This document shows positions 1 to 64,000 of a stretch of DNA of 64,000 bases, one piece after another; positions within the stretch are counted from its first letter, which is position 1; every line of letters begins with the position of its first letter. The notes below the pieces were generated by a model that was not told where the DNA came from, made no database searches, and was given only the letters and a program-made list of their open reading frames with translations. Source of the DNA: Escherichia phage vB_EcoM_JB75; sequence record MH355584.1, one strand, 5' to 3'. The position numbers and the translations under genes were made by a program.

Positions 1-10
1 AAGGAAAATT

Positions 11-949
11 ATGTACAATATTAAATGCCTGACCAAAAACGAACAAGCTGAAATTGTTAAGCTGTATTCAAGTGGTAATTACACCCAACAGGAATTGGCT
101 GATTGGCAAGGTGTATCGGTTGACACAATCCGTCGTGTTTTGAAAAATGCTGAAGAAGCTAAACGCTCTAAAGTTACTATTAGCGGTGATATTACAGTTA
201 AAGTTAATAGCGATGCAGTTATTGCTCCAGTTGCTAAATCTGACATTATTTGGAATGCATCTAAAAAATTCATTTCAATTACTGTTGACGGTGTAACTTA
301 TAACGCAACTCCTAATACTCATTCAAACTTCCAGGAAATTCTTAATCTGCTTGTAGCGGATAAGTTGGAAGAAGCGGCACAAAAAATTAATGTTCGTCGC
401 GCTGTTGAAAAATATATTTCAGGCGATGTTCGAATTGAAGGTGGAAGCTTGTTCTATCAAAATATTGAATTGCGATCTGGTTTGGTTGATCGTATTCTTG
501 ACTCGATGGAAAAAGGCGAAAACTTTGAATTCTATTTTCCGTTCTTGGAAAATCTGTTGGAAAACCCAAGCCAAAAAGCGGTATCTCGACTCTTTGATTT
601 CTTGGTAGCAAACGATATTGAAATTACAGAAGACGGTTACTTCTATGCTTGGAAAGTAGTTCGCAGTAATTACTTTGACTGTCATTCAAATACTTTTGAT
701 AACAGCCCTGGTAAAGTAGTTAAAATGCCACGTACTCGTGTGAATGACGATGATACACAAACTTGTTCTCGCGGTCTGCATGTGTGTTCTAAATCTTATA
801 TTCGTCACTTTGGCAGTTCAACTAGCCGAGTTGTAAAAGTTAAAGTACATCCGCGTGATGTAGTATCAATTCCGATTGATTACAACGATGCTAAAATGCG
901 TACCTGCCAATACGAAGTAGTTGAAGACGTTACTGAACAATTTAAATAA
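11..949 (+). CDS. rIIB: rIIB membrane-associated protein (312 aa)
   Basis: Translation begins MYNIKCLTKNEQAEIVKLY, matching the T4 rIIB N-terminus as I recall it; length 312 aa equals T4 rIIB; SD aaggaaaatt upstream; position at end of the rII region. Confidence 0.92.
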   Translation: MYNIKCLTKNEQAEIVKLYSSGNYTQQELADWQGVSVDTIRRVLKNAEEAKRSKVTISGDITVKVNSDAVIAPVAKSDIIWNASKKFISITVDGVTYNATPNTHSNFQEILNLLVADKLEEAAQKINVRRAVEKYISGDVRIEGGSLFYQNIELRSGLVDRILDSMEKGENFEFYFPFLENLLENPSQKAVSRLFDFLVANDIEITEDGYFYAWKVVRSNYFDCHSNTFDNSPGKVVKMPRTRVNDDDTQTCSRGLHVCSKSYIRHFGSSTSRVVKVKVHPRDVVSIPIDYNDAKMRTCQYEVVEDVTEQFK

Positions 950-977
950 GGGCTTCGGCCCTTAACTGAGGAAAATT

Positions 978-1172
978 ATGTTAGGTTATCAAGCACGAGT
1001 AAAAGAAGAATACGATCAATTAATGCTCAAAATTAATGCACTGAGTAAATTTTTAGAAAGCGCAAAGTTTCTAACAGTTAGTGTAGTTGAGCAAGAACTG
1101 CTACTTTCACAGTTCATCTCAATGAAATCTTATGCTGAATGTCTAGAGAAAAGAATTGCACAATTCAAGTAA
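978..1172 (+). CDS. hypothetical early protein (64 aa), rIIB-denB nonessential region
   Basis: ORF with SD gaggaaaatt 6 nt upstream of ATG; flanked by GGGCTTCGGCCC hairpins on both sides. Confidence 0.55.
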   Translation: MLGYQARVKEEYDQLMLKINALSKFLESAKFLTVSVVEQELLLSQFISMKSYAECLEKRIAQFK

Positions 1173-1176
1173 AATA

Positions 1177-1199
1177 AAGGGCTTCGGCCCTTTTGTTTT
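1177..1199 (+). terminator. rho-independent terminator
   Basis: GGGCTTCGGCCC hairpin (UUCG tetraloop) followed by TTTTGTTTT. Confidence 0.7.
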
Positions 1200-1210
1200 A
1201 AGGAAAAATT

Positions 1211-1540
1211 ATGATTTATTGTATGAATATCGGTGATTCCGACATAAAAGAGATTAAACTGCACGGAAATCATCACGCTAATATTGTGTACTGTAATAAA
1301 TTTGAGTTTGGTCACGAAAAACTTGGGTTTCTTTACTGTAATGATGTTATAGTCATGGATAAAAAGGAGCTCGATGAACTTGACCGCGAGTCTTTAGATG
1401 AAAATGACCGAATTTATTACGGCACTCTTAAAGTATATAACGCTTATCTCAGTGGTAAAAAGGAAAGTCTAAATGCAGAAAACGAATCCGGGTTTACAGA
1501 GACTATTTCAGATTCCGACATTTACCCTATCGAACAGTGA
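1211..1540 (+). CDS. hypothetical protein (109 aa)
   Basis: ORF with SD aaggaaaaatt before ATG; follows a rho-independent terminator. Confidence 0.55.
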   Translation: MIYCMNIGDSDIKEIKLHGNHHANIVYCNKFEFGHEKLGFLYCNDVIVMDKKELDELDRESLDENDRIYYGTLKVYNAYLSGKKESLNAENESGFTETISDSDIYPIEQ

Positions 1541-2030
1541 CTTGACTAGTGAAATGAAGGTCAAAATTGCTGATACTGCAAGATACTCTTTAAAACAAAA
1601 CCCGAACCAGGATAAAGCAGAAGTTATTGAAAGATGTCGTATTGCTGTATACGCAGAGTTTTTTGTAGCAGATTGGCTAAGCGGGTATGTTAATAAAGGT
1701 CAAGAAGATGTCGATGATCCATATACATACGCGTGGGATGTTTTAGCACATCCAAAATACTGTGGGCTTCGTGTAGAAGTTAAGACACATCAAACTGGCT
1801 CACGTTGGATTTCTGTAACAACAGGATGCAGCGGAGAGTATCCATACGGTTCTGGAATAAATCTAGGGCCCATTCTAAATCATCAAGTCGCTGACTGTAT
1901 AATTATATTCAACACTAAAGAAATTCATCCAGGTGTCATCCAGTACACTCCGAAGTTCATCGGTGACAGAGAAGACCTTCGTAAGGTTGTAAGAAAAAGC
2001 AACTACAATGGATGGTATCTTTCCATTTAA
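1473..2030 (+). CDS. denB: putative endonuclease IV (denB-like), start uncertain
   Basis: Position between rIIB and ndd as in T4; the 185 aa ORF length equals T4 denB, but this start overlaps the upstream ORF by 68 nt; an alternative ATG at 1554 would give 158 aa. Sequence itself not recognised from memory. Confidence 0.55.
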   Translation: MQKTNPGLQRLFQIPTFTLSNSDLTSEMKVKIADTARYSLKQNPNQDKAEVIERCRIAVYAEFFVADWLSGYVNKGQEDVDDPYTYAWDVLAHPKYCGLRVEVKTHQTGSRWISVTTGCSGEYPYGSGINLGPILNHQVADCIIIFNTKEIHPGVIQYTPKFIGDREDLRKVVRKSNYNGWYLSI

Positions 2031-2047
2031 AAAATTTTCACAAAACA

Positions 2048-2080
2048 GTTTACATACCACAAGGACAGTGGTACTATACA
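2048..2080 (+). promoter_or_regulatory. early promoter (GTTTAC -35, TACTATAC extended -10)
   Basis: AAAATTTTCACAAAACAGTTTAC ... GTGGTACTATACA matches the T4 early promoter consensus, including the A-rich UP region. Confidence 0.7.
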
Positions 2081-2104
2081 ACTATCAGCTACGGAGGAGT
2101 AAAA

Positions 2105-2368
2105 ATGAAATTTAAATTTTATTACACTAAACATAAAATTACCGGTGAATTTATTGCATTTACGACTTCAACTACAGATGAAGAAGATATTTTTACTGCA
2201 GTATTTTTATCAAAATGGGAATCAGATCAACCTTACTTATCATCACGTGAAGATCTCCAACGATTAGTTAATGGAGAATATAATGATTCATGGTCATATT
2301 TAGTCCATGATTGTGTTAAAAAGGCAATAAAACAAAAACACTTGGAAATCGTTGAGATTGAACTATGA
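2105..2368 (+). CDS. hypothetical early protein (87 aa)
   Basis: ATG preceded by SD ggaggagt and an early promoter (GTTTAC ... TACTATAC); the longer 118 aa ORF in the track would start inside denB. Confidence 0.55.
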   Translation: MKFKFYYTKHKITGEFIAFTTSTTDEEDIFTAVFLSKWESDQPYLSSREDLQRLVNGEYNDSWSYLVHDCVKKAIKQKHLEIVEIEL

Positions 2369-2447
2369 GTTCATTATGTTGGTGTTTTGTTTGGTTAATT
2401 AGTATTCCAGTAATTTGTTTAACATTTACTTTTGTGATGAGGTTATT

Positions 2448-2546
2448 ATGAAAATTTTGAATTCTGTACTTATTGCGTGTGCATGGTGGGTTGCACAAGT
2501 TTCGGCAGTAGTGATTGGTATTCACATTTATTACGAATATTTTTAA
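2448..2546 (+). CDS. small hydrophobic peptide (32 aa)
   Basis: MKILNSVLIACAWWVAQVSAVVIGIHIYYEYF; SD gaggttatt; single predicted TM helix; below the ORF-track size cutoff. Confidence 0.4.
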   Translation: MKILNSVLIACAWWVAQVSAVVIGIHIYYEYF

Positions 2547-2612
2547 AAAAAGTTGTTTACAAGACTGTTCTTCCGTGGTACTATTACCCTATCAACTACG
2601 GAGGAACAGAAA

Positions 2613-2726
2613 ATGAAAAAGATTGTTAAAGCTATATGGAATGTAGTTATAATACTAATAGTTTTGAGTATATTCCCAATCGTTTTAATGATTGATGTAT
2701 TAAACGTTTACTTTGGATTTATGTGA
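2613..2726 (+). CDS. small hydrophobic peptide (37 aa)
   Basis: MKKIVKAIWNVVIILIVLSIFPIVLMIDVLNVYFGFM; SD ggaggaaca; preceded by an early promoter. Confidence 0.45.
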   Translation: MKKIVKAIWNVVIILIVLSIFPIVLMIDVLNVYFGFM

Positions 2727-2733
2727 GGAAAAT

Positions 2734-2931
2734 ATGAAGCGTAAAAGCACTGCGTTTACATTTATTGAATGGTTTTTCGATAATATTTTTCCGGCTTTAT
2801 TCATTTTCATGCTGATTTTTGCCTTAGGTTCAGTTGTAGTTGGAATTTATTTGATGACGGTAGTCGGAATGGATATTCATCAAAATGGTTTAAAATCCGT
2901 GGTTGAAACAATTTGGAATGGTGTAAAATGA
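2734..2931 (+). CDS. small membrane protein (65 aa)
   Basis: ATG with SD gaggaaaat; hydrophobic core FPALFIFMLIFALGSVVVGIYLMTVV. Confidence 0.5.
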   Translation: MKRKSTAFTFIEWFFDNIFPALFIFMLIFALGSVVVGIYLMTVVGMDIHQNGLKSVVETIWNGVK

Positions 2932-3038
2932 TGAATTTGCTGAGTGGTTGGTTTTATATTCTTATGTTTTACATTGGTGCAAATTTCCCATATTGGATGG
3001 GATGGTCAACAACTGCATTTGGATTTTATACTCCCTGA
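2928..3038 (+). CDS. small hydrophobic peptide (36 aa)
   Basis: MMNLLSGWFYILMFYIGANFPYWMGWSTTAFGFYTP; ATGA overlap with the upstream ORF. Confidence 0.4.
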   Translation: MMNLLSGWFYILMFYIGANFPYWMGWSTTAFGFYTP

Positions 3039-3046
3039 GGTGAATT

Positions 3047-3262
3047 ATGAAAATTTTTAAAGATGTAAAAGTTGGCGAAATTTTTTGCTTGGATAGTGGT
3101 GATCAGTTAATTCGTATTTCACCTCTTAAGAGCACCAGCGAGAAAATGACAGTTAACGCTACTTTAGCAAATAACAGTAATGAACGTTTCTGTATTGAAA
3201 ATGATACTGAAACTTATACCGTAGAAGAGTTTTGGGAATTGAGCGTCGACTGCGACGATTAA
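3047..3262 (+). CDS. hypothetical protein (71 aa)
   Basis: ORF with SD gaggtgaatt before ATG. Confidence 0.5.
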   Translation: MKIFKDVKVGEIFCLDSGDQLIRISPLKSTSEKMTVNATLANNSNERFCIENDTETYTVEEFWELSVDCDD

Positions 3263-3322
3263 TTTAATGGCCGCGTGTATTCATGCGGCCTTGGAGTAGA
3301 AAATAATTTAGAGGAAATTAAT

Positions 3323-3781
3323 ATGAAATACATGACTGTTACTGATCTGAATAATGCAGGCGCTACTGTTATTGGCACAATCAAGGGCGGTGAATGGTTT
3401 TTGGGAACTCCGCATAAAGACATTTTATCTAAACCTGGATTTTACTTTTTAGTAAGTAAATTAGATGGTCGTCCATTTAGTAATCCATGTGTGTCTGCAC
3501 GATTTTATGTAGGTAATCAGCGTTCTAAGCAAGGATTCAGTGCGGTTCTAAGTCATATTCGTCAGCGTCGGTCTCAGCTTGCGCGTACTATTGCAAATAA
3601 CAATGTTCCATACACAGTATTTTATCTTCCTGCTTCTAAGATGAAACCTCTGACGACAGGATTTGATAAAGGTCAGTTAGCGTTGGCGTTTACTCGTAAT
3701 CATCATTCTGAGTATCAAACACTTGAAGAAATGAACCGTATGTTGGCTGATAACTTTAAATTTGTTTTGCAGGCATATTAA
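3323..3781 (+). CDS. ndd: nucleoid disruption protein Ndd (151 aa)
   Basis: Starts [13 protein letters not shown] with SD gaggaaatta; 151 aa as in T4 Ndd; immediately upstream of stp as in T4. Confidence 0.8.
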
Positions 3782-3861
3782 TGAGTAATTTCCATAACGA
3801 ACATGTGATGCAGTTCTATCGTAACAATCTTAAAACTAAAGGCGTCTTCGGACGCCAGTGA
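3781..3861 (+). CDS. stp: Stp peptide (26 aa), activator of the host PrrC anticodon nuclease
   Basis: [26 protein letters not shown], recognised as T4 Stp; TAATG overlap with the ndd stop. Confidence 0.85.
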
Positions 3862-3868
3862 GGAAAAT

Positions 3869-4024
3869 ATGAATATCGCAAAATTATTAGGAGTTATTTC
3901 ATTTATTTGTTGGATAGTAGCATGTGTTTTAACTATCTGTATCGATGCCAGCAGTGTGTTTTCGCAGGCTTTAGCCCAAGGTATGTGTGCATATTTAACA
4001 TTTGTGTTGTTATCTAATGATTAA
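3869..4024 (+). CDS. ac: acriflavine-resistance membrane peptide Ac (51 aa)
   Basis: 51 aa hydrophobic ORF directly after stp with SD gaggaaaat; matches T4 ac in length and position. Confidence 0.7.
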   Translation: MNIAKLLGVISFICWIVACVLTICIDASSVFSQALAQGMCAYLTFVLLSND

Positions 4025-4157
4025 GAAAATCTTGGGCTATTCATTAGCCCTTGCTATTTTATTGATAGCGTTATATTACGGAATAATGTTCGGATTAATT
4101 CAAGTCGTGCTTTTCATTTCTGATGTTATTATGGCACTACATTCACTAGTATGGTAA
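4017..4157 (+). CDS. small membrane peptide (46 aa), 52.1-like
   Basis: MIKKILGYSLALAILLIALYYGIMFGLIQVVLFISDVIMALHSLVW; overlaps the ac stop; lies just upstream of gene 52. Confidence 0.45.
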   Translation: MIKKILGYSLALAILLIALYYGIMFGLIQVVLFISDVIMALHSLVW

Positions 4158-4161
4158 ATTT

Positions 4162-5490
4162 ATGCAACTGAATAATCGCGATTTAAAAAGTATCATTGAT
4201 AATGAAGCATTGGCTTATGCTATGTACACGGTTGAAAATCGTGCTATCCCAAATATGATTGATGGATTTAAGCCAGTTCAACGATTTGTTATTGCTCGAG
4301 CTCTTGATTTGGCACGAGGAAATAAAGATAAGTTTCACAAACTCGCTTCTATTGCAGGTGGTGTAGCGGACCTTGGATATCACCATGGCGAAAACTCTGC
4401 ACAAGACGCAGGCGCTTTGATGGCTAATACTTGGAATAATAATTTTCCTTTGTTAGATGGTCAAGGAAACTTCGGTTCTCGTACTGTCCAAAAGGCAGCA
4501 GCAAGTCGTTATATTTTTGCTCGTGTAAGTAAAAATTTCTATAACGTATATAAAGATACTGAATATGCTCCGGTACATCAAGATAAAGAACACATTCCGC
4601 CTGCTTTCTATTTGCCTATTATTCCTACTGTTCTTCTTAATGGCGTTTCCGGTATTGCAACTGGTTATGCAACTTACATTCTTCCTCATAGTGTTTCTTC
4701 TGTTAAGAAAGCTGTACTGCAAGCTCTTCAAGGAAAGAAAGTAACTAAACCGAAGGTAGAATTCCCAGAATTTCGTGGTGAAGTCGTTGAGATTGACGGT
4801 CAATATGAAATTCGTGGAACATATAAGTTTACTTCACGAACTCAAATGCATATCACTGAGATTCCGTATAAGTATGATCGTGAAACTTATGTGAGTAAAA
4901 TCTTAGACCCGCTTGAAGATAAAGGCTTCATTACATGGGATGATGCTTGTGGTGAGCATGGCTTTGGCTTCAAAGTTAAATTCCGAAAAGAATACTCTTT
5001 GAGCGATAATGAAGAAGAACGCCATGCAAAAATTATGAAAGACTTCGGGTTGATTGAGCGTCGTTCCCAGAATATTACCGTCATTAATGAGAAAGGAAAG
5101 CTGCAAGTTTACGATAATGTAGTTGATTTAATCAAAGACTTCGTTGAAGTTCGTAAAACTTATGTCCAAAAACGAATTGATAACAAAATCAAAGAAACTG
5201 AATCAGCATTTCGTTTAGCTTTTGCCAAGGCACATTTCATTAAGAAAGTAATTTCAGGTGAAATTGTTGTACAAGGTAAAACTCGCAAAGAACTGACCGA
5301 AGAACTTTCTAAAATTGATATGTATTCTTCTTATGTTGATAAACTAGTTGGAATGAACATTTTTCATATGACTTCCGACGAAGCAAAGAAACTTGCTGAA
5401 GAAGCTAAAGCCAAAAAAGAAGAAAACGAATATTGGAAAACTACTGATGTAGTTACAGAATACACCAAAGATTTAGAGGAAATCAAATGA
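4162..5490 (+). CDS. 52: DNA topoisomerase II medium subunit gp52 (442 aa)
   Basis: 442 aa as in T4 gp52; N-terminal region AYAMYTVENRAIPNMIDGFKPVQRFVI resembles the GyrA/ParC N-terminal motif; adjacent to motA. Confidence 0.85.
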   Translation: MQLNNRDLKSIIDNEALAYAMYTVENRAIPNMIDGFKPVQRFVIARALDLARGNKDKFHKLASIAGGVADLGYHHGENSAQDAGALMANTWNNNFPLLDGQGNFGSRTVQKAAASRYIFARVSKNFYNVYKDTEYAPVHQDKEHIPPAFYLPIIPTVLLNGVSGIATGYATYILPHSVSSVKKAVLQALQGKKVTKPKVEFPEFRGEVVEIDGQYEIRGTYKFTSRTQMHITEIPYKYDRETYVSKILDPLEDKGFITWDDACGEHGFGFKVKFRKEYSLSDNEEERHAKIMKDFGLIERRSQNITVINEKGKLQVYDNVVDLIKDFVEVRKTYVQKRIDNKIKETESAFRLAFAKAHFIKKVISGEIVVQGKTRKELTEELSKIDMYSSYVDKLVGMNIFHMTSDEAKKLAEEAKAKKEENEYWKTTDVVTEYTKDLEEIK

Positions 5491-5636
5491 GTCCATTCAT
5501 TGGTATCACAAGCGCTGCATTAGTATCTGGTGGCATTTTACTGGCGGGTTTAGGTGTTGTTCCTGCCGTAGCAGGAGGTCTTCTTGCGTTCGGAATTCAA
5601 CGTGTTATCATGACAGTTATCACAGTCATGCAGTAA
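5487..5636 (+). CDS. small membrane peptide (49 aa)
   Basis: MSPFIGITSAALVSGGILLAGLGVVPAVAGGLLAFGIQRVIMTVITVMQ; ATGA overlap with the gene 52 stop; followed by a strong terminator. Confidence 0.45.
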   Translation: MSPFIGITSAALVSGGILLAGLGVVPAVAGGLLAFGIQRVIMTVITVMQ

Positions 5637-5640
5637 TTTT

Positions 5641-5670
5641 AGGGAGAGCCTCGGCTCTCCCTTTTTTATT
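5641..5670 (+). terminator. rho-independent terminator after gene 52 and the small ORF
   Basis: AGGGAGAGCCTCGGCTCTCCCT hairpin followed by TTTTTTATT. Confidence 0.8.
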
Positions 5671-5692
5671 TCAAAAATTTTTTCACAAAACG

Positions 5693-5726
5693 GTTTACAA
5701 CCAAAGCATACTGTGGTACTATACAA
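5693..5726 (+). promoter_or_regulatory. early promoter
   Basis: GTTTACAACCAAAGCATACTGTGGTACTATACA; almost identical to the promoter at 22504. Confidence 0.7.
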
Positions 5727-5771
5727 CTATCAAATAAATGAACTGAAACAAACAACCCGGAGATACAAAAA

Positions 5772-5999
5772 ATGAAATTTAAAATCGAAAACGAAATCGT
5801 TAAAGCTAAAAATGCTCTGACTGCTAACAAACTGGTTGTAGATGGTATTGAATATGATATCTGTGGAGTTCGTGAAGAAAAACCTGGTGTTCTGACTTTC
5901 TTCACAATGATTTTTAAATTTAAAGGTGACACAGAATTCAAACAGTTTGATTTTGCCCATGAAGACGAAATCGAAGTTCGTAATCTGAACATTAAGTAA
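5772..5999 (+). CDS. hypothetical early protein (75 aa)
   Basis: ORF preceded by a consensus early promoter and SD-like ccggaga. Confidence 0.6.
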   Translation: MKFKIENEIVKAKNALTANKLVVDGIEYDICGVREEKPGVLTFFTMIFKFKGDTEFKQFDFAHEDEIEVRNLNIK

Positions 6000-6038
6000 G
6001 TACTTTATTAGAGCTCTTGAAAAAGAGTGCAAAAAAGT

Positions 6039-6070
6039 GTTTACTTCTGCTTTAAACATGATACTATAGA
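6039..6070 (+). promoter_or_regulatory. early promoter upstream of motA
   Basis: GTTTAC at 6039 and TACTATAG at 6062. Confidence 0.65.
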
Positions 6071-6104
6071 CCTATCAAATAAATGAACTGAAACGGAGAT
6101 TAAA

Positions 6105-6740
6105 ATGTCTAAAGTAACTTACATCATCAAAGCTTCTAACGATATTCTGAATGAAAAAACTGCTGCGATTTTAATTACCATTGCTAAGAAAGATTTCATT
6201 ACAGCTGCAGAAGTTCGTGAGGTGCATCCAGATTTAGGTAACGCAGTAGTTAATAGTAATATTGGGGTATTGATTAAAAAAGGCCTGGTGGAGAAATCTG
6301 GTGATGGATTAATCATTACTGGTGAAGCTCAGGATATTATTTCAAATGCGGCAACTTTATATGCACAGGAAAATGCTCCTGAACTACTGAAAAAACGAGC
6401 AACTCGTAAAGCTCGTGAGATTACTTCCGATATGGAAGAAGATAAAGACCTTATGCTAAAACTTTTAGATGAAAATGGATTTGTTCTTAAAAAGGTTGAA
6501 ACTTACCGCAGTAACTATCTTGCTATTTTAGAAAAACGCACTCACGGAATTCGTAATTTTGAAATTAATAACAATGGAAATATGCGAATTTTTGGATACA
6601 AAATGATGGAACACCATATTCAGAAATTTACTGATATTGGAATGTCATGTAAAATCGCTAAAAACGGCAATGTGTATCTTGACATTAAACGCTCGGCAGA
6701 AAACATTGAAGCAGTAATCACCGTAGCATCTGAACTGTGA
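6105..6740 (+). CDS. motA: middle-transcription activator MotA (211 aa)
   Basis: 211 aa as in T4 MotA; N-terminus MSKVTYIIKASND matches recalled MotA; early promoter upstream. Confidence 0.88.
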   Translation: MSKVTYIIKASNDILNEKTAAILITIAKKDFITAAEVREVHPDLGNAVVNSNIGVLIKKGLVEKSGDGLIITGEAQDIISNAATLYAQENAPELLKKRATRKAREITSDMEEDKDLMLKLLDENGFVLKKVETYRSNYLAILEKRTHGIRNFEINNNGNMRIFGYKMMEHHIQKFTDIGMSCKIAKNGNVYLDIKRSAENIEAVITVASEL

Positions 6741-6750
6741 GGAATAAATA

Positions 6751-7080
6751 ATGAACAAGTTAGAAATTGTTAATGAACTTCGTCGTTGTGCAGAACCCAC
6801 TCAAGAGGGGTGGGATATCTGGTATCATGGAGCTTATCTTGGAACTATCGTAAAGATTAAGACTGGTAAATACATGATTATTCGTGAAAGTAAAGATGCT
6901 CCAGTAGGTATTCGCAATAATTTTATGGCGGCGATAAGTTCATTTACGGATGCAGCTTACGAAATTTACCTTGCTGATTATAAAGAATTCCAGGAATCTC
7001 AACCAGTTATTCGTTCAATTGGTGTTAACAAAGCTCAACAGAAAACTTTATGGCAACGTATTAAAGGATGGTTTAAATGA
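6751..7080 (+). CDS. hypothetical protein (109 aa)
   Basis: ORF with SD gaggaataaataatg; in the motA-asiA cluster. Confidence 0.55.
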   Translation: MNKLEIVNELRRCAEPTQEGWDIWYHGAYLGTIVKIKTGKYMIIRESKDAPVGIRNNFMAAISSFTDAAYEIYLADYKEFQESQPVIRSIGVNKAQQKTLWQRIKGWFK

Positions 7081-7232
7081 AAACATTTAAAATTGTCGTA
7101 GAATTTTATAACGGCGAAGGTGTAGTCCATCTTAAAGCGGCCAACCAGTTTGATGCGGTAAGAGTATATTGTCAATGCTTTGAAAGTTCTAAACAAGCTA
7201 TAAAAATTAAAAGTGTTGAGGAAACCAAATGA
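7077..7232 (+). CDS. hypothetical small protein (51 aa)
   Basis: ATGA-coupled to the upstream ORF; [24 protein letters not shown]... Confidence 0.4.
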
Positions 7233-7696
7233 AAACATTCAAAGAGCGTCTTGAATTATTAGACCTGGCTTTATTACGTGAAACTCCAGAAAGTCTAGCA
7301 GCTAAATTACAGGCCTATGGCGACTACACCGAATATACGGAAGAGGATGTTTTAGAAGAGGTTCCTGAAATCTGTTGGCAAGTAGCTCATTGGAACAATA
7401 ATGAAAAATATCAACGTCGAATTGTGTGTGCAGCCAACCGCTTTAAGTTAAAAGATGGTGGGACTCTGGTTATTCCTGGTGCTCGTCATTATTCTAAAGA
7501 TATGGCTGAAGTTCTTGACCAGGTAAGTGATAAACTTGTATCAGACCATGTTTGTGGTGAAGACCAAGGATTTATTGACCAGTATAGCAATTACTGGACA
7601 CGTGAAGAAGCAATGATTATTGCAACTTACGCTGGACAAGTGCGTATTGAACGTGGTGGTAGTGAAAAAGAACTTTACTCTGAGGACCTTTACTAA
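7229..7696 (+). CDS. hypothetical protein (155 aa)
   Basis: ORF with SD gaggaaacc; translationally coupled on both sides. Confidence 0.6.
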
Positions 7697-7992
7697 TGAA
7701 TATTAAAAAGTTTCAAATTGATGGAATTAAGAATCAAATCCAGGCGTTGGAATATGCCAATAAAATGATGTCAACTAATTGGGGAATTTATGCCAATGAA
7801 CCGGCATTTCAGTTCTGTGATATGGAATTTACCAAAAAGCTCGTAGGAAAAGATTATGTATGTCCATTTAGTTCTCCAGTAAATGGAATGTTAAAACCTG
7901 CTTTACGCGATCTTTATATTGCGATGAACGAAGAAATGATAAAAGAACTAAAACGTCAACTGAAGGTGATTCAATTTGGCCAGGGAAATTAA
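7696..7992 (+). CDS. hypothetical protein (98 aa)
   Basis: ORF coupled by TAATG overlap to the upstream gene. Confidence 0.55.
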   Translation: MNIKKFQIDGIKNQIQALEYANKMMSTNWGIYANEPAFQFCDMEFTKKLVGKDYVCPFSSPVNGMLKPALRDLYIAMNEEMIKELKRQLKVIQFGQGN

Positions 7993-8200
7993 TTCAAAAT
8001 CCGATTATTTTAATTCTCTCAATGATAAAGATAAAAATCTAATAAGACATTTTATTGTTGAGATGGGATATACTGACACACGTGATTTAAGAGAACATAT
8101 ATTTGAATGTGGTGTAGCTAAAAAGTTTTCATTCACATGCAAGTGTTTGAGAGAGGTAATTCAGCACTATGAACAATTTAGTCGCAAAACACAATTTTAA
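7976..8200 (+). CDS. hypothetical protein (74 aa)
   Basis: ORF overlapping the upstream stop; cysteine-containing (CGVAKKFSFTCKC). Confidence 0.45.
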   Translation: MAREINSKSDYFNSLNDKDKNLIRHFIVEMGYTDTRDLREHIFECGVAKKFSFTCKCLREVIQHYEQFSRKTQF

Positions 8201-8277
8201 TAAAGCTTCTGTCCATAAGGATAAGAAGAAAGCGTTTAAAGAATCTAATCGCAAACAGAAACATAAGGGGAAGGTCT

Positions 8278-8556
8278 ATGATTATTGATTCTCAGTCCGT
8301 GGTTCAATACACAATCAAAATTGATATTCTAGAAAAGCTATATAAGTTTCTACCAAATTTATACCACTCAATTGTTAATGAATTAGTTGAAGAACTGCAT
8401 CTTGAGAATAATGATTTCTTGATTGGAACTTATAAAGACCTCTCAAAAGCAGGATATTTTTACGTAATTCCAGTTCCAGGAAAAAGTATTGATGATGTAT
8501 TAGAAACTATAATGATTTATGTCCATGATTACGAAATTGAAGATTATTTCGAATGA
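8278..8556 (+). CDS. arn: acidic 92 aa protein, possible Arn (anti-McrBC DNA mimic)
   Basis: 92 aa as in T4 Arn, acidic composition, located near asiA as in T4; SD aaggggaagg. Identity rests on length and position only. Confidence 0.4.
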   Translation: MIIDSQSVVQYTIKIDILEKLYKFLPNLYHSIVNELVEELHLENNDFLIGTYKDLSKAGYFYVIPVPGKSIDDVLETIMIYVHDYEIEDYFE

Positions 8557-8705
8557 GTCATAATCTTGAAATGGTAATCGAGCATAATGTAGCTCAGGAA
8601 CGCGAGTCGTTCAAGGAATTCGTAGAAAAAATTTTTCAAGAAAATAACACAGACCAGTTTACAAATCAAGTGTCTGATGATATTATAACAAAGTCAACTA
8701 ATTGA
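8553..8705 (+). CDS. hypothetical small protein (50 aa)
   Basis: ORF overlapping the upstream stop (ATGA). Confidence 0.4.
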   Translation: MSHNLEMVIEHNVAQERESFKEFVEKIFQENNTDQFTNQVSDDIITKSTN

Positions 8706-8717
8706 GTGGTATAGTTA

Positions 8718-8990
8718 ATGAATAAAAATATTGATACAGTTCGTGAAATTATTACTGTTGCGTCTATTTTGATTAAATTTTCCAGAGAAGATATTGTTGA
8801 AAATCGTGCTAATTTTATTGCATTTCTGAATGAGATTGGAGTAACGCATGAAGGTAGAAAGTTAAATCAGAATTCATTCCGTAAAATTGTTTCTGAATTA
8901 ACTCAAGAAGATAAGAAAACCCTCATCGACGAATTCAACGAGGGTTTTGAGAGTGTATATCGATATTTAGAGATGTATACGAACAAATAA
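8718..8990 (+). CDS. asiA: anti-sigma70 factor AsiA (90 aa)
   Basis: 90 aa; MNKNIDTVREIITVASILIKFSREDIVENRANFIAFLNEIGV matches recalled T4 AsiA. Confidence 0.9.
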   Translation: MNKNIDTVREIITVASILIKFSREDIVENRANFIAFLNEIGVTHEGRKLNQNSFRKIVSELTQEDKKTLIDEFNEGFESVYRYLEMYTNK

Positions 8991-9647
8991 TTATTTAGCC
9001 CTTCCTAATATTCTGGCCGCCTGAGCACATATTGATTCAAGGCGGTCATTACTTATATGATCATTTCTATACCAGTACATGGTTATCGTTCCAGCATAGA
9101 TATTATCCAAATTAAAATATGGACAACTGTACATGTAGTTTATTTCGGGAGTAGGCTTTTTAGTTGGTAAAAAAGCAAATTTTGAGTCGGAATAATAATG
9201 ACGTCCATTTAAATGAACTGTATATTCATCCATAGTTTTATCAACAGGATATCCTCCAAGTGATTTTTCAGTTATTGTTGAAGGTAATCTTCCTTCATAT
9301 GCTATAATATCAACAAAATAGTTTAAGTTTTTAGGGCGGAAAGAATACACCGCACTAAAGTCTGCCTCAGATGATATATGAACTATCTGGAGTTGTTCCA
9401 GGGCGACAGATTCAAAGCGTGCATTTCTTTCCTTTTCAATAATTTCACTATATGTTTCATACTTTGATTGCTTATAGTACTCAAAGAAACTATCTCCCCT
9501 ATACCAAACAATCGCCATCATAAATAAAAGAATTACGACAGCTACTCGGGAAGCAAGAACCTTCCCGGTAGCGTTATCTTTGAACAAGCGATCTAGAACA
9601 CCAAACAGAATATCAGAGGGCGAAAATGATATTCTAGGTGCTGCCAT
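8991..9647 (-). CDS. t: holin T (218 aa)
   Basis: 218 aa as in the T4 holin; one N-terminal TM helix (VAVVILLFMMAIVWY) and a large periplasmic domain; follows gene 38 on the same strand. Confidence 0.88.
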   Translation of the reverse strand: MAAPRISFSPSDILFGVLDRLFKDNATGKVLASRVAVVILLFMMAIVWYRGDSFFEYYKQSKYETYSEIIEKERNARFESVALEQLQIVHISSEADFSAVYSFRPKNLNYFVDIIAYEGRLPSTITEKSLGGYPVDKTMDEYTVHLNGRHYYSDSKFAFLPTKKPTPEINYMYSCPYFNLDNIYAGTITMYWYRNDHISNDRLESICAQAARILGRAK

Positions 9648-9677
9648 AGACCCTCCTTTTAAGGGTATTTATTCACA

Positions 9678-10460
9678 TTATACTCTTGGACCATATATTG
9701 CTCCAACATTTTGCCACGTTGGAGCAGACCCTATGACAGCATAACCAGCAGCGCCGCCATTATATTCAGATCCTTGACCGCGAATATTGCATCTACCTCC
9801 CGCGGAACCTACTTCACCACCGTTTCCACCATTATAGATACCATTCACGGATCCTGAGCCAGGTGCAGAAATAGTACCAGCAGTTGCGCCTGATTGCATA
9901 TCAATAGATCCGCCAGGTGCACCAAACGGACGCCCACCACCACCGCCAAAGGTTAATCTCATTTGTGAAAAAGGAGAATAATATCCGCCGCCACCGCCAC
10001 CGCCACCGCCAGCAATAGCTCCACCATTATTAATTCTTAGTCTCCCACCAATATCGTTTTGAATACAATGACCTCCAGCTGAGCCAGGACTATTGCTACC
10101 ACCATTACCGCCACGTCCATACATCGTTACGCCATGTATATTTAACTGAACATATTCATTTGGTGTATCTCCGTACATGAAGAATAAAGGAACATCTTTA
10201 GAATATGATACTAAATCACCTGTAATATTAAACACTATAGGTGCACTACCTGCCTCAAAACATCTATCTCGGAACCACTGACCATTAAAATTGTGGTTTG
10301 CTGTTACGGTATGAATAATCTCTTTTGAGCGTCCGGCGAATTGGCTCATCCAGCAAGGAACACCCAATCTTAATTGACCAGCCGCTTGACTCATCCATCG
10401 TTGTCCTGTTTCATTTACGGATGAACTACCAATCCAACCAGGAACACCAACTACTGCCAT
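9678..10460 (-). CDS. 38: tail-fibre tip adhesin gp38, T2-type (260 aa)
   Basis: Downstream of gene 37; conserved N-terminus [13 protein letters not shown] followed by glycine-rich blocks ([18 protein letters not shown]) typical of T2-like gp38; much longer than the 183 aa T4-type gp38. Confidence 0.85.
9986..10011 (-). repeat. GC-rich hexamer-like repeat encoding the poly-Gly tract of gp38
   Basis: ccgccgccaccgccaccgccaccgcc on the + strand encodes nine consecutive Gly in gp38. Confidence 0.8.
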
Positions 10461-10474
10461 AATTTATCTCCAAA

Positions 10475-10490
10475 GGGGGCGTTGCCCCTT
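10475..10490 (-). terminator. hairpin between genes 37 and 38
   Basis: GGGGCGTTGCCCC hairpin in the 34 nt gap between 37 and 38. Confidence 0.45.
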
Positions 10491-10494
10491 GTTG

Positions 10495-13443
10495 TTAGAA
10501 TTTAAAATATTTACTAATTTTGCGAGTAATTTTAGTAAAGAAAGGAGTTTTCAATTCTTTAATTTCTTCGCTCATTTCTTGGATAGCCTTAATTAAAAGA
10601 GCATTTACAGCGGAGTTAGAAATTGTCAGAACATCAGATCCATCAACTTCAACTTTAGATACAGCTTCCGGTAATTCCTTTTCAAGGTCCTGAGCAATAA
10701 TACCAACTTCACGTTTAATAACACTACGGTCTTTAATAGACTTAACTTTATCGTAAATATAAACTTTCAGTCGACATACTTTTTCAAGTGCTCCGTTTTC
10801 TAGCTCTTTTTTATTAATCTTAAGACGACCATCGGAACGAATATACACATCGTTAAAGTTACCATTACCAGGAGAATAGAAAGTACCGTCGTAATGAAAT
10901 TCAAATACCGCGTTAGGGTGTCCAGCCGCTGGCGATGCCTCTGCAGATCCAACACGAATAATTGCTTGCCCCCAATTGTTAGGGACACGACGAATACCAA
11001 GATCGACGGCAGTTACAAACCCTTGATTGGTGATTACACTTTTTCCTTTAATAATTGGATAATAACAATCCTGTGAAACATAACCATGATCGACGAATAA
11101 TGGAGCTTCTACTCGCCATTGGTTGCCCCAATCACCCGGTTGTCTAGCAATCCATCCAGAACCGTTAATGTGTACACGATCGCGGTTAACGTTAACCATT
11201 GCGATATTTTGTGGATTTAGCGAAATCTCACCATTGTTTGTGATATGTACTGCCGCCTGAGTAGCATAGCTATAAAATGCTAGCGAATTATCAGCACCAC
11301 CCTTGCCAATATACCAGTTACCAGCCCCGTCTATGTCACCGCGAATATGCAAAGAATTACTAGCAGTTGTTGATAATACGATAGAATCATTAGGTGCATT
11401 GATTGTTAACCGACCTGTCATCGTATCACCGCCTTTACCTAGGCGAGTATTCAAGGCAGCATCTAAATTGGTTGCATCGTTGTATTTCTTCCAGATTGAA
11501 CCAGCAATGTTACCATCAGTGTTCAAGAATGCTGCGCCAGCATAAACTCGGCTTTGTGACATGAATCGGCCAGACGGCAAGAAACGCCATATAGCTAATT
11601 CAGTGGCTGTAGTTCCAGTAGCGGATAAATCACCCTGAGCAACGATACGATATTCTGAACTAGCAATATCCATACCAGAAGCCATAGTAATATTTGTTAC
11701 AGTGTTTTTCTGTTTAACAATTGGCGCAAACTGGTTTTTATTTGAATCGTCAATGGCCTGATATAATGGTGCAATGGTAGTATTCTGATTCGCGTAAGTA
11801 TTAGAACCAGAACCGCTAGCAGGGGCTTGAATATATGCTCCTGGAGCAAGTGAAATTTTCTGATTAGCACCAAGATTAACAGCAGCAGTGATATTCAACA
11901 ATCCCCTAAAGTTTTGTTGAGCAGTCCAAGTATGTGATCCATCTTCAAGAACAACACGGCGAACTGTGCAAGTTCTATTTCCAGAATTACCGAACACACG
12001 AACGACAAAATAACGATAGTTTGTCTGGGATACAGTTCCACGCCAAACCTGAACAGTACGTCCTGTGCTGGTGTGCTCGCTAGGACCAACAGAAAACATA
12101 ATTAAGTTTCCGTCAATCGTGCCCCAATTCATATTAGCTGGCATGTTCTTTATTTTGTTCAAAGGAACGCTAAACATACTACCAGGAACAAAATCAAATG
12201 TTTGCCAATCTAGCTCCGCTAATTGAGTTTTAATACCACCCATACCTAAAGTAATTGGCAGAGAGTAAGATGTATATACTTCGTTCCATGCACCCCACAC
12301 ACCACCAGTATATGCACGCTCAAAAATACGATCGCGAGTAGTTGCACCCGTTCCGGCAGTAGTAAATTTTTGGAAAATAGCACCGCCAGAAGCACGTTGT
12401 TTAACTTCCAGCAAACCAACAATAACAGTCGGCAAACCTTCACCTGTAGGACAGTTAATAACGGCATCAGTGCCTAAAATATTATATAACCCAGGGGTTT
12501 TAAAATCATTCAGATCTCCGTCATAGAAAGTCGCTGGTGTGACATTACCGACTTGTTGCCACGGTCCCCATTTAGGCGCGGAAGCATCCCACGCGGCAGC
12601 AAGACAACGAGTATATACAACACCAAATCTGGTTGTATATCTTTGTGTACGAGAATAGTTTCCACCTTCATATACTTCCAAAAGACCTTGAGCTGACGAC
12701 CCCTCTTCTGGGAAATTTCTGTCAAAGGTAGCAATGGAATTTGAACTATTTCGCCACAAACCAAAGTGTTCAGCGCCTCCTAGATCATTAAGATCAATTG
12801 TTGTTGACAGTGGACGAGTACCGGATTGAATATTTCGCCACACACTCCACGGACCATTTACTCCGTTCCATGTAGCAGTCAAGGAACGAATATAAACATT
12901 TCCGTATCTAGTTGTATATCTCTGAGTACCAGCAAATTGACCGGCCACAAATACTTCTAGCACACCTACAGCATTTTCTTCTGGAAATTTATTTGCTGGT
13001 TGAGCGTTGGTTGAAGTTGCTTTCGACCAAACTCCAAGATATTCTTCAACAGGCCCATACGTATCTAAATTAGCATCAACAGGTAATTCGCCATTATTTT
13101 TTATAAACGTTGTGCTATTGACATTTATGTCAGATGGAGTTAGCGTGATATCTTTTGACCCATCAAAGGATATACCATTAATTTTTCGTGCTGTTTTTAA
13201 TTTCGTTGCAGTTGCAGCGTTACCTGTTAAATTTCCAATTATATTTCCATTAACAGTTAAAGAACCATCAATTGTTCCTCCATATTTTAAACCTAATTCT
13301 ATAACACTGCCTGAGTCATCTTTTGTGAAAATTGTTTTATCTTTTAAGTTTATAGCCAATTCACCTTCGGCTAATACTGAAGCAGCAGGACGTTGACCTG
13401 CAGTTTTGCTTCTTTTAAATTGTATTTGTTTTAAAGTAGCCAT
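10495..13443 (-). CDS. 37: long tail fibre distal subunit gp37 (982 aa)
   Basis: Large ORF between 36 and 38; N-terminus [35 protein letters not shown] is the conserved 34/37 fibre N-terminal motif. Confidence 0.9.
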
Positions 13444-13451
13444 AAGTCCTC

Positions 13452-14102
13452 TTAATAATAGCCGAAATCTTGAACAGAATCCTTAATTACGATTTGGTCA
13501 AATCGTGGAACGTGTGAAGGTTGAGATGCAGGATTCTGTGAAAAAAGGTTTGGCGCAGTTAAATTTCCTGTCATAGTGTCTCCAGAGCGTAATACCCTAG
13601 AGTTTGCATTTGCTGTAACAGTATTTATTGCTCCATCAACATAATCTTTGCGAGTAACATCAGATGCTGCGGAAGGAGTAGATGTAACAGTTACAGATGG
13701 AGCCGTTACAGCTTTGGTAAATGTTGTCAAACCTTCTGGCGTAATAGTAATTTGTCCAGTAGTGATTTCACTACCTGCTGGTCTAAAACTAATACCGCCA
13801 GAAGAGCCACCAACTACAAGAGTATTACCAGTGCCGCCACCAGAACGAATTCGGATGGGGGTTTCATTATTACTTAATTGAAGATAACTATTTACCCCGT
13901 AATTAATAGTAATTGGACCGGTGTAAGTACCACCATTAGCTTTAGAAACGAAATCGTTATCAGCTGCCTGCGGTTTATTATATTCTGAATATATTTTAAA
14001 TGATTTGTAGAGTACATCGTCACCGGCTGAATTCAATGGAAAATTTCCTTGATGCCAAATGACAGATCCACCTACAGTTGAACCTACTTTTAAATCAGCC
14101 AT
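13452..14102 (-). CDS. 36: long tail fibre distal connector gp36 (216 aa)
   Basis: Synteny (35-36-37), length close to T4 gp36 (221 aa), late promoter upstream. Confidence 0.82.
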
Positions 14103-14125
14103 TATATGCCCCTTTATTTTAATAT

Positions 14126-14133
14126 TATTTATA
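14126..14133 (-). promoter_or_regulatory. late promoter for gene 36
   Basis: TATAAATA on the minus strand about 25 nt upstream of the gene 36 start. Confidence 0.6.
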
Positions 14134-14140
14134 AAGAAAA

Positions 14141-14160
14141 AGGGAACCCGAAGGCTCCCT
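14141..14160 (-). terminator. hairpin after gene 35
   Basis: AGGGAACCCGAAGGCTCCCT imperfect hairpin in the 35-36 gap on the minus strand. Confidence 0.5.
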
Positions 14161-14164
14161 CAGT

Positions 14165-15280
14165 TTAAACTTCTCTAAATTCCTGTCCAAACACTTTGCC
14201 AGTTTTAGAAGAGGCTTGTGTAGGAAGTACCATTATATCTGGAGGTGAAGCCGATTCACAGACATAATTAACGCGAATACCGTTGACGCCAAATTCGGCA
14301 GGTTTTGAAATGCCGCCATTTCTTGATACTTCAGAAAAACTTAAATTTCTCATGCCGCCTTGACCTGCTTGAGCAGTTCTTTGTGCATATATCGTAAATC
14401 CTACGGCGTTTTCTGGAACAACTACATAGTCTTCTTTTAATTCCCAAGACCCAGCTTGCCCAGTAAACTCAGCTTGGGTCGAGGAAATATATCCATTTGA
14501 TGCATCATAAAAACGAATGGATATGTTTGTAGTTCCAAGATCAAGTAAATCAGCATCAGCATATAACTGTGCTTTAAGATAAAGAACATCACCAGGAATT
14601 AAATTATAGTCAGAAAGTTTACTTATAGCAGCTGAAGTTGGCAATCGCGCAATTTCGTTATTAGTTCCACCAACTGCTGACATGAATTGCTCGACACTTT
14701 CATAAGTTCTTTTTGGAAATCCTGTCGCTCCGACGTCTTCTAAACTATCAAATACAACATCTAAAATAGTTTGATAATCATCTGTGCTTTTTCTATTACT
14801 TAGTTTAACATGCTCTAATGCAATAGCTCTTTTAGAAGAAGTATAAAAAGCAGCATATGATACGTCAAATCTTGACAATACTGAATCTGATGGAAAAACT
14901 GAAGTTCCTGTTCCCCTTAACCAAGATACCACTTCAGGAGGAAAATTAACCTTTCCGCTAGTTAATATAGCAACAAGTCTATTGTTTGACAAAGAATTCA
15001 TGAAACTGACAAAAGCGGCAGATGTTGTATTGTTTGAAGCAGAAAAAGCATATGACTTGCTATCAACTAATGCTCCCGTAGAAGGGTCAAAAACTCTTAA
15101 ATGAAGACCTGCACTAAATGTTTGATTTCCAACGGGATTATCCTGAAATTTAACATATGGCCCCGCAGTAGAAAGCGGGCAAGAACCCGCTATGCTTATT
15201 TTATATCTTACTGAATTGCTTTCCGATAAAAATGGCGTTTGGACATATCCTTGTCCAAACTCTGCCATAAATTTTTCCAT
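14165..15280 (-). CDS. 35: long tail fibre hinge protein gp35 (371 aa)
   Basis: Synteny and length (T4 gp35 372 aa). Confidence 0.82.
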   Translation of the reverse strand: MEKFMAEFGQGYVQTPFLSESNSVRYKISIAGSCPLSTAGPYVKFQDNPVGNQTFSAGLHLRVFDPSTGALVDSKSYAFSASNNTTSAAFVSFMNSLSNNRLVAILTSGKVNFPPEVVSWLRGTGTSVFPSDSVLSRFDVSYAAFYTSSKRAIALEHVKLSNRKSTDDYQTILDVVFDSLEDVGATGFPKRTYESVEQFMSAVGGTNNEIARLPTSAAISKLSDYNLIPGDVLYLKAQLYADADLLDLGTTNISIRFYDASNGYISSTQAEFTGQAGSWELKEDYVVVPENAVGFTIYAQRTAQAGQGGMRNLSFSEVSRNGGISKPAEFGVNGIRVNYVCESASPPDIMVLPTQASSKTGKVFGQEFREV

Positions 15281-15288
15281 AATACCTC

Positions 15289-18200
15289 TTATTCAATCCA
15301 CTCAAATTTAACAGTTTTATTCACTGGGTCAGGAATAATGCGAACATTACCAATTCGCAAGAAATCGCGAATAGTAAGATTACCTATTATTCCATTATCA
15401 GATGGGATCGCTCCTATATCTGAAGGTTGAGGAGGGTTACCTCCGTCAAATACCTGAACAAAACTTGACCAAGAGTTTTTGGTTTTCTGCCATGTACGTG
15501 TCCAGCGAGTGGTACGTGCTTCTGGGGTCGTTGGATAAGTAATCCAATCTTGGTAAAGTGAATCAAGTGTGTTACCAAACTGAGTCAATGTACCAGGAGA
15601 TTTAACTTCTTCGCCACGTTCTAAATATGGAAGACCAGTCACTTCATTAGTTTTTTCAACCATTTTAAAATAACCAGGGAATTGATTATAAGTGGCTGAA
15701 TCATTAATATCAATTGACCAGAATCCTACTGTATCAGATGTTGGTGCGCGAGTGTATAAATCAGAAGTTTTAGTACCTTGAGAACGAATTCTCGAGTTAA
15801 CAGTTAAACCGCCTGAACTTATAGTAGCACCTTTTGCAATGATTAAGCTTTCACCAATTGTAACCTGACCAGATTGATTATTAATTGATACTGGACGTAA
15901 TCCATTAAATCCACCAGTCTGATCACCCGATGCAGTAAGCATAAAATTCGTTACTGATCCATCATTGCGAACAATGAAACCATAATTTCCGTTAATAGCA
16001 CGGAAAGCATTTGCGCTTCGAGAAATAATTTCACCAGTTGCAGTGACTGAATTACCAAATGTTGCTACACCATTTGCATTCAATGTTCCTGAAGCATTAA
16101 CATTTATCGGTGTTACTGTACCGTTGATATTAAATGTTATATTTCCAGCTTTATTACGCTGAGAATAAAAATGACTAGACGTTTCATCACTAACTTCAAA
16201 TACGGTAGAACGTGTTGTGTCTGATTCCCCGCTAAATTGATTTCCCCACACTCTGACTGTCATCGTTTGAGCCGGGTTTGTTCCAGTTTGAGGTCCTTTC
16301 TCAAAAATCAGACGAGTTGCCGTTCCAGTATTAGAAATAGTTAATGTACTATTTGCTGAAACTGATCCACCGAATGTAGCAGTACTAGATGATACAAGAG
16401 GGGCACCCAGATTCGTTTGTTGGGTTAAGGTTAGTGAACCATTAACTGTTTGTGCAATGTCCCTACGAATGAACTGGAGCGAATCTAGACCATCTAATAA
16501 ATTACTATCTACGGCTTTTGCTTTTAATGGCAAATAATTTGCTAATACGCGATTTAATTCATATGGTGATACTGCATAACCATTTTTCTCATATGATTCT
16601 AATGGCTGTGTTGAACCAGCTGTATCATTACCAACGAATGTAATTGAACCAGACGAAGTTTTAACAAAACCTCTTATCGCAGTAGTCGCTGCCCAAGTAG
16701 GTTCACTCTGCACAATCCATTTTAAATTTTTTGGAGATACAGCAGTATTTGCTGACGTTCCAGCTACAGTTTCAGATCGAGTTGCAACTTTAATAACGCC
16801 TTCCTGTGCTTCAGTAGATTTAGTACCTAAAAGCTTTTTAGGAGTTATTAGAACATTATCCAATGTTCCTGCAGCAGCTTCAACTTGTGTAGCTACACGA
16901 AGTGTACCACGCTGTGTCTCATTTGCTTCAAGAATATTAAGGGTATAATGGTCCCAGAGAGTTCCTGATTCAACTAATCCAGATAGAGCAACAACAGAAG
17001 TACGATCAGTACTATTAAATCTGGTTTTAATTTTTAATGGTGTAGAGATACGAGTATCGTCGACGCCTGCGTCGAATTCAACTTGCGTAGCAATTTCAGC
17101 TATACCACTTAAACTTTCAGTTGCTCTACGGTCATTTAAAGTTTTAGGAGTGACTGCGCGAGTATAATCAGTTCCTGTATTAACTTCGCTTTGCGTAGCA
17201 ATTTCAATTAAACCAATTCTTCCATCAGTTGATGTCTTTTTATGTAACGTTTCTGGTGTTACAACCGCATTTGCCCATCCTTCTTGGCTTTGTCCAGCAA
17301 TTACTTCACTTTCAACTGCTAAAATTACTGCGCCTTGTTGCGTTGGAGTAGCTTTATACTGATCCAAAGCTTTAGGTGAAACAACTAAATTATTAGTGTT
17401 TTTATTATAAACATTCGTACCATTTAATTCACGACTAGAAGCTGGAGTAGCTCCTGCGGTAGATACAAAAGTTACAATACCAGATAATGATTCAGAACCT
17501 TGGCGAGCTTGAAGCTTTTTAGGAGTAATGATTGTAGTATCATCAGTACCTGTATTAGTTTCCTGCTGCGTAGCAATTTCAGCGACACCTCTGCGAGTTT
17601 CTGTAGCAGTTCTTTCATTCAGCTTTTTAGGAGTGATGATAAGGTCATCTGCAAAAGAGAATGTGGTGTTCTGATTTACTTGAGCAGTAGTTGCTATTCT
17701 TGCAATACCTCTGCGAGTTTCAGTAGCAGTACGATTAGCTAACGTTTCTGGAGTAATTGCTAATTCTTTTTGTGGAGAATTTTCTAAATCAGCATTTGCT
17801 TGAGCTTGTGTAGCTAAAGCAATTACGCCTAATCTTGCTCTAGTAGAATTATTTAAAGAATCGACTCTTTCAACTGTTGGAACGTTTTGCTGTACAACCC
17901 AGTATTTTCCATCAGAATCTTCTATATAAGCAAGTTGCAAAACTGGTACATAATTAGTTTCACCATTAAAAACTAATTCTTGAACTGTTACCCATTCAGC
18001 TTCAGGCGGATATTCTGAACGTTTTGGGAATTGCAGCAATTGAACTGAAGAAGCAATTTTATCTTCACCAGCAGCTTTGATTTTAACTGTTTGTCCTTTT
18101 CTCATGTAATTCATGGAAATTTTAACAGTATCACCAACAGAAATATCAGTCGGAAGCTGAAGTTCAATTGTTTGGGTTGTTCCATTATTCGCGCCAAATA

Positions 18201-19158
18201 CCATGACTTCTTCATTTGGACGAATATTTGAATTAGTTGTTATAATGCGTAAACGTGCTTTACTATCCCCGTCAAACAATCTCCACAATTTCTCATTATC
18301 GTCAAACATCAAGAAACCGTCAATCGATGTACGGCCTTCAATGGAATGAGTTCCAACTTCTTGTACTGAAGTCGTTTCATCGTATGTAGTAACAATTGTA
18401 TGATAAAGTGGATTCAGTTTATCTAAATCAACGAAATTAATAATATCGCCATGATTAGCAAATCTCGGAAGTTTAACATTAATTGGTGCAGCAGAAGTAA
18501 ATCTACGTACGATAAAATCATTAGATTGTGCTTGATACGCAGTCGATGGAGTAACAATCGCAGCTTCTCTGCTATAATCAGCAACATACATTTGCCACAA
18601 ACGATTATTAAAAATGAATATCATCTGTGACTTTGGATGAGTCATTAAAACTGAACGTACCTGTTCACCTCTAAAATTGACAATACTCTGATTTGAAGAA
18701 TTTATTTTAACCTGATTTATGCCAGGTTTTCCACCGATATCTTGAATTATTACGGTTTCTCCATCAAGCGGAGAAGGTGGTAAAGTAAACTCAATGTCAT
18801 TGCCAACTGATGTATCTACTGAAATTGCTTCTCCGGATTTTAATTGATATGGTCCAGATGATACAGTTGTATATACGGCATCAGTACGTAATGCTTTCCA
18901 ACGAATTCTATTAAAATTTCCAGCAGGTTTTGGAATATTATCCGTTGCTGCCCAAAAACGATTATTATAAATGATTACAAAATCTTTTAAATATCCACGA
19001 GTTGGATCATATTGCTGAACTGTGTTTTCTTGAATTAAGTAATCAACGTTAACACCGTCAGTTCCTACGGTACGATCAGCTAAAGCTACGTTGATTATTT
19101 TATCGCCACCTGCGTCCAGACCATCTTCTGCTCTGAACTTTCTTTTAATCTCGGCCAT
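15289..19158 (-). CDS. 34: long tail fibre proximal subunit gp34 (1289 aa)
   Basis: 1289 aa, the same length as T4 gp34; internal roughly 40 aa repeats (ITPKKL...RG...IAT); late promoter upstream. Confidence 0.9.
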   Translation of the reverse strand: MAEIKRKFRAEDGLDAGGDKIINVALADRTVGTDGVNVDYLIQENTVQQYDPTRGYLKDFVIIYNNRFWAATDNIPKPAGNFNRIRWKALRTDAVYTTVSSGPYQLKSGEAISVDTSVGNDIEFTLPPSPLDGETVIIQDIGGKPGINQVKINSSNQSIVNFRGEQVRSVLMTHPKSQMIFIFNNRLWQMYVADYSREAAIVTPSTAYQAQSNDFIVRRFTSAAPINVKLPRFANHGDIINFVDLDKLNPLYHTIVTTYDETTSVQEVGTHSIEGRTSIDGFLMFDDNEKLWRLFDGDSKARLRIITTNSNIRPNEEVMVFGANNGTTQTIELQLPTDISVGDTVKISMNYMRKGQTVKIKAAGEDKIASSVQLLQFPKRSEYPPEAEWVTVQELVFNGETNYVPVLQLAYIEDSDGKYWVVQQNVPTVERVDSLNNSTRARLGVIALATQAQANADLENSPQKELAITPETLANRTATETRRGIARIATTAQVNQNTTFSFADDLIITPKKLNERTATETRRGVAEIATQQETNTGTDDTTIITPKKLQARQGSESLSGIVTFVSTAGATPASSRELNGTNVYNKNTNNLVVSPKALDQYKATPTQQGAVILAVESEVIAGQSQEGWANAVVTPETLHKKTSTDGRIGLIEIATQSEVNTGTDYTRAVTPKTLNDRRATESLSGIAEIATQVEFDAGVDDTRISTPLKIKTRFNSTDRTSVVALSGLVESGTLWDHYTLNILEANETQRGTLRVATQVEAAAGTLDNVLITPKKLLGTKSTEAQEGVIKVATRSETVAGTSANTAVSPKNLKWIVQSEPTWAATTAIRGFVKTSSGSITFVGNDTAGSTQPLESYEKNGYAVSPYELNRVLANYLPLKAKAVDSNLLDGLDSLQFIRRDIAQTVNGSLTLTQQTNLGAPLVSSSTATFGGSVSANSTLTISNTGTATRLIFEKGPQTGTNPAQTMTVRVWGNQFSGESDTTRSTVFEVSDETSSHFYSQRNKAGNITFNINGTVTPINVNASGTLNANGVATFGNSVTATGEIISRSANAFRAINGNYGFIVRNDGSVTNFMLTASGDQTGGFNGLRPVSINNQSGQVTIGESLIIAKGATISSGGLTVNSRIRSQGTKTSDLYTRAPTSDTVGFWSIDINDSATYNQFPGYFKMVEKTNEVTGLPYLERGEEVKSPGTLTQFGNTLDSLYQDWITYPTTPEARTTRWTRTWQKTKNSWSSFVQVFDGGNPPQPSDIGAIPSDNGIIGNLTIRDFLRIGNVRIIPDPVNKTVKFEWIE
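16880..17750 (-). repeat. tandem coding repeats within gene 34
   Basis: A roughly 40 aa unit (ITPKKL...T.T.RG...IAT) recurs about seven times; DNA copies share near-identical 24 nt segments, e.g. acctctgcgagtttc(t/a)gtagcagt at about 17595 and 17710. Confidence 0.7.
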
Positions 19159-19192
19159 TCTCCCGGGCTCCTATTGTGTTTTCAATAATAAG

Positions 19193-19200
19193 TATTTATA
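19193..19200 (-). promoter_or_regulatory. late promoter for gene 34
   Basis: TATAAATA on the minus strand about 35 nt upstream of the gene 34 start. Confidence 0.65.
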
Positions 19201-19203
19201 CCT

Positions 19204-19233
19204 GTTTACTTTAAGATTTAGATAGTATATAAT
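19204..19233 (+). promoter_or_regulatory. early promoter upstream of rnh
   Basis: GTTTAC at 19204 and TATATAAT at 19226. Confidence 0.6.
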
Positions 19234-19262
19234 AGAAATCTCACTAATTGAACGAGGTTCAT

Positions 19263-20180
19263 ATGGATTTAGAAATGATGCTGGATGAAGATTACAAAGA
19301 AGGAATTTGCTTTATTGACTTTAGTCAAATTGCTCTTTCAACTGCTCTGGTAAACTTCCCAGATAAAGAAAAAATTAATTTATCGATGGTTCGTCATTTG
19401 ATATTGAACTCAATTAAGTTTAATGTCAAAAAAGCAAAAACGCTTGGATACACTAAAATTGTATTATGTATTGATAACGCGAAATCTGGATACTGGCGTC
19501 GTGATTTCGCTTATTATTATAAGAAAAACCGTGGAAAAGCACGAGAAGAATCTACTTGGGACTGGGAAGGTTATTTTGAATCCAGTCATAAAGTTATAGA
19601 TGAATTGAAAGCTTATATGCCATACATTGTTATGGATATTGATAAGTATGAAGCAGATGACCACATTGCTGTTCTTGTTAAAAAGTTCTCTTTAGAAGGA
19701 CATAAGATTTTAATCATTTCATCGGACGGTGACTTTACTCAACTTCACAAATATCCAAATGTTAAGCAATGGTCACCGATGCACAAGAAATGGGTTAAAA
19801 TTAAAAGCGGTTCTGCTGAAATTGATTGTATGACTAAAATTCTTAAGGGTGACAAAAAGGATAACGTTGCTTCAGTTAAAGTACGTTCTGACTTTTGGTT
19901 TACCAGAGTTGAAGGTGAACGAACTCCTTCAATGAAAACTTCAATCGTTGAAGCTATTGCTAATGACCGGGAGCAAGCTAAGGTGCTTCTCACAGAATCT
20001 GAATATAATCGTTATAAAGAAAATTTAGTTCTAATTGATTTTGATTATATTCCTGATAATATTGCTTCAAACATTGTGAATTACTATAATTCATATAAAT
20101 TACCACCGCGTGGCAAAATTTATTCATATTTTGTAAAAGCGGGTCTTTCTAAATTAACTAATAGCATTAATGAATTTTGA
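19263..20180 (+). CDS. rnh: RNase H / 5'-3' exonuclease (305 aa)
   Basis: From ATG 19263 the product is 305 aa, as in T4 RNase H; position upstream of dsbA-33-59-32; early promoter upstream. Confidence 0.85.
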   Translation: MDLEMMLDEDYKEGICFIDFSQIALSTALVNFPDKEKINLSMVRHLILNSIKFNVKKAKTLGYTKIVLCIDNAKSGYWRRDFAYYYKKNRGKAREESTWDWEGYFESSHKVIDELKAYMPYIVMDIDKYEADDHIAVLVKKFSLEGHKILIISSDGDFTQLHKYPNVKQWSPMHKKWVKIKSGSAEIDCMTKILKGDKKDNVASVKVRSDFWFTRVEGERTPSMKTSIVEAIANDREQAKVLLTESEYNRYKENLVLIDFDYIPDNIASNIVNYYNSYKLPPRGKIYSYFVKAGLSKLTNSINEF

Positions 20181-20188
20181 GGTGAATA

Positions 20189-20458
20189 ATGGCTAAAAAA
20201 GAAATGGTTGAATTTGATGAAGCTATCCATGGCGAAGACTTGGCTAAATTTATTAAAGAAGCATCTGATCATAAACTGAAAATTTCCGGTTATAATGAAC
20301 TGATTAAAGATATTCGAATTCGTGCCAAAGATGAACTTGGCGTTGATGGTAAGATGTTTAATCGTCTATTAGCTTTGTATCATAAAGATAATCGTGATGT
20401 GTTTGAAGCTGAAACTGAAGAGGTAGTTGAACTTTATGACACAGTTTTCTCTAAATGA
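20189..20458 (+). CDS. dsbA: dsDNA-binding late-transcription enhancer DsbA (89 aa)
   Basis: 89 aa, position between rnh and 33 as in T4. Confidence 0.7.
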   Translation: MAKKEMVEFDEAIHGEDLAKFIKEASDHKLKISGYNELIKDIRIRAKDELGVDGKMFNRLLALYHKDNRDVFEAETEEVVELYDTVFSK

Positions 20459-20774
20459 TATTCGTCCGGTCGATGAGACCGGTCTTTCAGAAAAAGAACT
20501 TTCAATCAAGAAAGAAAAGGATGAAATAGCAAAGCTTCTTGATCGTCAAGAAAACGGATTTATTATTGAAAAAATGATAGAAGAGTTTGGAATGAGTTAT
20601 CTTGAAGCTACAACAGCATTCTTGGAAGAAAACTCTATTCCTGAAACTCAATTTGCTAAATTTATTCCTTCGGGTATAATTGAAAAAATTCAGTCAGAAG
20701 CCATTGACGAAAATCTTTTACGTCCTTCTGTTGTTCGTTGTGAAAAAACTAATACATTAGATTTTCTACTATGA
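20436..20774 (+). CDS. 33: late transcription co-activator gp33 (112 aa)
   Basis: From ATG 20436 the product is 112 aa, as T4 gp33; lies between dsbA and 59. Confidence 0.7.
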   Translation: MTQFSLNDIRPVDETGLSEKELSIKKEKDEIAKLLDRQENGFIIEKMIEEFGMSYLEATTAFLEENSIPETQFAKFIPSGIIEKIQSEAIDENLLRPSVVRCEKTNTLDFLL

Positions 20775-21424
20775 TTAAACTCCGCATGCCTGCTGGTGGT
20801 GAAAGATACATTGATGGTAAATCAGTTTATAAATTATACTTAATGATAAAACAACATATGAATGGAAAGTATGATGTTATTAAGTATAATTGGTGCATGC
20901 GGGTGTCTGATGCCGCTTATCAAAAGCGAAGGGATAAGTATTTTTTCCAAAAGCTATCAGAAAAGTATAAATTAAAAGAATTAACTTTAATTTTTATTAG
21001 CAATCTTGTAGCTAACCAAGATGCTTGGATTGGTGATATCTCTGACGCTGATGCATTAGTATTTTATCGTGAATATATCGGACGCTTAAAGCAAATTAAA
21101 TTTAAGTTTGAAGAAGATATTAGGAATATCTATTATTTTAGTAAAAAAGTTGAAGTTTCTGCTTTTAAAGAAATCTTTGAGTATAATCCAAAAGTTCAGT
21201 CGAGTTATATTTTTAAACTACTTCAATCGAATATAATTTCGTTTGAGACGTTTATCTTGCTTGATTCGTTTTTAAATATAATCGATAAACATGATGAACA
21301 GACTGATAATTTAGTTTGGAACAATTATTCTATAAAGTTAAAAGCTTATAGAAAAATTTTAAATATTGATTCACAGAAAGCTAAAAGTGTTTTCATTGAA
21401 ACTGTGAAATCTTGTAAGTATTAA
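20771..21424 (+). CDS. 59: helicase loader gp59 (217 aa)
   Basis: 217 aa as in T4 gp59; immediately upstream of gene 32. Confidence 0.82.
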   Translation: MIKLRMPAGGERYIDGKSVYKLYLMIKQHMNGKYDVIKYNWCMRVSDAAYQKRRDKYFFQKLSEKYKLKELTLIFISNLVANQDAWIGDISDADALVFYREYIGRLKQIKFKFEEDIRNIYYFSKKVEVSAFKEIFEYNPKVQSSYIFKLLQSNIISFETFILLDSFLNIIDKHDEQTDNLVWNNYSIKLKAYRKILNIDSQKAKSVFIETVKSCKY

Positions 21425-21433
21425 TTGCTTATT

Positions 21434-21441
21434 ATAAATAG
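21434..21441 (+). promoter_or_regulatory. late promoter (TATAAATA) for gene 32
   Basis: Exact TATAAATA about 85 nt upstream of the gene 32 start. Confidence 0.6.
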
Positions 21442-21457
21442 ATTATAATTATTTCAC

Positions 21458-21526
21458 TGACCAGCTATGAGGTCATACATCGTCATAGCACCAACTGTTA
21501 ATTAAATTAAAAAGGAAATAAAAATG
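21458..21526 (+). promoter_or_regulatory. gene 32 translational operator: H-type pseudoknot plus AU-rich gp32 binding leader
   Basis: UGACC/GGUCA and GCUAUGA/UCAUAGC pairings at 21458-21489, followed by an A/U-rich unstructured tract to the start codon; matches the known autoregulatory operator. Confidence 0.8.
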
Positions 21527-22432
21527 TTTAAACGTAAATCTACTGCTGAACTCGCTGCACAAATGGCTAAACTGGCTGGAAATAAAGGTGGTTTTTCTTC
21601 TGAAGATAAAGGCGAGTGGAAACTGAAACTCGACAATGCGGGTAACGGTCAAGCAGTAATTCGTTTTCTTCCGTCTAAAAATGATGAACAAGCACCATTT
21701 GCAATTCTTGTAAATCACGGTTTCAAGAAAAATGGTAAATGGTATATTGAAAACTGTTCATCTACCCACGGTGATTACGATTCTTGCCCAGTATGTCAAT
21801 ACATCAGTAAAAATGATCTGTACAACACTGATAATAAAGAGTACAGCCTTGTTAAACGTAAAACTTCTTACTGGGCTAACATTCTTGTTGTAAAAGACCC
21901 GGCTGCTCCAGAAAACGAAGGTAAAGTATTTAAATACCGTTTCGGTAAGAAAATCTGGGATAAAATCAATGCAATGATTGCGGTTGATGTCGAAATGGGT
22001 GAAACTCCGGTTGATGTAACTTGCCCGTGGGAAGGTGCTAACTTTGTACTGAAAGTTAAACAAGTTTCCGGATTTAGTAACTACGATGAATCTAAATTCC
22101 TGAATCAATCTGCGATTCCAAACATTGACGATGAATCTTTCCAGAAAGAACTGTTCGAACAAATGGTTGACCTTTCTGAAATGACTTCTAAAGATAAATT
22201 CAAATCGTTTGAAGAACTGAATACTAAATTCGGTCAAGTTATGGGAACTGCTGCTATGGGTGGTGCCGCAGCAACTGCCGCTAAGAAAGCTGATAAAGTT
22301 GCTGATGATTTGGATGCATTCAATGTTGATGACTTCAAAACAAAAACTGAAGATGATTTTATGAGCTCAAGCTCTGGCAGTTCATCTAGTGCTGATGACA
22401 CGGACCTGGATGACCTTTTGAATGACCTTTAA
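21524..22432 (+). CDS. 32: ssDNA-binding protein gp32
   Basis: [52 protein letters not shown] matches recalled T4 gp32; zinc ligands (H...CPVC) and acidic Ser/Asp-rich C-terminus present. Confidence 0.96.
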
Positions 22433-22454
22433 TAGATTATATTACTAATTAATT

Positions 22455-22484
22455 GGGGACCTCTAGGGTCCCCTTTTTTATTTT
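22455..22484 (+). terminator. rho-independent terminator after gene 32
   Basis: GGGGACCTCTAGGGTCCCC hairpin followed by a T-run. Confidence 0.8.
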
Positions 22485-22503
22485 AAAAATTTTTCACAAA
22501 ACT

Positions 22504-22536
22504 GTTTACAACCAAAGCATACTATGGTACTATACA
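22504..22536 (+). promoter_or_regulatory. early promoter
   Basis: GTTTACAACCAAAGCATACTATGGTACTATACA. Confidence 0.7.
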
Positions 22537-22576
22537 ACTATCGGCAATACTGCTGATAATTAAAGAGGAAAATAAT

Positions 22577-22804
22577 ATGGCTAAAATTGATATTGATGTT
22601 ATTGATTTTGAATATATTGAAGAAATTATTCGTAATCGTTATCCTGAACTTAGTATCATAAGCGCACTAAATGATCCTAATTGTAATGTTTCAGTTGTTA
22701 TTGAAGGTCCTTTAAATCGTCTTAAACAGTTTATGGTTAATGAATACTGCGACGGTATGGATGCTGAAGATGTAGAATTTTACACAGGATTTATTGAACA
22801 GTAA
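22577..22804 (+). CDS. hypothetical early protein (75 aa)
   Basis: ORF with SD agaggaaaat and a consensus early promoter upstream. Confidence 0.55.
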
Positions 22805-22848
22805 TTATCAAGGGGCTATCAAGCCCCTATTAAAATGAGGAAAACGTA

Positions 22849-23214
22849 ATGTATACCGGTAAAAAGTATGAACTTGTTCCAAGACTTATTGATACATTTA
22901 TTAATTATCGCCCACGTTCTAATTCATCAATAGTTAAAATTATTCAAGAAAATGGCGGATGGTTTGAAGTTAAAGAAGCTTTCTTTGTTGATGGATTTAG
23001 AGTAATAAAACACATTGAATGCGCAAATGGAAAGCATTTTTACTTTAACGTTTGTGAAGACGAATTTCATTGTTTTCGCGAGTATAAAGAACCGACTTCT
23101 GAAGAAGATGGAGCCGAAGACATAGTTTCTGGCGTAACAAAAATTCACTGCGTTGTTGACGAAAACAATGTAGACGAAATCATTGAACTTTTGCGAAAAA
23201 CTTTCAAAAAGTAG
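22849..23214 (+). CDS. hypothetical protein (121 aa)
   Basis: ORF with SD gaggaaaacg. Confidence 0.55.
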   Translation: MYTGKKYELVPRLIDTFINYRPRSNSSIVKIIQENGGWFEVKEAFFVDGFRVIKHIECANGKHFYFNVCEDEFHCFREYKEPTSEEDGAEDIVSGVTKIHCVVDENNVDEIIELLRKTFKK

Positions 23215-23271
23215 TTTACAGAAGGGTAGTAGTGTGATACTATTACCCTATCAACTACTGAGGAGAATAAA

Positions 23272-23514
23272 ATGAGATTACAACGTCAGAGCATCAAAGA
23301 TTCAGAAGTTAGAGGTAAATGGTATTTTAATATCATTGGTAAAGATTCTGAACTTGTTGAAAAAGCTGAACATCTTTTACGTGACATGGGATGGGAAGAT
23401 GAATGTGATGGATGCCCTCTTTATGAGGATGGAGAAAGCGCAGGATTCTGGATTTACCATTCTGACGTCGAGCAGTTTAAAGCTGATTGGAAAATTGTGA
23501 AAAAGTCTGTTTAA
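23272..23514 (+). CDS. hypothetical protein (80 aa)
   Basis: ORF with SD gaggagaat and an early promoter. Confidence 0.55.
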   Translation: MRLQRQSIKDSEVRGKWYFNIIGKDSELVEKAEHLLRDMGWEDECDGCPLYEDGESAGFWIYHSDVEQFKADWKIVKKSV

Positions 23515-23524
23515 GGAAAATAAT

Positions 23525-24721
<1,197 letters not shown>

Positions 24722-24725
24722 TTAT

Positions 24726-24750
24726 TTAGCTTCATAAAATGTATTATAAT
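24726..24750 (+). promoter_or_regulatory. possible middle promoter for td
   Basis: Mot-box-like TTAGCTTCA, 10 nt spacer, TATAAT, in the 45 nt gap before td. Confidence 0.4.
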
Positions 24751-24766
24751 TTATATAAGGTACTAA

Positions 24767-25627
24767 ATGAAACAATACCAAGATTTAATTAAAGACATTT
24801 TTGAAAATGGCTATGAAACCGATGACCGAACAGGCACAGGAACAATTGCTTTGTTCGGTACTAAATTACGCTGGGATTTAACTAAAGGTTTTCCTGCGGT
24901 AACAACTAAGAAGCTCGCCTGGAAAGCTTGCATTGCTGAGCTGCTTTGGTTTTTATCAGGAAGCACAAATGTCAATGATTTACGATTAATTCAACATGAT
25001 TCATTAATTCAAGGCAAAACAGTCTGGGATGAAAATTACGAAAATCAAGCAAAAGATTTAGGATACCATAGCGGTGAACTTGGTCCAATTTATGGAAAAC
25101 AGTGGCGTGATTTTGGTGGTGTAGACCAAATTGTAGAAGTTATTGATCGTATTAAAAAACTGCCGAATGATAGGCGTCAAATTGTGTCGGCGTGGAATCC
25201 AGCTGAACTTAAATATATGGCATTACCGCCTTGTCATATGTTCTATCAGTTTAATGTGCGTAATGGCTATTTGGATTTGCAGTGGTATCAACGATCAGTA
25301 GATGTTTTTCTCGGCCTTCCATTTAATATTGCATCATATGCTGCGTTAGTTCATATTGTAGCTAAGATGTGTAATCTTACTCCAGGAGATTTGATATTTT
25401 CTGGTGGTAATACTCATATCTATATGAATCATGTAGAACAGTGCAAAGAAATTTTGCGTCGTGAACCTAAAGAGCTTTGTGAACTGGTAATAGGCGGATT
25501 GCCTTATAAATTCCGTTATCTTTCTACTAAAGAACAATTGGAATATGTTCTTAAACTCAGGCCTAAAGATTTCGTTCTCAAAGATTATCAGTCCCACGGT
25601 GTCTTGAAAGGAAAAATGGCGGTATAA
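24767..25627 (+). CDS. td: thymidylate synthase (286 aa), uninterrupted
   Basis: Full-length 286 aa ORF matching recalled T4 TS (MKQYQDLIKDIFENGYETDDRTGTGT, active-site PPCH); no group I intron. Confidence 0.95.
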   Translation: MKQYQDLIKDIFENGYETDDRTGTGTIALFGTKLRWDLTKGFPAVTTKKLAWKACIAELLWFLSGSTNVNDLRLIQHDSLIQGKTVWDENYENQAKDLGYHSGELGPIYGKQWRDFGGVDQIVEVIDRIKKLPNDRRQIVSAWNPAELKYMALPPCHMFYQFNVRNGYLDLQWYQRSVDVFLGLPFNIASYAALVHIVAKMCNLTPGDLIFSGGNTHIYMNHVEQCKEILRREPKELCELVIGGLPYKFRYLSTKEQLEYVLKLRPKDFVLKDYQSHGVLKGKMAV

Positions 25628-25650
25628 TTTTAATTTAATTGCGAGGATAT

Positions 25651-25914
25651 ATGATTTTACGATTTAAAGATACTTCTGGTGTAGTTCTTTTTACACTTCC
25701 TAATCCAAGTGAGCTAGAAGTTCCAGGACCAAATCAGCCTATTATCATTTATGGCAAAAAATATTATACTCATAAAATGACTCGTGAGTATTTTGATAAT
25801 AAAATTTCTACAGTTAAAACTTCTTCTGATTGTTACTATGATATTACTGTTTTAACGGAAAAACAATATGACGAATTATCACCGCGCGGGCCGTCTATGC
25901 CAGGTAGTGAATAA
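25651..25914 (+). CDS. hypothetical protein (about 87 aa)
   Basis: ORF between td and nrdA; start could be 25639 or 25651. Confidence 0.45.
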
Positions 25915-26194
25915 ATATAAATCCGACTTTGATGTTAATATTCACCGTGGTACATTTTGGGGAAATTACGTCGGTAAAGATGCTGGCAGCCGGGAGGCTG
26001 CCATTGAATTATTCAAAAAAGATTTTATACGTCGAATTAAATCCGGAGAAATAACTAAAGCACATTTAGAGCCTTTACGTGGAATGAGGCTAGGATGCAC
26101 ATGTAAACCAAAGCCGTGTCATGGTGATATAATAGCTCATATAGTTAACCGACTGTTTAAAGACGATTTTCAAGTTGAGGACTTATGCAATTAA
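25868..26194 (+). CDS. hypothetical protein (108 aa), DUF4326-like
   Basis: C-terminal [15 protein letters not shown] resembles the recalled DUF4326 signature (CxC-P-x-x-CHGD); overlaps the upstream ORF by 47 nt, so the start is uncertain. Confidence 0.45.
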
Positions 26195-28449
26195 TTAATG
26201 TTATCAAAAGTAGTGGTGTTTCTCAGAGCTTTGACCCGCAAAAAATTATTAAAGTTTTATCTTGGGCAGCTGAAGGAACATCAGTAGATCCTTATGAATT
26301 ATATGAAAATATTAAATCTTATCTCCGTGATGGAATGACAACTGATGATATTCAGACTATTGTCATTAAGGCCGCTGCGAATTCTATTTCGGTTGAAGAG
26401 CCTGATTATCAATATGTAGCTGCACGCTGTTTAATGTTCGCTCTTCGTAAGCATGTTTATGGGCAGTATGAACCACGTTCATTTATTGACCATATTTCTT
26501 ACTGTGTAAATGAAGGTAAATATGACCCTGAATTGTTGTCAAAATATTCAGCAGAAGAAATTACATTTTTAGAATCAAAAATTAAGCACGAACGGGATAT
26601 GGAATTTACTTATTCCGGGGCGATGCAATTAAAAGAAAAATATTTAGTTAAAGATAAAACCACTGGTCAAATTTATGAAACTCCACAGTTTGCATTTATG
26701 ACTATTGGAATGGCATTGCATCAAGATGAACCTGTTGATAGATTAAAACATGTTATTCGTTTTTATGAAGCAGTATCTACTCGACAGATTTCATTGCCAA
26801 CTCCTATTATGGCCGGTTGTCGTACTCCAACTCGGCAATTTAGTTCATGCGTTGTTATTGAGGCAGGTGATTCGCTGAAGTCTATCAACAAGGCTTCCGC
26901 TTCAATTGTTGAATATATCTCCAAACGTGCTGGAATTGGTATTAACGTTGGTATGATTCGTGCCGAAGGTTCTAAGATTGGCATGGGTGAAGTGCGTCAT
27001 ACTGGTGTTATTCCTTTTTGGAAACATTTTCAGACTGCTGTTAAATCATGCTCACAGGGTGGAATTCGTGGCGGCGCTGCTACTGCTTATTATCCTATTT
27101 GGCATTTGGAAGTTGAAAATCTTCTCGTTTTGAAAAATAACAAAGGCGTAGAAGAAAACCGCATTCGTCATATGGATTATGGTGTTCAGCTGAATGATTT
27201 GATGATGGAACGATTCGGAAAGAACGATTACATTACTTTGTTCAGTCCGCATGAAATGGGTGGCGAGCTTTATTATTCTTATTTTAAAGACCAAAACCGT
27301 TTCCGTGAATTATACGAAGCAGCAGAAAAAGACCCTAATATTCGTAAAAAGCGTATTAAAGCCCGTGAACTATTTGAATTGCTCATGACTGAACGTTCAG
27401 GAACCGCAAGGATTTATGTGCAGTTCATTGATAATACGAATAACTATACTCCGTTTATTCGTGAAAAGGCGCCTATTCGTCAGAGTAACTTGTGTTGTGA
27501 AATTGCTATTCCAACAAATGATGTGAATAGTCCTGATGCTGAAATTGGATTGTGTACTCTCTCTGCATTCGTACTAGATAATTTTGACTGGCAAGACCAA
27601 GATAAAATTAATGAATTGGCAGAAGTTCAAGTTCGTGCTCTTGATAATCTGTTGGATTACCAAGGATATCCAGTTCCTGAAGCAGAAAAAGCTAAAAAGC
27701 GTCGTAACCTCGGTGTAGGTGTTACCAACTATGCAGCTTGGCTGGCAAGTAACTTTGCTTCTTATGAAGATGCTAATGATTTAACACATGAACTATTTGA
27801 GAGATTACAGTATGGACTCATTAAAGCATCCATTAAGCTCGCCAAAGAAAAAGGACCTTGCGAATATTATTCAGACACTCGTTGGTCTCGAGGCGAATTA
27901 CCTATCGACTGGTACAATAAAAAGATTGACCAAATCGCAGCTCCAAAATACGTTTGTGATTGGTCGTCGCTGCGGGAAGACCTTAAGCTCTTTGGCATCC
28001 GTAATAGCACATTATCAGCACTTATGCCATGTGAGTCATCTTCCCAAGTTTCTAACAGTACAAACGGTATCGAGCCTCCACGTGGACCAGTCTCTGTTAA
28101 AGAATCAAAAGAGGGTTCCTTTAATCAAGTCGTGCCCAATATTGAGCATAACATAGACCTCTATGATTATACATGGAAATTAGCTAAGAAAGGTAATAAA
28201 CCTTATCTTACGCAGGTAGCTATTATGCTGAAATGGGTATGTCAATCAGCTTCAGCGAATACATATTATGACCCACAGATTTTTCCAAAAGGAAAGGTTC
28301 CAATGTCAATAATGATTGATGACCTTTTGTATTTTTGGTATTTTGGCGGAAAAAATTTCTATTATCATAATACCCGTGATGGTTCTGGTACTGATGATTA
28401 TGAAATAGAAACTCCAAAAGCTGAAGATTGTTCATCCTGTAAATTATGA
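26185..28449 (+). CDS. nrdA: ribonucleotide reductase large subunit (754 aa)
   Basis: 754 aa as in T4 NrdA; N-terminal ATP-cone-like region; adjacent to nrdB. Confidence 0.9.
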   Translation: MQLINVIKSSGVSQSFDPQKIIKVLSWAAEGTSVDPYELYENIKSYLRDGMTTDDIQTIVIKAAANSISVEEPDYQYVAARCLMFALRKHVYGQYEPRSFIDHISYCVNEGKYDPELLSKYSAEEITFLESKIKHERDMEFTYSGAMQLKEKYLVKDKTTGQIYETPQFAFMTIGMALHQDEPVDRLKHVIRFYEAVSTRQISLPTPIMAGCRTPTRQFSSCVVIEAGDSLKSINKASASIVEYISKRAGIGINVGMIRAEGSKIGMGEVRHTGVIPFWKHFQTAVKSCSQGGIRGGAATAYYPIWHLEVENLLVLKNNKGVEENRIRHMDYGVQLNDLMMERFGKNDYITLFSPHEMGGELYYSYFKDQNRFRELYEAAEKDPNIRKKRIKARELFELLMTERSGTARIYVQFIDNTNNYTPFIREKAPIRQSNLCCEIAIPTNDVNSPDAEIGLCTLSAFVLDNFDWQDQDKINELAEVQVRALDNLLDYQGYPVPEAEKAKKRRNLGVGVTNYAAWLASNFASYEDANDLTHELFERLQYGLIKASIKLAKEKGPCEYYSDTRWSRGELPIDWYNKKIDQIAAPKYVCDWSSLREDLKLFGIRNSTLSALMPCESSSQVSNSTNGIEPPRGPVSVKESKEGSFNQVVPNIEHNIDLYDYTWKLAKKGNKPYLTQVAIMLKWVCQSASANTYYDPQIFPKGKVPMSIMIDDLLYFWYFGGKNFYYHNTRDGSGTDDYEIETPKAEDCSSCKL

Positions 28450-28500
28450 TATAATTTGACTCATGGACGAGTCACTATCTATTAACTAAGTGGAAAATTT

Positions 28501-29679
28501 ATGAGCACAGTTTTTAATACAAATCCAGTTGATGTTTTAAAAGAACCTATGTTTTTTGGTTCAGGTCTTGGTATTGCGCGTTATGATATTCAACGTCATA
28601 AAGTTTTTGAAGATTTAACCGAAAAGCAGTTGTCATTTTTCTGGCGTCCTGAAGAAGTAAACTTAATGATGGATGCTGCACAGTTTAATAAGCTTCCTCA
28701 GTACCAGCAAAATATTTTTACTAACAACCTGAAGTATCAATCACTTTTAGATAGCATTCAGGGTCGTGCGCCGTCTGCTGTACTTATGTCATTAATTTCA
28801 GACCCAAGTCTTGATACATGGGTTGCTACATGGACTTTTAGTGAAACTATTCACAGTCGTTCATATACTCATATCATGCGAAATCTTTATACTGATCCAT
28901 CGAAGGTATTTGATGAGATTGTATTAGATGAAGCTATTATGAAACGTGCTGAATCCATTGGACGTTATTATGATGATGTTCTGATTAAAACTCGTTATTG
29001 GGAAAACGCTAAAGCTGATATCGAATACCAAAAAGAAATTAATGCAGACGAAGACGTTATTGAAGATGCTATTGAGCATGAGACATATTGGAAGCGTGAG
29101 CTAATGAAATCTCTTTACCTCTGTTTGCATGTAATCAACGCATTGGAAGCTATTCGTTTTTATGTATCTTTTGCATGTACCTTTAACTTCCATAAGAACA
29201 TGGAAATCATGGAAGGTAATGCCAAGATTATGAAGTTCATTGCACGCGATGAACAGCTTCACCTTAAAGGCACCCAATATATTATTCGTCAACTTCAATC
29301 TGGTACTGATGGCGATGAATGGGTTAAAATTGCTCAAGAGTGTGAACAAGAAGCAGTTGATATTTTCATGGAAGTTAACCGCCAAGAAAAAGATTGGGCA
29401 GTTCATTTATTTAAAGATGGAGATGTTCCTGGATTAAATACAAATAGCATGTGGAGCTTTATTGATTACTTAACTGTATCTCGTATGAAGCAGTGTGGTC
29501 TTCCATGCCCAATTACCGATGCTCCGGTTAAACATCCATATCCTTGGATTCGTGAATATCTTAATTCTGATAATGTTCAATCTGCGCCACAAGAAGTAGA
29601 ATTGTCATCTTACCTTGTTGCACAGATTGATAATGATGTTGATGATAAAGTTATGATGAGTTTTAAAAAATACTTTTAA
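28501..29679 (+). CDS. nrdB: ribonucleotide reductase small subunit (392 aa), uninterrupted
   Basis: Ferritin-like R2-length protein directly after nrdA; continuous ORF with no intron and no intervening homing endonuclease gene. Confidence 0.9.
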   Translation: MSTVFNTNPVDVLKEPMFFGSGLGIARYDIQRHKVFEDLTEKQLSFFWRPEEVNLMMDAAQFNKLPQYQQNIFTNNLKYQSLLDSIQGRAPSAVLMSLISDPSLDTWVATWTFSETIHSRSYTHIMRNLYTDPSKVFDEIVLDEAIMKRAESIGRYYDDVLIKTRYWENAKADIEYQKEINADEDVIEDAIEHETYWKRELMKSLYLCLHVINALEAIRFYVSFACTFNFHKNMEIMEGNAKIMKFIARDEQLHLKGTQYIIRQLQSGTDGDEWVKIAQECEQEAVDIFMEVNRQEKDWAVHLFKDGDVPGLNTNSMWSFIDYLTVSRMKQCGLPCPITDAPVKHPYPWIREYLNSDNVQSAPQEVELSSYLVAQIDNDVDDKVMMSFKKYF

Positions 29680-29683
29680 GGAG

Positions 29684-29705
29684 TGGGCCGCAAGGCCCAT
29701 TTTAT
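29684..29705 (+). terminator. hairpin terminator or attenuator after nrdB
   Basis: TGGGCCGCAAGGCCCA hairpin followed by TTTTATT. Confidence 0.6.
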
Positions 29706-29706
29706 T

Positions 29707-31294
<1,588 letters not shown>

Positions 31295-31297
31295 GCT

Positions 31298-31351
31298 GTT
31301 TACACGTTCCTTATGTTGTGTTATAGTAGTCTTACTGACATAACATGAGGA
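31298..31351 (+). promoter_or_regulatory. early promoter cassette (PeSL-like) upstream of alc
   Basis: GTTTAC -35, then the 37 nt block GTTGTGTTATAGTAGTCTTACTGACATAACATGAGGA that is identical to 47244-47280. Confidence 0.65.
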
Positions 31352-31355
31352 CTTT

Positions 31356-31862
31356 ATGATGGATTTGCAGCTTATTACTACTGAAATGGTCGTTGAAGCA
31401 TACGGTGATACTACAGATGGGATTTCTGTATTCAAAGGAAATCGTCGAGTTGGATATATCACTGATCTTAAGAAAGATTTAGCTAAGCAAGTCAAGCGGA
31501 AAACGACCATTAAAGAATATCGAAATCGTCGTCTTGAGCAAGCCCGTGATATGCTTCCTGATGCGGTTGAGGAGATGAAAGTCTTTTTAGAAAATCAACT
31601 CGCTAAGTATGATTGTGAAGTGTTCATTAATCAGACTCAACCTAATGTTCATATCAATAGTTGTAAATGCTATATCATCGTTAATCCTTTGACTGGAAAG
31701 CATCGTCTTGGAATTAGTAATCCAAATCGTAGTGCATCGGATATGGCAGAAGATGTTGAGGCATGCTTTAAAATTTCTAAATCTCCAGCTGAACATCATA
31801 TTTTAATTAACGGTCTTTCTCAAGACGATATTATAGAGGTTATTAAAACTTTATGCAATTAA
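31356..31862 (+). CDS. alc: Alc, host transcription unfolding/termination protein (about 167 aa)
   Basis: Length and position (downstream of rnlA) as in T4; early promoter cassette upstream. Confidence 0.7.
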   Translation: MMDLQLITTEMVVEAYGDTTDGISVFKGNRRVGYITDLKKDLAKQVKRKTTIKEYRNRRLEQARDMLPDAVEEMKVFLENQLAKYDCEVFINQTQPNVHINSCKCYIIVNPLTGKHRLGISNPNRSASDMAEDVEACFKISKSPAEHHILINGLSQDDIIEVIKTLCN

Positions 31863-32206
31863 GTAATACAACAGCTGGATTGCTATTACTTGTAATAGCA
31901 TTTGGCGGAACATCTATTATTTTAAAAAATAAGGTAGAAAGATTAGAAACATCAGTTACTGAAATTACAAAAACGGCCAATGAAAACGCCTTAGCATTAA
32001 ATAATTTGCGAATTCAGTATAATTATATTGATGCGATGAATAATAAAAATCGTGAGGCGATTGCTGCTATTGAGCGTGAAAATGAAAAACTGCGCAAAGA
32101 TGCAAAGAAGGCGGATGTGGTGGCTCGTAAGCCAGGATTGGTTGAAAAACAAATCAACAACTCCTTCAACAAGTTCGCAGAAGACATCCAGGACCTTTCT
32201 AAATGA
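31853..32206 (+). CDS. i-spanin (Rz-like, pseT.3 equivalent), 117 aa
   Basis: N-terminal TM helix (GLLLLVIAFGGTSIIL) followed by a charged coiled-coil periplasmic domain; directly followed by a lipoprotein gene. Confidence 0.65.
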   Translation: MQLSNTTAGLLLLVIAFGGTSIILKNKVERLETSVTEITKTANENALALNNLRIQYNYIDAMNNKNREAIAAIERENEKLRKDAKKADVVARKPGLVEKQINNSFNKFAEDIQDLSK

Positions 32207-32502
32207 TTAAACTATCAGCAGTAATATTATCTATTGGTCTTCTAGTTGGTTGTTCGACAAAGCCTCTAGAAGTAAAGAAAGAAACAGTTCATCCTAATTG
32301 GCCTGTACAAATAAAGTCATATGACGAAGCTAAATTATCTTGGCAAGTTAAAGTTATTGATGGTAAAGCTTGGGTCGGTATGCCATTTGAAGATTCTCAG
32401 GAATTTCGTATTTGGCTTAATGATGTAAAACGATATGTACACGACCAGAAAACTATGATATGTTATTATCGTCAAGAGTTAAAAGAGGATAAATGTAAAT
32501 GA
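32203..32502 (+). CDS. o-spanin lipoprotein (Rz1-like, pseT.2 equivalent), 99 aa
   Basis: Signal peptide with lipobox LLVGC (MIKLSAVILSIGLLVGCSTK); ATGA-coupled to the i-spanin. Confidence 0.65.
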   Translation: MIKLSAVILSIGLLVGCSTKPLEVKKETVHPNWPVQIKSYDEAKLSWQVKVIDGKAWVGMPFEDSQEFRIWLNDVKRYVHDQKTMICYYRQELKEDKCK

Positions 32503-32725
32503 TTTCATGGCATCAATTTGAACATCTCAAAGGATTGATTTATGAATCCGAGATGGCTGCAATGATTTATGGACGCCAGATTCAGCGATTAGAATCTTTA
32601 CCTCCAACTAATGATGTTTTATTAGCTCAATCACGTGCTAATCTTAAAAATGAATACCAAAATAAGTGGGGCAAAGCATCTAAAGACCTGCATGATTATA
32701 TTCAATCATTGGTTGAGAAAAATAA

Positions 32726-32729
<4 letters not shown>
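32499..32729 (+). CDS. hypothetical protein (76 aa)
   Basis: ORF translationally coupled to neighbours. Confidence 0.5.
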
Positions 32730-33947
<1,218 letters not shown>

Positions 33948-33948
<1 letters not shown>

Positions 33949-34145
33949 TGGCTTGGCACCATGAAACTTGGGCTATTGTTATTGTAAATAGCGGTTTAGT
34001 TGGTACTAGTAATGGGCAATTTTGTGTATTTACTAGTGAAAATAGAGCATGGGAGGAATGCCTTAAATTAAGAGAAAAGAATCCTGATGTTGAACTAGTA
34101 GTAAAGAAAACTAAACTGCCTTTACCATGGAAAACGTATGAATAA
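33948..34145 (+). CDS. hypothetical protein (65 aa)
   Basis: ORF with TAATG overlap to pseT. Confidence 0.45.
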
Positions 34146-34338
34146 CCTAGAAAAGATTTATCGTCTTTGTGATAAAATTGAAAAAGAAAAGAAATATCTA
34201 TTTTGTCTATGGCCTATTGTTGACGGAAGAGTAGGCCTAGATGTTCTTGATTATGAAACAGAAGACAAAGTAGATGGCGCAACTTTTGATAACGCTTTGG
34301 ATGTTATTGATTGGCTTGAAGAAAATTATGTGAGGTAA
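34138..34338 (+). CDS. hypothetical protein (66 aa)
   Basis: ORF coupled to the upstream ORF. Confidence 0.45.
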   Translation: MNNLEKIYRLCDKIEKEKKYLFCLWPIVDGRVGLDVLDYETEDKVDGATFDNALDVIDWLEENYVR

Positions 34339-34340
34339 AT

Positions 34341-34616
34341 ATGTTTCCGACTTACTCTAAAATCGTAGAAGTAGTGTTTAGCCAAATTATCGCTAATAAT
34401 ATGTTTGAAAAACTTGATAACGCAGCTGAGCTTCGAATCCATGCTCAAGTGACTCATGTATTGAACACTTTGCTTCCAGACCAGGTGGATTCTGTTGCCA
34501 TCACGTTGTATCCAGGTTCCGCGCATATCATTGTCGTATTCGGTCTTGATGCTGAGCTAGTCATCAAAGGCGATATTCGCTTTGAATCTCAAACTGCGGA
34601 ATTCAAAGCGATTTAA
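34341..34616 (+). CDS. hypothetical protein (91 aa)
   Basis: ORF with SD gaggtaaat. Confidence 0.5.
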   Translation: MFPTYSKIVEVVFSQIIANNMFEKLDNAAELRIHAQVTHVLNTLLPDQVDSVAITLYPGSAHIIVVFGLDAELVIKGDIRFESQTAEFKAI

Positions 34617-34618
34617 TG

Positions 34619-34657
34619 GTTTACTTTACGGTAGAGTTGTGATATTATAGCTCTACC
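34619..34657 (+). promoter_or_regulatory. early promoter with stem-loop around the -10
   Basis: GTTTAC at 34619; inverted repeat GGTAGAG...CTCTACC brackets GATATTAT. Confidence 0.6.
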
Positions 34658-34678
34658 AAAACAAATGAGGAAATTGAA

Positions 34679-35206
34679 ATGAGCGAATGGTTTGAAGAAG
34701 ATAAGGTTTATCGCTTTAAAACTGGGTATAAAGATATTTTTAATGAAACTTGCGGGGCTAATAAACGAATTGCCCAGTTTATTGGGGAAAATTCATTTAA
34801 AGTAAAAATAGATCCTGCGAAAAATGTTATTAGCATTAAACGCGAAATTGATGACTGCTGGTATAAAGCTGTTGATGTAATGGGCGAATCCTATAAAGTT
34901 AGCCCGTTATTTTCAATTGCTTATATGTTAGAATATTCTTTTTTCGAAGAAGTTCAAAAAGATGATTCTGCCAGTAAATTTGAAATTAAAACTGATAAAG
35001 AAATTAAGTGGAAAGTAGTAGGTATTACTGGTTGTATGTTTTATATCTATGCTCAAACTGATACGAAGGAAGAAGCTAAAAATAAAGCTCTAGAATATCT
35101 TGAAGAGTATGAAGAAGGTCCGGTAATGATTACTCAAGATGCTGAATTAGTTTCTGTCAAATTAGTTAAAAACGTTGAAAGTAAGGAGCTGGGATCAACA
35201 TGCTAA
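34679..35206 (+). CDS. hypothetical protein (175 aa)
   Basis: ORF with SD gaggaaatt and an early promoter with stem-loop upstream. Confidence 0.6.
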   Translation: MSEWFEEDKVYRFKTGYKDIFNETCGANKRIAQFIGENSFKVKIDPAKNVISIKREIDDCWYKAVDVMGESYKVSPLFSIAYMLEYSFFEEVQKDDSASKFEIKTDKEIKWKVVGITGCMFYIYAQTDTKEEAKNKALEYLEEYEEGPVMITQDAELVSVKLVKNVESKELGSTC

Positions 35207-35436
35207 GTGAAAAACCAATTACTGTTAAAGAATTCCAAGAAAAAGTTAAACTATTTGCACAGGAATTAGTAAATAAGGTTTCTGAACGATTTCCTGAAAC
35301 GTCGGTTCGTGTTATTACCGAAACTCCTCGTTCAGTATTAGTAATTGTGAATCCAGGTGATGGCGATCAAATATCGCATCTTAAACTGGATTTTGATGGA
35401 TTAGTTGAAGCACAAAGGGTGTATGGCGTACTATGA
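35200..35436 (+). CDS. hypothetical protein (78 aa)
   Basis: Translationally coupled ORF. Confidence 0.5.
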   Translation: MLSEKPITVKEFQEKVKLFAQELVNKVSERFPETSVRVITETPRSVLVIVNPGDGDQISHLKLDFDGLVEAQRVYGVL

Positions 35437-35771
35437 TGAATTTAACTGATATAATTGATAATTGTCTTGAAAATGATACTGGCGATCATAGAGCGCTTGA
35501 CTCTGAAACAGCACAGTTCATTAGAATAACTTTAATGAATGACACTCTAGTGAATAGTATTCATCCTTCTGTGTATGATGCTATTATTGTGACGAAGTAT
35601 CCAGTTGAGCTTCACAAAAAGATGGTTGGCGCAATTTTTATTGATAAGAAAAACCGCTTTAAAGATGGGCAGAATATAATTAGTTCTGTTATTAAAAGTA
35701 TAACTAAACTTCGTCACGAAATTTATCGTGTTGAAACTGCTAAATCTGCTTATCTGGTGATTATGAAATGA
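35433..35771 (+). CDS. hypothetical protein (112 aa)
   Basis: Translationally coupled ORF upstream of cd. Confidence 0.5.
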   Translation: MMNLTDIIDNCLENDTGDHRALDSETAQFIRITLMNDTLVNSIHPSVYDAIIVTKYPVELHKKMVGAIFIDKKNRFKDGQNIISSVIKSITKLRHEIYRVETAKSAYLVIMK

Positions 35772-36349
35772 AAGCGAGTACAGTACTTCAAATTGCATAT
35801 TTAGTATCACAAGAATCAAAATGTTGCTCCTGGAAGGTAGGAGCAGTAATTGAAAAGAATGGACGTATTATTTCTACTGGGTATAATGGTTCACCCGCAG
35901 GGGGTGTGAACTGTTGTGATTATGCTGCTGAGCAAGGTTGGTTATTGAATAAGCCTAAACATACTATCATTCAAGGTCATAAGCCTGAATGCGTATCATT
36001 TGGTTCAACTGATCGTTTTGTCTTGGCGAAAGAACATCGTAGTGCTCACTCGGAATGGTCATCTAAAAATGAAATTCATGCTGAACTAAATGCGATTTTG
36101 TTTGCTGCACGAAATGGCTCTTCTATTGAAGGTGCTACTATGTATGTAACACTTTCTCCTTGTCCAGATTGTGCAAAAGCGATAGCTCAATCTGGTATTA
36201 AAAAGCTGGTTTATTGCGAAACATATGATAAAAATAAACCTGGCTGGGATGATATTCTGCGAAATGCAGGTATTGAAGTGTTTAATGTTCCTAAGAAAAA
36301 CTTGAATAAGTTAAACTGGGAAAATATCAACGAATTCTGTGGTGAATAA
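35768..36349 (+). CDS. cd: dCMP deaminase (193 aa)
   Basis: 193 aa; zinc-binding deaminase motifs HAELNAI and SPCPDCAKAI. Confidence 0.88.
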   Translation: MKASTVLQIAYLVSQESKCCSWKVGAVIEKNGRIISTGYNGSPAGGVNCCDYAAEQGWLLNKPKHTIIQGHKPECVSFGSTDRFVLAKEHRSAHSEWSSKNEIHAELNAILFAARNGSSIEGATMYVTLSPCPDCAKAIAQSGIKKLVYCETYDKNKPGWDDILRNAGIEVFNVPKKNLNKLNWENINEFCGE

Positions 36350-36585
36350 TGAAATTTCGTTTGGTACAACTCACAGCAATTAGTTCTTATTCCAACGAGA
36401 ACATTTCATTTGCTGTAGAGTATAAGAAATATTTTTTCTCTAAATGGAAGCAGTATTATAAGTCAGAATGGGTTTGTATTGATAGACCATATAGTTGGAA
36501 ATCTGATTTAGAAAAATGCCAAAAATTACTTTCCACCCTTAAAGAACGTGGAACAACTCATATTAAAACTGTAATAGGTAAATAA
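36349..36585 (+). CDS. hypothetical protein (78 aa)
   Basis: ATGA-coupled to cd. Confidence 0.5.
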   Translation: MKFRLVQLTAISSYSNENISFAVEYKKYFFSKWKQYYKSEWVCIDRPYSWKSDLEKCQKLLSTLKERGTTHIKTVIGK

Positions 36586-36894
36586 ATGAAACTGACAACT
36601 GAGCAGAAAGTAGCAATTCGTGAAATTTTGAAAACTAAATTGTCCATGGGTGTTTCAAACGTAGTTTTTGAAAAGTCTGACGGTACTATTCGTGTTATGA
36701 AAGGTACTCGCGATGCTGACTTTATGCCAACCATGCAAACTGGTAAATTGACTGAATCTACTCGGAAAGAATCTACTGATATGATTCCAGTATTTGATGT
36801 TGAACTTGGTGCATGGCGAGGTTTTTCTATTGACAAATTGATTTCCGTTAATGGTATGAAAGTTGAGCATTTGCTCCAATTTATTGGTAAATAA
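36586..36894 (+). CDS. hypothetical protein (102 aa)
   Basis: ORF coupled to the upstream ORF. Confidence 0.5.
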   Translation: MKLTTEQKVAIREILKTKLSMGVSNVVFEKSDGTIRVMKGTRDADFMPTMQTGKLTESTRKESTDMIPVFDVELGAWRGFSIDKLISVNGMKVEHLLQFIGK

Positions 36895-36921
36895 ATGCTT
36901 TAAGAATTATTTGTTATTATT
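36893..36921 (+). promoter_or_regulatory. MotA-dependent middle promoter for gene 31
   Basis: MotA box AATGCTTTA, about 12 nt spacer, TATTAT. Confidence 0.55.
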
Positions 36922-36950
36922 AATTCATCTGTTAACAAAAAGGAAAAACG

Positions 36951-37286
36951 ATGTCTGAAGTACAACAGCTACCAATTCGTGCTGTCGGTGAATATGTTAT
37001 TTTAGTTTCTGAACCTGCACAAGCCGGTGATGAAGAAGTTACAGAATCAGGACTTATTATCGGTAAACGTGTTCAAGGTGAAGTTCCTGAACTGTGTGTA
37101 GTTCACTCTGTCGGTCCTGATGTTCCTGAAGGTTTCTGTGAAGTTGGTGATTTGACTTCTCTTCCAGTTGGTCAAATTCGAAATGTTCCGCATCCTTTTG
37201 TAGCTCTGGGTCTTAAGCAGCCAAAAGAAATTAAACAAAAATTCGTTACTTGTCACTATAAAGCTATTCCGTGTCTTTATAAGTGA
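36951..37286 (+). CDS. 31: co-chaperonin gp31 (GroES analogue), 111 aa
   Basis: 111 aa; [44 protein letters not shown] matches recalled T4 gp31; MotA-box middle promoter upstream. Confidence 0.9.
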
Positions 37287-37294
37287 TATAAATA
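37287..37294 (+). promoter_or_regulatory. late promoter upstream of rIII
   Basis: TATAAATA immediately after gene 31. Confidence 0.5.
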
Positions 37295-37433
37295 ATAATA
37301 TGAATTGGGTGTCGGAATAATAAGTTAACCGAACAATTCTATGTGGTAGTCTACAACTGAGAGATCTGTCGAAAGAAGATGAAATTCAGAAGAACGTGAC
37401 TACCGAGTTTTAATCTCTAACGAGAATTTTTAA

Positions 37434-37682
37434 ATGATTAAACAATTACAACACGCTCTTGAACTGCAACGAAACGCATGGAATAATGGTCACGAAAACT
37501 ATGGCGCATCTATTGATGTTGAAGCCGAAGCTCTTGAAATCCTGCGTTATTTCAAACATCTGAATCCTGCTCAAACTGCATTAGCTGCTGAGCTTCAGGA
37601 AAAAGATGAACTTAAATATGCTAAGCCTCTGGCTTCTGCTGCACGAAAAGCAGTTCGTCACTTTGTGGTAACACTGAAGTAA
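37434..37682 (+). CDS. rIII: lysis-inhibition accessory protein rIII (82 aa)
   Basis: 82 aa as in T4 rIII; downstream of gene 31; late promoter TATAAATA upstream. Confidence 0.78.
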   Translation: MIKQLQHALELQRNAWNNGHENYGASIDVEAEALEILRYFKHLNPAQTALAAELQEKDELKYAKPLASAARKAVRHFVVTLK

Positions 37683-38080
37683 TTTATTGGAGAGTCACTG
37701 CCTTAGTGTGAAGTTAAAACGAGGAGCCGTCGAACTGTCTGATTAATGATTTGCGAATCATTATAGTTTTAAGACCCCGGCAGTTTTACGGTGTACCTCT
37801 TGAATGTTATTCTTATAGCGGCAAGTGCATGCTACCCCGAGGTGATGGCCAATCGGGAGTACGCCTCAAGGCCTATATATCCATCAGTATATATCTTATC
37901 CTCGAGAAATCGAACCCGGAACCTTTAAGCTAACGGTGTGCAACAGATAAGAGCTATAAGGTATGATGACGGGTTTATAGTTATCCTGGTCGTTAAATAT
38001 CCAAAAACCTATGTTCCCCTTGAGGGCTTGCGCAGGCAATGCCAATAAGTCCTGCATTTTCATTTAAAAGAGAATTTATA

Positions 38081-38257
38081 ATGGCAAAACAAGCTAAAGC
38101 AAAGAAAGCAGTTGAAAAGAAAGTTGGTGATTCTAAACGCGCTGGCTACAAGCGTGGGTCGAACTCTCGTATCAATCAAACTGTTGAGAAGATCATGCGC
38201 CGAGCACGTGCGGTTCTTCGAGATGATGCTTCTCGTTTTGGTAAGCAGAAAGCATAA
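38081..38257 (+). CDS. small basic protein (58 aa)
   Basis: MAKQAKAKKAVEKKVGDSKRAGYKRGSNSRINQTVEKIMRRARAVLRDDASRFGKQKA; strongly Lys/Arg-rich; followed by a strong terminator. Confidence 0.5.
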   Translation: MAKQAKAKKAVEKKVGDSKRAGYKRGSNSRINQTVEKIMRRARAVLRDDASRFGKQKA

Positions 38258-38262
38258 GTTGA

Positions 38263-38291
38263 GGACTCCTTCGGGAGTCCTTTTTTATTTT
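38263..38291 (+). terminator. rho-independent terminator
   Basis: GGACTCCTTCGGGAGTCC hairpin followed by TTTTTTATTTT. Confidence 0.8.
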
Positions 38292-38310
38292 CCAAAGATT
38301 GCATAAAGTT

Positions 38311-38359
38311 GTTTACAGTATGGTTCCTTTGTGATAGTATTATCTTACACAAACAAAGG
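38311..38359 (+). promoter_or_regulatory. early promoter with stem-loop
   Basis: GTTTAC at 38311; inverted repeat CCTTTGTG...CACAAACAAAGG around TAGTATTAT. Confidence 0.6.
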
Positions 38360-38367
38360 AGAATAAA

Positions 38368-38700
38368 ATGAAAACGATTAATCTGAACGCTGCAGTTAAA
38401 ACTAAATGCTTCAATGGTAAATATGATGAAACTATGTGGTTCTTAATGGCAGTTGAAGGTGATATTATTGAAGTAGAAACAACAGAAGGTATGGGAACAG
38501 ATTTCACCTTTACAATTCAAGTTCATAATTTCTTTACTGGTTGGATTTATGAATTGAATACAGTAATCGTTGGAAAAATTGAACAAAATGAATTAGGTGA
38601 ATGGTATTATGTTACAGCTCGCCAACGTGCCGAACGCTTAATTGAGAAGATGAAAAAAGTTGGTAAACTTGACATGCAGCATTGGAAAGTAGTAAAATAA
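38368..38700 (+). CDS. hypothetical protein (110 aa)
   Basis: ORF with SD aaggagaat and an early promoter. Confidence 0.6.
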   Translation: MKTINLNAAVKTKCFNGKYDETMWFLMAVEGDIIEVETTEGMGTDFTFTIQVHNFFTGWIYELNTVIVGKIEQNELGEWYYVTARQRAERLIEKMKKVGKLDMQHWKVVK

Positions 38701-38702
38701 TT

Positions 38703-38742
38703 GTTTACTTTGGTACAGGATATGATATTATATACCTGTACC
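38703..38742 (+). promoter_or_regulatory. early promoter with stem-loop
   Basis: GTTTAC at 38703; inverted repeat GGTACAGG...CCTGTACC around GATATTATAT. Confidence 0.6.
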
Positions 38743-38767
38743 GCAATTAAACATCTTGGAGAATAAA

Positions 38768-39133
38768 ATGAACTACATCAACTTTGAACGTAAATATGTT
38801 TCTAATGGTATTGCAGGTTCTATTGATACTATTTGCCTTTGGAAACATCAAAATGGATCAGTATGCGAAATTGAGCAGTATATGACTCCTAATTACGTTT
38901 ATATGCGATTTGAAAACGGTATCACGGTTTCAATCACGATGGAAGGTTCCAACTTTAAAATCGCTCTGGATGATGATTTCCGTGAACGCGATTTAGGGAC
39001 TCATCCTTGCTGGAATGGCGTTAATCGCAAGCTTTTGGTTAAAACTTGGATTCGTCATATTCTGAGTAACAGAGCTAAACCTGAGCATCTTGAAGCAATC
39101 TTTGATGTAGTTCTTAACGAATTTGATATTTAA
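38768..39133 (+). CDS. hypothetical protein (121 aa)
   Basis: ATG with SD ggagaataaa and an early promoter; the ORF-track start at 38756 is a TTG. Confidence 0.6.
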   Translation: MNYINFERKYVSNGIAGSIDTICLWKHQNGSVCEIEQYMTPNYVYMRFENGITVSITMEGSNFKIALDDDFRERDLGTHPCWNGVNRKLLVKTWIRHILSNRAKPEHLEAIFDVVLNEFDI

Positions 39134-39173
39134 AATAAATGAGGGGCTTTGGCCCCTTACTGAGGAAAATGTT

Positions 39174-39461
39174 ATGTTTATGACTACTTATTTTGATACC
39201 CGTAAAAACTTCTGCGAAGTAGTTTTCTCAAAGGCGCCTAAAGACCTTCCTGCACATTTGCAACCTACCAGTGAATCGATTAAAAACTACGTTAATGTAG
39301 TCTGCCCTTTAGAGTTCCGTACTGTAAATGGGCGCGATACTTTAGCTATCACTAAACTCAATCGTGAAATTGACATTGACCCTTCAATTGCGCGCGAAAT
39401 TAATATTTCTGATATTGGTGGAGGTAATGTTAAATCGCATGGTTTTCAGATGAGGTTCTAA
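39174..39461 (+). CDS. hypothetical protein (95 aa)
   Basis: ATG with SD gaggaaaatgtt; follows a terminator hairpin that the longer track ORF would run through. Confidence 0.55.
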   Translation: MFMTTYFDTRKNFCEVVFSKAPKDLPAHLQPTSESIKNYVNVVCPLEFRTVNGRDTLAITKLNREIDIDPSIAREINISDIGGGNVKSHGFQMRF

Positions 39462-39658
39462 TGAAATTCTTTTTAGATCAAACCGTTGAATTAAAGGGAG
39501 TTGGTATACCTGGATTAATTTCTAAGGTTTTACCTGCATTTAAATTGGGAGATGTTCAAGTAAAAGAGGCTTATATTGTTTCTTGGGTAGATGGAAATGA
39601 AGACCTTCGTATGGGTGATGAATTATCTCCTATCTACGGATTAAAGGAATTAGTATGA
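39461..39658 (+). CDS. hypothetical protein (65 aa)
   Basis: Translationally coupled ORF. Confidence 0.5.
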   Translation: MKFFLDQTVELKGVGIPGLISKVLPAFKLGDVQVKEAYIVSWVDGNEDLRMGDELSPIYGLKELV

Positions 39659-39861
39659 ATATAATTAATAAGATTTTTGGAATTCAGTACATTAAGGTCA
39701 CATATAAAGTAACAGATAAAAATCCATATACCGATGAACATGAAGAACCACAAATTGAGTCTATTATATTAGAAAAAGGCAGTGACTGGCCAGTTGAATT
39801 TCGTCTACCAAACTATGGTCATTGGGCTGATGTTGAAATTATAAGCATTGAAAATGTCTGA
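39655..39861 (+). CDS. hypothetical protein (68 aa)
   Basis: Translationally coupled ORF. Confidence 0.5.
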   Translation: MNIINKIFGIQYIKVTYKVTDKNPYTDEHEEPQIESIILEKGSDWPVEFRLPNYGHWADVEIISIENV

Positions 39862-40312
39862 GTTAGAGATTAGAAGTAATTTTAGGTGGCCATCATGTGC
39901 ATTAAGTAATTTCGCCCATTGGCCTTTCGTTATGGATGGTATTCAATTTGGAGGTCTTGAAGGATTCCTCCAAGGATGCAAGGTGAAAAACGTTGAACAA
40001 CAACGTCGTATATTTGGGTTATCCGGGCTTGCCGCTCAACAAGCTGGAAGGTCTTATGCTAGAGCTCAGGACCGTGGGACCCTCTTCTGGCTTGGAGTTC
40101 CATTTTCAAGATACTCCCCGGCGTGGAAAGAATTATGCACAAATGCATATTTTGAAGCAGCGATTCAAAACAAGGGCTTTCGTGATGCATTACAAGCCTC
40201 GAAAGGAAAAGTTTTGAAGCACAGCATGGCTAGTGGTCTAACAAAAGATGATACAATACTAACCGAAGCTGAATTTATTGATGTGTTAAACCTATTAAGA
40301 GACTCTCTATGA
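39854..40312 (+). CDS. NADAR/YbiA-like (DUF1768) protein (152 aa)
   Basis: LSNFAHWPFVMDGIQFGGLEGFLQGCK resembles the N-terminal signature of the NADAR/YbiA family as I recall it; assignment is from motif memory, not a search. Confidence 0.5.
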   Translation: MSELEIRSNFRWPSCALSNFAHWPFVMDGIQFGGLEGFLQGCKVKNVEQQRRIFGLSGLAAQQAGRSYARAQDRGTLFWLGVPFSRYSPAWKELCTNAYFEAAIQNKGFRDALQASKGKVLKHSMASGLTKDDTILTEAEFIDVLNLLRDSL

Positions 40313-41145
40313 AGCCTACTATTTTAACTGATATTGATGGAGTATGTTTAAGCTGGCAATCAGGTCTTCCTTATTTTGCTCAGAAATATAATCTTCCGTT
40401 AGAACATATTTTAAAAATGATCCAGGATGAGAAATTTATTTCTCCAGGTAAACTCTTTAATTGTGACGAAGAACTTGGCGTCAAGCTAATTGAAAAATAC
40501 AATCGTTCAGATTTTATTCGTTACTTGTCTCCATATAAAGATGCTCTGTGTGTAATTAACAAATTAAAAGAAGATTATAATTTTGTAGCTGTTACAGCAT
40601 TGGGTGATTCTATTGACGCTCTGCTGAATCGTCAATTTAATTTGAACGCTCTTTTTCCTGGTGCCTTCTCAGAAGTACTGATGTGTGGTCATGATTCTTC
40701 AAAAGAAGAGTTGTTTAAAAAGGCAAAAGAGAAATATAACGTGATTTGTTATATTGACGATCTCGCTCACCATTGCGATCATGCGAGTGAAATATTAAAT
40801 GTTCCTGTTTATTGGATGGCTCGAGGAGAGCGTGACAATATTCCAAAAACTGCTCAGCGAGTTTATACATGGAATGATGTAGAGAATAAGCTTTTTCCAC
40901 CGAAGGAAAATAAAGAAAGTTTTGATCGTGAAAAAGCTATAAAAGATGTAATTGAAAAGATGATTAAAAACGATTCTTTTCCTTGGAACACTACCTGGAG
41001 AACTCCTGGATTTAATCCTTATAATCCATATCATCCATATCAGACGCATCCGTTTCAGACATGGAACTATATTAAACCCGGTGGCATAGAGTATTTGTAT
41101 AATAGACCTACTGGTGCTAATAATATTTTCCAAGGAGCATTCTAA
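40309..41145 (+). CDS. HAD-like hydrolase-fold protein with Pro/Tyr-rich C-terminal tail (278 aa)
   Basis: N-terminal ILTDIDGV fits HAD motif I (DxDGx); C-terminus has NPYNPYHPYQTHPFQTWNY repeats. Confidence 0.5.
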   Translation: MKPTILTDIDGVCLSWQSGLPYFAQKYNLPLEHILKMIQDEKFISPGKLFNCDEELGVKLIEKYNRSDFIRYLSPYKDALCVINKLKEDYNFVAVTALGDSIDALLNRQFNLNALFPGAFSEVLMCGHDSSKEELFKKAKEKYNVICYIDDLAHHCDHASEILNVPVYWMARGERDNIPKTAQRVYTWNDVENKLFPPKENKESFDREKAIKDVIEKMIKNDSFPWNTTWRTPGFNPYNPYHPYQTHPFQTWNYIKPGGIEYLYNRPTGANNIFQGAF

Positions 41146-41414
41146 TGTTTGTTGTTCACACTATTTATGAAAATGAAGGTAATACTACGCGTGATTACGG
41201 TCACGTAAATCAATTTTTTAGATGCAATCCAGAATTCCGAGCTCAAAAAGACGAACGAATTTTTAAAAAATGTGTAGAGCAAGGTTTCATTTACGTCAAG
41301 CACTGGATGCAAGGAAATAAAGTTAGAACCACGTACCACAGGTCTTTGACTGAGCTTAATGATGAATTGATTTATAATAGAGCTGTAAACCAAACTCTAA
41401 AGGATGAACAATGA
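41145..41414 (+). CDS. hypothetical protein (89 aa)
   Basis: ORF coupled to gene 30. Confidence 0.5.
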   Translation: MFVVHTIYENEGNTTRDYGHVNQFFRCNPEFRAQKDERIFKKCVEQGFIYVKHWMQGNKVRTTYHRSLTELNDELIYNRAVNQTLKDEQ

Positions 41415-42874
41415 TTCTTAAAATTCTGAACGAAATAGCATCTATTGGTTCAACTAAGCAGAAGCAAGCAATTCTTGAAAAGAATAAAGATAATGAATTG
41501 CTTAAACGAGTATATCGTCTGACTTATTCTCGTGGGTTACAGTATTATATCAAGAAATGGCCTAAACCTGGTATTGCTACCCAGAGTTTTGGAATGTTGA
41601 CTCTTACTGATATGCTTGACTTCATTGAATTCACGTTAGCTACTCGGAAATTGACTGGAAATGCGGCAATTGAAGAATTAATTGGTTATATTACTGACGG
41701 TAAAAAAGATGATGTTGAAGTTTTGCGTCGAGTGATGATGCGAGACCTTGAATGTGGTGCTTCAGTATCTATTGCAAACAAAGTTTGGCCAGGTTTAATT
41801 CCTGAACAACCTCAAATGCTCGCAAGTTCTTATGATGAAAAAGGCATTAATAAGAATATCAAATTTCCAGCCTTTGCCCAGTTAAAAGCTGATGGAGCTC
41901 GGTGCTTTGCCGAAGTCAGAGGTGATGAATTAGATGACGTTCGTCTTTTATCACGAGCTGGTAATGAATATCTAGGATTAGATCTTCTTAAGGAAGAATT
42001 AATCAAAATGACCGCTGAAGCCCGCCAGATTCATCCAGAAGGCGTGTTAATTGATGGCGAATTGGTATACCATGAGCAAGTTGAAAAGGAGCCAGAAGGC
42101 CTAGATTTTCTTTTTGATGCTTATCCTGAAAACAGTAAAGCTAAAGAATTCGCCGAAGTAGCTGAATCACGTACTGCATCTAATGGCATCGCCAATAAAT
42201 CTTTAAAGGGAACCATTTCTGAAAAAGAAGCACAATGCATGAAGTTTCAGGTCTGGGATTATGTACCGTTGGTAGAAATATACGGTCTTCCTGCATTTCG
42301 TTTGAAATATGATGTACGTTTTTCTAAACTAGAACAAATGACATCAGGCTATGATAAAGTAATTTTAATTGAAAACCAGGTAGTAAATAACCTAGACGAA
42401 GCCAAGGTAATTTATAAAAAGTATATTGACCAAGGTCTTGAAGGTATTATTCTCAAAAATATCGATGGATTATGGGAAAATGCTCGTTCAAAAAATCTCT
42501 ATAAATTTAAAGAAGTAATTGATGTTGATTTAAAAATTGTAGGAATTTATCCTCACCGTAAAGACCCTACTAAAGCAGGTGGATTTATTCTTGAGTCAGA
42601 GTGTGGAAAAATTAAAGTAAATGCTGGTTCAGGCTTAAAAGATAAAGCCGGTGTAAAATCGCATGAACTTGACCGTACTCGCATTATGGAAAACCAAAAT
42701 TATTATATTGGAAAAATTCTAGAGTGCGAATGCAACGGTTGGTTAAAATCTGATGGCCGCACTGATTACGTTAAATTATTTCTTCCGATTGCGATTCGTT
42801 TGCGTGAAGATAAAACTAAAGCTAATACATTCGAGGATGTATTTGGTGATTTTCATGAGGTAACTGGTTTATGA
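41411..42874 (+). CDS. 30: ATP-dependent DNA ligase gp30 (487 aa)
   Basis: 487 aa as T4 DNA ligase; N-terminus MILKILNEIASIGSTKQKQAIL; adenylation motif KADGAR. Confidence 0.93.
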   Translation: MILKILNEIASIGSTKQKQAILEKNKDNELLKRVYRLTYSRGLQYYIKKWPKPGIATQSFGMLTLTDMLDFIEFTLATRKLTGNAAIEELIGYITDGKKDDVEVLRRVMMRDLECGASVSIANKVWPGLIPEQPQMLASSYDEKGINKNIKFPAFAQLKADGARCFAEVRGDELDDVRLLSRAGNEYLGLDLLKEELIKMTAEARQIHPEGVLIDGELVYHEQVEKEPEGLDFLFDAYPENSKAKEFAEVAESRTASNGIANKSLKGTISEKEAQCMKFQVWDYVPLVEIYGLPAFRLKYDVRFSKLEQMTSGYDKVILIENQVVNNLDEAKVIYKKYIDQGLEGIILKNIDGLWENARSKNLYKFKEVIDVDLKIVGIYPHRKDPTKAGGFILESECGKIKVNAGSGLKDKAGVKSHELDRTRIMENQNYYIGKILECECNGWLKSDGRTDYVKLFLPIAIRLREDKTKANTFEDVFGDFHEVTGL

Positions 42875-43059
42875 AAGCTTACTTAGAAACAATTGTCATT
42901 GCTCAAAAAGAAGGTGGAGATGTTTCTACTTCTGTATCACAAGTCATTCTCGAATTTGTAGATGCATACGCTTATAATAAATTCACAGAAACATTTGATG
43001 CCTATGAAAAAGGTCCAAAGTTTGAAATATACCGTACTCTCTTACCACTAGATTATTAA
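42871..43059 (+). CDS. hypothetical protein (62 aa)
   Basis: ATGA-coupled to gene 30; followed by a terminator hairpin. Confidence 0.45.
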   Translation: MKAYLETIVIAQKEGGDVSTSVSQVILEFVDAYAYNKFTETFDAYEKGPKFEIYRTLLPLDY

Positions 43060-43080
43060 AGGCCTTCGGGCCTTTAATTT
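43060..43080 (+). terminator. hairpin terminator upstream of alt
   Basis: AGGCCTTCGGGCCT hairpin followed by a T-rich tract. Confidence 0.6.
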
Positions 43081-43108
43081 TATAAATAGAATAAACACTA
43101 GAGAGGCT

Positions 43109-45166
43109 ATGATGGAACTTATTACAGAATTATTTGACGAAGATACTACTCTTCCGATTACAAACTTAAATCCAAAGAAGAAAATACCGCAAATTTTTTC
43201 AGTTCATGTTGATGATGCAATTGAACAACCAGGCTTTCGTTTATGTACCTATACATCTGGAGGTGATACTAATCGCGATTTAAAGATGGGCGATAAAATG
43301 ATGCATATTGTTCCTTTTACATTAACTGCTAAAGGTTCAATTGCTAAATTAAAAGGTCTTGGTCCAAGCCCAATTAATTATATCAATTCAGTTTTTACTG
43401 TTGCGATGCAAACAATGCGTCAGTATAAAATTGATGCCTGTATGCTTCGTATTCTTAAGTCTAAAACCGCTGGTCAAGCTCGACAAATTCAAGTTATTGC
43501 TGATAGACTTATCCGTAGTCGTTCAGGTGGCAGATACGTCCTTCTTAAGGAACTCTGGGATTACGATAAAAAGTATGCATATATTCTTATACATCGCAAA
43601 AATGTATCACTAGAAGACATTCCGGGAGTTCCGGAAATTAGTACTGAGCTCTTTACTAAAGTTGAATCGAAGGTCGGTGATGTTTATATCAATAAAGATA
43701 CTGGAGCTCAAGTAACTAAAAATGAGGCAATTGCAGCATCTATTGCGCAAGAAAATGATAAACGTTCTGACCAAGCTGTAATCGTTAAAGTTAAAATTTC
43801 CCGTAGAGCAATTGCGCAAAGTCAATCATTGGAATCTTCTAGATTTGAAACGCCGATGTTTCAAAAATTTGAGGCTTCAGCAGCAGAATTAAATAAACCT
43901 GCTGACGCTCCTTTAATTTCTGACGCTAATGAATTAACTGTTATTTCTACTTCAGGATTTGCATTAGAGAATGCTCTTAGTAGTGTTACAGCTGGAATGG
44001 CATTCAGAGAAGCTTCTATAATTCCTGAAGATAAAGAATCTGATGTTAATGCAGAAATAAAAAATAAAGCTTTAGAAAGATTACGAAAAGAATCTATTAC
44101 TTCAATAAAAACTTTAGAAACTATTGCTTCTATAGTTGATGATACTTTAGAAAAATATAAAGGTGCTTGGTTAGAAAGAAACATTAACAAGCATTCGCAT
44201 TTAAATCAAGATGCTGCGAATGAGTTAGTACAAAATTCTTGGAATGCAATAAAAACAAAGATTATTCGAAGAGAATTGCGTGGATATGCTCTTACCGCTG
44301 GATGGTCACTACATCCTATAGTCGAAAATAAAGATTCATCTAAATACACACCGGCACAAAAACGCGGAATTCGTGAATACGTAAGTTCAGGATATGTAGA
44401 CATAAATAACGCTCTTTTGGGATTATATAATCCAGATGAGCGTACAAGTATTTTGACAGCATCTGATATAGAAAAAGCTATTGATAATTTAGATTCTGCC
44501 TTTAAAAATGGTGAACGATTACCAAAAGGTATTACTTTGTATCGTTCACAACGAATGTTACCTTCAATATATGAAGCACTGGTAAAAAATCGAGTTTTTT
44601 ATTTTAGAAATTTTGTGTCAACATCATTATATCCAAATATTTTTGGTACCTGGATGACTGATTCATCTGTGGGTGTTTTACCAGACGAAAAGCGTTTAAG
44701 TGTTTCTATTGATAAAACTGATGAAGGACTAGTAAATTCTAGCGATAATTTAGTTGGAATTGGATGGGTTATTACTGGGGCTGATAAAGTCAATGTTGTT
44801 TTACCAGGTGGAAGTTTAGCACCTTCAAATGAAATGGAAGTCATTTTGCCACGTGGATTAATGGTCAAAGTTAATAAAATAACCGATGCATCTTACAATG
44901 ATGGAACAGTTAAAACTAACAACAAGCTTATTCAAGCTGAAGTTATGACCACAGAAGAACTCACCGAATCGGTAATTTATGACGGTGACCGTCTAATGGA
45001 AACCGGCGAAGTAGTTACAATGACAGGTGATATTGAAATAGAAGACAGAGTTGATTTTGCATCATTTGTTTCATCAAATGTTAAACAGAAAGTAGAATCA
45101 TCTCTTGGAATTATTGCGTCTTGTATAGATATTGCAAACATGCCTTACAAGTTCGTTCAAGGATAA
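43109..45166 (+). CDS. alt: Alt-family ADP-ribosyltransferase paralog 1 (685 aa)
   Basis: N-terminus MELITELFD conserved with the adjacent paralog; R-S-E motifs (LYRSQ, FVSTSL, EVILPRG); size close to T4 Alt (682 aa). Confidence 0.8.
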   Translation: MMELITELFDEDTTLPITNLNPKKKIPQIFSVHVDDAIEQPGFRLCTYTSGGDTNRDLKMGDKMMHIVPFTLTAKGSIAKLKGLGPSPINYINSVFTVAMQTMRQYKIDACMLRILKSKTAGQARQIQVIADRLIRSRSGGRYVLLKELWDYDKKYAYILIHRKNVSLEDIPGVPEISTELFTKVESKVGDVYINKDTGAQVTKNEAIAASIAQENDKRSDQAVIVKVKISRRAIAQSQSLESSRFETPMFQKFEASAAELNKPADAPLISDANELTVISTSGFALENALSSVTAGMAFREASIIPEDKESDVNAEIKNKALERLRKESITSIKTLETIASIVDDTLEKYKGAWLERNINKHSHLNQDAANELVQNSWNAIKTKIIRRELRGYALTAGWSLHPIVENKDSSKYTPAQKRGIREYVSSGYVDINNALLGLYNPDERTSILTASDIEKAIDNLDSAFKNGERLPKGITLYRSQRMLPSIYEALVKNRVFYFRNFVSTSLYPNIFGTWMTDSSVGVLPDEKRLSVSIDKTDEGLVNSSDNLVGIGWVITGADKVNVVLPGGSLAPSNEMEVILPRGLMVKVNKITDASYNDGTVKTNNKLIQAEVMTTEELTESVIYDGDRLMETGEVVTMTGDIEIEDRVDFASFVSSNVKQKVESSLGIIASCIDIANMPYKFVQG

Positions 45167-45169
45167 ATC

Positions 45170-47227
45170 ATGGAACTTATTACAGAATTATTTGACGGCG
45201 CTTCGGCGCCGGTTGTTAACTTAAATCCTAAGCATAAAATACCACAAATTTTTGCTATTCAAGCCGGCGAAGAAAGCGTGCTTCCTGGATTTAGATTTTG
45301 TACATACACCTCTGGTGGTGATACGAATAAAAACGTTAAGCCAGGCGATAAAATGATGCATATCGTAATGATAGGTGTTAATGAGAAACTATCATTAGTT
45401 AAGCTTAAAAACTTGGGTGGAAATCCAATTGGTGTCATTAATGCCGTTTTTGATACTGCTCTTCAAACAATGAAACAGTATAAAATCGACGCATGCCTAT
45501 TCCGCGTACTAAAAAGTAAAACAAATGGCGCAGCTCGTCAAATGCAAGTTATTGCTGACCGTTTAGTACGTACTAAAGGAGCAGGTCGATATGTTCTTTT
45601 AAAGGAAATCTGGGACTATGATAAGAAATATGCATATATTATGGTTTACCGTAAAAATGCCAATTTAGAAGACATTCCAGGTGTACCTCCTATTTCAACT
45701 GAGTTATTCACAAAAGTTGAATCAAAGGTCGGTGATGTTTATGTAGACGTTAAAACAGGAAATGCTGTTCCTAAAGCTGTCGCTGTTGCTGCTTCTATTG
45801 CTTTAGAAAATGATAAGCGCACGGACCAAGCTGTTATTCAGAAAACTAAAATCAGTCGTCGATTAGCAGCACAAGCTCAATATTCTACTGTTGATGCTTC
45901 ACTTCAGGGTGATAGCTTTGCTGCCAAGAAATATCAAGAGTTTGAATCTAAAGTTCCGGTATATAAAGCAGAAGGTCCGATGAACTCTGGCGTTATCCAG
46001 ATTGGTTCAAACTTCAGCAAAGGAGCTATCGGTGGTATGAGAAGTGCTTCTCGTTTTAAATCTAACGATTATGAACTAGAAAGCTTCCGAAATCATATTG
46101 CATTGGCCCATGCACGTTTACGTGATCCATCTATCAAGTTGCAGAGCGATATAACATATCAAGGTTCTCAAGAATATTTAAAGAATAAAGAATTCTTTGA
46201 TTATAAAACTGATAAAATTTTAAGCGATCTTGCTGACATTAATATTTCTAATAGCTTTGATGTTATTAAGAAAATTATCAATGATTTGGTTAAAGGTTCT
46301 AAAGCCACGCCAGATGAAAAGACAGCTATTATTCAATTTGTAATGAATGGCATTTATAAATTGATTAATGAATCTGCTGCCCAGGCATATGAATACGCAA
46401 GCACCGAAGTAGCTCCAAAAGGACTGACTCAGGCTGAATCTGATGTAATTGAAGATTATTGTGCAGATTCATATGTTGAAATGAACTCGTTCCTTTTGGG
46501 TAAACCAGATTCTACCCGTGAAGAATACATGGAACGAGCTATTAAGCACATCGAGACGTTAGATTCTGCCTTTGCCAAAGGATCAGTTCTTCCTCCAGGA
46601 ACTACACTTTACCGTGGGCAAGAAGTTACCTTTAAAACTTTGCGTCATAACATTGAAAATAAAATGTTCTATTTCAAGAACTTCGTATCCACATCGCTTA
46701 AACCAAATATCTTCGGTGAGCATGGTAAAAACTATATGGCTCTAGATGATTCTGGCGCAGTATTTTCTGGCGAAGGAGAAGGTTCCGTTGATACAGAAGA
46801 TTTGATGCATATGGGTAGTCATTCTACATATGCTAATGAAGATGCTGAAACTAGCGTGGGTATGGTAATTAAAGGAGCTGAGCGAATCAAAGTTATCGTT
46901 CCAGGTCATTTATCAGGATTTCCATCAGAAGCTGAAGTTATTCTACCACGTGGAATTTTACTGAAGATTAATAAAGTAAGTACGTACTTTATGAAAGAAA
47001 CTGCTTATAACAAGTATCTAATCGAAGGTACAATCGTTCCTCCTTCTGAACAATTAGAAGAATCAGTATATGATGGAGACCATCTAATGGAAACTGGTGA
47101 AGTTCGTCCAATGGCTGGATTTAATCAATTCCTTGTAGAAGAATCAAAAGAAGAGGAAAATGAAGTTTCTCAAATCTTGGCTTCTTTGGTTAACATCAAC
47201 GGAATGTCTAAAAAGTTCAAAATGTAG
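45170..47227 (+). CDS. Alt-family ADP-ribosyltransferase paralog 2 (685 aa)
   Basis: Tandem paralog with the same N-terminal about 200 aa and R-S-E motifs (LYRGQ, FVSTSL, EVILPRG) but a diverged central region. Confidence 0.8.
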   Translation: MELITELFDGASAPVVNLNPKHKIPQIFAIQAGEESVLPGFRFCTYTSGGDTNKNVKPGDKMMHIVMIGVNEKLSLVKLKNLGGNPIGVINAVFDTALQTMKQYKIDACLFRVLKSKTNGAARQMQVIADRLVRTKGAGRYVLLKEIWDYDKKYAYIMVYRKNANLEDIPGVPPISTELFTKVESKVGDVYVDVKTGNAVPKAVAVAASIALENDKRTDQAVIQKTKISRRLAAQAQYSTVDASLQGDSFAAKKYQEFESKVPVYKAEGPMNSGVIQIGSNFSKGAIGGMRSASRFKSNDYELESFRNHIALAHARLRDPSIKLQSDITYQGSQEYLKNKEFFDYKTDKILSDLADINISNSFDVIKKIINDLVKGSKATPDEKTAIIQFVMNGIYKLINESAAQAYEYASTEVAPKGLTQAESDVIEDYCADSYVEMNSFLLGKPDSTREEYMERAIKHIETLDSAFAKGSVLPPGTTLYRGQEVTFKTLRHNIENKMFYFKNFVSTSLKPNIFGEHGKNYMALDDSGAVFSGEGEGSVDTEDLMHMGSHSTYANEDAETSVGMVIKGAERIKVIVPGHLSGFPSEAEVILPRGILLKINKVSTYFMKETAYNKYLIEGTIVPPSEQLEESVYDGDHLMETGEVRPMAGFNQFLVEESKEEENEVSQILASLVNINGMSKKFKM

Positions 47228-47280
47228 TTTACAAGTCCCTCGTGTTGTGTTATAGTAGTCTTACTGACATAACATGAGGA
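47227..47280 (+). promoter_or_regulatory. early promoter cassette (PeSL-like), second copy
   Basis: GTTTAC -35, then the same 37 nt block as 31315-31351, including the SD. Confidence 0.65.
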
Positions 47281-47287
47281 ACACAAA

Positions 47288-47578
47288 ATGAAATCTTCTT
47301 TGCGCTTTTTAGGTCAAGAACTTGTAGTTGAAGGAGTTATTCCTGCTGATAATGCTTTTAATGAAGCAGTTTACGATGAATTTATCAAAATTTTTGGAAC
47401 AGATAAAAAGTTCGGAATTTTTCCTTCTGAAAATTTTTCAAAGCCAGAACAGACTGAAAGTATTTTCCAAGGTGTAGTAACAGGTAAATTTGAGTCAGAA
47501 GCTCCGGTAAAAATTGAAGTTTATATTGAAGACAGTTTAGTTGCTTCAGTTTCTGCTTTCATTTCATTCCGTAAATAA
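47288..47578 (+). CDS. hypothetical protein (96 aa)
   Basis: ORF with SD gaggaacac, preceded by the repeated promoter cassette; followed by a bidirectional terminator. Confidence 0.55.
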   Translation: MKSSLRFLGQELVVEGVIPADNAFNEAVYDEFIKIFGTDKKFGIFPSENFSKPEQTESIFQGVVTGKFESEAPVKIEVYIEDSLVASVSAFISFRK

Positions 47579-47584
47579 AAATAT

Positions 47585-47602
47585 GGGGACCGAAAGGTCC
47601 CC
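47585..47602. terminator. bidirectional terminator between converging transcription units
   Basis: GGGGACCGAAAGGTCCCC hairpin between a + strand ORF and gene 54 (-). Confidence 0.7.
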
Positions 47603-47606
47603 ATTG

Positions 47607-48572
47607 TTATATTGCTCCTAATATTTTACTCTGCGAATTGACAATTCCTGTCATAGTATTAATATTTGAAATGCTTCCTGTAGTTCCCCCTAATCTACTA
47701 AGTCGTGAAAGCGAATTAGATAGTCCAGTAACACCTCCACTATTTCCGAGAACGCTTTGAATACCATTTATAGTAGCAGATTCAAGCCATTCAAGGGCAG
47801 CTTGTCTATCAACTGCTCCAGCCTGCATCACTCTATACGCAAAAGTAACATCAAATGTAGTTATTTGGTTATCTCCATCATATGATAACTCAGGAGCGCT
47901 TACGGACACTGGAATGCATCCAGTGAACATCACCGCAGTATGTGGTAATCCATTGCGAGAATGAAGATTAACCTGAATATCTGCCTCGACATCTTGCGGC
48001 AAAGCACGCAATCCAGTTACTGGGTCTTGAACAGCGTTAACCCAGTCTTGCATTGCACGATAGTTACAAGCTTCTGAATCCATTCTGAATGAAATAACCA
48101 AAGGGTCTAATTCTCTCCCAGTTATACGAATATTAGGAGAATTATAGTTCCAGTCAGTTTCATAGGATAATCTATTCTCTGGCATTTTTACAGAGTATAT
48201 CATCAATCCAGATGAGTTATATGCCACGTTAAAGAAGTCAATTAAATATGTACCAACTGTAAATGAGCCTAATAAACTTTGAACTGTACGTTGACTCATG
48301 GCACCAATAAGATATTTACTAACCCCTGATTTTCTTATCAGTTTTTGTGTGCCAGCTGTAATTAGCGTAGTAATTCCCTGATTAATATCGCCTTGAGTTA
48401 ATCCTAACCAATCTGAATTTAGGCCCAAGTTATTATAAGAAAAGTTGCTAATTGAACTTATCAACGAAGAGCTTTTAGTTGATGGAGTTGTAGCAAAAAC
48501 ACAGCTGAACATATTATTACGTTGGAAATCTGCGTTTATTGCTTGATTATTAAATTCCTCTAAAGAATACAT
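47607..48572 (-). CDS. 54: baseplate tail-tube initiator gp54 (321 aa)
   Basis: Synteny (29-48-54) and length (T4 gp54 320 aa). Confidence 0.8.
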   Translation of the reverse strand: MYSLEEFNNQAINADFQRNNMFSCVFATTPSTKSSSLISSISNFSYNNLGLNSDWLGLTQGDINQGITTLITAGTQKLIRKSGVSKYLIGAMSQRTVQSLLGSFTVGTYLIDFFNVAYNSSGLMIYSVKMPENRLSYETDWNYNSPNIRITGRELDPLVISFRMDSEACNYRAMQDWVNAVQDPVTGLRALPQDVEADIQVNLHSRNGLPHTAVMFTGCIPVSVSAPELSYDGDNQITTFDVTFAYRVMQAGAVDRQAALEWLESATINGIQSVLGNSGGVTGLSNSLSRLSRLGGTTGSISNINTMTGIVNSQSKILGAI

Positions 48573-49666
48573 TAAAAAGTCCCCGCATATAAAGAAGCAC
48601 GGTTTAACGTGATAATTTCTCTCATAGTAATCTCGAGAGTAAATGTACTAGGGAGATTTGGAGCAATAGCTAATCCGTTAAAGTTACCATTAGGTGTTTT
48701 ATCAAATCTGATACTCTGGATTTGACATGGACCGAATATTTCCGTTTTTCCATCAAACTTAGATGTTGCACCAAAGTTTTTCACCATCCAAATTGTCGGG
48801 TTTGAAACTACAAGAACGTTAGTTAAACTCGATGTCATTTTCTCAAATAACGTCTTATTTTTAACTGCATCTTCTGGAGTTAACGGCTCAATAAAAGTAG
48901 AACGGTACCACTCATCTAAATATCCTTTTATTTCAGCAGCATATTGAGATTTACCAGTTTCACCGTAAGAAAAATAGTTAAAATACTGATAGATATTAAT
49001 AATAGCCATTAAATCTTCTGTTGAGCGCGGAGTCAAATCCCAAGTGAACACTTTAGTTCTATTTTCAGCACCGCCGTACATGCTTCTGGCTGTCGTATAA
49101 ATCTGTTCATTATTATCAGCCATTATACCTTGTGTTATACTTTCCAGCGCTCCAAATACTGCGGTTGAAGCCATATTGCTTAGCACACCAGTAGCAGTAC
49201 CTCCACCTTTTGTAATAAGACTATCTTGAACATCATTAAATCTATGTGATGACGTATCGACGTCAGATTTAGATCTAGGTAAAAGAATATTTGCAACAGG
49301 AACTTTACTTATTGTTCCTGAATTATTATCTGATATTAGTCCATTTGATAGTTTTGATACTGTATTACTGATAGTGTTTCTGGCTGTACGTAAAATACTC
49401 GAAGATGAAGAAGAGTAGTTAGATCTCATCGTTCTAAGACTTCCAGAATCCCTAGATGACATATTGTATGCAGTAAATAATAATCCATTCTTATATAGAT
49501 CTGTTACCTGGAAGTCCCCTGTAGTGTCATTACCACTAGCACGCCCAGTTGGAAACTGGGCTGTGTATGTTTTAGTTCCTACTTCTGATTTAGTACTCTG
49601 TCCGGCTGAAATTGTTTCACCGGACTTTTTAATTAAATCAGCAGTTATTTCTTTAACAATTGCCAT
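48572..49666 (-). CDS. 48: baseplate tail-tube cap gp48 (364 aa)
   Basis: 364 aa as in T4 gp48; synteny. Confidence 0.8.
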   Translation of the reverse strand: MAIVKEITADLIKKSGETISAGQSTKSEVGTKTYTAQFPTGRASGNDTTGDFQVTDLYKNGLLFTAYNMSSRDSGSLRTMRSNYSSSSSSILRTARNTISNTVSKLSNGLISDNNSGTISKVPVANILLPRSKSDVDTSSHRFNDVQDSLITKGGGTATGVLSNMASTAVFGALESITQGIMADNNEQIYTTARSMYGGAENRTKVFTWDLTPRSTEDLMAIINIYQYFNYFSYGETGKSQYAAEIKGYLDEWYRSTFIEPLTPEDAVKNKTLFEKMTSSLTNVLVVSNPTIWMVKNFGATSKFDGKTEIFGPCQIQSIRFDKTPNGNFNGLAIAPNLPSTFTLEITMREIITLNRASLYAGTF

Positions 49667-49674
49667 ATTATTCC

Positions 49675-51447
49675 TTAATTAACTCCCGTCGCACCAAATA
49701 CACCAGGAGCAGTTGTGCTTGTGACAGGTGTCATATTATGAACGACAGTATTTTTCTTAATAACATTATTAGTATTATTGATTGAAGGAGATGCTTGTTG
49801 AACAGGAGCTTGTTGTGCTTTGTTCTTTTCAATCACCTGGACCTGTTTTGCTTCTGGTGATTTAGCAGAAGTTTCAGGTTTTGCTTCAGGTTGATTTTTC
49901 TTGAGCTCTTGATAAGTGGCATCAATTTTAGCAAATCTAGAAGCAAGTTCTTTTTTAACTGCTGGTGAATTATTTAAATCCGGATCATTCATTCGTTTTT
50001 TAAGGTCTTCATGAGCAGCTTCAATTGATTTAACTGTCGAGTCTTTGCTCATATCAGCTGAATCAGCGTATTTTTCAAAACGAATCATCGCAGCACGAGC
50101 TTCATTAGCTTTCATTAAAGCATTTTTTCTTTCTTCCGGTGAAAGTTGTTTTAATTTTTCTTCTTCTGCTGCACGTTCTTCGTCAGTAGTCAATGCTTCT
50201 TTATTATCTACACCACGAATCCAGTTAGATGCACGAGTTTTCCAGTTCGCAATTTTGTCTAATCCTTTTGCTATTGGGCCAAGATCATCATTCATTCGTT
50301 TATCTTGATAATTTGCTACTTTTTCTTGGTCTTCTTTATTAAGAGATGCTCCAGTAGAATTTTGGAAATTTTCTAATGCTCTTCCTTCTACTTCATCAGC
50401 AGTATCCTTCATGCCAGGAATGACTCGAAGAATTGCTGCAGATAATTTAGCCATACCTAATTGAATAAGCTCTCCTAAATTATAAAGAACACTTCCAAGC
50501 CCTTCAACAATAGCTACTGTTAATCCGCCCCAATCTCCAGCTTCCCAGAACTTTTTAATTTCATCAATAGATTCAAAGATGCTTTGTAATAAAGGGCCCC
50601 AAGTTCCTGTTTCGCTTGAGAAAGTTTTAAAATCAGTGCTAAATAAATCCCAGGCTTTTGAAAATTTATCTGACCAGTATTTAAAATGAACCATCAGCAG
50701 GTCTATTCCAATAACAACAGCCATTATCAATGCAACCATTTTAGCAGCTTCAATAGCAGCACTGACGGTATACTTAAATAGCATGCTAGATATTTTATCA
50801 GTAATTGAAATAGATTTCTTAAATCCGAAATCAACTGTCTTTGTTAATTTATCTAAAGCTTGAGATAATTTTAAGTTAAATGCGTCTCTTTTTTGCTTCT
50901 CTTCTGGAGACTCTTGTTTTGGTTCAATTGGCTGAGGAGTAGGGAAAAAATCAGCATCAGGATCATTATTAACTGCTTCAGGAGCCGGTAATAAAGGACC
51001 CACAGATTCAGCTGTATCATCCTCGACGACTTTAACAGGAATAGCATTTTCGACTACTGCTAAACTCGTTCCAGTCTGTTGAATTCCAGCTGTTTGAATT
51101 TTTTGTTCTAATAAACTCGTTAATTTATCTAATTTGCTTCCGAGTGATTCGCCTATTTCTTTATTGATATTATTGCCAATTTCAACAGTCTCGGCAATTA
51201 ACTCAGAACCGGCAGTAGTATCACTCACTGCGCTTTCAACGTTATCAATTGCTCCAACTATTTCATTTGATTTTTCTTCAACAGTCTGAGCTATTAATTC
51301 AGAGGCAGCTTGAGCATCATCTAATTTTGTAGAAATGTCATTAAGACCAGATAAAGTATTAGAAGCGGATTTAGCCGCTTCCTGTGTTGGTTTATTATCT
51401 GAAATAACTTTTCTACGCATCGTTTGCATTTCTTGTGGCTTTTTCAT
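49675..51447 (-). CDS. 29: tail length tape-measure / hub protein gp29 (590 aa)
   Basis: 590 aa as in T4 gp29; synteny; low-complexity Ala/Glu/Lys-rich segments. Confidence 0.85.
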   Translation of the reverse strand: MKKPQEMQTMRRKVISDNKPTQEAAKSASNTLSGLNDISTKLDDAQAASELIAQTVEEKSNEIVGAIDNVESAVSDTTAGSELIAETVEIGNNINKEIGESLGSKLDKLTSLLEQKIQTAGIQQTGTSLAVVENAIPVKVVEDDTAESVGPLLPAPEAVNNDPDADFFPTPQPIEPKQESPEEKQKRDAFNLKLSQALDKLTKTVDFGFKKSISITDKISSMLFKYTVSAAIEAAKMVALIMAVVIGIDLLMVHFKYWSDKFSKAWDLFSTDFKTFSSETGTWGPLLQSIFESIDEIKKFWEAGDWGGLTVAIVEGLGSVLYNLGELIQLGMAKLSAAILRVIPGMKDTADEVEGRALENFQNSTGASLNKEDQEKVANYQDKRMNDDLGPIAKGLDKIANWKTRASNWIRGVDNKEALTTDEERAAEEEKLKQLSPEERKNALMKANEARAAMIRFEKYADSADMSKDSTVKSIEAAHEDLKKRMNDPDLNNSPAVKKELASRFAKIDATYQELKKNQPEAKPETSAKSPEAKQVQVIEKNKAQQAPVQQASPSINNTNNVIKKNTVVHNMTPVTSTTAPGVFGATGVN

Positions 51448-51977
51448 TCAAATAATCCAATAATATTGCCAATTCCGGTTATTGGACCATTAGGGCCAGG
51501 AATTGCTAAAGTTGTAGAAATATCATTTGCCCATTTTAAAACAAATGCTGGCATCTCAAGAAAATTAATTTCTTTAACTTCATCATTGACCTTAAGCAAG
51601 CATTTGGATAACATATCGCTTACAGTTAAAAATTGTTCAAATTTTCCAGGAGGTCTAAAATAAAATGTATTTCCTTGGTATTGAAATTCCAATCTTTGAC
51701 ATACATAAACGTCATTAATATCATAAGTATAACCATCTATTTCTTTACGAGATTTAATCTTTCCATTAAATTCCAATAAATGAATAGAAACGAAATCAAC
51801 TTCTGCCGGTGATAAATTCGGACAAATAGAATCAATAAGAAGTTTTAAATTTTCATCAGGACCTTTAACATCTTTTAAAATGTTATAATGTTTAAGACCC
51901 ATCTTAGGAATAGAAACTTCTTTATTACTTATTGGAAGAACTACTTTCTTCAGTGGTAGTATCAGATTTAAATTCAT
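51444..51977 (-). CDS. 28: baseplate hub distal subunit gp28 (177 aa)
   Basis: 177 aa as in T4 gp28; synteny. Confidence 0.75.
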
Positions 51978-53097
51978 TTTTAACCTTAACTGGGTCTATT
52001 GTTTCCAGTTTCGTCGCATTAGTGAACATATATAGATGAGTTACTGAATTATTATTTGATAATTCATGGATAACTTCATCAACGTAAAATTCTGTTTTAA
52101 ATTGGTTTTTACTATCATTAAAAATAATTTTAACACCAGGAGTCAAGTTAAAATTACCGACAGTAGAACATTTAGCATAGCCATCATATTGCGCCATAGT
52201 TTGAAGACGAATAGCTTCTTCATAGCCATTTCTATAAGTCATTTCAGAATAAGCACCTGACCTTGACACTACAATAGAGTTTTCACCCTTTCCTGTAGTA
52301 ATCATTGGCAGTGAAGAATCTAAAAACGAATGAGCATAGATAGTAGCATTTTTCATTGGATCACGTTTATGCGGGTTTGATTTAGTCAACCAAACAAAAT
52401 CATATGCTAATGGATATTTCAATTCTTGGACGAATTGACCTATTAAAGTTGGCTCACCTACAATCATTGGATATGGTTCTTGATTTATCATCATATCATA
52501 GTCCATCATGTTAACTCCCATGATGTCTTGCCATACAAATACGAACTTATCGCTTCCTACCGCTAGAGCAACTTCTCTTACATAGGACAAATAATTTTCA
52601 AATGTACTAGTCCATGGAATATCAGGAACATAAGCATTTATAGCATTTATTGCTGGAGTTAATAATGTGCGGTCTTGATAAATGACACCAAGCATTTCTT
52701 TTATAGATTCACCTGCATCAGGGAAAAATGGTCTACCAAATTTAAGATTTTCTATAGAATGAATAGTTCCCAATTCAATAGCAATGATGTTATCGCCTTT
52801 TGAATCTACTGACACGGAAAAATGCTTGCATCCATAAATTCGTGTTTTAACATTATTAATATCATTTGCATTAGCTACAGAAATCTGAATTATTTCATTT
52901 CCATCCATTTTTGTATGGATGTTTTTAGAATCATAAAATTGTAGCATTCCTTCATTTCGACCATAAAGAGAGTCACGCATAGTTAATGTGGTAATAGTAG
53001 CAGCTAATTCAACAAATCTATTATTACTCCAAGCGTCATAACTCTCAAATAATTTAACGCTGAGATTTGGATATCCAGGACGTTGTAACATACTCAT
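51925..53097 (-). CDS. 27: baseplate hub subunit gp27 (390 aa)
   Basis: Length (T4 gp27 391 aa) and synteny; its 3' end overlaps the gene 28 start by 53 nt. Confidence 0.8.
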
Positions 53098-53846
53098 TGA
53101 TGTTTATCCTTCTCAATCAGTTTTAATACGAATCCGCGCTCGGCAGGAATCATTTTCATTATTGAATTTAAGCTATAATTACTTTTTACAAGCGTGTGAT
53201 TAATTTGATAAAAAGTAAATATCTCATCTGGATTAACTAATAGCTTAAACACATCTACTATATCAGTGTATTTTTTAATGTACTTATCACAACACGACAT
53301 GTGCAATGTTAAATTAATAGGATTCATTGCATCGAGAATTTTTTCTAATGTTTCTATCTCGATGGCGTCAACTAGTTCTATTTGACTGGACTCGCTAATT
53401 TCCTTCCAATCATACCATATTTCATCTACTTGAACAGAATGAATATTTTCAGTAATCATCTTTGCTTTATTTTCATAAAACTCAGAAGGAAACTTTAATT
53501 TAATTTTAACATTAGCTACATCAAAAACAGGTTCCTTTAATTCTTTTTGATATATTTCAAATGGAACTGTCTTTTCTTTTTTACATTTTGGACATACAAA
53601 TGTGACCGGTACTTTAGTTTTACCTATTGAACCTACAAATACCTGCAAAAATATAAATGGTTGCCAAGTCTTTGGATAGTCTCCAAAATAATCATCAATT
53701 AAATCAGTAATTATTTCTTTTTGTTCTTGTGATGACCGATGTTCTATATCGTTTCGAACTAACAAAAAATCTCGATAATCTTCTACCGTAAATGGTTTAA
53801 AACGATGAACACCATCTGGTAATTTACAACGAATAATGTTTGCCAT
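53094..53846 (-). CDS. 51: baseplate hub assembly catalyst gp51 (250 aa)
   Basis: Length (T4 gp51 249 aa), synteny, late promoter upstream; Cys pairs (CPKC, CC) suggest a zinc site. Confidence 0.75.
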
Positions 53847-53861
53847 AGATGCTCCTTTTAT

Positions 53862-53873
53862 TCTATTTATAAA
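53862..53873. promoter_or_regulatory. overlapping divergent late promoters for genes 51 (-) and 26 (+)
   Basis: TATTTATAAATA contains TATAAATA on both strands between the divergent gene 51 and 26 starts. Confidence 0.7.
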
Positions 53874-53896
53874 TATGATAAATAAAGGAGCTAAAT

Positions 53897-54523
53897 ATGT
53901 ATGAATACAAATTTGATGTGAGAGTTGGTTCTAAAATAATCAACTGTCGCGCATTTACTCTTAAAGAATATCTAGAACTTATTACTGCTAAAAAGAATGG
54001 TTCAGTAGAAGAGATTGTTAAAAAGCTAATCAAAGACTGTACAAATGCAAAAGATTTAAACCGCCAAGAATCAGAACTATTGTTGATTCATTTATGGGCG
54101 CATTCTCTTGGAGAAGTTAATCACGAAAACTCCTGGAAGTGCACCTGCGGAACTGAAATACCAACCCATATAAATCTATTACATACACAAATAGATGCAC
54201 CAGAAGACCTCTGGTATACACTGGGTGACATTAAAATTAAATTCCATTACCCTAAAATTTTTGATGATAAAAATATAGCCCACATGATAGTATCATGTAT
54301 AGAAACGATTCATGCTAACGGTGAAAGCATTCCAGTTGAAGACTTAAATGAAAAAGAACTGGAAGATTTATATTCTATCATCACAGAGTCAGATATTGTA
54401 GCTATAAAAGATATGCTTTTAAAGCCTACTGTTTATTTGGCTGTTCCAATTAAATGTCCAGAGTGTGGAAAAACTCACGCTCATGTAATAAGAGGACTCA
54501 AAGAATTCTTTGAGCTATTGTAA
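53897..54523 (+). CDS. 26: baseplate hub subunit gp26 (208 aa)
   Basis: 208 aa as in T4 gp26; divergent from gene 51; late promoter upstream. Confidence 0.75.
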
Positions 54524-54921
54524 TGGCAAATATTAATAAGCTTTATTCTGATATTGACCCAGAGATGAAAATGGATTGGAACAAAGACGTTTCAAGATCA
54601 CTTGGATTAAGGTCAATTAAAAATAGTCTTTTAGGAATTATTACAACAAGAAAAGGTTCAAGACCGTTTGACCCTGAATTTGGATGCGATTTATCTGACC
54701 AACTTTTTGAGAATATGACTCCTCTTACTGCTGACACGGTTGAGCGTAATATCGAAAGCGCAGTAAGAAACTATGAGCCACGTATTGATAAATTAGCAGT
54801 TAATGTAATACCGGTTTATGATGATTATACTTTGATAGTAGAAATACGCTTTTCAGTCATCGATAACCCTGATGATATTGAGCAAATAAAACTACAACTG
54901 GCTTCCAGTAATAGAGTATAA
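54523..54921 (+). CDS. 25: baseplate wedge protein gp25 (132 aa)
   Basis: 132 aa as in T4 gp25; ATGA-coupled to gene 26. Confidence 0.8.
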   Translation: MANINKLYSDIDPEMKMDWNKDVSRSLGLRSIKNSLLGIITTRKGSRPFDPEFGCDLSDQLFENMTPLTADTVERNIESAVRNYEPRIDKLAVNVIPVYDDYTLIVEIRFSVIDNPDDIEQIKLQLASSNRV

Positions 54922-54947
54922 TGCTTCACGTATAAACGTGGTATAAT
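54922..54947 (+). promoter_or_regulatory. MotA-dependent middle promoter for uvsY
   Basis: MotA box TGCTTCA, 13 nt spacer, TATAAT. Confidence 0.7.
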
Positions 54948-54987
54948 GAATCTAAGTCCATCCAATAACAATTGAATAGAGAACAAT

Positions 54988-55401
54988 ATGAGATTAGAAG
55001 ATCTTCAAGAAGAATTGAAGAAAGATGTGTTTATAGATTCGACTAAATTACAGTATGAAGCAGCTAATAATGTGATGTTATATAGTAAATGGCTTAATAA
55101 GCATTCAAGTATTAAAAAGGAAATGCTTAGAATTGACGCCCAGAAAAAAGTTGCTCTTAAAGCTAAATTAGACTACTACTCGGGACGAGGAGATGGTGAT
55201 GAATTTAGTATGGATCGTTACGAGAAATCAGAAATGAAGACAGTTCTATCAGCTGATAAGGATGTTTTAAAGGTTGATACCTCGTTACAGTATTGGGGGA
55301 TTTTATTAGATTTCTGTAGCGGAGCTCTTGATGCTATTAAATCACGTGGATTTGCTATTAAGCATATTCAAGACATGCGAGCATTTGAGGCTGGAAAATA
55401 A
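54988..55401 (+). CDS. uvsY: recombination mediator UvsY (137 aa)
   Basis: 137 aa as T4 UvsY; MotA-box middle promoter (TGCTTCA, then TATAAT) upstream. Confidence 0.82.
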   Translation: MRLEDLQEELKKDVFIDSTKLQYEAANNVMLYSKWLNKHSSIKKEMLRIDAQKKVALKAKLDYYSGRGDGDEFSMDRYEKSEMKTVLSADKDVLKVDTSLQYWGILLDFCSGALDAIKSRGFAIKHIQDMRAFEAGK

Positions 55402-55625
55402 TGAGATATAGCATTGATGATGCTTTTAATTATGAAGAAGAATTTGAAACGGAAATTCAATTCTTAATGAAAAAGCATAATCTTAAGCGTCAGGATATTC
55501 GTATCCTGGCCGATCACCCGTGTGGTGAAGATGTCCTTTATATTAAAGGAAAATTTGCCGGATATCTTGATGAATATTTTTATTCTAAAGATATGGGCAT
55601 TGATATGCATATGAGAGTTGTATAA
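55401..55625 (+). CDS. hypothetical protein (74 aa), uvsY.-1 position
   Basis: ATGA-coupled to uvsY. Confidence 0.55.
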   Translation: MRYSIDDAFNYEEEFETEIQFLMKKHNLKRQDIRILADHPCGEDVLYIKGKFAGYLDEYFYSKDMGIDMHMRVV

Positions 55626-55653
55626 ATAGATATATAATTCAGAGGAGACAATC

Positions 55654-55821
55654 ATGTCAGATAAGATTTGTGTTGTCTGTAAAACTCCAATCGATTCTGC
55701 ATTGGTTGTTGAAACAGACAAAGGTCCTGTACATCCTGGGCCTTGCTATAATTACATTAAAGAACTACCAGTTTCAGAAAGTTCGGAAGAACAATTAAAT
55801 GAAACACAACTTTTGCTATAG
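55654..55821 (+). CDS. small Cys-rich protein (55 aa), possible zinc ribbon
   Basis: MSDKICVVCKTPIDS...HPGPCYNY has a CxxC pair plus distal Cys/His; SD gaggagaca. Confidence 0.45.
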   Translation: MSDKICVVCKTPIDSALVVETDKGPVHPGPCYNYIKELPVSESSEEQLNETQLLL

Positions 55822-55876
55822 TGTGACCTTTAGTCTATAGTTTTGGCCCTTCCTTTTTGGTTGGGCCTTTTTTAAT

Positions 55877-56107
55877 TTAAAAGCTTTCTTCTACTTCATC
55901 GTCTGAATCTTCTAATTCAGCTCTTTTTCCTGCCAAAGCATCTCTCACAGAGATGTCATCAGTATCTTTTAATTCAGTTTCTTTGACTCTTTTCTTATAA
56001 TAAGCTTCAAGTTCTTCTAAACCTTCTAATGTTTGACAAGAGGCAATTTTACCCATAAATTCATCAATAGAAGCTTCATAAAGAAATTGTTTAAATTCTA
56101 GTAACAT
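55877..56107 (-). CDS. UvsW.1 small protein (76 aa)
   Basis: From the minus-strand ATG at 56107 (SD ggagaaaaag) the product is 76 aa, as T4 UvsW.1; the track's 80 aa version uses a TTG start. Confidence 0.6.
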   Translation of the reverse strand: MLLEFKQFLYEASIDEFMGKIASCQTLEGLEELEAYYKKRVKETELKDTDDISVRDALAGKRAELEDSDDEVEESF

Positions 56108-56132
56108 CTTTTTCTCCAAAGGGCCGAAGCCC

Positions 56133-57644
56133 TTATAAATTAACTGTTTTCATTACGTAATTGAATTTTTCATCTGCGTAGCGCTGAATACGATCAATGC
56201 CGTGTTTTAAAAGATAGTTCAAATGAACATATTTCTTTTTCGTATTAGCAGATTTTGGCTTAACACCACAATCATCTATGAGGTCCCAGACGGTTGCTAT
56301 TGTCTTAGAACCATGCTTACGTAATACACGACCGATTGTTTGTAATACAATGATTTTTGATTTAACACCGTGCGCTAAAACAACGTGATGCAGATTTTTA
56401 ACTGAAATACCAGTAGAAAATACACCATAACTAGCTACTATAATTATTCCTTTACCGTTTTCAGCTAAGGTTTTCATTATATTGCGGGTTTCGGTATCAA
56501 CTTCCCCTGATACGTAATAAACTTTATCGTATTCATTTTTAATTAAATCGAAAATAGCTTTACCATGCGATACATGTTTAAACATGACAAAAGCGTTTTC
56601 ATCTTTTTGCGCAAGCTTAATAGCTAATTTAGCGATCCATTTATTTCTTTTACTAAGCCCAGTAATAATTTTTATTTCTTCTTGATAAGTTTTTCCCTTT
56701 AATTTAGTAGTGAACTCATCGGGATAGCGAAGAAAAATACTATTAATTTTTAGCTCAGTTACTTGTCCATCTTCCATTAATTTAGAAGTCGTTACTGGCT
56801 TAAATATTTCACCAAACATTCCAACATACTGCATGATATTGGCTTTGCCATCACGTAATGAACCAGACAAACCGAATTTGAACATGCAGTTATTTAAACC
56901 TGATATGATAGATGAAATACTTTTTCCTGTAGCAAGATGGCATTCATCATTCATCATCATTCCAAACTGTGAGAACCATTCTTTCGGTTGTTTAACTACA
57001 GTTTGCCATGTACCAACAACGACTGGTGCATCATTTTTATATTTATCATCTTTTGATGCTCCGCCGCCAATTTTCTTTATCATTGCATGACTGAATAAAC
57101 GATAGTCGACGAAGTCATCAGCCATCTGAGTTGTCAGAGCAGTTGTTGGAACAATGATAAGAATTTTACCTTCATAATTTTCCAAATAATATCGCGCAAG
57201 CAAAGCTTGAATTAACGATTTACCAGCGGATGTTGGAAGATTAAGAATTCTACGACGATTAACTAATCCTTCGAACACTGCATCTTTTTGATACCAGTGT
57301 GGTTCAATTCTTTTATTTCCTGAATAGATTTCTAATTTAGAAAGCCATTCATCAAAATCTTTTCTTGATAATTCTTCTTTTTCGTTAATTTGCGGGTCAA
57401 TCCAGGCTTTATAGCCAAAGTTATCACAGAACTTTTTAATTTGCCCGACTAAGCCGAATGGAAGAAGACGATTATAATCTAAAAGACGGATTCGTCCATC
57501 CCAGTGGCCATATTTGTATTTCGGATTAAAACGATACCCATCAGCTTCAAAGCTAAAGAAATCACGGAGTTCATGAAATGTACTTTCTTCACAATCAATT
57601 CTCACGTGACTAAAATCATAAAAATGTACTTTAATGTCAGTCAT
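56133..57644 (-). CDS. uvsW: UvsW SF2 helicase (503 aa)
   Basis: Walker A PTSAGKS and DECH box (MNDECHLATGK); length as T4 UvsW; late promoter upstream. Confidence 0.9.
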   Translation of the reverse strand: MTDIKVHFYDFSHVRIDCEESTFHELRDFFSFEADGYRFNPKYKYGHWDGRIRLLDYNRLLPFGLVGQIKKFCDNFGYKAWIDPQINEKEELSRKDFDEWLSKLEIYSGNKRIEPHWYQKDAVFEGLVNRRRILNLPTSAGKSLIQALLARYYLENYEGKILIIVPTTALTTQMADDFVDYRLFSHAMIKKIGGGASKDDKYKNDAPVVVGTWQTVVKQPKEWFSQFGMMMNDECHLATGKSISSIISGLNNCMFKFGLSGSLRDGKANIMQYVGMFGEIFKPVTTSKLMEDGQVTELKINSIFLRYPDEFTTKLKGKTYQEEIKIITGLSKRNKWIAKLAIKLAQKDENAFVMFKHVSHGKAIFDLIKNEYDKVYYVSGEVDTETRNIMKTLAENGKGIIIVASYGVFSTGISVKNLHHVVLAHGVKSKIIVLQTIGRVLRKHGSKTIATVWDLIDDCGVKPKSANTKKKYVHLNYLLKHGIDRIQRYADEKFNYVMKTVNL

Positions 57645-57673
57645 GTCTAAATACCATGTAATAAATATATCTA

Positions 57674-57681
57674 TATTTATA
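57674..57681 (-). promoter_or_regulatory. late promoter for uvsW
   Basis: TATAAATA on the minus strand about 30 nt upstream of the uvsW start. Confidence 0.6.
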
Positions 57682-57694
57682 CTGAGGAAATATT

Positions 57695-58375
57695 ATGATA
57701 GATAAAGATTATATTGCAGAGCTGAAGGCTCTTGATGATAACAAAGAAGCTAAAGCTAAATTAGCTGAATATGCTGAACAGTTTGGTATAAAGGTCAAAA
57801 AGAATAAATCTTTTGATAATATCGTTGTTGATATTGAAGAAGCCCTCCAGAAGCTCGCTAGTGAACCTATGCCGGAGACTGATGGGTTATCTATTAAAGA
57901 CTTAATTGATGCTGCTGATGCTGCAGAGGGGTTAAAATATGACGATGAAGAAGTCAATCCAGAAGCAGCACTTTTGATTGATTCTCCGGTTAAATCTGAC
58001 ATTAAAATTGAAGTAGTAGAAACAGATAAAATTCCTAAAAATACCGATGTTTTGATTGAAGATACTCCTTTTGTTGAAGAAAAATTTGAACAGGCTGTAG
58101 CTGAGATTATTGAATCTGAAAAGCCGTCTGTATTTACTCTTCCGGAAAACTTTAGCCCGAATCTTCAGTTGATTGGAAAAAATCCAGGATTCTGTACTGT
58201 TCCTTGGTGGATTTATCAATGGATTGCTGAAACTCCTGATTGGAAATCTCACCCAACAAGTTTTGAGCATGCGTCAGCACACCAAACTTTATTTAGCTTA
58301 ATTTATTACATTAATCGCGATGGATCGGTTTTAATTCGTGAAACACGCAATTCTTCTTTCGTAACATTAAAATAA
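57695..58375 (+). CDS. inh: putative Inh, inhibitor of the prohead protease (226 aa)
   Basis: Position between uvsW and hoc as in T4; acidic protein; identity from synteny only. Confidence 0.5.
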   Translation: MIDKDYIAELKALDDNKEAKAKLAEYAEQFGIKVKKNKSFDNIVVDIEEALQKLASEPMPETDGLSIKDLIDAADAAEGLKYDDEEVNPEAALLIDSPVKSDIKIEVVETDKIPKNTDVLIEDTPFVEEKFEQAVAEIIESEKPSVFTLPENFSPNLQLIGKNPGFCTVPWWIYQWIAETPDWKSHPTSFEHASAHQTLFSLIYYINRDGSVLIRETRNSSFVTLK

Positions 58376-58384
58376 GGATAACTT

Positions 58385-59515
58385 ATGGCTTTTACAGTTG
58401 ATATAACTCCTAAAACACCGACAGGGGTTATTGATGAAACTAAGCAGTTTACTGCTACACCCAGTGGTCAAACTGGAGATGGACCTATTACATATGCTTG
58501 GACTGTAGATGATGTTCCACAAGATGGAGCTGAAGCAACTTTTAATTATGTATTAAAAGGACCTGCCGGTCAAAAGACTATTAAAGTAGTTGCAACAAAC
58601 CCAGTCCCAGATACTGATGCTGAAACAGCAGAAGCTACTACAACTATCACAGTTCAAAATAAGACACAAACAACTACTCTGGCAGTAACTCCTGGTAGCC
58701 CTGATGCTGGAGTGATTGGAACTCCAATTGAATTTACCGCTGCCTTAGCTTCACAGCCATCAGGTGCAAACGCTACGTATCAATGGTACGTTGACGGTTC
58801 TCCTGTGGGCGAAGCAACTAGCACTACATTCAATTACACTCCTGACGCAAGCGGAGTTAAAACAATTAAGTGCGTAGCTCAAGTAACCGCGACAGATTAT
58901 GATACAAAGGAAGTTACTTCCAATGAAGTGTCACTGACTGTTAATAAAAAGACAATGAATCCACAGGTTACATTGACTCCTCCTTCTATTAACGTTCAGC
59001 AAGATGCTTCGGCTACATTTACGGCTAATGTTACGGGTGCTCCAGAAGAAGCACAAATTACTTACTCATGGAAGAAAGATTCTTCTCCTGTAGAAGGGTC
59101 AACTAACGTATATACTGTCGATACGTCATCTGTTGGAAGCCAAACTATTGAAGTTACGGCAATTGTTACTGCTACTGACTATGATAGTAAAACTATTACA
59201 GCAGAAGGTCAAGTTCAAGTGACTGATAAAGTTGCTCCAGAACCAGAAGGTGAATTACCTTATGTTCATCCTCTTCCACATCGTACTTCAGCTTACATCT
59301 GGTGCGGTTGGTGGGTTATGGATGAAATTCAAAAAATGACTGAAGAAGGTAAAGATTGGAAAACTGAAGATCCAGATAGTAAATACTACCTGCATCGTTA
59401 CACTCTTCAGAAGATGATGAAAGACTATCCAGAAGTTGATGTTCAAGAATCACGTAATGGATACATCATTCATAAAACTGCTTTAGAAACTGGTATCATC
59501 TATACCTATCCATAA
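58385..59515 (+). CDS. hoc: outer capsid decoration protein Hoc (376 aa)
   Basis: 376 aa as T4 Hoc; repeated Ig-like segments (TATDYD... appears three times). Confidence 0.85.
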   Translation: MAFTVDITPKTPTGVIDETKQFTATPSGQTGDGPITYAWTVDDVPQDGAEATFNYVLKGPAGQKTIKVVATNPVPDTDAETAEATTTITVQNKTQTTTLAVTPGSPDAGVIGTPIEFTAALASQPSGANATYQWYVDGSPVGEATSTTFNYTPDASGVKTIKCVAQVTATDYDTKEVTSNEVSLTVNKKTMNPQVTLTPPSINVQQDASATFTANVTGAPEEAQITYSWKKDSSPVEGSTNVYTVDTSSVGSQTIEVTAIVTATDYDSKTITAEGQVQVTDKVAPEPEGELPYVHPLPHRTSAYIWCGWWVMDEIQKMTEEGKDWKTEDPDSKYYLHRYTLQKMMKDYPEVDVQESRNGYIIHKTALETGIIYTYP

Positions 59516-59520
59516 TCATA

Positions 59521-59545
59521 AGGGGCTTCGGCCCCTTTCTTCATT
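59521..59545 (+). terminator. rho-independent terminator after hoc
   Basis: AGGGGCTTCGGCCCCT hairpin followed by a T-rich tract. Confidence 0.75.
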
Positions 59546-59604
59546 TTGAAAGCACACAAAACACAATCAGAAAATGATGTATATAATGGCACCAACTCGA
59601 TAAC

Positions 59605-59820
59605 ATGAGATTGATTATGAGAACTGAGGTTGTGGTGTTTACTCTTCATGAGTCTGGAAAGTCATTCATTGAAATTGCTCGTGAATTAAACTTACAGGCA
59701 AAAGAAGTGGCTGTATTATGGGCTCGAGCTATGACTGCTAAGAATAAATTTGAAACTCGAGAAAAAGTTGTCTATAGAAAAAGACATATCAATAAAAAGG
59801 TGAAAAATGGAACAGTATGA
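59605..59820 (+). CDS. hypothetical protein (71 aa)
   Basis: ORF between hoc and rnlB; possible helix-turn-helix (ESGKSFIEIARELNL). Confidence 0.45.
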   Translation: MRLIMRTEVVVFTLHESGKSFIEIARELNLQAKEVAVLWARAMTAKNKFETREKVVYRKRHINKKVKNGTV

Positions 59821-60085
59821 TCTTTATGAAAATGAATCTTTTGCTAATCAATTACGCGAAAAAGCATTCAAAAGTAAACAGTTTAAGCTAGAGTGTTTTA
59901 TTAAAGATTTTTCGGAACTTGCTAATAAAGCAGCTGAACAAGGTAAAACACATTTTAATTATTATTGTATTGCTCGTGATAAATTGATTACTGAAGAAAT
60001 TGGTGATTGGCTGAGAAAAGAAGGATTCAGCTTTAAAGTCAATAGTGATCAGCGTGATGGTGATTGGTTAGAAATTACATTTTGA
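59807..60085 (+). CDS. hypothetical protein (92 aa)
   Basis: ORF overlapping the upstream ORF, upstream of rnlB. Confidence 0.5.
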   Translation: MEQYDLYENESFANQLREKAFKSKQFKLECFIKDFSELANKAAEQGKTHFNYYCIARDKLITEEIGDWLRKEGFSFKVNSDQRDGDWLEITF

Positions 60086-60094
60086 GGATTAATT

Positions 60095-61099
60095 ATGTTT
60101 AAAAAGTATAGCAGTCTTGAAAATCATTACAACTCTAAATTTATTGAAAAACTTTATAGCTTGGGATTGACTGGCGGCGAATGGGTAGCTCGTGAAAAGA
60201 TTCACGGCACAAATTTCTCATTGATTATTGAGCGTGATAAAGTAACTTGCGCTAAACGTACTGGACCGATTCTTCCTGCTGAAGATTTCTTTGGGTATGA
60301 AATTATTCTAAAGAATTACGAAGATTCTATTAAAGCAGTACAAGATATTATGGAAACCTCAGCGGTTGTATCTTATCAAGTCTTTGGCGAATTCGCTGGA
60401 CCTGGCATTCAGAAGAATGTCGATTATGGCGATAAAGATTTTTATGTATTTGACATTATTGTCACTACAGAAAGTGGTGATGTGACTTATGTCGACGATT
60501 ATATGATGGAATCATTCTGTAATACATTTAAATTTAAAATGGCTCCACTTTTAGGTCGCGGTAAATTTGAAGAGCTTATTAAATTGCCAAATGATTTAGA
60601 TTCTGTCGTCCAAGATTATAATTTTACAGTAGACCATGCTGGATTAGTTGATGCAAATAAATGCGTTTGGAATGCCGAAGCAAAAGGCGAAGTATTTACC
60701 GCTGAAGGATATGTATTGAAACCTTGTTATCCTTCTTGGCTGCCTAATCGCAATCGTGTAGCCATCAAATGTAAGAATTCTAAATTTAGTGAAAAGAAAA
60801 AGTCTGATAAGCCTATTAAAGCTAAAGTTGAACTGTCAGAAGCTGATAACAAATTGGTGGGGATTTTAGCTTGTTACGTTACACTGAACCGAGTAAATAA
60901 CGTTATTTCTAAAATTGGTGAAATTGGTCCAAAAGATTTTGGAAAGGTGATGGGGCTAACTGTTCAAGATATTTTGGAAGAAACTTCTCGTGAAGGTATT
61001 ACTCTAACTCAAGCGGATAATCCTTCTTTGATTAAGAAGGAATTAGTTAAAATGGTACAAGATGTACTTCGTCCGGCTTGGATTGAATTGGTAAGTTAA
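60095..61099 (+). CDS. rnlB: RNA ligase 2 (334 aa)
   Basis: 334 aa as T4 Rnl2; nucleotidyltransferase motif I KIHGTN; N-terminus [20 protein letters not shown]. Confidence 0.9.
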
Positions 61100-61106
61100 A
61101 TAAAAA

Positions 61107-61130
61107 GGGACCTTTCGGTCCCTTTGTTTT
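61107..61130. terminator. bidirectional terminator between rnlB (+) and gene 24 (-)
   Basis: GGGACCTTTCGGTCCC hairpin flanked by A-run and T-run. Confidence 0.75.
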
Positions 61131-62412
61131 ATTCATCAATGATAATTTTTGGTAGCTTAACACCTAATAAAACAGACAAATCTGAACGACCCGCCATTTT
61201 ATCCATATCTCCACCATCAATTACTCTTGCTTCTTTTTCATCTTTTGCTACAGTGTAAGGATTTGCAGATAAAGCATATCTAACTAATAAACCGATAGAT
61301 GGCTGCAAACTTTCTGGATCAACTACAACTTTAAATGCACCTACATGTTCAGGGTCATCTAAGTCAAGACCTTCTGTATACGGAGCATAGAAAATTGATC
61401 CAACAATTTCTTTTTCACCAATATTTTCTACTACGCCAACGATTACATAATCTAATGGACTGTTGGTATCGCAATAAAGCGGTAAACCATTAGCTAAGAA
61501 CCCGTAGGCATTTTGTGAAAGATATTTGTCATCTTCTGGTTTATGTTTTAACCAACCTGATGCAGCAAGAATCGCAGCGGCACGAGCTGAAGCAACACAG
61601 AACGTTGCTGTATAAGTTGATTCTTTCTGGATATGTGAAACCATTTCACACACCATTCGGTATAATGAACGACCAGCTTCAGGTGCAGATGCATAACTCA
61701 AATCAATGAATCCAGTATCAGTAATTCCTGTAACTTTATAGCGTTTTGATACTGTAATCAAAGACTGCAGAATATCTTTATTGATTTCATCCGCCATTTC
61801 AGTTGCAAGCAAATCTTCCAAGAAATTAGGAGCATCGAATCCGTTTGCTTCTAAATCTTGTGCTAATTCAACTGTGATGCCAGTTTTAAGTTTACGAGAT
61901 TTAACTGCGGTTTGCCATTTATTAATCTGGAATCTAGCATCCGCAATTTCGCTATCAGAGTTTTCAAATTTGCTTGTTACTGCAGCATCAGAAAATAGAC
62001 GAACCTTTAAAAGAACGATTGCAATCTGAAGAGCTAATTCTAAATCGCTTTCTTCAATATCAGCAAATGGTGTATCTTCTAATACTTTATAAACGATATT
62101 ATTATATTTGAATAAATCGCCTTTATTGAGAGTTAATTTAGACTCTTCTGTTAATTCTGTGATTTGTTCTCGGTCTACATACCCAGCTTCGCCAGCGTAA
62201 GTAGCACCAGTTTTAAATGTAAATTCGTTATCCGGGTTAAGGTATTTGATACCATAAAAAGCAGCAACAGGTTGATTAGTTCTTTGCGTTGCTACAATGT
62301 CAGAATATATTAATTTAGTGGTAGCGCGAGTCAAAGCAACGAGATTTGGGCGACCGATTGAGTTGCTATTCGTTGTGGTTGATTCGCGCAGAAGTTCGTT
62401 GATTTTAGCCAT
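61129..62412 (-). CDS. 24: capsid vertex protein gp24 (427 aa)
   Basis: 427 aa as T4 gp24; paralogous to the gp23 fold; directly downstream of gene 23; late promoter upstream. Confidence 0.85.
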   Translation of the reverse strand: MAKINELLRESTTTNSNSIGRPNLVALTRATTKLIYSDIVATQRTNQPVAAFYGIKYLNPDNEFTFKTGATYAGEAGYVDREQITELTEESKLTLNKGDLFKYNNIVYKVLEDTPFADIEESDLELALQIAIVLLKVRLFSDAAVTSKFENSDSEIADARFQINKWQTAVKSRKLKTGITVELAQDLEANGFDAPNFLEDLLATEMADEINKDILQSLITVSKRYKVTGITDTGFIDLSYASAPEAGRSLYRMVCEMVSHIQKESTYTATFCVASARAAAILAASGWLKHKPEDDKYLSQNAYGFLANGLPLYCDTNSPLDYVIVGVVENIGEKEIVGSIFYAPYTEGLDLDDPEHVGAFKVVVDPESLQPSIGLLVRYALSANPYTVAKDEKEARVIDGGDMDKMAGRSDLSVLLGVKLPKIIIDE

Positions 62413-62439
62413 TGCGCTTTCCTTTTGGTTTATATGATT

Positions 62440-62447
62440 TATTTATA
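62440..62447 (-). promoter_or_regulatory. late promoter for gene 24
   Basis: TATAAATA on the minus strand about 28 nt upstream of the gene 24 start. Confidence 0.6.
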
Positions 62448-62464
62448 CCATAAAAACAACTAAA

Positions 62465-62480
62465 GGGACCCGAAGGTCCC
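62465..62480 (-). terminator. hairpin between genes 23 and 24 (terminator/attenuator)
   Basis: GGGACCCGAAGGTCCC hairpin in the 23-24 intergenic region. Confidence 0.65.
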
Positions 62481-62495
62481 TTAAATCGTCAAAGA

Positions 62496-64000
62496 TTAGA
62501 TACCTTTAACATATACACGGCGGAAGTAAGCGTTTTTACCAAGGCTATTCAGAATAGAAGGCATACCGCTCTGGATGCGAGAAGCCGGAGCCTGAGCAGC
62601 GGATTCTGCAAATGGGTTGATACCGATACCGTAACGAGTTTTGAATCCCATTACCGGTTGGAAGTTCTTCGGATCGGAACCACGCAGCGGAGTCAGAGCT
62701 ACATATGGAGCATAGTAAATACCAGCATCCATTTCGTTCGGACCTTTATAACCTACGGTGAAATAATCCTGTTTAGCATACTGGTCGATATATACACGGT
62801 ATTTACCACCCAGAACACCAGCAAATACTGACTTGGTAGTATCAGTGTTAAAGCCAGTAGCCAGACCTTGTGCAGCATAAGAAATGCCGGTATCAACTGA
62901 AGCCAGAACGTTAACTACGTTACGGGAAGCGATAATGAAGTTACCTTCGCCGCGACCAGTCTGACGAGCAATTTCAACTGCTTCTTTGTCAATCTGGAAC
63001 AACAGAGCTTTAAAGGATTCACCTGCCCAGCGAGCACCACGAATATCGATTGGGTCCTGGAAGTCAAATACACCAGCTTTAGAACCCGGAGTCAGGGTCA
63101 TACCAGATTTACCAACCTGAGCGGAGTAGTTAATCCAATCAACAACTTCGCGGTTGATTTCCAGCATAATTTCGGTAGCCAGAATACCAGACAGTTCAGC
63201 ATCAGCATCCATACCGTGAACAGCGCGAAGGTCTTGTGCTAATTCAATAGAGTAAGCAGCTTTCAGCTGACGAGATTTAGCTTCGATAACTTGCTTATCG
63301 ATACGGAAGCCCATTTCATTCCATGGGTTATCGGTAGAACCGTTAAAACCTTCCTGAAGTTCAGCGATAGAAGTAGCCATACCTTCAGCGATTTCTACCA
63401 GTACACCAGCTTCCATTTGTTTCTTAATTTCAGCATCTAATTTGTCTGCGTCAGATGCGCCTGAATCAATTTGTTTAACTTCTGTAGCTTGCAGATATAC
63501 TGTACCAGTTTCCTGGAAGAAGTGAGTGTAAATAGTTCCGACTTCAAGAGTATCACTTGCTTTCAAAGCAGCGAATTTCTTAGCAGCACCCTGACCAGAG
63601 AACATTGCATCTGGACCATACATTGGGTGGAATGCTTCTTTAGCACCGGAAGCGATTGGGTCTTTACCATATACTGCGCGCAGTGCGAATACTTGGCCAG
63701 TCGGGCTGTTCATTGGCTGAACACCACAAATATCGAAAGCAATCAGGTTAGGAATAGCACGACGTACCATACCCATAACAGCTGGGCCAATCTGAGTTAC
63801 TGCTCCAGAAGTCTGACCTGCAGCGATGTTGGTAGCATTGTAACCGTGGTCACCACCGATTTCAGCTTCTGTTAAGAAAGAACCGAATGCCTGAGCAATT
63901 TTTTCGTCTTTATATTCCGGAGCTGTCTGGAAATCTTTTTCCTGGTTTTCAAAGATTTTAGCGATAATCGCTTGTTTGCTATTAGCAATTTCCGGTAAAC
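62496..64000 (-). CDS. 23: major capsid protein gp23 (partial; N-terminus lies beyond the window end)
   Basis: Reverse-strand frame stays open to the window edge and reads LPEIANSKQAIIAKIFENQ...MGMVRRAIPNLIAFDICGVQPMNSPTGQVF, matching recalled T4 gp23; the track's Met is internal. Confidence 0.95.
   Translation of the reverse strand, partial: LPEIANSKQAIIAKIFENQEKDFQTAPEYKDEKIAQAFGSFLTEAEIGGDHGYNATNIAAGQTSGAVTQIGPAVMGMVRRAIPNLIAFDICGVQPMNSPTGQVFALRAVYGKDPIASGAKEAFHPMYGPDAMFSGQGAAKKFAALKASDTLEVGTIYTHFFQETGTVYLQATEVKQIDSGASDADKLDAEIKKQMEAGVLVEIAEGMATSIAELQEGFNGSTDNPWNEMGFRIDKQVIEAKSRQLKAAYSIELAQDLRAVHGMDADAELSGILATEIMLEINREVVDWINYSAQVGKSGMTLTPGSKAGVFDFQDPIDIRGARWAGESFKALLFQIDKEAVEIARQTGRGEGNFIIASRNVVNVLASVDTGISYAAQGLATGFNTDTTKSVFAGVLGGKYRVYIDQYAKQDYFTVGYKGPNEMDAGIYYAPYVALTPLRGSDPKNFQPVMGFKTRYGIGINPFAESAAQAPASRIQSGMPSILNSLGKNAYFRRVYVKGI

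Follow-up and report, generated by a model that had tools for sequence, protein, structure and literature searches.

What are the six short genes that lie between pseT, which encodes the tRNA-repair kinase, and cd, which encodes dCMP deaminase, and do they serve the phage in modulating its host? We addressed this question in a window of 64,000 nucleotides of Escherichia phage vB_EcoM_JB75 (MH355584.1), the whole stretch of DNA that was analysed and to which all coordinates refer. A preliminary description of this window had noticed six translationally coupled open reading frames (ORFs) of 65–175 aa and had presented them as an uncharacterised accessory block, devoid of recognisable motifs, partly placed behind an early promoter and likely to carry host-modulation functions. 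The six ORFs were all recovered between pseT and cd, at 33948–35771 on the + strand, with their translational coupling. The remaining claims stood only in part.

A named gene set with one additional member

The genome belongs to Tequatrovirus, and the region is 99.3% identical to that of Yersinia phage PYps55T. Outside an extra gene of 175 aa, its identity to T4 is 93.8–97.7%. Judged by their sequences, five of the ORFs, all on the + strand, are the orthologues of T4 cd.5 (33948–34145, 65 aa), cd.4 (34138–34338, 66 aa, with a product of pI 4.35 and net charge −7), cd.3 (34341–34616, 91 aa), cd.2 (35200–35436, 78 aa) and cd.1 (35433–35771, 112 aa), which the T4 record NC_000866 names T4p222 to T4p218. 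The sixth, also on the + strand (34679–35206, 175 aa), is the extra gene, a GoF-like gene equivalent to RB32ORF214c. Gene order, orientation, lengths and junctions all match those of T4 cd.5–cd.1, with amino-acid identities ranging from 92% (Cd.2) to 100% (Cd.5), but T4 lacks the 175-aa gene between cd.3 and cd.2. The gene set is already known, having long stood in the T4 annotation and being labelled 'hypothetical' in hundreds of genomes. The genes are indeed uncharacterised, as first described, yet they are not anonymous.

The reading frames are closely packed. The start of cd.5 overlaps the pseT stop (TAATG), cd.5 and cd.4 overlap by 8 nt, cd.4 and cd.3 are 2 nt apart, the 175-aa ORF overlaps cd.2 as ATGCTAA, and the cd.2/cd.1 and cd.1/cd junctions each overlap as ATGA. 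The sole intergenic gap in the block is 34617–34678. Comparison with T4 or phage MLF4 gave pN/pS values of 0.00–0.26 across the six genes, all of which are, on this measure, under purifying selection. Taken with orthologues in other genera (up to seven), these values identify the ORFs as genuine genes and not chance reading frames. The T4 annotation starts cd.5 upstream, at an ATG at 33918, to give 75 aa; the start at 33948 is favoured, since neither the Pfam nor the PHROG model reaches further back than residue 11–12 of this longer form.

The absence of recognisable motifs holds for Cd.4 and Cd.1, for which no Pfam or PDB relative was found, but not for Cd.5, Cd.3 and Cd.2 (T4_Y13H, DUF7355 and DUF7320, respectively), nor for the GoF-like ORF. 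Scans of the block proteins with PADLOC and NCBIfam returned no match, and PDB sequence searches with single proteins and with profiles gave nothing significant for any of the six. Clear homology to characterised housekeeping proteins did not emerge from these comparisons.

Promoter and hairpins around the intergenic gap

The early promoter expected behind part of the block is present. This sigma-70-type element on the + strand (TTTACT-17-TATTAT, with a TG upstream of the −10) lies at 34620–34648 and is identical in T4, where an early promoter is annotated between cd.3 and cd.2. By alignment, it corresponds to T4 early promoter Pe133295, the transcription start of which falls at about 34655 of the window in the alignment register. 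A GTTTAC sequence and the −10 element are kept in JS10, VR7 and LF82-7.

The stem-loop had been placed at 34619, a position that belongs to the −35 element; it is actually found at 34630–34657 (+ strand, 12 pairs), covering the −10 element, and can form only in read-through RNA from pseT. Folding of the surrounding 81 nt gives −18.4 kcal/mol (z = −3.4). In six sequences compared, the proportion of paired cells is 88.9%, whereas sliding the partners lowers it to 31–55%. Compensatory changes occur at 3 pairs in these six sequences, a count equalled by 84 of 500 shuffles, so that the support from covariation is modest. No U-tract follows this stem-loop, and an Rfam search of the region returned no RNA family. 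A second hairpin, built on a perfect 11-bp inverted repeat at 34577–34611 (+ strand; arms 34577–34587 and 34601–34611, 100% complementary), covers the final cd.3 codons and precedes a T-rich stretch. With its surroundings it has a folding energy of −16.6 kcal/mol (z = −3.35), which 0 of 200 shuffles equalled, and a terminator scan did not call it. It might act as a 3′ end stabiliser or as a partial terminator.

With this arrangement, cd.5, cd.4 and cd.3 would be transcribed by read-through from pseT, the early promoter within the gap would also serve the last three genes (the 175-aa ORF, cd.2 and cd.1), and stop/start overlaps would couple translation within each group.

A strain-specific requirement for cd.4

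Cd.4 is 97% identical to its T4 counterpart and matches phrog_2360 (E 2.7e-41, positions 1–66/66). The gene occurs in 689 phage records, usually directly 3′ of pseT outside Tequatrovirus; at least five genera of Tevenvirinae keep it next to pseT.

A literature search of main texts returned nothing on the cd.1–cd.5 genes, the useful data being all in supplementary tables. In published screens, T4 cd.1–cd.5 are 'Non-essential' by transposon sequencing in E. coli K-12 (HIDEN-SEQ) and 'Not Fit' by CRISPRi-ART. The tables of the HIDEN-SEQ preprint (2025) report the depletion of T4 cd.4 in uropathogenic E. coli CFE299 (log2FC −2.93, q=0). They also report that of bas37_0053, equated with cd.4 by gene order and length and not by sequence, in uropathogenic CFE303 (log2FC −5.84, q=0) and in CFE299 (log2FC −2.26, p 0.01). 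Polarity does not account for the depletion of cd.4, since insertions in the downstream cd.3 are not significantly depleted. The published data thus show cd.4 to be conditionally essential, in CFE299 for T4 and, given the inferred orthology, in CFE303 for Bas37, and not in CFT073 or CFE331, where it is not depleted. The text of the preprint never discusses cd.4, and no matching defence system is reported for the authors' Bas37 knockout of the gene. The proposal that the block modulates the host is hence backed by experiment for this gene only, while it is plausible for the GoF-like gene.

Cd.4 may neutralise a strain-specific host defence. As a small early protein that the phage can do without on K-12 and that gains importance only in particular isolates, it resembles several small T4 proteins recognised as anti-defence factors through their conditional essentiality, such as NrdC.1 (anti-Septu), AdfM/Tk.4 and Dmd. 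NrdC.1 and Bas37_0203 were assigned as defence inhibitors from such conditional behaviour. Cd.4 nevertheless stands apart from the known anti-defence proteins, PADLOC and Pfam having revealed no sequence or fold relationship with them. An inhibitor of this kind would imply an anti-phage system present in CFE303 and CFE299 and missing from K-12, CFT073 and CFE331.

Alternatively, Cd.4 could assist the neighbouring PseT/RnlA pathway of tRNA repair, and not be an independent anti-defence inhibitor. In Mosigvirus, Dhakavirus and Kagamiyamavirus the gene directly follows pseT, and it lies one gene away in Tequatrovirus (with cd.5 between) and in Gaprivervirus VR7 (with a MobE-like gene between). 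In CFE299, moreover, T4 pseT (−5.27) and cef (−3.99) are depleted together with cd.4; two Septu systems are present in this strain, and the abstract of PMC13096335 describes cleavage of tRNA-Tyr by Septu. In CFE303, however, where the cd.4 orthologue is more strongly depleted, pseT misses significance (−0.85, p 0.06) and cef shows no effect, and both X20 and KPN6 have kept pseT without cd.4. We regard a role in tRNA repair as unlikely and prefer that of a defence inhibitor.

Families and conservation of cd.5, cd.3, cd.2 and cd.1

The synteny comparison suggested by the preliminary description separates genes of different distribution. Among the genomes sampled, cd.5 is restricted to Tequatrovirus, although tblastn retrieves it from 563 phage records. 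Its product matches the Pfam family T4_Y13H (PF25744; 108.8 bits for a cutoff of 27, model positions 1–61/61) and phrog_2430 (E 2e-37); it shows zero amino-acid differences from T4 Cd.5, with a pN/pS of 0.00–0.12. At the other end of the range, cd.3 is found in all seven comparison genomes, which represent seven genera, and cd.2 in 931 phage records and in each of the seven genera sampled. Cd.3 belongs to DUF7355 (PF24051; 113.1 bits, cutoff 27) and to phrog_1695 (E 2e-39), with a pN/pS of 0.05. Cd.2 belongs to DUF7320 (PF24005; 115.5 bits, cutoff 27), which matches 8/8 sampled members of its family, and to phrog_1504. The difference between Cd.2 and its T4 homologue is located at the N-terminus: the T4 reference differs by 1 nt and has GTG annotated as its cd.2 start, whereas the block protein starts with MLSEKPITV like most of its relatives. 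Cd.1, encoded directly upstream of cd, is 98% identical to T4 Cd.1 and matches phrog_2063 (E 4.1e-50, positions 1–112/112); its gene is present in VR7, EcS1, X20 and KPN6 and absent from JS10 and LF82-7. A distant paralogy of Cd.3 and Cd.1 was also considered from a weak reciprocal phmmer/BLASTP signal, and rejected at an hhalign probability of only 0.7%.

The conservation of cd.3 and cd.2 in all genera sampled places them nearer to core than to accessory genes. The accessory nature initially attributed to the block agrees with the dispensability of the T4 genes in HIDEN-SEQ and CRISPRi-ART, but not with the distribution of these two. Such cross-genus conservation is equally compatible with a general function during infection and with host-specific modulation. 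In another reading, cd.3, cd.2 and cd.1 would be ancillary to the nucleotide metabolism that the phage encodes around them (cd, pseT), and not directed at the host. These genes stay beside cd across six or seven genera, their translation overlaps with that of cd, and in three genera this slot has also received another metabolic gene, encoding DAHP synthase. Against this, the searches revealed no enzyme or known subunit resembling their products, the published screens record no fitness effect of the three genes on K-12 or on the clinical isolates examined, and cd itself is dispensable in the same screens. We consider a metabolic function quite improbable, and a role that depends on the host is retained as the preferred reading.

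A GoF-family gene between cd.3 and cd.2

The sequence at 34682–35200 is extra relative to T4 and has sharp boundaries. The 175-aa gene is present at ≥90% identity in 302 of the 549 phage records matching the region, including T6, RB14, RB27 and AR1. A relaxed tblastn combined with synteny, followed by a profile search, uncovered homologues of about 25–30% identity in the same slot of JS10 (Dhakavirus) and VR7 (Gaprivervirus). Other sequence searches were less productive: phmmer against 1.84 billion representative proteins yielded only fragments and a spurious match to a 17-repeat Ig-like protein, and a word-indexed search gave 4 matches.

Profile comparisons make the 175-aa ORF a paralogue of T4 GoF, within the LSm-like GoF/Frd.2/MotB.1 family of Tevenvirinae described in 2025 (PMC12152347). 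Membership was detected by profile methods through the homologous N-terminal domain. The ORF matches the goF family in a PHROG search with an E of 0.005, and hhalign aligns it with T4 GoF over 93 columns with a probability of 82% (E 1e-5), a control protein reaching 0.5%. In the reverse direction, T4 GoF matches phrog_3710, the ORF's own family, at 8.1e-12 and phrog_5804 at 1.6e-5. For the slot proteins of JS10 and VR7, the matches to goF (phrog_2980) reach 1e-6 and 2.1e-8, respectively, and the best non-self match of the ORF's family HMM within the window is Frd.2.

Residues 3–98 of GoF (ComC-alpha) align with the N-terminal ~100 residues of the ORF, and both share the motif FE-x-K-x-Y-x-F ... 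N ... A ... GM-x-PF. Both are early genes. In the GoF family, a barrel domain is followed by a linker and a variable C-terminal domain, an architecture that the ORF may follow. They differ in slot (that of the ORF being between cd.3 and cd.2) and in length (141 aa for GoF), with ~24% identity over the aligned part, and the C-terminal beta-beta-alpha-beta domain of the ORF is unrelated to that of GoF. The AlphaFold model (pLDDT 70) has two domains, and FeoA and IdeR are among its structural neighbours. Foldseek retrieves 37 uncharacterised viral proteins at E ≤ 1e-3, mostly from T4-like phages with several per genome. DUF4288 stayed below the cutoff for the C-terminal domain, at E 0.13, or 0.0097 with the truncated Bas45 form. 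The protein would associate an N-terminal LSm/SH3-like barrel with a private C-terminal beta-beta-alpha-beta domain. As has been suggested for GoF, it may act on RNA, by influencing the stability of mRNA or termination linked to Rho; wild-type GoF has no demonstrated function, mRNA being stabilised only by the D25Y mutant.

Could the ORF instead be a free-standing homing endonuclease gene inserted between cd.3 and cd.2? Its clean presence/absence polymorphism and sharp boundaries would suit such an element, homologues are labelled 'putative homing endonuclease' in the BASEL phages AndreasVesalius, FriedrichMiescher and PaulHMueller, and a real MobE-like endonuclease lies nearby in VR7. However, Pfam, PHROGs, NCBIfam and PADLOC detected no GIY-YIG, HNH or other nuclease family in the ORF, and its N-terminal domain is GoF-like. 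Slot homologues of 25–30% identity in three genera, the coupling to cd.2 and a pN/pS of 0.23 together indicate vertical descent with loss in T4, and not recent mobility. A homing endonuclease is highly improbable and was rejected for want of a nuclease domain, leaving the GoF paralogue as the preferred identity.

Probable binding proteins that may matter in particular hosts

Membership among enzymes, nucleases or DinI proteins found no support for any of the six proteins in family, profile and PDB searches. The case of DinI arose for Cd.2, the single-sequence model of which (pLDDT 81) packs a long helix (residues 9–30) against four antiparallel strands. The DinI fold has a C-terminal helix. 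That Cd.2 is a DinI-like modulator of RecA is barely credible: the two proteins are of similar size, phage Shinka annotates cd.2 as 'putative DinI', and Pfam DinI (PF06183) matches 3/8 members of the Cd.2 family (best E 0.0088) and residues 16–58 of Cd.2 itself (E 0.036), a weak local match over a helix-'FP'-strand segment, but its 14.9 bits fall short of the 24.2 bits that Pfam requires, an hhalign comparison with E. coli DinI gives a probability of 2%, and the predicted fold, one helix and four strands, lacks the C-terminal helix, so that membership was rejected.

The products of the block are small and, for the most part, acidic proteins of the cytoplasm, which most likely act by binding macromolecules of the host or of the phage, with Cd.5, Cd.3, Cd.2 and Cd.1 as probable binding modules. 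Overall, we find it moderately probable that the block consists of six genuine early genes, cd.5–cd.1 and a GoF paralogue, encoding small binding proteins that matter only in particular hosts. More tentatively, and somewhat short of probable, Cd.4 would be a dedicated inhibitor of a yet-to-be-found E. coli anti-phage system, and the GoF-like gene a fourth, fast-evolving branch of the LSm-like family tuning RNA fate in a host-dependent manner.

For T4-like phages, these results have two consequences. The 175-aa gene, mislabelled 'putative homing endonuclease' in some records, can now be assigned to the GoF (LSm-like) family, which widens a recently described family of phage proteins. The strain-specific phenotype of cd.4 is strong and has passed without comment in the supplementary data of a preprint from 2025; with it, the old question of the roles of small T4 early genes becomes directly testable for cd.4.

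Organization and identity of the block

The interval between pseT (33043-33948) and the dCMP deaminase gene cd (35768-36349) is composed of the known T4 genes cd.5 to cd.1 and a GoF-family gene, without any sign of a new kind of system, and the identities of these genes are almost certain. Both the ORF listing and a direct reading place six ORFs on the + strand, which corresponds to the T4 minus strand: the orthologues of cd.5 (33948-34145, 65 aa), cd.4 (34138-34338, 66 aa) and cd.3 (34341-34616, 91 aa), the GoF-like gene (34679-35206, 175 aa) and the orthologues of cd.2 (35200-35436, 78 aa) and cd.1 (35433-35771, 112 aa). The stop/start overlaps bear out the six coupled ORFs of the preliminary description, the successive junctions being TAATG, an 8-nt overlap, a 2-nt gap, ATGCTAA, ATGA and ATGA, with 34617-34678 as the sole real gap. 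Purifying selection acts on each of the six (pN/pS 0.00-0.26, against T4 or phage MLF4), which are therefore genes and not chance ORFs.

The T4 record names the genes from pseT to cd as cd.5, cd.4, cd.3, cd.2 and cd.1. The window is 93.8% identical to T4 up to 34681 and 97.7% identical from 35201 onward, while 34682-35200 is absent from T4. Pfam families T4_Y13H (cd.5), DUF7355 (cd.3) and DUF7320 (cd.2) each score above 100 bits for cutoffs of 27, and all five Cd ORFs match PHROG families at E <= 1e-37. Pfam provides only DUFs for Cd.5-Cd.1, and searches of PDB, NCBIfam and PADLOC found no relatives. Beyond 'small binding protein', any function proposed for Cd.5, Cd.3, Cd.2 or Cd.1 would carry low confidence. 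A weak signal hinting at paralogy between Cd.3 and Cd.1 was not confirmed.

The window phage is a Tequatrovirus, and the 3.4-kb region around the block shares 99.3% identity with Yersinia phage PYps55T and has matches in 549 phage records. We compared the pseT-cd interval of T4, JS10 (Dhakavirus), VR7 (Gaprivervirus), LF82-7 (Mosigvirus), EcS1 (Kagamiyamavirus), X20 (Winklervirus) and KPN6 (Jiaodavirus). Genes cd.3 and cd.2 occur in all seven genomes, cd.1 in five (T4, VR7, EcS1, X20, KPN6) and cd.4 also in five (T4, JS10, VR7, LF82-7, EcS1), usually as the first gene after pseT outside Tequatrovirus. Among the seven, cd.5 is limited to Tequatrovirus, with distant copies elsewhere by tblastn, which retrieved cd.2, cd.4 and cd.5 from 931, 689 and 563 phage records, respectively. 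Given this spread across genera, part of the block belongs to the conserved gene content of Tevenvirinae and not to hypervariable cargo. Of the block first described as accessory, cd.3 and cd.2 stand nearer to core genes. The pseT-cd slot does accept insertions.

Several neighbouring features deserve mention. A metabolic gene for DAHP synthase (phospho-2-dehydro-3-deoxyheptonate aldolase) sits downstream of cd.2 and upstream of cd in phages of three genera, Winklervirus, Kagamiyamavirus and Mosigvirus (comparison loci L006 3731-4747, L007 3731-4741 and L009 3858-4850). In VR7, a MobE-like homing endonuclease gene (L005 1393-2118, - strand) sits between pseT and cd.4, overlapping the pseT 3' end, which shows that the region is targeted by genuine mobile endonuclease genes. 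Between pseT.1 and pseT, a 106-aa ORF (32726-33046, +) is missing from T4 and present in JS10, VR7 and LF82-7 (E 1e-31 to 1e-48). In BASEL-collection records, the ORF at this site goes under the name 'putative homing endonuclease'; for the window ORF, Pfam gives only a sub-threshold GapR-like match (E 0.085). Finally, the T4 reference has one G more at L001 5230-5275 (NC_000866 about 133229-133274) than the window at 35200-35240 (GTTAAAGGAATTC vs GTTAAAGAATTC), and T4 cd.2 is for this reason annotated from GTG with another N-terminus (MKNRLLLKEF). All relatives begin with MLSEKPITV, and cd.2 measures 240 nt in the re-annotated T4 of the HIDEN-SEQ transposon sequencing preprint (10.1101/2025.11.20.689424). 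The discrepancy suggests either an error in the reference or a difference between strains.

A probable branch of the GoF family

The 175-aa gene is found in 302 phage records at a minimum of 90% amino-acid identity, including T6, RB14 (RB32ORF214c), RB27 and AR1. It is absent from T4 and, judging from the gene table, from Bas37. Relaxed tblastn recovered homologues (~30% identity) that also lie between cd.3 and cd.2 in JS10 and VR7; the gene therefore looks old in the clade and appears to have been lost in some lineages including T4, not newly inserted in the window phage.

Single-sequence searches with this ORF gave fragments only; a profile search gathered 51 relatives. The protein matches the PHROG goF family at E 0.005, and the JS10 and VR7 slot proteins do so at 1e-6 and 2e-8. 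With a 34-sequence alignment, hhalign aligned ORF residues 3-101 with residues 3-98 of T4 GoF (probability 82%, E 1e-5; control MotB.2, 0.5%), the two sharing the motif FE-K-Y-F ... N ... A ... GM-PF. With T4 GoF as the query, the PHROG family to which the ORF itself belongs was matched at 8e-12. The AlphaFold model (pLDDT 70) has two domains joined by a disordered linker (residues 97-107), and Foldseek against viral models returned 37 matches at E <= 1e-3, all uncharacterised and mostly T4-like phage proteins, in some cases several per genome. Within the window, the best non-self match of the family HMM (E 0.037) is the Frd.2 orthologue (22849-23214, +; Pfam FRD2, E 6e-32), which fits the published GoF/Frd.2/MotB.1 family (PMC12152347). 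Model, Foldseek relatives and Frd.2 match are, within limits, in keeping with the description of that family, and the 175-aa ORF is probably a new branch of the GoF family, whose barrel topology it may share.

The BASEL-collection label 'putative homing endonuclease' was not upheld, no nuclease domain or fold being found. The same label is given in PaulHMueller/Bas45 to an 85-aa shortened form (L011 2471-2728) that retains the C-terminal domain only (residues 101-175) and matches DUF4288 weakly (E 0.0097). On a 644-nt metagenome contig, a chimeric 114-aa protein (P0004) combines residues 5-51 of the 175-aa protein with part of the N-terminal domain of T4 gp59, and stems either from recombination or from faulty assembly. 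Close to the GoF-like gene, the gene 31.1 orthologue (36586-36894, +) encodes another small barrel protein, matching the Sm-like SH3 beta-barrel family WYL_2 of Pfam (E 2e-20).

Promoter and hairpins

The proposed early promoter was recovered in the sole gap, as a promoter-like site of sigma-70 type at 34620-34648 (+; TTTACT-17-TATTAT, TG upstream). The T4 record places early promoter Pe133295 between cd.3 and cd.2, T4 and the window do not differ in sequence over the intergenic promoter and hairpin, and the T4 start site falls at about 34655 in the register of the alignment. The stem-loop announced at 34619 exists as a 12-pair structure at 34630-34657, 34619 itself belonging to the -35 element. 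With the -10 element and the putative start site lying inside it, this hairpin can form only in pseT read-through transcripts. When six sequences representing four genera are aligned, 88.9% of cells are paired; sliding the partners as a control gives 31-55%. Compensatory changes affect three pairs, a count reached by 84/500 shuffles, so that conservation is suggestive only. At the cd.3 end, a second hairpin (34577-34611) has a perfect 11-bp stem (-16.6 kcal/mol, z = -3.35). Both hairpins lack a U-tract downstream and have no Rfam match; they may serve as stabilisers or partial terminators.

Strain-specific depletion of cd.4

In K-12, T4 cd.1-cd.5 were 'Not Fit' by CRISPRi-ART (PMC11879866, supplementary file 15) and all 'Non-essential' by HIDEN-SEQ, with 18/19 to 32/32 TA sites hit (bioRxiv 10.1101/2025.11.20.689424, supplementary file 7). 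In the same preprint's comparison of K-12 with the uropathogenic isolate CFE299, T4 cd.4 was depleted (log2FC -2.93, p and adjusted p = 0; mean count from 286 to 37, 16 TA sites), and cd.5, cd.3, cd.2 and cd.1 showed no effect. Since insertions in downstream cd.3 were not significantly depleted, polarity does not explain the signal. For phage Bas37, bas37_0053, taken as cd.4 from gene order and its 201-nt length and not from sequence, gave log2FC -5.84 in uropathogenic CFE303 (adjusted p = 0), -2.26 in CFE299 (p 0.01, q 0.31), and non-significant values in CFT073 (+0.12) and CFE331 (+0.18). These published conditional screens are good evidence that Cd.4, a strongly acidic protein (pI 4.35, net charge -7), is a host-strain-specific factor. 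The host-modulation functions first supposed for the block are thereby supported in part, by experiment for cd.4 only, and are plausible for the GoF-like gene.

The depletion appears in the preprint's conditional tables only and is unmentioned in its main text; its authors made a Bas37 deletion of 0053 and reported no matching defence system. Among selected systems, CFE299 carries Retron VI and two Septu, paired there with nrdC.1, and CFE303 carries Druantia III, paired with bas37_0203 (10.1101/2025.11.20.689424). The most likely reading, to which we give at best an even chance, is that Cd.4 is a counter-defence (anti-defence) protein. Its main rival makes Cd.4 a helper of PseT-dependent tRNA repair, as the conserved adjacency of cd.4 to pseT and the joint depletion of both T4 genes in CFE299 (pseT log2FC -5.27, adjusted p = 0) would suggest. 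The CFE303 result weakens it: against the -5.84 of bas37_0053, Bas37 pseT reached -0.85 (p 0.06), and cef was unaffected.

T4 cef (log2FC -3.99) and nrdC.1 (-4.80; both adjusted p = 0) were depleted together with pseT and cd.4 in CFE299 (Data S9 in supplementary file 7 of HIDEN-SEQ), which carries the two Septu systems. Septu is reported to cleave tRNA-Tyr (PMC13096335); together, these observations suggest that tRNA repair and tRNA maturation by T4 contribute to Septu evasion.

The block yields a re-annotated 175-aa gene and, in cd.4, a concrete and testable lead.

Follow-up and report, generated by a model that had tools for sequence, protein, structure and literature searches.

The type III system ToxIN is a model of abortive infection and is active against T4. 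No lytic phages have been studied better than T4 and its relatives, which are in wide use for phage therapy. Its antitoxin RNA, ToxI, is made of 36–38-nt tandem repeats, and the 36-nt repeat AGGTGATTTGCTACCTTTAAGTGCAGCTAGAAATTC has been printed previously (PMC8610362). An intergenic pseudo-ToxI of Pectobacterium phage phiTE, once expanded, suppresses ToxN and defeats ToxIN abortive infection (Blower et al., 2012, PMC3475682). The 1.5 repeats of wild-type phiTE and a single cloned pseudo-ToxI repeat do not neutralise ToxN (PMC3475682). T4-family phages escape ToxIN by other routes (PMC5449768). Features listed for the TenpI antitoxins are an H-type pseudoknot, conservation of its stem 1 and a run of adenosines (PMC12283969).

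The DNA analysed here, referred to as the window, is a stretch of 64,000 nt from Escherichia phage vB_EcoM_JB75 (MH355584.1). The spacer between rIII and gene 30.9 in this window contains a ToxI-like (pseudo-ToxI) unit. As in phiTE, it is a phage intergenic sequence resembling ToxI, with no adjoining toxN and with a low copy number in the wild type. In contrast to phiTE with its 1.5 repeats, a single unit is found here at a fixed locus after rIII of T-even phages, T4 included, and several sequence types track different ToxI families and lie among other structured RNAs. With ToxI of the ToxIN systems the unit shares a near-identical sequence, the same two inferred stems and the A-rich 3' tail. 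It differs from ToxI in being non-tandem, in not being followed by toxN and in being neither bacterial nor plasmid-borne, and the 5' processing sites are not conserved. The RNA-based anti-CRISPRs that Camara-Wilpert and colleagues reportedly described in 2023 are solitary repeat units in phages. They offer an analogy only, the shared concept being a single copy of an immune small RNA serving as a decoy, with another immune system and another RNA involved.

The same spacer harbours a 149-nt four-way-junction RNA. Its topology, four helices without linker bases and conserved internal loops in two arms, is similar to that of the SAM-I and NiCo riboswitches, the hairpin ribozyme and tRNA-like structures, from which it is set apart by the lack of any covariance-model match, expression platform or cleavage motif. 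The rnaC and rnaD of T4 are also non-coding RNAs of T4-type phages, 119–139 nt in length and with no assigned function, which sit in the tRNA cluster; side-by-side reading revealed no sequence likeness between them and the present element. A literature search, in which subscription journals were incompletely covered, returned no description of ToxI-like units or of the four-way-junction RNA in T-even phages. What appears to be new here is a putative phage mimic of an antitoxin RNA in T-even phages, located within an array of cassettes, together with an unclassified structured RNA family.

The locus is organised as follows.

36951–37286, + strand: gp31, followed by a 147-bp spacer
37287–37294, + strand: late-promoter consensus TATAAATA as read from the sequence, immediately 3' of the gp31 stop
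37434–37682, + strand: rIII, directly after which the island begins
38081–38257, + strand: gene 30.9, the downstream gene of the unit, for a very basic protein of 58 aa (PHROG 1427, unknown function)
38261–38282, + strand: intrinsic terminator ending the rIII-island-30.9 unit, followed by early-type promoters and gene 30.8

The rIII-30.9 spacer of Tequatrovirus corresponds to positions 37683–38080 of the window (398 bp) and is called the island below. The window, a segment of a Tequatrovirus genome, has 100% identity to Yersinia phage PYps55T over 1,151 bases and ~99.8% identity to many Escherichia phages. The motif TATAAATA is the T4 late-promoter consensus, from which late transcription of the rIII-island-30.9 unit is likely to start. 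Neither a sigma-70-like promoter nor a terminator was found inside the island (37683–38080), which suggests that it belongs to the rIII-30.9 transcript. A related hairpin of 60 nt stands before rIII in the window and, in other genera, before 30.9.

The initial annotation had noticed a gap of about 400 bp after rIII without any convincing ORF, and this was borne out, since the 398 bp contain no conserved ORF. On the + strand, only a TTG-initiated ORF of 60 aa (37751–37933) and a GTG-initiated ORF nested in it were detected; the - strand holds one ORF of 55 aa. A Pfam search of the island ORFs returned zero matches. When the central 142 nt were compared in 20 homologues, stop codons interrupted almost every frame of each one, no frame was open throughout the set, and the lengths of the central element (139–151 nt) differed by non-multiples of 3. 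The island is indeed richer in GC than its surroundings, as had been noted (0.42 vs 0.36 for the window, top 7% among 398-bp windows), and the central element reaches 0.467 when measured over 37812–37963 (top 2.5%). The enrichment of the island is modest, the 3' half of rIII and 30.9 lying likewise at ~0.41–0.44.

Several searches for known RNAs were negative. ARAGORN found 0 tRNA or tmRNA genes in the window. Scanning with Rfam 15, which covers riboswitches, ribozymes, sRNAs, the abiF motif and retron msr among others, gave no match at E ≤ 10 for any of the modules (2-kb and 176-nt scans) and none at gathering score across the window, and an Rfam scan of the Klebsiella-phage spacer gave nothing. 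The folding energy of the whole island is ordinary on both strands (z -1.29 and -0.51). The case for structure rests on comparative analysis, not on single-sequence thermodynamics. The earlier suggestion of a structured non-coding RNA is strongly upheld by covariation in the central 149 nt, in the flanking pseudoknot and in the ToxI-like unit, with the qualification that these are several independent modules and not one RNA.

The other earlier proposal, a decayed mobile-element or homing-endonuclease remnant, was considered together with a missed small protein gene and a recombination cassette acting at the DNA level alone. Such readings would fit the polymorphic presence and the change of locus, and some records annotate hypothetical proteins there; T4-type phages are also said to shuffle promoter/stem-loop cassettes, as Arbiol and colleagues reportedly described in 2010. 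Against them stand the stops in almost every frame, the indels that are not multiples of 3 and the missing Pfam match. A short known gene that had been overlooked is excluded. Neither an ORF nor protein-like conservation speaks for a decayed remnant. The compensatory changes and the one-strand G.U bias presented below show selection on RNA base pairs, and not on protein or duplex DNA. This group of readings is largely refuted already and keeps only a minimal probability.

The first module of the island is the ToxI-like unit.

37689–37719, + strand: ToxI-like unit GGAGAGUCACUGCCUUAGUGUGAAGUUAAAA, single copy with an A-rich tail at its 3' side
37689–37692 / 37699–37702, + strand: stem S1 of the unit, inferred from covariation
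37695–37698 / 37708–37711, + strand: stem S2 of the unit, inferred from covariation

A BLAST search against plasmids matched window positions 37685–37719 to plasmid NZ_CP134748.1 of Pantoea agglomerans with 88.9% identity over 36 nt. The E-value of this match, 0.1, is weak by itself. The matched region is an array GGAGAGTCACTGCCGTTAAGTGTGAAGTTAAAAAAATC of 5.8 copies of 38 nt, directly upstream of a ToxN gene on the same plasmid; this gene hits PF13958 at 3e-39, and its product shares 37% identity with the E. coli plasmid ToxN. The window unit and the 38-nt Pantoea repeat are identical at 31/33 aligned positions, two small indels being the sole other difference, and a structure-aware ToxI-like motif occurs once in the 64-kb window vs 0.08 times expected by chance. 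The match is considered credible despite its E-value because it lands exactly on an antitoxin array with only two small indels, and because the motif is found once against that expectation.

A further evaluation of the two stems used an alignment that also contained bona fide ToxI repeats and 11 more phage copies. Paired cells amount to 92.1% vs 27–56% when the partners are slid, and 3 pairs show changes on both sides. The stems predicted for ToxI read GGUG/UACC and UUGC/GCAG, and compensatory variants include AGUG/UACU, UCGC/GCGG and UCAC/GUGA. The unit found in the spacer of Klebsiella phages, CGGUGAUUUGCUACCAAAGUGCAGCUAGAAAAUAAA, nearly equals the 36-nt ToxI repeat AGGTGATTTGCTACCTTTAAGTGCAGCTAGAAATTC and matches 3–10 tandem places per record on small mobilizable plasmids of E. 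coli, Salmonella, Klebsiella and Yersinia, where these classical ToxI arrays lie directly upstream of ToxN/AbiQ genes. At least 6 sequence types of the unit were identified in the rIII-30.9 spacers of 47 IMG/VR phages, T4's own included. Each phage locus holds 0 or 1 copy, vs 5–6 in the plasmid arrays, and no toxN or abiQ gene adjoins the unit of the window, its neighbours being rIII and 30.9. These data identify 37689–37719 as an orphan single copy of a predicted ToxI-type antitoxin pseudoknot, which could plausibly act as an antitoxin mimic.

The central part of the island is occupied by the four-way-junction RNA.

37812–37960, + strand: four-way-junction RNA domain, 149 nt, defined by RNAalifold, pair counts and covariance model
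37812–37819 / 37953–37960, + strand: P1, closing helix, 5–8 bp among homologues
37820–37822 / 37871–37873, + strand: P2, bearing an internal loop and the P3 arm
37830–37861, + strand: P3 arm, variable
37874–37879 / 37888–37893, + strand: P4, a plain hairpin
37894–37900 / 37946–37952, + strand: P5, enclosing P6 and P7
37902–37905 / 37910–37913, + strand: P6, with a GAAA loop in the window (usually GAAA, GUAA or UAAA)
37914–37918 / 37934–37939, + strand: P7, 5 bp

Distinct copies of the element, 20 in one MAFFT alignment and 24 in another, were analysed by RNAalifold and gave one consistent fold, in which zero unpaired bases separate the helices P1, P2, P4 and P5 at the junction. In the 24-sequence alignment, 94.3% of the cells form standard pairs vs 30–42% when the 3' partners are slid by 1–3 columns, and 30/45 pairs have changed on both sides across about ten T4-like genera. 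Any of five measures was reached by 0/500 shuffles. The shuffle control is blind to relatedness, and the slid control, which retains relatedness, is equally clear. The corresponding values for the 20-sequence alignment are 97.4% paired and 22/40 pairs changed on both sides. Examples of double changes are P2 going from GGC/GCC to GGU/ACC and P7 from CCCGG/CGG to CCCAG/UGG in one homologue (L082), and P7 becoming CCUGG/CAG and P5 going from UCUUAUC/GAUAAGA to UUCGUG/CACGAA in another (GWPR59).

The alignment contains 78 G.U cells vs 11 A.C cells, from which it follows that the fold belongs to the + (sense) strand. The centroid fold of the window copy alone is the same junction (z -1.96, vs -0.87 for the reverse strand). 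A covariance model built from the alignment detected a single copy in the window, with 170.5 bits. The initial annotation had given two examples of inverted repeats, which fared differently. GCAGG (38033–38037) and CCTGC (38051–38055) do form a hairpin; the two GGCC copies are present at 37847–37850 and 37870–37873 but belong to separate helices of the covariation-supported fold and are not paired with each other.

Two stretches, AAG.GCA and GCUAAYRGUGUGCAAC, are unpaired and invariant across genera over up to 16 nt, which suggests that they may provide tertiary contacts or a binding surface. No antisense targets of these stretches were found within the window. Altogether, there is good support for the 149-nt four-way junction as a structured RNA, one that matches no Rfam 15 family and offers a defined starting point in the search for a partner protein or a ligand. 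A kinship of the element with ToxI was also considered: a local alignment shares ACCUUUAAG and a few 6–7-mers (p ~0.03), but the motif is not conserved in the family, and the relation is unproven.

The distribution of the element was analysed by BLAST in 50,697 phage records. The island region is found in ~1,000 T4-like phages, only 179 of which cover ≥80% of it, and the central piece alone is present in ~410 phage records at 85–100% identity. The spacer of T4 measures 245 bp, the central ~150 bp being cleanly missing. Carriers belong to Tequatrovirus, Mosigvirus, Moonvirus, Karamvirus, Kanagawavirus, Kagamiyamavirus, Muldoonvirus and the Klebsiella T4-like phages. In every Tevenvirinae locus inspected, the element lies between rIII and 30.9 with diverging flanks. 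Its identity between the window and other genera is 82–94% in 4/5 genera and 70% in EcS1, gp31 and rIII being at 60–75%. Among 47 rIII loci of IMG/VR, 18 carry the element after rIII according to the covariance model, which does not find it in loci with an rIII protein 100% identical to that of the window. At the same site, other Tequatrovirus and Mosigvirus phages have either nothing or an alternative cassette of ~45 nt, ACUAUCACGCGUCAGAAAAAGGUUAUCUGUCUAAGUCGUGGUUGGU. Two variants, CAGA/UCUG vs CAGC/GCUG, suggest that the alternative cassette may be structured as well.

Yersinia phage JC221 and Pseudotevenvirus-like phages have a divergent copy at another locus, downstream of uvsY and convergent with uvsW. 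No 30.9 homologue follows this copy, and in the Pseudotevenvirus-like phages no gene at all is found downstream on its own strand. The order of the modules varies too, being pseudoknot, ToxI-like unit and junction RNA in Klebsiella phages, and junction RNA followed by ToxI-like unit in JC221. The modules behave as cassettes exchanged among T-even phages.

Bacterial counterparts were searched by BLAST in plasmids and E. coli genomes, where the ToxI-like unit is the only island module that has any; none was found there for the junction RNA, the pseudoknot, the other modules or the alternative cassette. An exact-motif scan of 185,579 genomes revealed no bacterial counterpart of the four-way-junction RNA, and exact-motif scans of bacterial genomes and metagenomes returned T4-like phage contigs and GC-rich chance matches only. 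A relaxed 16-mer scan of viral contigs proposed 33 extra loci, all but one of which were rejected by the covariance model.

With its closing P1 helix, multi-helix junction and highly conserved unpaired nucleotides, located 5' of a gene in most genera, the element could be taken for the aptamer of a riboswitch that senses a metabolite and controls 30.9. No expression platform is conserved, however, P1 being followed by the pseudoknot, a hairpin or a ToxI-like unit; this makes a riboswitch unlikely. Moreover, ~120 nt of other modules separate the element from the start of 30.9, the downstream gene is inconsistent, the element stands at the 3' end of an operon in one lineage, and no Rfam riboswitch matches. 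Overall, this explanation is regarded as quite improbable. A self-cleaving ribozyme, or a dedicated RNase substrate, by which the polycistronic message would be cut, was considered as well, since the natural hairpin ribozyme likewise combines a perfect four-way junction with internal loops. Here the loops are unlike loops A and B of the hairpin ribozyme, no candidate cleavage site was identified and none of the ribozyme models of Rfam 15 matches, leaving this explanation very improbable.

The remaining modules of the island lie on either side of the junction RNA.

37721–37799, + strand: long imperfect hairpin, MFE -24.5 kcal/mol, z -3.33, 1/200 shuffles
37962–38013, + strand: H-type pseudoknot, 21 homologues
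37968–37973 / 37985–37991, + strand: stem S1 of the pseudoknot, covarying
37979–37982 (loop) / 38006–38009, + strand: stem S2 of the pseudoknot, weakened by one A.C in the window
38013–38030, + strand: small hairpin GUUCCCCUUGAGGGCUUG, a block invariant across four genera of one alignment
38033–38055, + strand: hairpin GCAGG...CCUGC, shortly before the ribosome-binding region of 30.9

The long hairpin is confined to the spacers of Tequatrovirus and Mosigvirus, with compensatory changes in one homologue (L070). The pseudoknot is present in nearly all rIII-30.9 spacers, that of T4 included. Over its 21 homologues, 81.4% of the cells are paired vs 34–48% after sliding, and the covariation score was reached by 0/500 shuffles. 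Both stems covary between genera, with examples in Merlin (UUGUGAG/CUCACAA), L069 (CAAGGUU/AAUCUUG) and EcL8g (GUAGU/ACUAC); the linker CGUUAAAUAUCCAAAAA is A-rich and conserved. This architecture fits the features given for the TenpI/CptI type (PMC12283969), the comparison having been made by description. No sequence match to the pseudoknot (37962–38013) was found in plasmids or E. coli genomes. Variants of the small hairpin GUUCCCCUUGAGGGCUUG, e.g. CCUC/GAGG, retain pairing. In other genera, the 60-nt hairpin takes the position of the GCAGG/CCUGC hairpin.

Taken together, the comparative analyses demonstrate that the island is non-coding and consists of autonomous sense-strand RNA folds, which are selected for base pairing and recombined differently among genera. 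With regard to function, the explanation that we tentatively prefer, and to which we give somewhat less than an even chance, is that the rIII-30.9 spacer would be a transcribed mosaic of RNA folds and an RNA-only counter-defence region. This explanation draws on the precedent of the phage pseudo-ToxI in phiTE and on the matches of spacer units to ToxI arrays next to ToxN. The RNAs would be made early and late within the rIII/30.9 message. By binding a ToxN-family endoribonuclease, the ToxI-like unit would hold it inactive after host transcription, and with it the host's own supply of antitoxin, has stopped. The 149-nt four-way-junction RNA, and possibly the pseudoknot, might likewise work in trans, either as a decoy for or as an inhibitor of a putative host defence protein that binds RNA.

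Some observations run against antitoxin mimicry: the phages carry a single unit only, a single phiTE repeat is inactive, and a search of 5,426 complete E. coli genomes did not find the Pantoea-type toxIN locus. The plasmids and genomes searched revealed no counterpart of the alternative cassette, the junction RNA or the pseudoknot; there is therefore no sign of these mimicking anything, and ascribing such a role to them would be speculation. A more specific proposal is that the spacer would be an RNA-only counter-defence island in which the 149-nt RNA represents a new trans-acting class inhibiting a bacterial immune or toxin protein, exchanged alongside ToxI mimics of several types; this stronger form is doubtful.

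As the modules lie inside an mRNA, cis-acting roles fit equally well. As stable folds, the modules could shield the rIII/30.9 message against ribonucleases of host or phage, steer its processing or control how 30.9 or rIII is translated, with no role in trans. All modules are part of one transcription unit without internal promoter or terminator, hairpins adjoin the 30.9 ribosome-binding region, and the 60-nt hairpin precedes rIII in the window as its relative precedes 30.9 in other genera. Moreover, intercistronic hairpins are established for T4, and transcripts of this gene cluster are processed by RegB, RNase E and RNase G. The very basic gp30.9 (58 aa) could also bind its own leader. Several findings do not fit a purely cis-acting function: the order of the modules and their spacing to 30.9 vary freely, the junction RNA of Pseudotevenvirus-like phages sits at an operon 3' end with no gene downstream on its strand, and T4 expresses rIII and 30.9 without the junction RNA. 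The invariant unpaired stretches of up to 16 nt exceed the needs of a nuclease barrier, and the likeness to ToxI is left unexplained. Cis-acting elements alone are the main alternative, if a rather unlikely one, for the whole island. The four-way-junction RNA taken on its own is most likely either a trans-acting decoy or a cis-acting mRNA element.

The counter-defence explanation has the advantage of being testable, as rIII is followed by a conserved ToxI-like unit in T4 itself and in numerous Escherichia, Klebsiella, Yersinia and Enterobacter phages of therapeutic use. Finally, it was observed that annotation pipelines place spurious "hypothetical proteins" over these RNAs.

The Tequatrovirus four-way-junction RNA (window 37812-37960, + strand) was found to have in common with ToxI, the antitoxin RNA repeats of type III ToxIN systems, the short strings ACCUUUAAG, AAGUGCA, GCUACC and AGGUGAU. 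The first three are located in the 5' part of the RNA and are arranged as they would be where two ToxI repeats meet. Local alignment of the two gave a p value of ~0.03, and the shared strings are not conserved in divergent members of the family. Judging from sequence, the derivation of the four-way-junction RNA from a ToxI array is possible but unproven.

A single ToxI-like unit was identified in a Vibrio plasmid locus (L053):

L053 1466-1570, Vibrio parahaemolyticus megaplasmid NZ_CP097357.1: single ToxI-like unit, GGAGAGUCACUACCAUAAGUGUGAAGUUGAAAAAAAA

The unit is preceded by a sigma-70-like promoter (TTGACA...TAGAAT) and followed by an intrinsic terminator, and no ToxN gene is located next to it. 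The same 36-nt ToxI-like match was detected in four further Vibrio replicons. From its sequence context, the L053 unit looks like a bacterial orphan gene for a single-unit antitoxin sRNA.

In several GenBank records, CDSs designated "hypothetical protein" span the four-way-junction RNA on either strand, among others in MZ234027.1 and in PP442064.1 (64527-64670, corresponding to 1578-1721 of its locus L003). One record names the region "glycogen branching enzyme". These annotations are likely artefacts.

The exact site of the four-way-junction RNA can also be occupied by another module:

alternative cassette, ~45 nt: ACUAUCACGCGUCAGAAAAAGGUUAUCUGUCUAAGUCGUGGUUGGU

It was found in the rIII-30.9 spacers of loci L055, L057, L060-L063, L066, L068 and L070, as well as in L072. 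A related form is present in other genera immediately 5' of the 30.9 ribosome-binding site. Comparison of two variants (CAGA/UCUG vs CAGC/GCUG) suggests that the cassette is structured. A search for a bacterial match did not reveal any.

Two further features flank rIII and the spacer:

window 37345-37404, gp31-rIII spacer: irregular hairpin of ~60 nt, GGUAGUC-UACAACUGAGAGAUCUGUCGAAAGAAGAUGAAAUUCAGAAGAACGU-GACUACC
window 38081-38257: gene 30.9, 58-aa product, very lysine-/arginine-rich, PHROG 1427

Compensatory changes were observed in the outer stem (GGGAGC/GCUCCC) and the inner stem (CCGA/UCGG vs CUGA/UCAG) of the hairpin motif, with a further one at AACU/AGUU vs AUCU/AGAU. The hairpin may represent a translational operator or another cassette. 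In spacers of Klebsiella phages, Moonvirus and Muldoonvirus, the same motif is located upstream of 30.9, not of rIII.

Throughout the Tevenvirinae, 30.9 lies immediately 3' of the structured spacer. Its product is a possible nucleic acid-binding protein, and the leader RNAs are candidate partners for it.

Across the whole 64,000-nt window, no Rfam match reached the gathering score. Two other stretches lack any ATG-initiated ORF of at least 50 aa on either strand:

window 2369-2733: 365 bp
window 7993-8277: 285 bp

The former is similar in size to the rIII-30.9 island.

Follow-up and report, generated by a model that had tools for sequence, protein, structure and literature searches.

Does a small open reading frame (ORF) in a T4-like phage encode an enzyme that frees DNA from ADP-ribose, and could that enzyme shield the phage from a bacterial toxin? 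The question arose from a 64,000-nucleotide stretch of Escherichia phage vB_EcoM_JB75 (MH355584.1), referred to here as the window. Reading of the letters alone had suggested that a 152-aa product encoded upstream of a DNA ligase resembles the NADAR (DUF1768/YbiA) proteins, which reverse guanine ADP-ribosylation on DNA, and that it could counter DarT-type toxins or tune ADP-ribosylation.

The adfN gene and its surroundings

Translation confirmed both the ORF and the motif that drew attention to it. According to the ORF listing and our reading of the sequence, the frame opens with an ATG at 39854 on the + strand and closes with a TGA stop at 40310-40312; the motif, LSNFAHWPFVMDGIQFGGLEGFLQGCK, makes up residues 17-43 of the product. 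There is also an in-frame TTG at 39848, two codons 5′ of the ATG, which would give a protein of 154 aa. We rejected this start in favor of the ATG, at which the annotations of T4 and of Yersinia phage PYps55T begin the gene. The match to the family profile begins only at residue 11 and so favors neither start.

The DNA from 39000 to 42900 is 99.0% identical to that of PYps55T and of Escherichia phage UPWr_E2, and it matches 661 phage records, nearly all from T4-like coliphages. PYps55T is classified in Tequatrovirus, and the window belongs to the same genus. The genes run in the order 30.8, 30.7, and so on to 30.4, adfN (30.3), 30.2, 30.1 (DUF3045), DNA ligase (30), alt.1, and alt, which is the phage T4 order read on the T4 minus strand. 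The ligase was found downstream of the ORF, as expected, and the two alt genes said to lie about 3 kb away proved to be full-length paralogues, the first beginning about 2.8 kb past the end of the ORF. The label "early cluster" for this locus is an assumption that we carry over solely from knowledge of T4. Features are collected in Table 1.

Table 1. Features of the adfN locus, in window positions
Feature	Position	Strand	Basis or description
30.4 orthologue	39655-39861	+	ORF; phrog_2042, E=3e-33; T4 annotation
adfN (T4 gene 30.3 orthologue)	39854-40312	+	152 aa; predicted phage-type NADAR DNA ADP-ribosylglycohydrolase
Signature segment, residues 17-43 (LSNFAHWPF...EGFLQGCK)	39902-39982	+	N-terminal half of active site; conservation, YbiA alignment
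Glu36 codon GAA	39959-39961	+	Catalytic residue by analogy; sequence; invariant (76/76)
Lys43 codon AAG	39980-39982	+	Catalytic residue by analogy; sequence; present in 74/76
ORF 30.3′ (annotated in T4)	39990-40217	+	Inside adfN, other frame
His123 codon CAC	40220-40222	+	Invariant (76/76); follows model strand 120-122
C-terminal helix, residues 138-151, and L152	40265-40309	+	Helix in model; gapless against T4
30.2 orthologue	40309-41145	+	278 aa; phrog_420, E=3e-93; start overlaps adfN stop as ATGA
DNA ligase	41411-42874	+	PF01068
alt paralogue 1	43109-45166	+	685 aa, full length; PF03496 ADP-ribosyltransferase domain
alt paralogue 2	45170-47227	+	685 aa, full length; PF03496

The gene for the 30.4 orthologue (68 aa) runs 8 nt into the start of adfN, and this overlap suggests translational coupling. 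Farther upstream, a strong terminator-like hairpin (9 pairs, then a T run) lies at 38261-38282 (+), 3′ of a 30.9-like ORF, and a near-consensus sigma-70 site (TTGACA, 18 nt, TAAAAT; 11/12) lies at 38669-38698 (+), just upstream of 30.7. The two may bound the transcription unit of adfN. A scan of 37000-43200 for promoters and terminators found no excess over shuffled sequence (23 versus 20.8 and 5 versus 4.0), and we therefore make no claim about that unit.

The product matches PF08010 (Phage_30_3, "Bacteriophage protein GP30.3") over the whole profile (1-138/138), with E=5e-69 and 230.9 bits (cut-off, 36 bits), and it also matches phrog_652. It shares 149 of its 152 residues (98%) with T4 gp30.3 (NP_049816) without gaps and is 100% identical to the PYps55T protein; exactly this sequence has the accession QNJ50818.1. 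Homologues of gp30.3 are present in 1510 phage records, 1504 of them with at least 80% query coverage. Beyond coliphages, these include phages of Klebsiella, Aeromonas, Acinetobacter, and Vibrio, and more distant homologues come from phages of Sinorhizobium, Agrobacterium, and Ralstonia. Given the PF08010 match, the number of homologue-bearing records, and the deposition of the exact sequence, adfN is a real gene and not a chance ORF. In UniRef, the T4 protein is called "Anti-DarT factor NADAR" (NADAR_BPT4), and the closest records that we inspected, the exact match included, label the gene "hypothetical protein". The 90%-identity cluster of the 152-aa protein also has members of 278-284 aa, its representative being 279 aa long. 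These are gp30.2-like lengths, one of the members is named HAD-like hydrolase, and their presence in the cluster is probably an artefact of chimeric or read-through sequence.

NADAR fold and predicted active site

Profile searches for the NADAR domain gave a divided answer. The product itself had no match to the Pfam NADAR family, PF08719, at E<=1, but 12 of 76 relatives did match it, with a best E=1.5e-7. NCBIfam returned no family for the product, and a single-sequence search of the PDB gave chance-level hits only (a glycosyltransferase and an ATP pyrophosphatase, E ~0.4). The link to NADAR required a profile, the relatives, and a comparison of folds. A profile built from an alignment of 76 full-length homologues (35-91% identity) matches E. 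coli YbiA (2b3w) with E=0.0046. Residues 17-43 align with YbiA FSNFAAWPI...SEHYFQAQKF, and the family profile places E36 and K43 on the Glu and Lys of SEHYFQAQK, the conserved pair by which NADAR proteins contact ADP-ribose. The AlphaFold model of the product (mean pLDDT 94.2, pTM 0.89) has the YbiA/NADAR fold in fold comparisons that included Foldseek. The expectation of a NADAR/YbiA-like enzyme was thus borne out by structure prediction as well as by the 98% identity to T4 AdfN, although by the measure of these searches the relationship is remote in sequence.

All 76 homologues share P13, A16-F20, F25, E36-F38, Q40, H123, T134, and T137; within the signature segment, the invariant positions are L17, S18, N19, F20, F25, E36, G37, F38, and Q40. 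For the catalytic residue at the last strand, YbiA is reported to have Glu, DarT1-linked NADARs Asp, and phage NADARs His (PMC11543638), and a second report likewise describes a histidine at this position in the phage NADARs, alias gp30.3 proteins (PMC11125620). His123 is this phage-NADAR replacement of the YbiA Glu and the DarG1 Asp.

According to mutant data described in PMC11825919, the same residues matter for the T4 protein. E36A gave only partial rescue in vivo and served as the inactive control in vitro, K43A also gave only partial rescue, and cutting the protein at the position where the RB69 allele ends led to reduced activity and weaker rescue. The segment absent from the defective RB69 allele is the C-terminal helix, which is covered by all 76 aligned sequences and is intact in adfN here. 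The window allele thus has all the features on which the T4 enzyme is known to depend.

Published function of T4 AdfN and the window allele

Much of the biology comes from T4. Its gp30.3 was renamed AdfN, for anti-DarT factor NADAR (Johannesman et al., Nat Commun 2025, PMC11825919), and is described as a guanosine-specific DNA ADP-ribosylglycohydrolase (PMC11825919; PMC11125620). By the account in PMC11825919, mapping with chimeric phages led to the 3′ portion of gene 30.3. The DarTG1-sensitive phage RB69 has a frameshift that deletes the last 15 residues of its AdfN and is rescued by ectopic adfN, and T4 and T2 lacking adfN form no plaques on DarTG1 hosts. The same source reports that purified AdfN, and not the E36A protein, strips ADP-ribose from DarT1-modified DNA, and that a two-hybrid assay detected no binding between AdfN and DarT1. 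Cihlova et al. 2024 (PMC11125620) reported that phage gp30.3 hydrolyses guanosine-ADPr and not thymidine-ADPr in vitro; the NADAR mechanism was defined by Schuller et al. 2023 (PMC11543638). With DarTG2, the thymidine system, T2 and T4 without adfN were still resistant, and adfN is reported to have no effect (PMC11825919).

We hold with high confidence that the window gene is orthologous to T4 gene 30.3, adfN, and that it encodes a NADAR hydrolase countering DarT1 modification of phage DNA. The identity, the fold, the intact residues, and the length of the product are direct observations on this allele. Enzyme activity and protection against DarTG1 are known from the T4 protein and would carry over to this allele on the strength of 98% identity. 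The original prediction of an enzyme that reverses guanine ADP-ribosylation and counters DarT-type toxins stands, through this identity and the published T4 function, for DarT1 and guanosine; its extension to DarT toxins in general, DarTG2 included, does not.

In the proposed mechanism, host DarT1 would ADP-ribosylate guanosines in the phage DNA and so block replication. AdfN, a small single-domain hydrolase of the NADAR fold, would cleave the ADP-ribose from the base and restore replicable DNA. Its active site would consist of Glu36 and Lys43 of the SNFA...EGFxQxxK segment and of His123, the phage-specific residue that follows the last strand, and full activity would need the C-terminal helix. 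Enzymatically, AdfN would act like the host antitoxin DarG1, but without a partner toxin and without binding DarT1.

E. coli YbiA shares the fold and the E/K motif, and bacterial and plant NADARs are annotated as N-glycosidases on riboflavin intermediates (PMC11125620). We therefore considered that the product could be no DNA repair enzyme but a YbiA-type metabolic N-glycosidase that destroys reactive intermediates of the riboflavin pathway, or some other hydrolase of small molecules. However, the last-strand Glu that defines YbiA is His in 76 of 76 relatives, and riboflavin genes are absent nearby. The T4 protein is reported to work on ADP-ribosylated DNA in vitro and to set the DarTG1 phenotype, and the reported DarTG1 sensitivity of the deletion mutant argues against a metabolic main role. 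E. coli YbiA and the P. nicotianae NADAR (PF08719; 2b3w, 8bau) are only 17-20% identical to the adfN product. The YbiA family keeps a Glu at the last strand, while the adfN product has His123 and gives no match to the PF08719 model; the former proteins have a host role, and adfN would serve phage counter-defence. A metabolic enzyme is, in our judgment, extremely unlikely, and the DNA ADP-ribosylglycohydrolase remains the preferred reading.

DarG1, the NADAR antitoxin of DarTG1 (BC4488 family), is the closer functional parallel. DarG1 is encoded beside DarT1, whereas adfN is an orphan with 30.4, 30.2, 30.1, and ligase as its neighbors; DarG1 has Asp at the last strand where the adfN product has His123, and the adfN product is shorter, with 152 aa against 219 in the G. 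lovleyi 8bat chain. The adfN product is no DarG1 family member, even if by analogy it would work like one. According to PMC11825919, T4 AdfN fails to counteract DarT1 in uninfected cells, where it cannot replace DarG1, and it barely helps the non-T-even phages T5 and Bas25; the authors consider that T4 AdfN possibly needs another T-even factor. From this failure and this weak help, it follows that the in vivo mechanism of AdfN is incompletely understood and that another T-even factor may take part. The AdfN proteins of Bas32/Bas33 and Bas60-62 are likewise described as phage-encoded, guanosine-specific NADARs that counter DarTG1, but they fall in different NADAR branches, probably go back to independent acquisitions, and function without the T-even context (PMC11825919).

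The window allele resembles that of T4 (NADAR_BPT4, PF08010) in gene order, in its overlaps with 30.4 and 30.2, and in E36, K43, H123, and the C-terminal helix. It differs by three substitutions, Q22H, Y95C, and I125M, and by an ACG in place of the ATG of the overlapping T4 ORF 30.3′. Across the 76 sequences, positions 22 and 125 are variable, and 125 is most often Met. No other sequence among them has Cys at position 95, which lies within model helix 89-105 and is mostly Leu, Ile, or Tyr.

This unique cysteine raises the possibility that the three substitutions have weakened or inactivated the allele, as happened by other means in RB69. Disrupted natural alleles do exist: besides the RB69 frameshift, the proteins P0007, P0016, P0017, and P0049 of other T4-like phages are shortened or fused gp30.3 products of 86-109 aa. 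Against a weak allele, the product has its full length and keeps the C-terminal helix, E36, K43, and H123; two or more independent phage isolates share the identical sequence; and helix 89-105, where position 95 lies, is modelled with a block-mean pLDDT of 94-97. We see nothing in Q22H, Y95C, and I125M that would suggest a loss of function, and an impaired allele strikes us as very unlikely. Some of the four short or fused products carry parts of the neighboring families PF11097 or PF06019. Since several deposited T4-like phages have such products, adfN seems to have been lost or rearranged repeatedly, and not only through the frameshift published for RB69.

From the full-length product with its intact catalytic residues, we predict that the phage resists DarTG1 hosts. 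The finding itself is already known: publications of 2023-2025 cover the family, its fold and catalytic residues, the activity in vitro, and the role in counter-defence, and the name is in UniProt. Little is added to biology at large, and the practical value lies in annotation, with "hypothetical protein" becoming adfN. The locus touches the question of why the action of T4-type AdfN is confined to T-even infections, and the window makes testing it no easier.

Neighboring genes

The two alt paralogues lie 2.8-6.9 kb downstream of adfN on the same strand, and it had been proposed from their proximity that adfN tunes the phage's own ADP-ribosylation. The enzyme would then undo Alt, ModA, or ModB marks on host proteins or RNA. 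Yet 30.2, 30.1, ligase, and alt.1 intervene, and in the published work the enzyme acts on guanosine-ADPr in DNA, reportedly with enough specificity to exclude thymidine-ADPr. Moreover, we found no ADP-ribosyltransferase within 6 kb of two distant gp30.3 homologues carried on large phage contigs. There is a slim chance at best that adfN serves this purpose. We rejected a functional link between adfN and alt as unsupported; their proximity looks like T4 synteny rather than functional pairing, and the role of adfN against DarT1 remains the preferred one. The tandem alt paralogues are 41% identical to each other. T4 has its second copy only as the fragments alt.-1 and alt.-2, whereas both are full length in the window; the PYps55T record labels its second copy hypothetical.

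The overlapping neighbor 30.2 bears on the partner question. The N-terminus of gp30.2 reads MKPTILTDIDGV, in which DIDGV resembles motif I of the HAD phosphatases. Tequatrovirus homologues are named HAD-like hydrolase in one source, and gp30.2 has a weak PHROG match to a polynucleotide kinase family (E=0.0031). It had no Pfam match at E<=1, and a PDB sequence search gave no significant match. The T-even partner of adfN could be the coupled gp30.4 or the HAD-motif gp30.2, making 30.4-30.3-30.2 a small counter-defence module and not a lone enzyme; we consider this idea unlikely. Since the T4 enzyme needs the T-even context, we looked for 30.2 beside other gp30.3 homologues. At two distant loci, on a 308-kb (L003) and an 82-kb (L005) phage-like contig, there was no 30.2-like neighbor (BLASTP of flanking genes against gp30.2, E 1.4 and 0.29), the flanking genes matched no PHROG family, and the two loci had no neighbor in common. 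They lend no support to a partner, and they are too few to speak against a T-even-specific one. Near the homologue in L003 are NUDIX and Thg1-like proteins (9115-11294), and near that in L005 are GGDEF and SprT-like proteins (3819-4316 and 10496-12468).

The internal ORF 30.3′ has lost its T4 start codon both in the window phage and in PYps55T. The change from ATG to ACG is synonymous in the adfN frame (AAT to AAC). A TTG at 39993 is the only such start left in the 30.3′ frame, the rest of which is open and has 4 aa differences from T4 past the start. The ACG weakens the case for 30.3′ as a real gene, or else 30.3′ starts at the TTG.

Follow-up and report, generated by a model that had tools for sequence, protein, structure and literature searches.

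The product of gene 30.2 (gp30.2) encoded in the window, that is, in the whole 64,000-nucleotide stretch of phage DNA analyzed here, is probably a Mg2+-dependent, cap-gated (deoxy)nucleoside monophosphatase that is tethered by a linear-motif tail; we assign this reading a probability of about 60%. The reading of the same DNA from sequence only had proposed a HAD-type phosphatase, probably a nucleotidase, and this proposal gains computational support from four HAD motifs, from the fold predicted by AlphaFold2 (AF2), and from profile links to the cdN/NT5C enzymes. Phage HAD nucleotidases are already known, and gp30.2 is a divergent, tail-bearing example; the 30.2 product is a fairly ordinary sort of phage enzyme.

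Gene 30.2 and its expression

The source of the window is a Tequatrovirus (T4-like) genome. The ORF starts with ATG and stops with TAA after 278 codons:

40309-41145, plus strand: coding sequence, ortholog of T4 gene 30.2, 278 amino acids plus stop (from the ORF list)

The encoded protein shares 97% identity with T4 gp30.2 (NP_049815), a 'hypothetical protein' by annotation. The DNA of 30.2 matches 522 phage records at 80-99.5% identity (more than 500 of them Tequatrovirus), and across the T4 superfamily the gene was found in 1,439 phage records, with the ligase gene nearly always downstream. A few database records already name the orthologues 'putative phosphatase' or 'HAD-superfamily hydrolase', and our literature search for gp30.2, NP_049815 or P32275 found no functional study. 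In T4, 30.2, 30.1 and ligase belong to one omics class, early RNA and middle protein, and the 30.2 protein accumulates in the middle period whereas its transcript is early (PMC9697503 supplements); we therefore take it that the 30.2 protein is made. We also considered an antisense ORF (40795-41133, 112 amino acids) as a gene and rejected it: it is not conserved, being 82 codons long in T4 and absent in T6.

The catalytic core is a capped HAD domain

The features of the predicted core are as follows:

40309-40893, plus strand: HAD catalytic core, residues 1-195; AF2 pLDDT above 90, capped HADs including cdN/mdN among the Foldseek hits, pN/pS 0.04
40324-40344, plus strand: HAD motif I, LTDIDGV, with D8 as putative nucleophile and D10 as putative general acid/base; D8 and D10 invariant
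40348-40572, plus strand: helical cap (C1 type), residues about 14-88, including W16-Q-S-G-L; from AF2 helices
40582-40605, plus strand: HAD motif II, FVAVTALG, with T96 at least 90% conserved
40624-40668, plus strand: family signature LNRQFNLNALFPGAF (R108, N111, L112, F116, P117); from conservation and the alignment with 3bwv
40696-40710, plus strand: HAD motif III, with K132 invariant
40750-40764, plus strand: HAD motif IV, YIDDL (D150, D151); from conservation

We followed conservation in three alignments: 77 close homologues (A1), drawn from 100 homologous clusters after a search of 5.8 billion proteins; 28 close homologues (A2); and 70 distant members (A3). The HAD-type motif I that had been read in ILTDIDGV is present at residues 5-12, where D8-I-D10-G-V12 conforms to the pattern DxDx[TV], and D8 and D10 are invariant in all three alignments. 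The sequence-only reading had also named the point on which it would fall, namely a lack of HAD motifs II-IV; all of them are present, with T96, K132 and D150-D151 invariant or nearly so among the 77 homologues, and, as all four HAD motifs are conserved, refutation on this ground fails. Specifically, K132 of motif III is invariant in A1, A2 and the distant members; T96 of motif II is at least 90% conserved in A1 and A3; D150 and D151 of motif IV are both at least 90% conserved in A1 and A2, whereas D151 alone of the two is listed at that level in A3. The distant members hence retain D8, D10, T96, K132 and D151. A second set of residues is specific to the family: W16, S18, R108, N111, F116, P117 and R172 are each at least 90% conserved in A1, with W16 and S18 invariant in both A1 and A2, and R108 invariant even in A3. 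The segment LNRQFNLNALFPGAF, which contains several of these residues, pairs with K-x-x-W-L...FP in 3bwv, a bacterial protein of the NT5C type.

AF2, supplied with the 77-sequence alignment, predicted residues 1-195 with pLDDT above 90 as a Rossmannoid core with a helical cap: strand 1 is followed by five cap helices (16-26, 32-40, 46-49, 54-65 and 77-86) and then by strand 2, a helix, strand 3, a helix, strand 4, a helix and strand 5. The residues of motifs II-IV are located where predicted strands 2 and 4 end and where the helix 133-142 begins. The model thus has the Rossmannoid fold with a cap insertion expected in the phosphatase branch of the HAD superfamily, and the Foldseek comparison with the PDB agrees: there are 102 matches at E ≤1e-3, and all of the best 50 of these 102 are HAD-fold proteins. 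The top match is 2jao, mouse cytosolic 5'(3')-deoxyribonucleotidase; human cdN, human mdN and a staphylococcal deoxyribonucleotidase-like protein rank high, with the lowest rmsd (4.5-5.3 for 3bwv, 2i7d, 4yih and 1mh9, all among the best 50 of the 102). The sequence identity of the window protein to the solved nucleotidases is 14-18%. In BFVD, the database of predicted viral structures, many of the matches are phage proteins annotated as 5'-nucleotidases.

gp30.2 lies beside the NT5C family

As a single sequence, the window protein had no match in Pfam (E ≤1), NCBIfam or PADLOC and no significant match to PDB sequences, and its family in PHROGs is phrog_420, of 'unknown function'. gp30.2 falls short of the NT5C (PF06941) HMM threshold, the best NT5C E-value of a close homologue being 1.2e-4. 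With a close-family profile, the best PDB sequence is cdN (E 0.086), and the alignment pairs DIDGV...WQSGL with MDGV...FESGL of mouse cdN. With a profile restricted to the core, 1.84 billion representatives yielded 1,444 relatives (634 at E ≤1e-10), mostly single-domain proteins of 190-220 amino acids without tails. The 70 distant members were sampled from those that the gp30.2 core profile had retrieved with E <1e-20; in Pfam, 34 of the 70 hit NT5C (E 4e-10 at best), 15 the generic HAD model and 11 HAD_2. Their joint profile matches 3bwv, a bacterial putative 5'(3')-deoxyribonucleotidase, over the full length with E 1.9e-5.

Homology to NT5C is therefore traceable through intermediate sequences and profiles (34/70; 3bwv at E 1.9e-5), and the structural comparison points the same way, with cdN/mdN closest (2jao on top) and the helical cap placed after motif I. 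By sequence comparison, gp30.2 is a divergent, mainly phage-borne branch beside NT5C, and its fold and motifs, as far as they go, suggest that it works in the manner of an NT5C-type enzyme. A search of 185,579 bacterial and archaeal genomes for cellular relatives of the close clade gave a single locus; the 178-kb contig that carries it is probably a T4-type phage. One candidate for a naturally truncated 30.2 variant, P0002, is actually an adapter chimera and was discarded.

The fold and profile data bear also on another substrate class. It is possible, though not probable, that gp30.2, as a HAD phosphatase, acts on a small metabolite other than a nucleotide, such as a sugar phosphate or a phosphoester derived from NAD or ADP-ribose (ribose-5-phosphate, NMN). 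The deoxyribonucleotidases 2jao, 3bwv and 2i7d interleave with other capped HADs in the Foldseek ranking (E about 1e-7 to 1e-8, target TM 0.64-0.69), and many capped HADs with non-nucleotide substrates reach fold scores almost equal to those of the nucleotidases. The family profile, moreover, also matches SDT1/SSM1-type phosphatases, XMP phosphatases and MDP-1 over motifs III-IV. However, the only full-length PDB profile match and the most frequent Pfam match among the relatives are both of the deoxyribonucleotidase type.

Gene neighbourhood

Three genes adjoin or follow 30.2 closely in the window:

39848-40312, plus strand: 30.3/AdfN (NADAR DNA ADP-ribosylglycohydrolase), upstream of 30.2; Pfam Phage_30_3, E 5e-69
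41145-41414, plus strand: 30.1 (DUF3045), downstream of 30.2; Pfam DUF3045, E 3e-64
41411-42874, plus strand: DNA ligase gp30; from the ORF list and annotations

The function of AdfN as a NADAR DNA ADP-ribosylglycohydrolase is known from earlier work (PMC11825919). The stop codon of 30.3 overlaps the start of 30.2 (ATGA), that of 30.2 overlaps the start of 30.1 (TAATG), and that of 30.1 overlaps the start of the ligase gene (ATGA); 30.2 is in this way an overlap-coupled gene downstream of AdfN. The order in the window is that of T4: 30.3, 30.2, 30.1/DUF3045, ligase gp30, alt.1, alt. The pattern of a MotA-box middle promoter does not occur in the 39-42 kb region of the window. In Tequatrovirus, Mosigvirus, Dhakavirus, Jiaodavirus, Karamvirus and Acinetobacter phage Acj9, 30.2 is followed by a small ORF, the ligase gene and alt; four of those genera have DUF3045 as the small ORF. 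A metagenomic protein, P0015, joins the HAD core to DUF3045 as a read-through fusion. Immediately upstream of 30.2 stands 30.3/AdfN in Tequatrovirus, Mosigvirus, Dhakavirus and Acj9 (confirmed with Pfam in the window, Mosigvirus and Acj9, and deduced from position and size in Dhakavirus). Among the distant homologues of 30.2, one from a Vibrio phage adjoins a nicotinamide phosphoribosyltransferase (NAMPT) gene and one from a Pseudomonas jumbo phage lies near replication genes.

These neighbours are the other ground for a non-nucleotide substrate, as that reading ties gp30.2 to the NAD-consuming and ADP-ribose-releasing enzymes encoded nearby, the ADP-ribosyltransferase Alt and the NADAR protein AdfN. 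The NAMPT gene beside the distant Vibrio phage homologue also speaks for it. Karamvirus and Jiaodavirus, however, both keep a tailed 30.2, and the upstream ORFs checked in them yielded no NADAR; a link of 30.2 to ADP-ribose metabolism is therefore not obligatory.

The order of 30.2, small ORF and ligase, conserved in Straboviridae up to and including Acj9, also invites the idea that gp30.2 is a DNA-end 3'-phosphatase that cleans nicks for ligase, for example after ADP-ribose removal or nuclease damage. A PHROG hit with the annotation polynucleotide kinase (E 0.003) and the match of one distant member to HAD_PNKP go in the same direction, but both are weak, and PNK-type matches as a whole are marginal. 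The predicted cap argues against this role. HADs that act on macromolecules, such as the PNK phosphatase domain, have no such cap in the HAD classification, whereas gp30.2, with five predicted helices (16-86) between motifs I and II, departs from the cap-less (C0) core of PNKP-type HADs and has the arrangement typical of HADs with small substrates. T4, furthermore, already encodes a 3'-phosphatase, PseT. We thus regard a role at DNA ends as very improbable.

The C-terminal tail

Past the catalytic core, gp30.2 has an appendage of 83 residues (196-278), predicted by AF2 as a helix followed by a disordered part:

40912-40968, plus strand: amphipathic helix that opens the tail, residues 202-220; AF2 pLDDT about 70-88, pN/pS 0.13
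40978-41070, plus strand: Pro/aromatic-rich low-complexity segment FPWNTTWRTPGFNPYNPYHPYQTHPFQTWNY; compositional outlier, pLDDT 46-59
41015-41042, plus strand: 9-nt tandem repeat, about 3 copies, encoding (N/H)PY; from Tandem Repeats Finder
41077-41112, plus strand: C-terminal short motif PGGIEYLYNRPT (family form GTGIEYLxxQPT), in 16/100 cluster representatives

The sequence-only reading had described a Pro/Tyr-rich tail whose last roughly 50 residues are NPY/HPY repeats. Its view of the composition is borne out: the 30-residue stretch PWNTTWRTPGFNPYNPYHPYQTHPFQTWNY (PWNTT...QTWNY) contains 17 residues of the set P/Y/W/F/H, compared with a mean of 4.5 (sd 2.3) over 16,167 stretches of 30 residues from window ORFs of at least 100 amino acids, so that the composition is not a chance effect; the nearest other window ORF of this size class remains at least 3 below the count of 17. 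The repeats are less extensive than described. The NPY/HPY stretch NPYNPYHPYQTHPFQTWNY occupies residues 236-254, the strict repeat amounts to about 3 copies, and the last approximately 22 residues, which comprise the motif PGGIEYLYNRPT and the clade-specific end NIFQGAF, contain no repeats. The tails of some other clades end with ...INC or ...LLNKVTANDS, and in some Tequatroviruses GDAGYFNRFT replaces GGIEYLYNRPT.

After the helix, the tail of the window protein has pLDDT 42-59. For a second AF2 model we chose P0036, a Klebsiella-phage homologue with both of the short motifs described below and a deeper alignment; a comparable helix is predicted to open its tail, and both models have a short predicted helical turn at IEYL. 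Docking of the tail on its own core gained no support, as the tail remained undocked, at pLDDT 40-64, in the models of the window protein and P0036.

Among seven Tequatroviruses, pN/pS rises from 0.04 in the core through 0.13 in the helix region and 0.25 in the low-complexity segment to 0.68 over the final 23 codons; the residues that these codons encode evolve almost neutrally within this genus. The number of NPY/HPY/YTH units alters the length of the low-complexity part, and the Tequatrovirus proteins range from 278 to 290 amino acids. Tails of at least 40 residues are present in 54 of the 77 representatives, and the other 23 (about 30%), including close E. coli-phage (Dhakavirus-type) relatives with a core identity of about 75%, have little or none. 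Tail sequences differ by clade, and most share a helix followed by a Pro-rich disordered region, which has a strong aromatic content in the window protein; most of the 54 tail-bearing representatives follow this helix-plus-Pro/aromatic plan, whereas the individual motifs are not universal.

Two short motifs can be recognized. The more widespread, motif 1, has approximately the form [KR][WY]xxxxPx[DN]L[RK][AP][YW][YW] and is seen across tail-bearing clades, for example as SYRNVKPNDLRAYY, TWRTPGPTDMRPWW and KWVNPGPSDYKPWY. Its version in the window and in T4, TWRTPGFNPYNPY, lies inside the low-complexity segment, and the NPY repeats accordingly resemble an expanded form of motif 1. Motif 2, GTGIEYLxxQPT, ranges from Tequatrovirus to Karamvirus and occurs in 16 of the 100 representatives. 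In a comparison of the window with one Karamvirus, 6 of the 9 shared codons of motif 2 differ synonymously, which indicates conservation at the protein level.

We also asked of the tail whether a DNA signal could underlie its conservation. A sigma70-like match is present within the tail codons at 40996-41025, yet the region has 13 such matches versus 8.7 expected; with these counts, no MotA box between 39 and 42 kb and synonymous changes between genera in the IEYL codons, we rejected this reading.

Alternatively, the tail could be functionless, a tolerated and slippage-prone 3' extension of the gene, with the protein acting as a plain soluble enzyme. The pN/pS of the last 23 codons and of the low-complexity part, the variation of repeat number between close relatives, the 23 of 77 representatives with little or no tail, and the lack of tail structure in the AF2 models are all consistent with such an extension. 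But the frame stays open in 7/7 Tequatroviruses examined despite the indels, the two motifs recur across genera at about 50% overall identity and with synonymous codon differences, and most of the 54 tail-bearing representatives keep the helix-plus-Pro/aromatic plan. We therefore hold a functionless tail to be rather unlikely. Judged by the models and the alignments, the tail resembles a disordered tether that evolves rapidly, carries short linear motifs and most plausibly binds something other than its own core. The predicted disorder and the conserved motifs are consistent with the suggestion of the sequence-only reading that the tail might mediate protein binding.

Proposed mechanism and function

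We infer catalysis, substrate class and partner binding of gp30.2 along the following lines. By analogy with the general HAD mechanism, D8 would attack the phosphomonoester, D8, D150 and D151 would hold Mg2+, D10 would serve as general acid/base, and T96 and K132 would hold the phosphate. The helical cap would restrict access to small substrates. As the closest relatives in both sequence and fold are 5'(3')-deoxyribonucleotidases, (deoxy)nucleoside monophosphates, which are abundant when T-even phages degrade host DNA, are the likeliest substrates, and the enzyme may trim or sanitise part of the nucleotide pool. The tether evolves by repeat expansion and contraction while carrying two short linear motifs, and the likeliest role of these motifs would be to dock the enzyme onto another protein or complex rather than onto its own core. 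T4 reuses the dNMPs of its host, and a general dNMPase would work against that reuse; the nucleotidase activity of gp30.2 is thus probably selective rather than general.

We consider it unlikely, but worth setting out, that gp30.2 is a counter-defence and not a housekeeping enzyme: either a selective nucleotidase that erases dNMP alarms or a T-even factor for the adjacent AdfN. In the first version, gp30.2 would erase dNMP-type alarms such as dAMP (Kongming dITP) or m6-dAMP (PUA-Cal-HAD). In Kongming immunity, dAMP from degraded host DNA feeds the dITP signal (bioRxiv 10.1101/2024.12.20.629578), and m6-dAMP triggers PUA-Cal-HAD during T2 infection (bioRxiv 10.64898/2026.01.15.699771). In the second version, the motif-bearing tail would recruit gp30.2 to AdfN or to a replication/repair site; a third recent study reported that AdfN needs a further T-even factor for full activity.

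For the tethered nucleotidase that we prefer, the NT5C-like placement of a 'hypothetical' T4 gene leads to a direct and inexpensive experiment in the best-studied phage. The question is timely, as dNMPs from degraded host DNA act as immune triggers and T5 Dmp disarms one such system; if gp30.2 is a plain enzyme of the nucleotide pool, our finding merely fills an annotation gap. The tail, for its part, shows on a small scale how a phage enzyme can carry a disordered, fast-evolving tether that is driven by repeats and bears conserved short motifs.

Comparison with known systems

The deoxyribonucleotidases cdN/NT5C and mdN/NT5M (PF06941) and the bacterial protein 3bwv share with gp30.2 a Rossmannoid core with a helical cap right after motif I; a DxDGV motif I followed by an aromatic-[EQ]-SGL segment; and motifs II-IV, with a basic-x-x-x-L...FP segment after motif II. 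gp30.2 differs from them in its low identity (14-18%) and in lying below every Pfam threshold, in the family-specific invariant residues W16, R108, N111 and R172, and in its 83-residue tail, which those enzymes lack.

T4 PseT (polynucleotide kinase/3'-phosphatase) resembles gp30.2 in its HAD superfamily chemistry and in its occurrence in the same phage, and there are weak PHROG and Pfam cross-matches. The phosphatase domain of PseT-type PNK is cap-less and acts on nucleic-acid ends; gp30.2, unlike PseT, has a full predicted helical cap and has no kinase domain.

T5 Dmp is, like gp30.2, an early phage HAD-type enzyme, with DLDGT, a motif-II Thr and MIDD. This deoxynucleoside 5'-monophosphatase dephosphorylates dNMPs from host DNA and thereby blocks Kongming immunity (bioRxiv 10.1101/2024.12.20.629578). 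We rejected homology between gp30.2 and Dmp, for which hhalign of the family profile against T5 Dmp gave a probability of 3.4% over 59 columns, in a local stretch of motifs III-IV; Dmp is a functional precedent, by analogy, for what gp30.2 might do, and not a homologue. T5 excretes host nucleotides, whereas T4 recycles them, and a broad Dmp-like activity is therefore not expected in T4.

Organization and transcription of the 30.2 region

Our sequence analysis suggests that 30.3, 30.2, 30.1 and the DNA ligase gene are translationally coupled: overlapping stop and start codons link each gene to the next throughout this chain. The gene directly 5′ of 30.2 encodes AdfN, a NADAR enzyme shown to counteract DarTG1, and full AdfN activity reportedly depends on an unknown T-even factor (PMC11825919).

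Features of the gene chain (window coordinates)
39848-40312, + strand: 30.3 (AdfN), directly 5′ of 30.2
39993-40217, + strand: 74-codon ORF within 30.3 in a different frame, matching T4 30.3′ in position
40309-40312, + strand: ATGA, overlap of 30.3 stop and 30.2 start (sequence)
40795-41133, − strand: 112-codon antisense ORF across the tail-coding region of 30.2 (ORF comparison)
41143-41147, + strand: TAATG, overlap of 30.2 stop and 30.1 start (sequence)
41411-41414, + strand: ATGA, overlap of 30.1 stop and ligase start (sequence)

A window-wide scan for the pattern of T4 middle promoters (MotA box TGCTTYA, 11-13 nt, TANNNT) returned 8 matches vs. 2.4 expected, none of them between 39 and 42 kb; 30.2 is therefore probably transcribed from a promoter situated upstream.

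Middle-promoter pattern matches (pattern scan)
+ strand: 16924, 20063, 36896, 45895, 54922
− strand: 44555, 45945, 61252

Overlapping reading frames and an apparent truncation

The ORF within 30.3 occupies the same position as T4 30.3′, which is annotated as “internal translation, in a different reading frame”. The antisense ORF lacks conservation: its counterpart comprises 82 codons in T4 and is missing from T6, and it is thus most likely a by-product of biased composition. A seemingly truncated gp30.2 variant (cluster representative P0002; 220 aa, 39 member sequences) was rejected as a natural form, because its C-terminus (...RSEEHTSELQSQN) is a translated Illumina adapter and the cluster rests on adapter-contaminated contigs.

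Homologues and their gene neighborhoods

In a 302-aa metagenomic protein (P0015), the 30.2 HAD core is joined by read-through to the 30.1 DUF3045 domain, which stands where the Pro/aromatic tail would be (compare window 40309-41414). Such a fusion could point to 30.2 and 30.1 being functionally connected, or it may be an assembly or frameshift artefact (one 1.4-kb contig). In the Karamvirus locus (L003), the small ORF between 30.2 and ligase (4852-5082) was not recognised as DUF3045; the ORF at the same position is DUF3045 in four other genera.

The sole match in the bacterial/archaeal genome collection (185,579 genomes), a 48% identical homologue assigned to “Flagellimonas marina” (L017; NZ_JBHSCL010000010.1, 4001-4594), lies on a 178,077-base contig, a length comparable to that of a T4-type phage genome; the contig is probably phage sequence within a bacterial assembly. 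The Vibrio phage D525 record (L015) carries two 30.2-family homologues at separate sites. One of these, a distant homologue, lies ~1.5 kb from a nicotinamide phosphoribosyltransferase (NAMPT) gene, on the opposite strand.

Features of the Vibrio phage D525 locus
1-1478, strand opposite to the homologue: NAMPT gene
3004-3576: distant 30.2-family homologue
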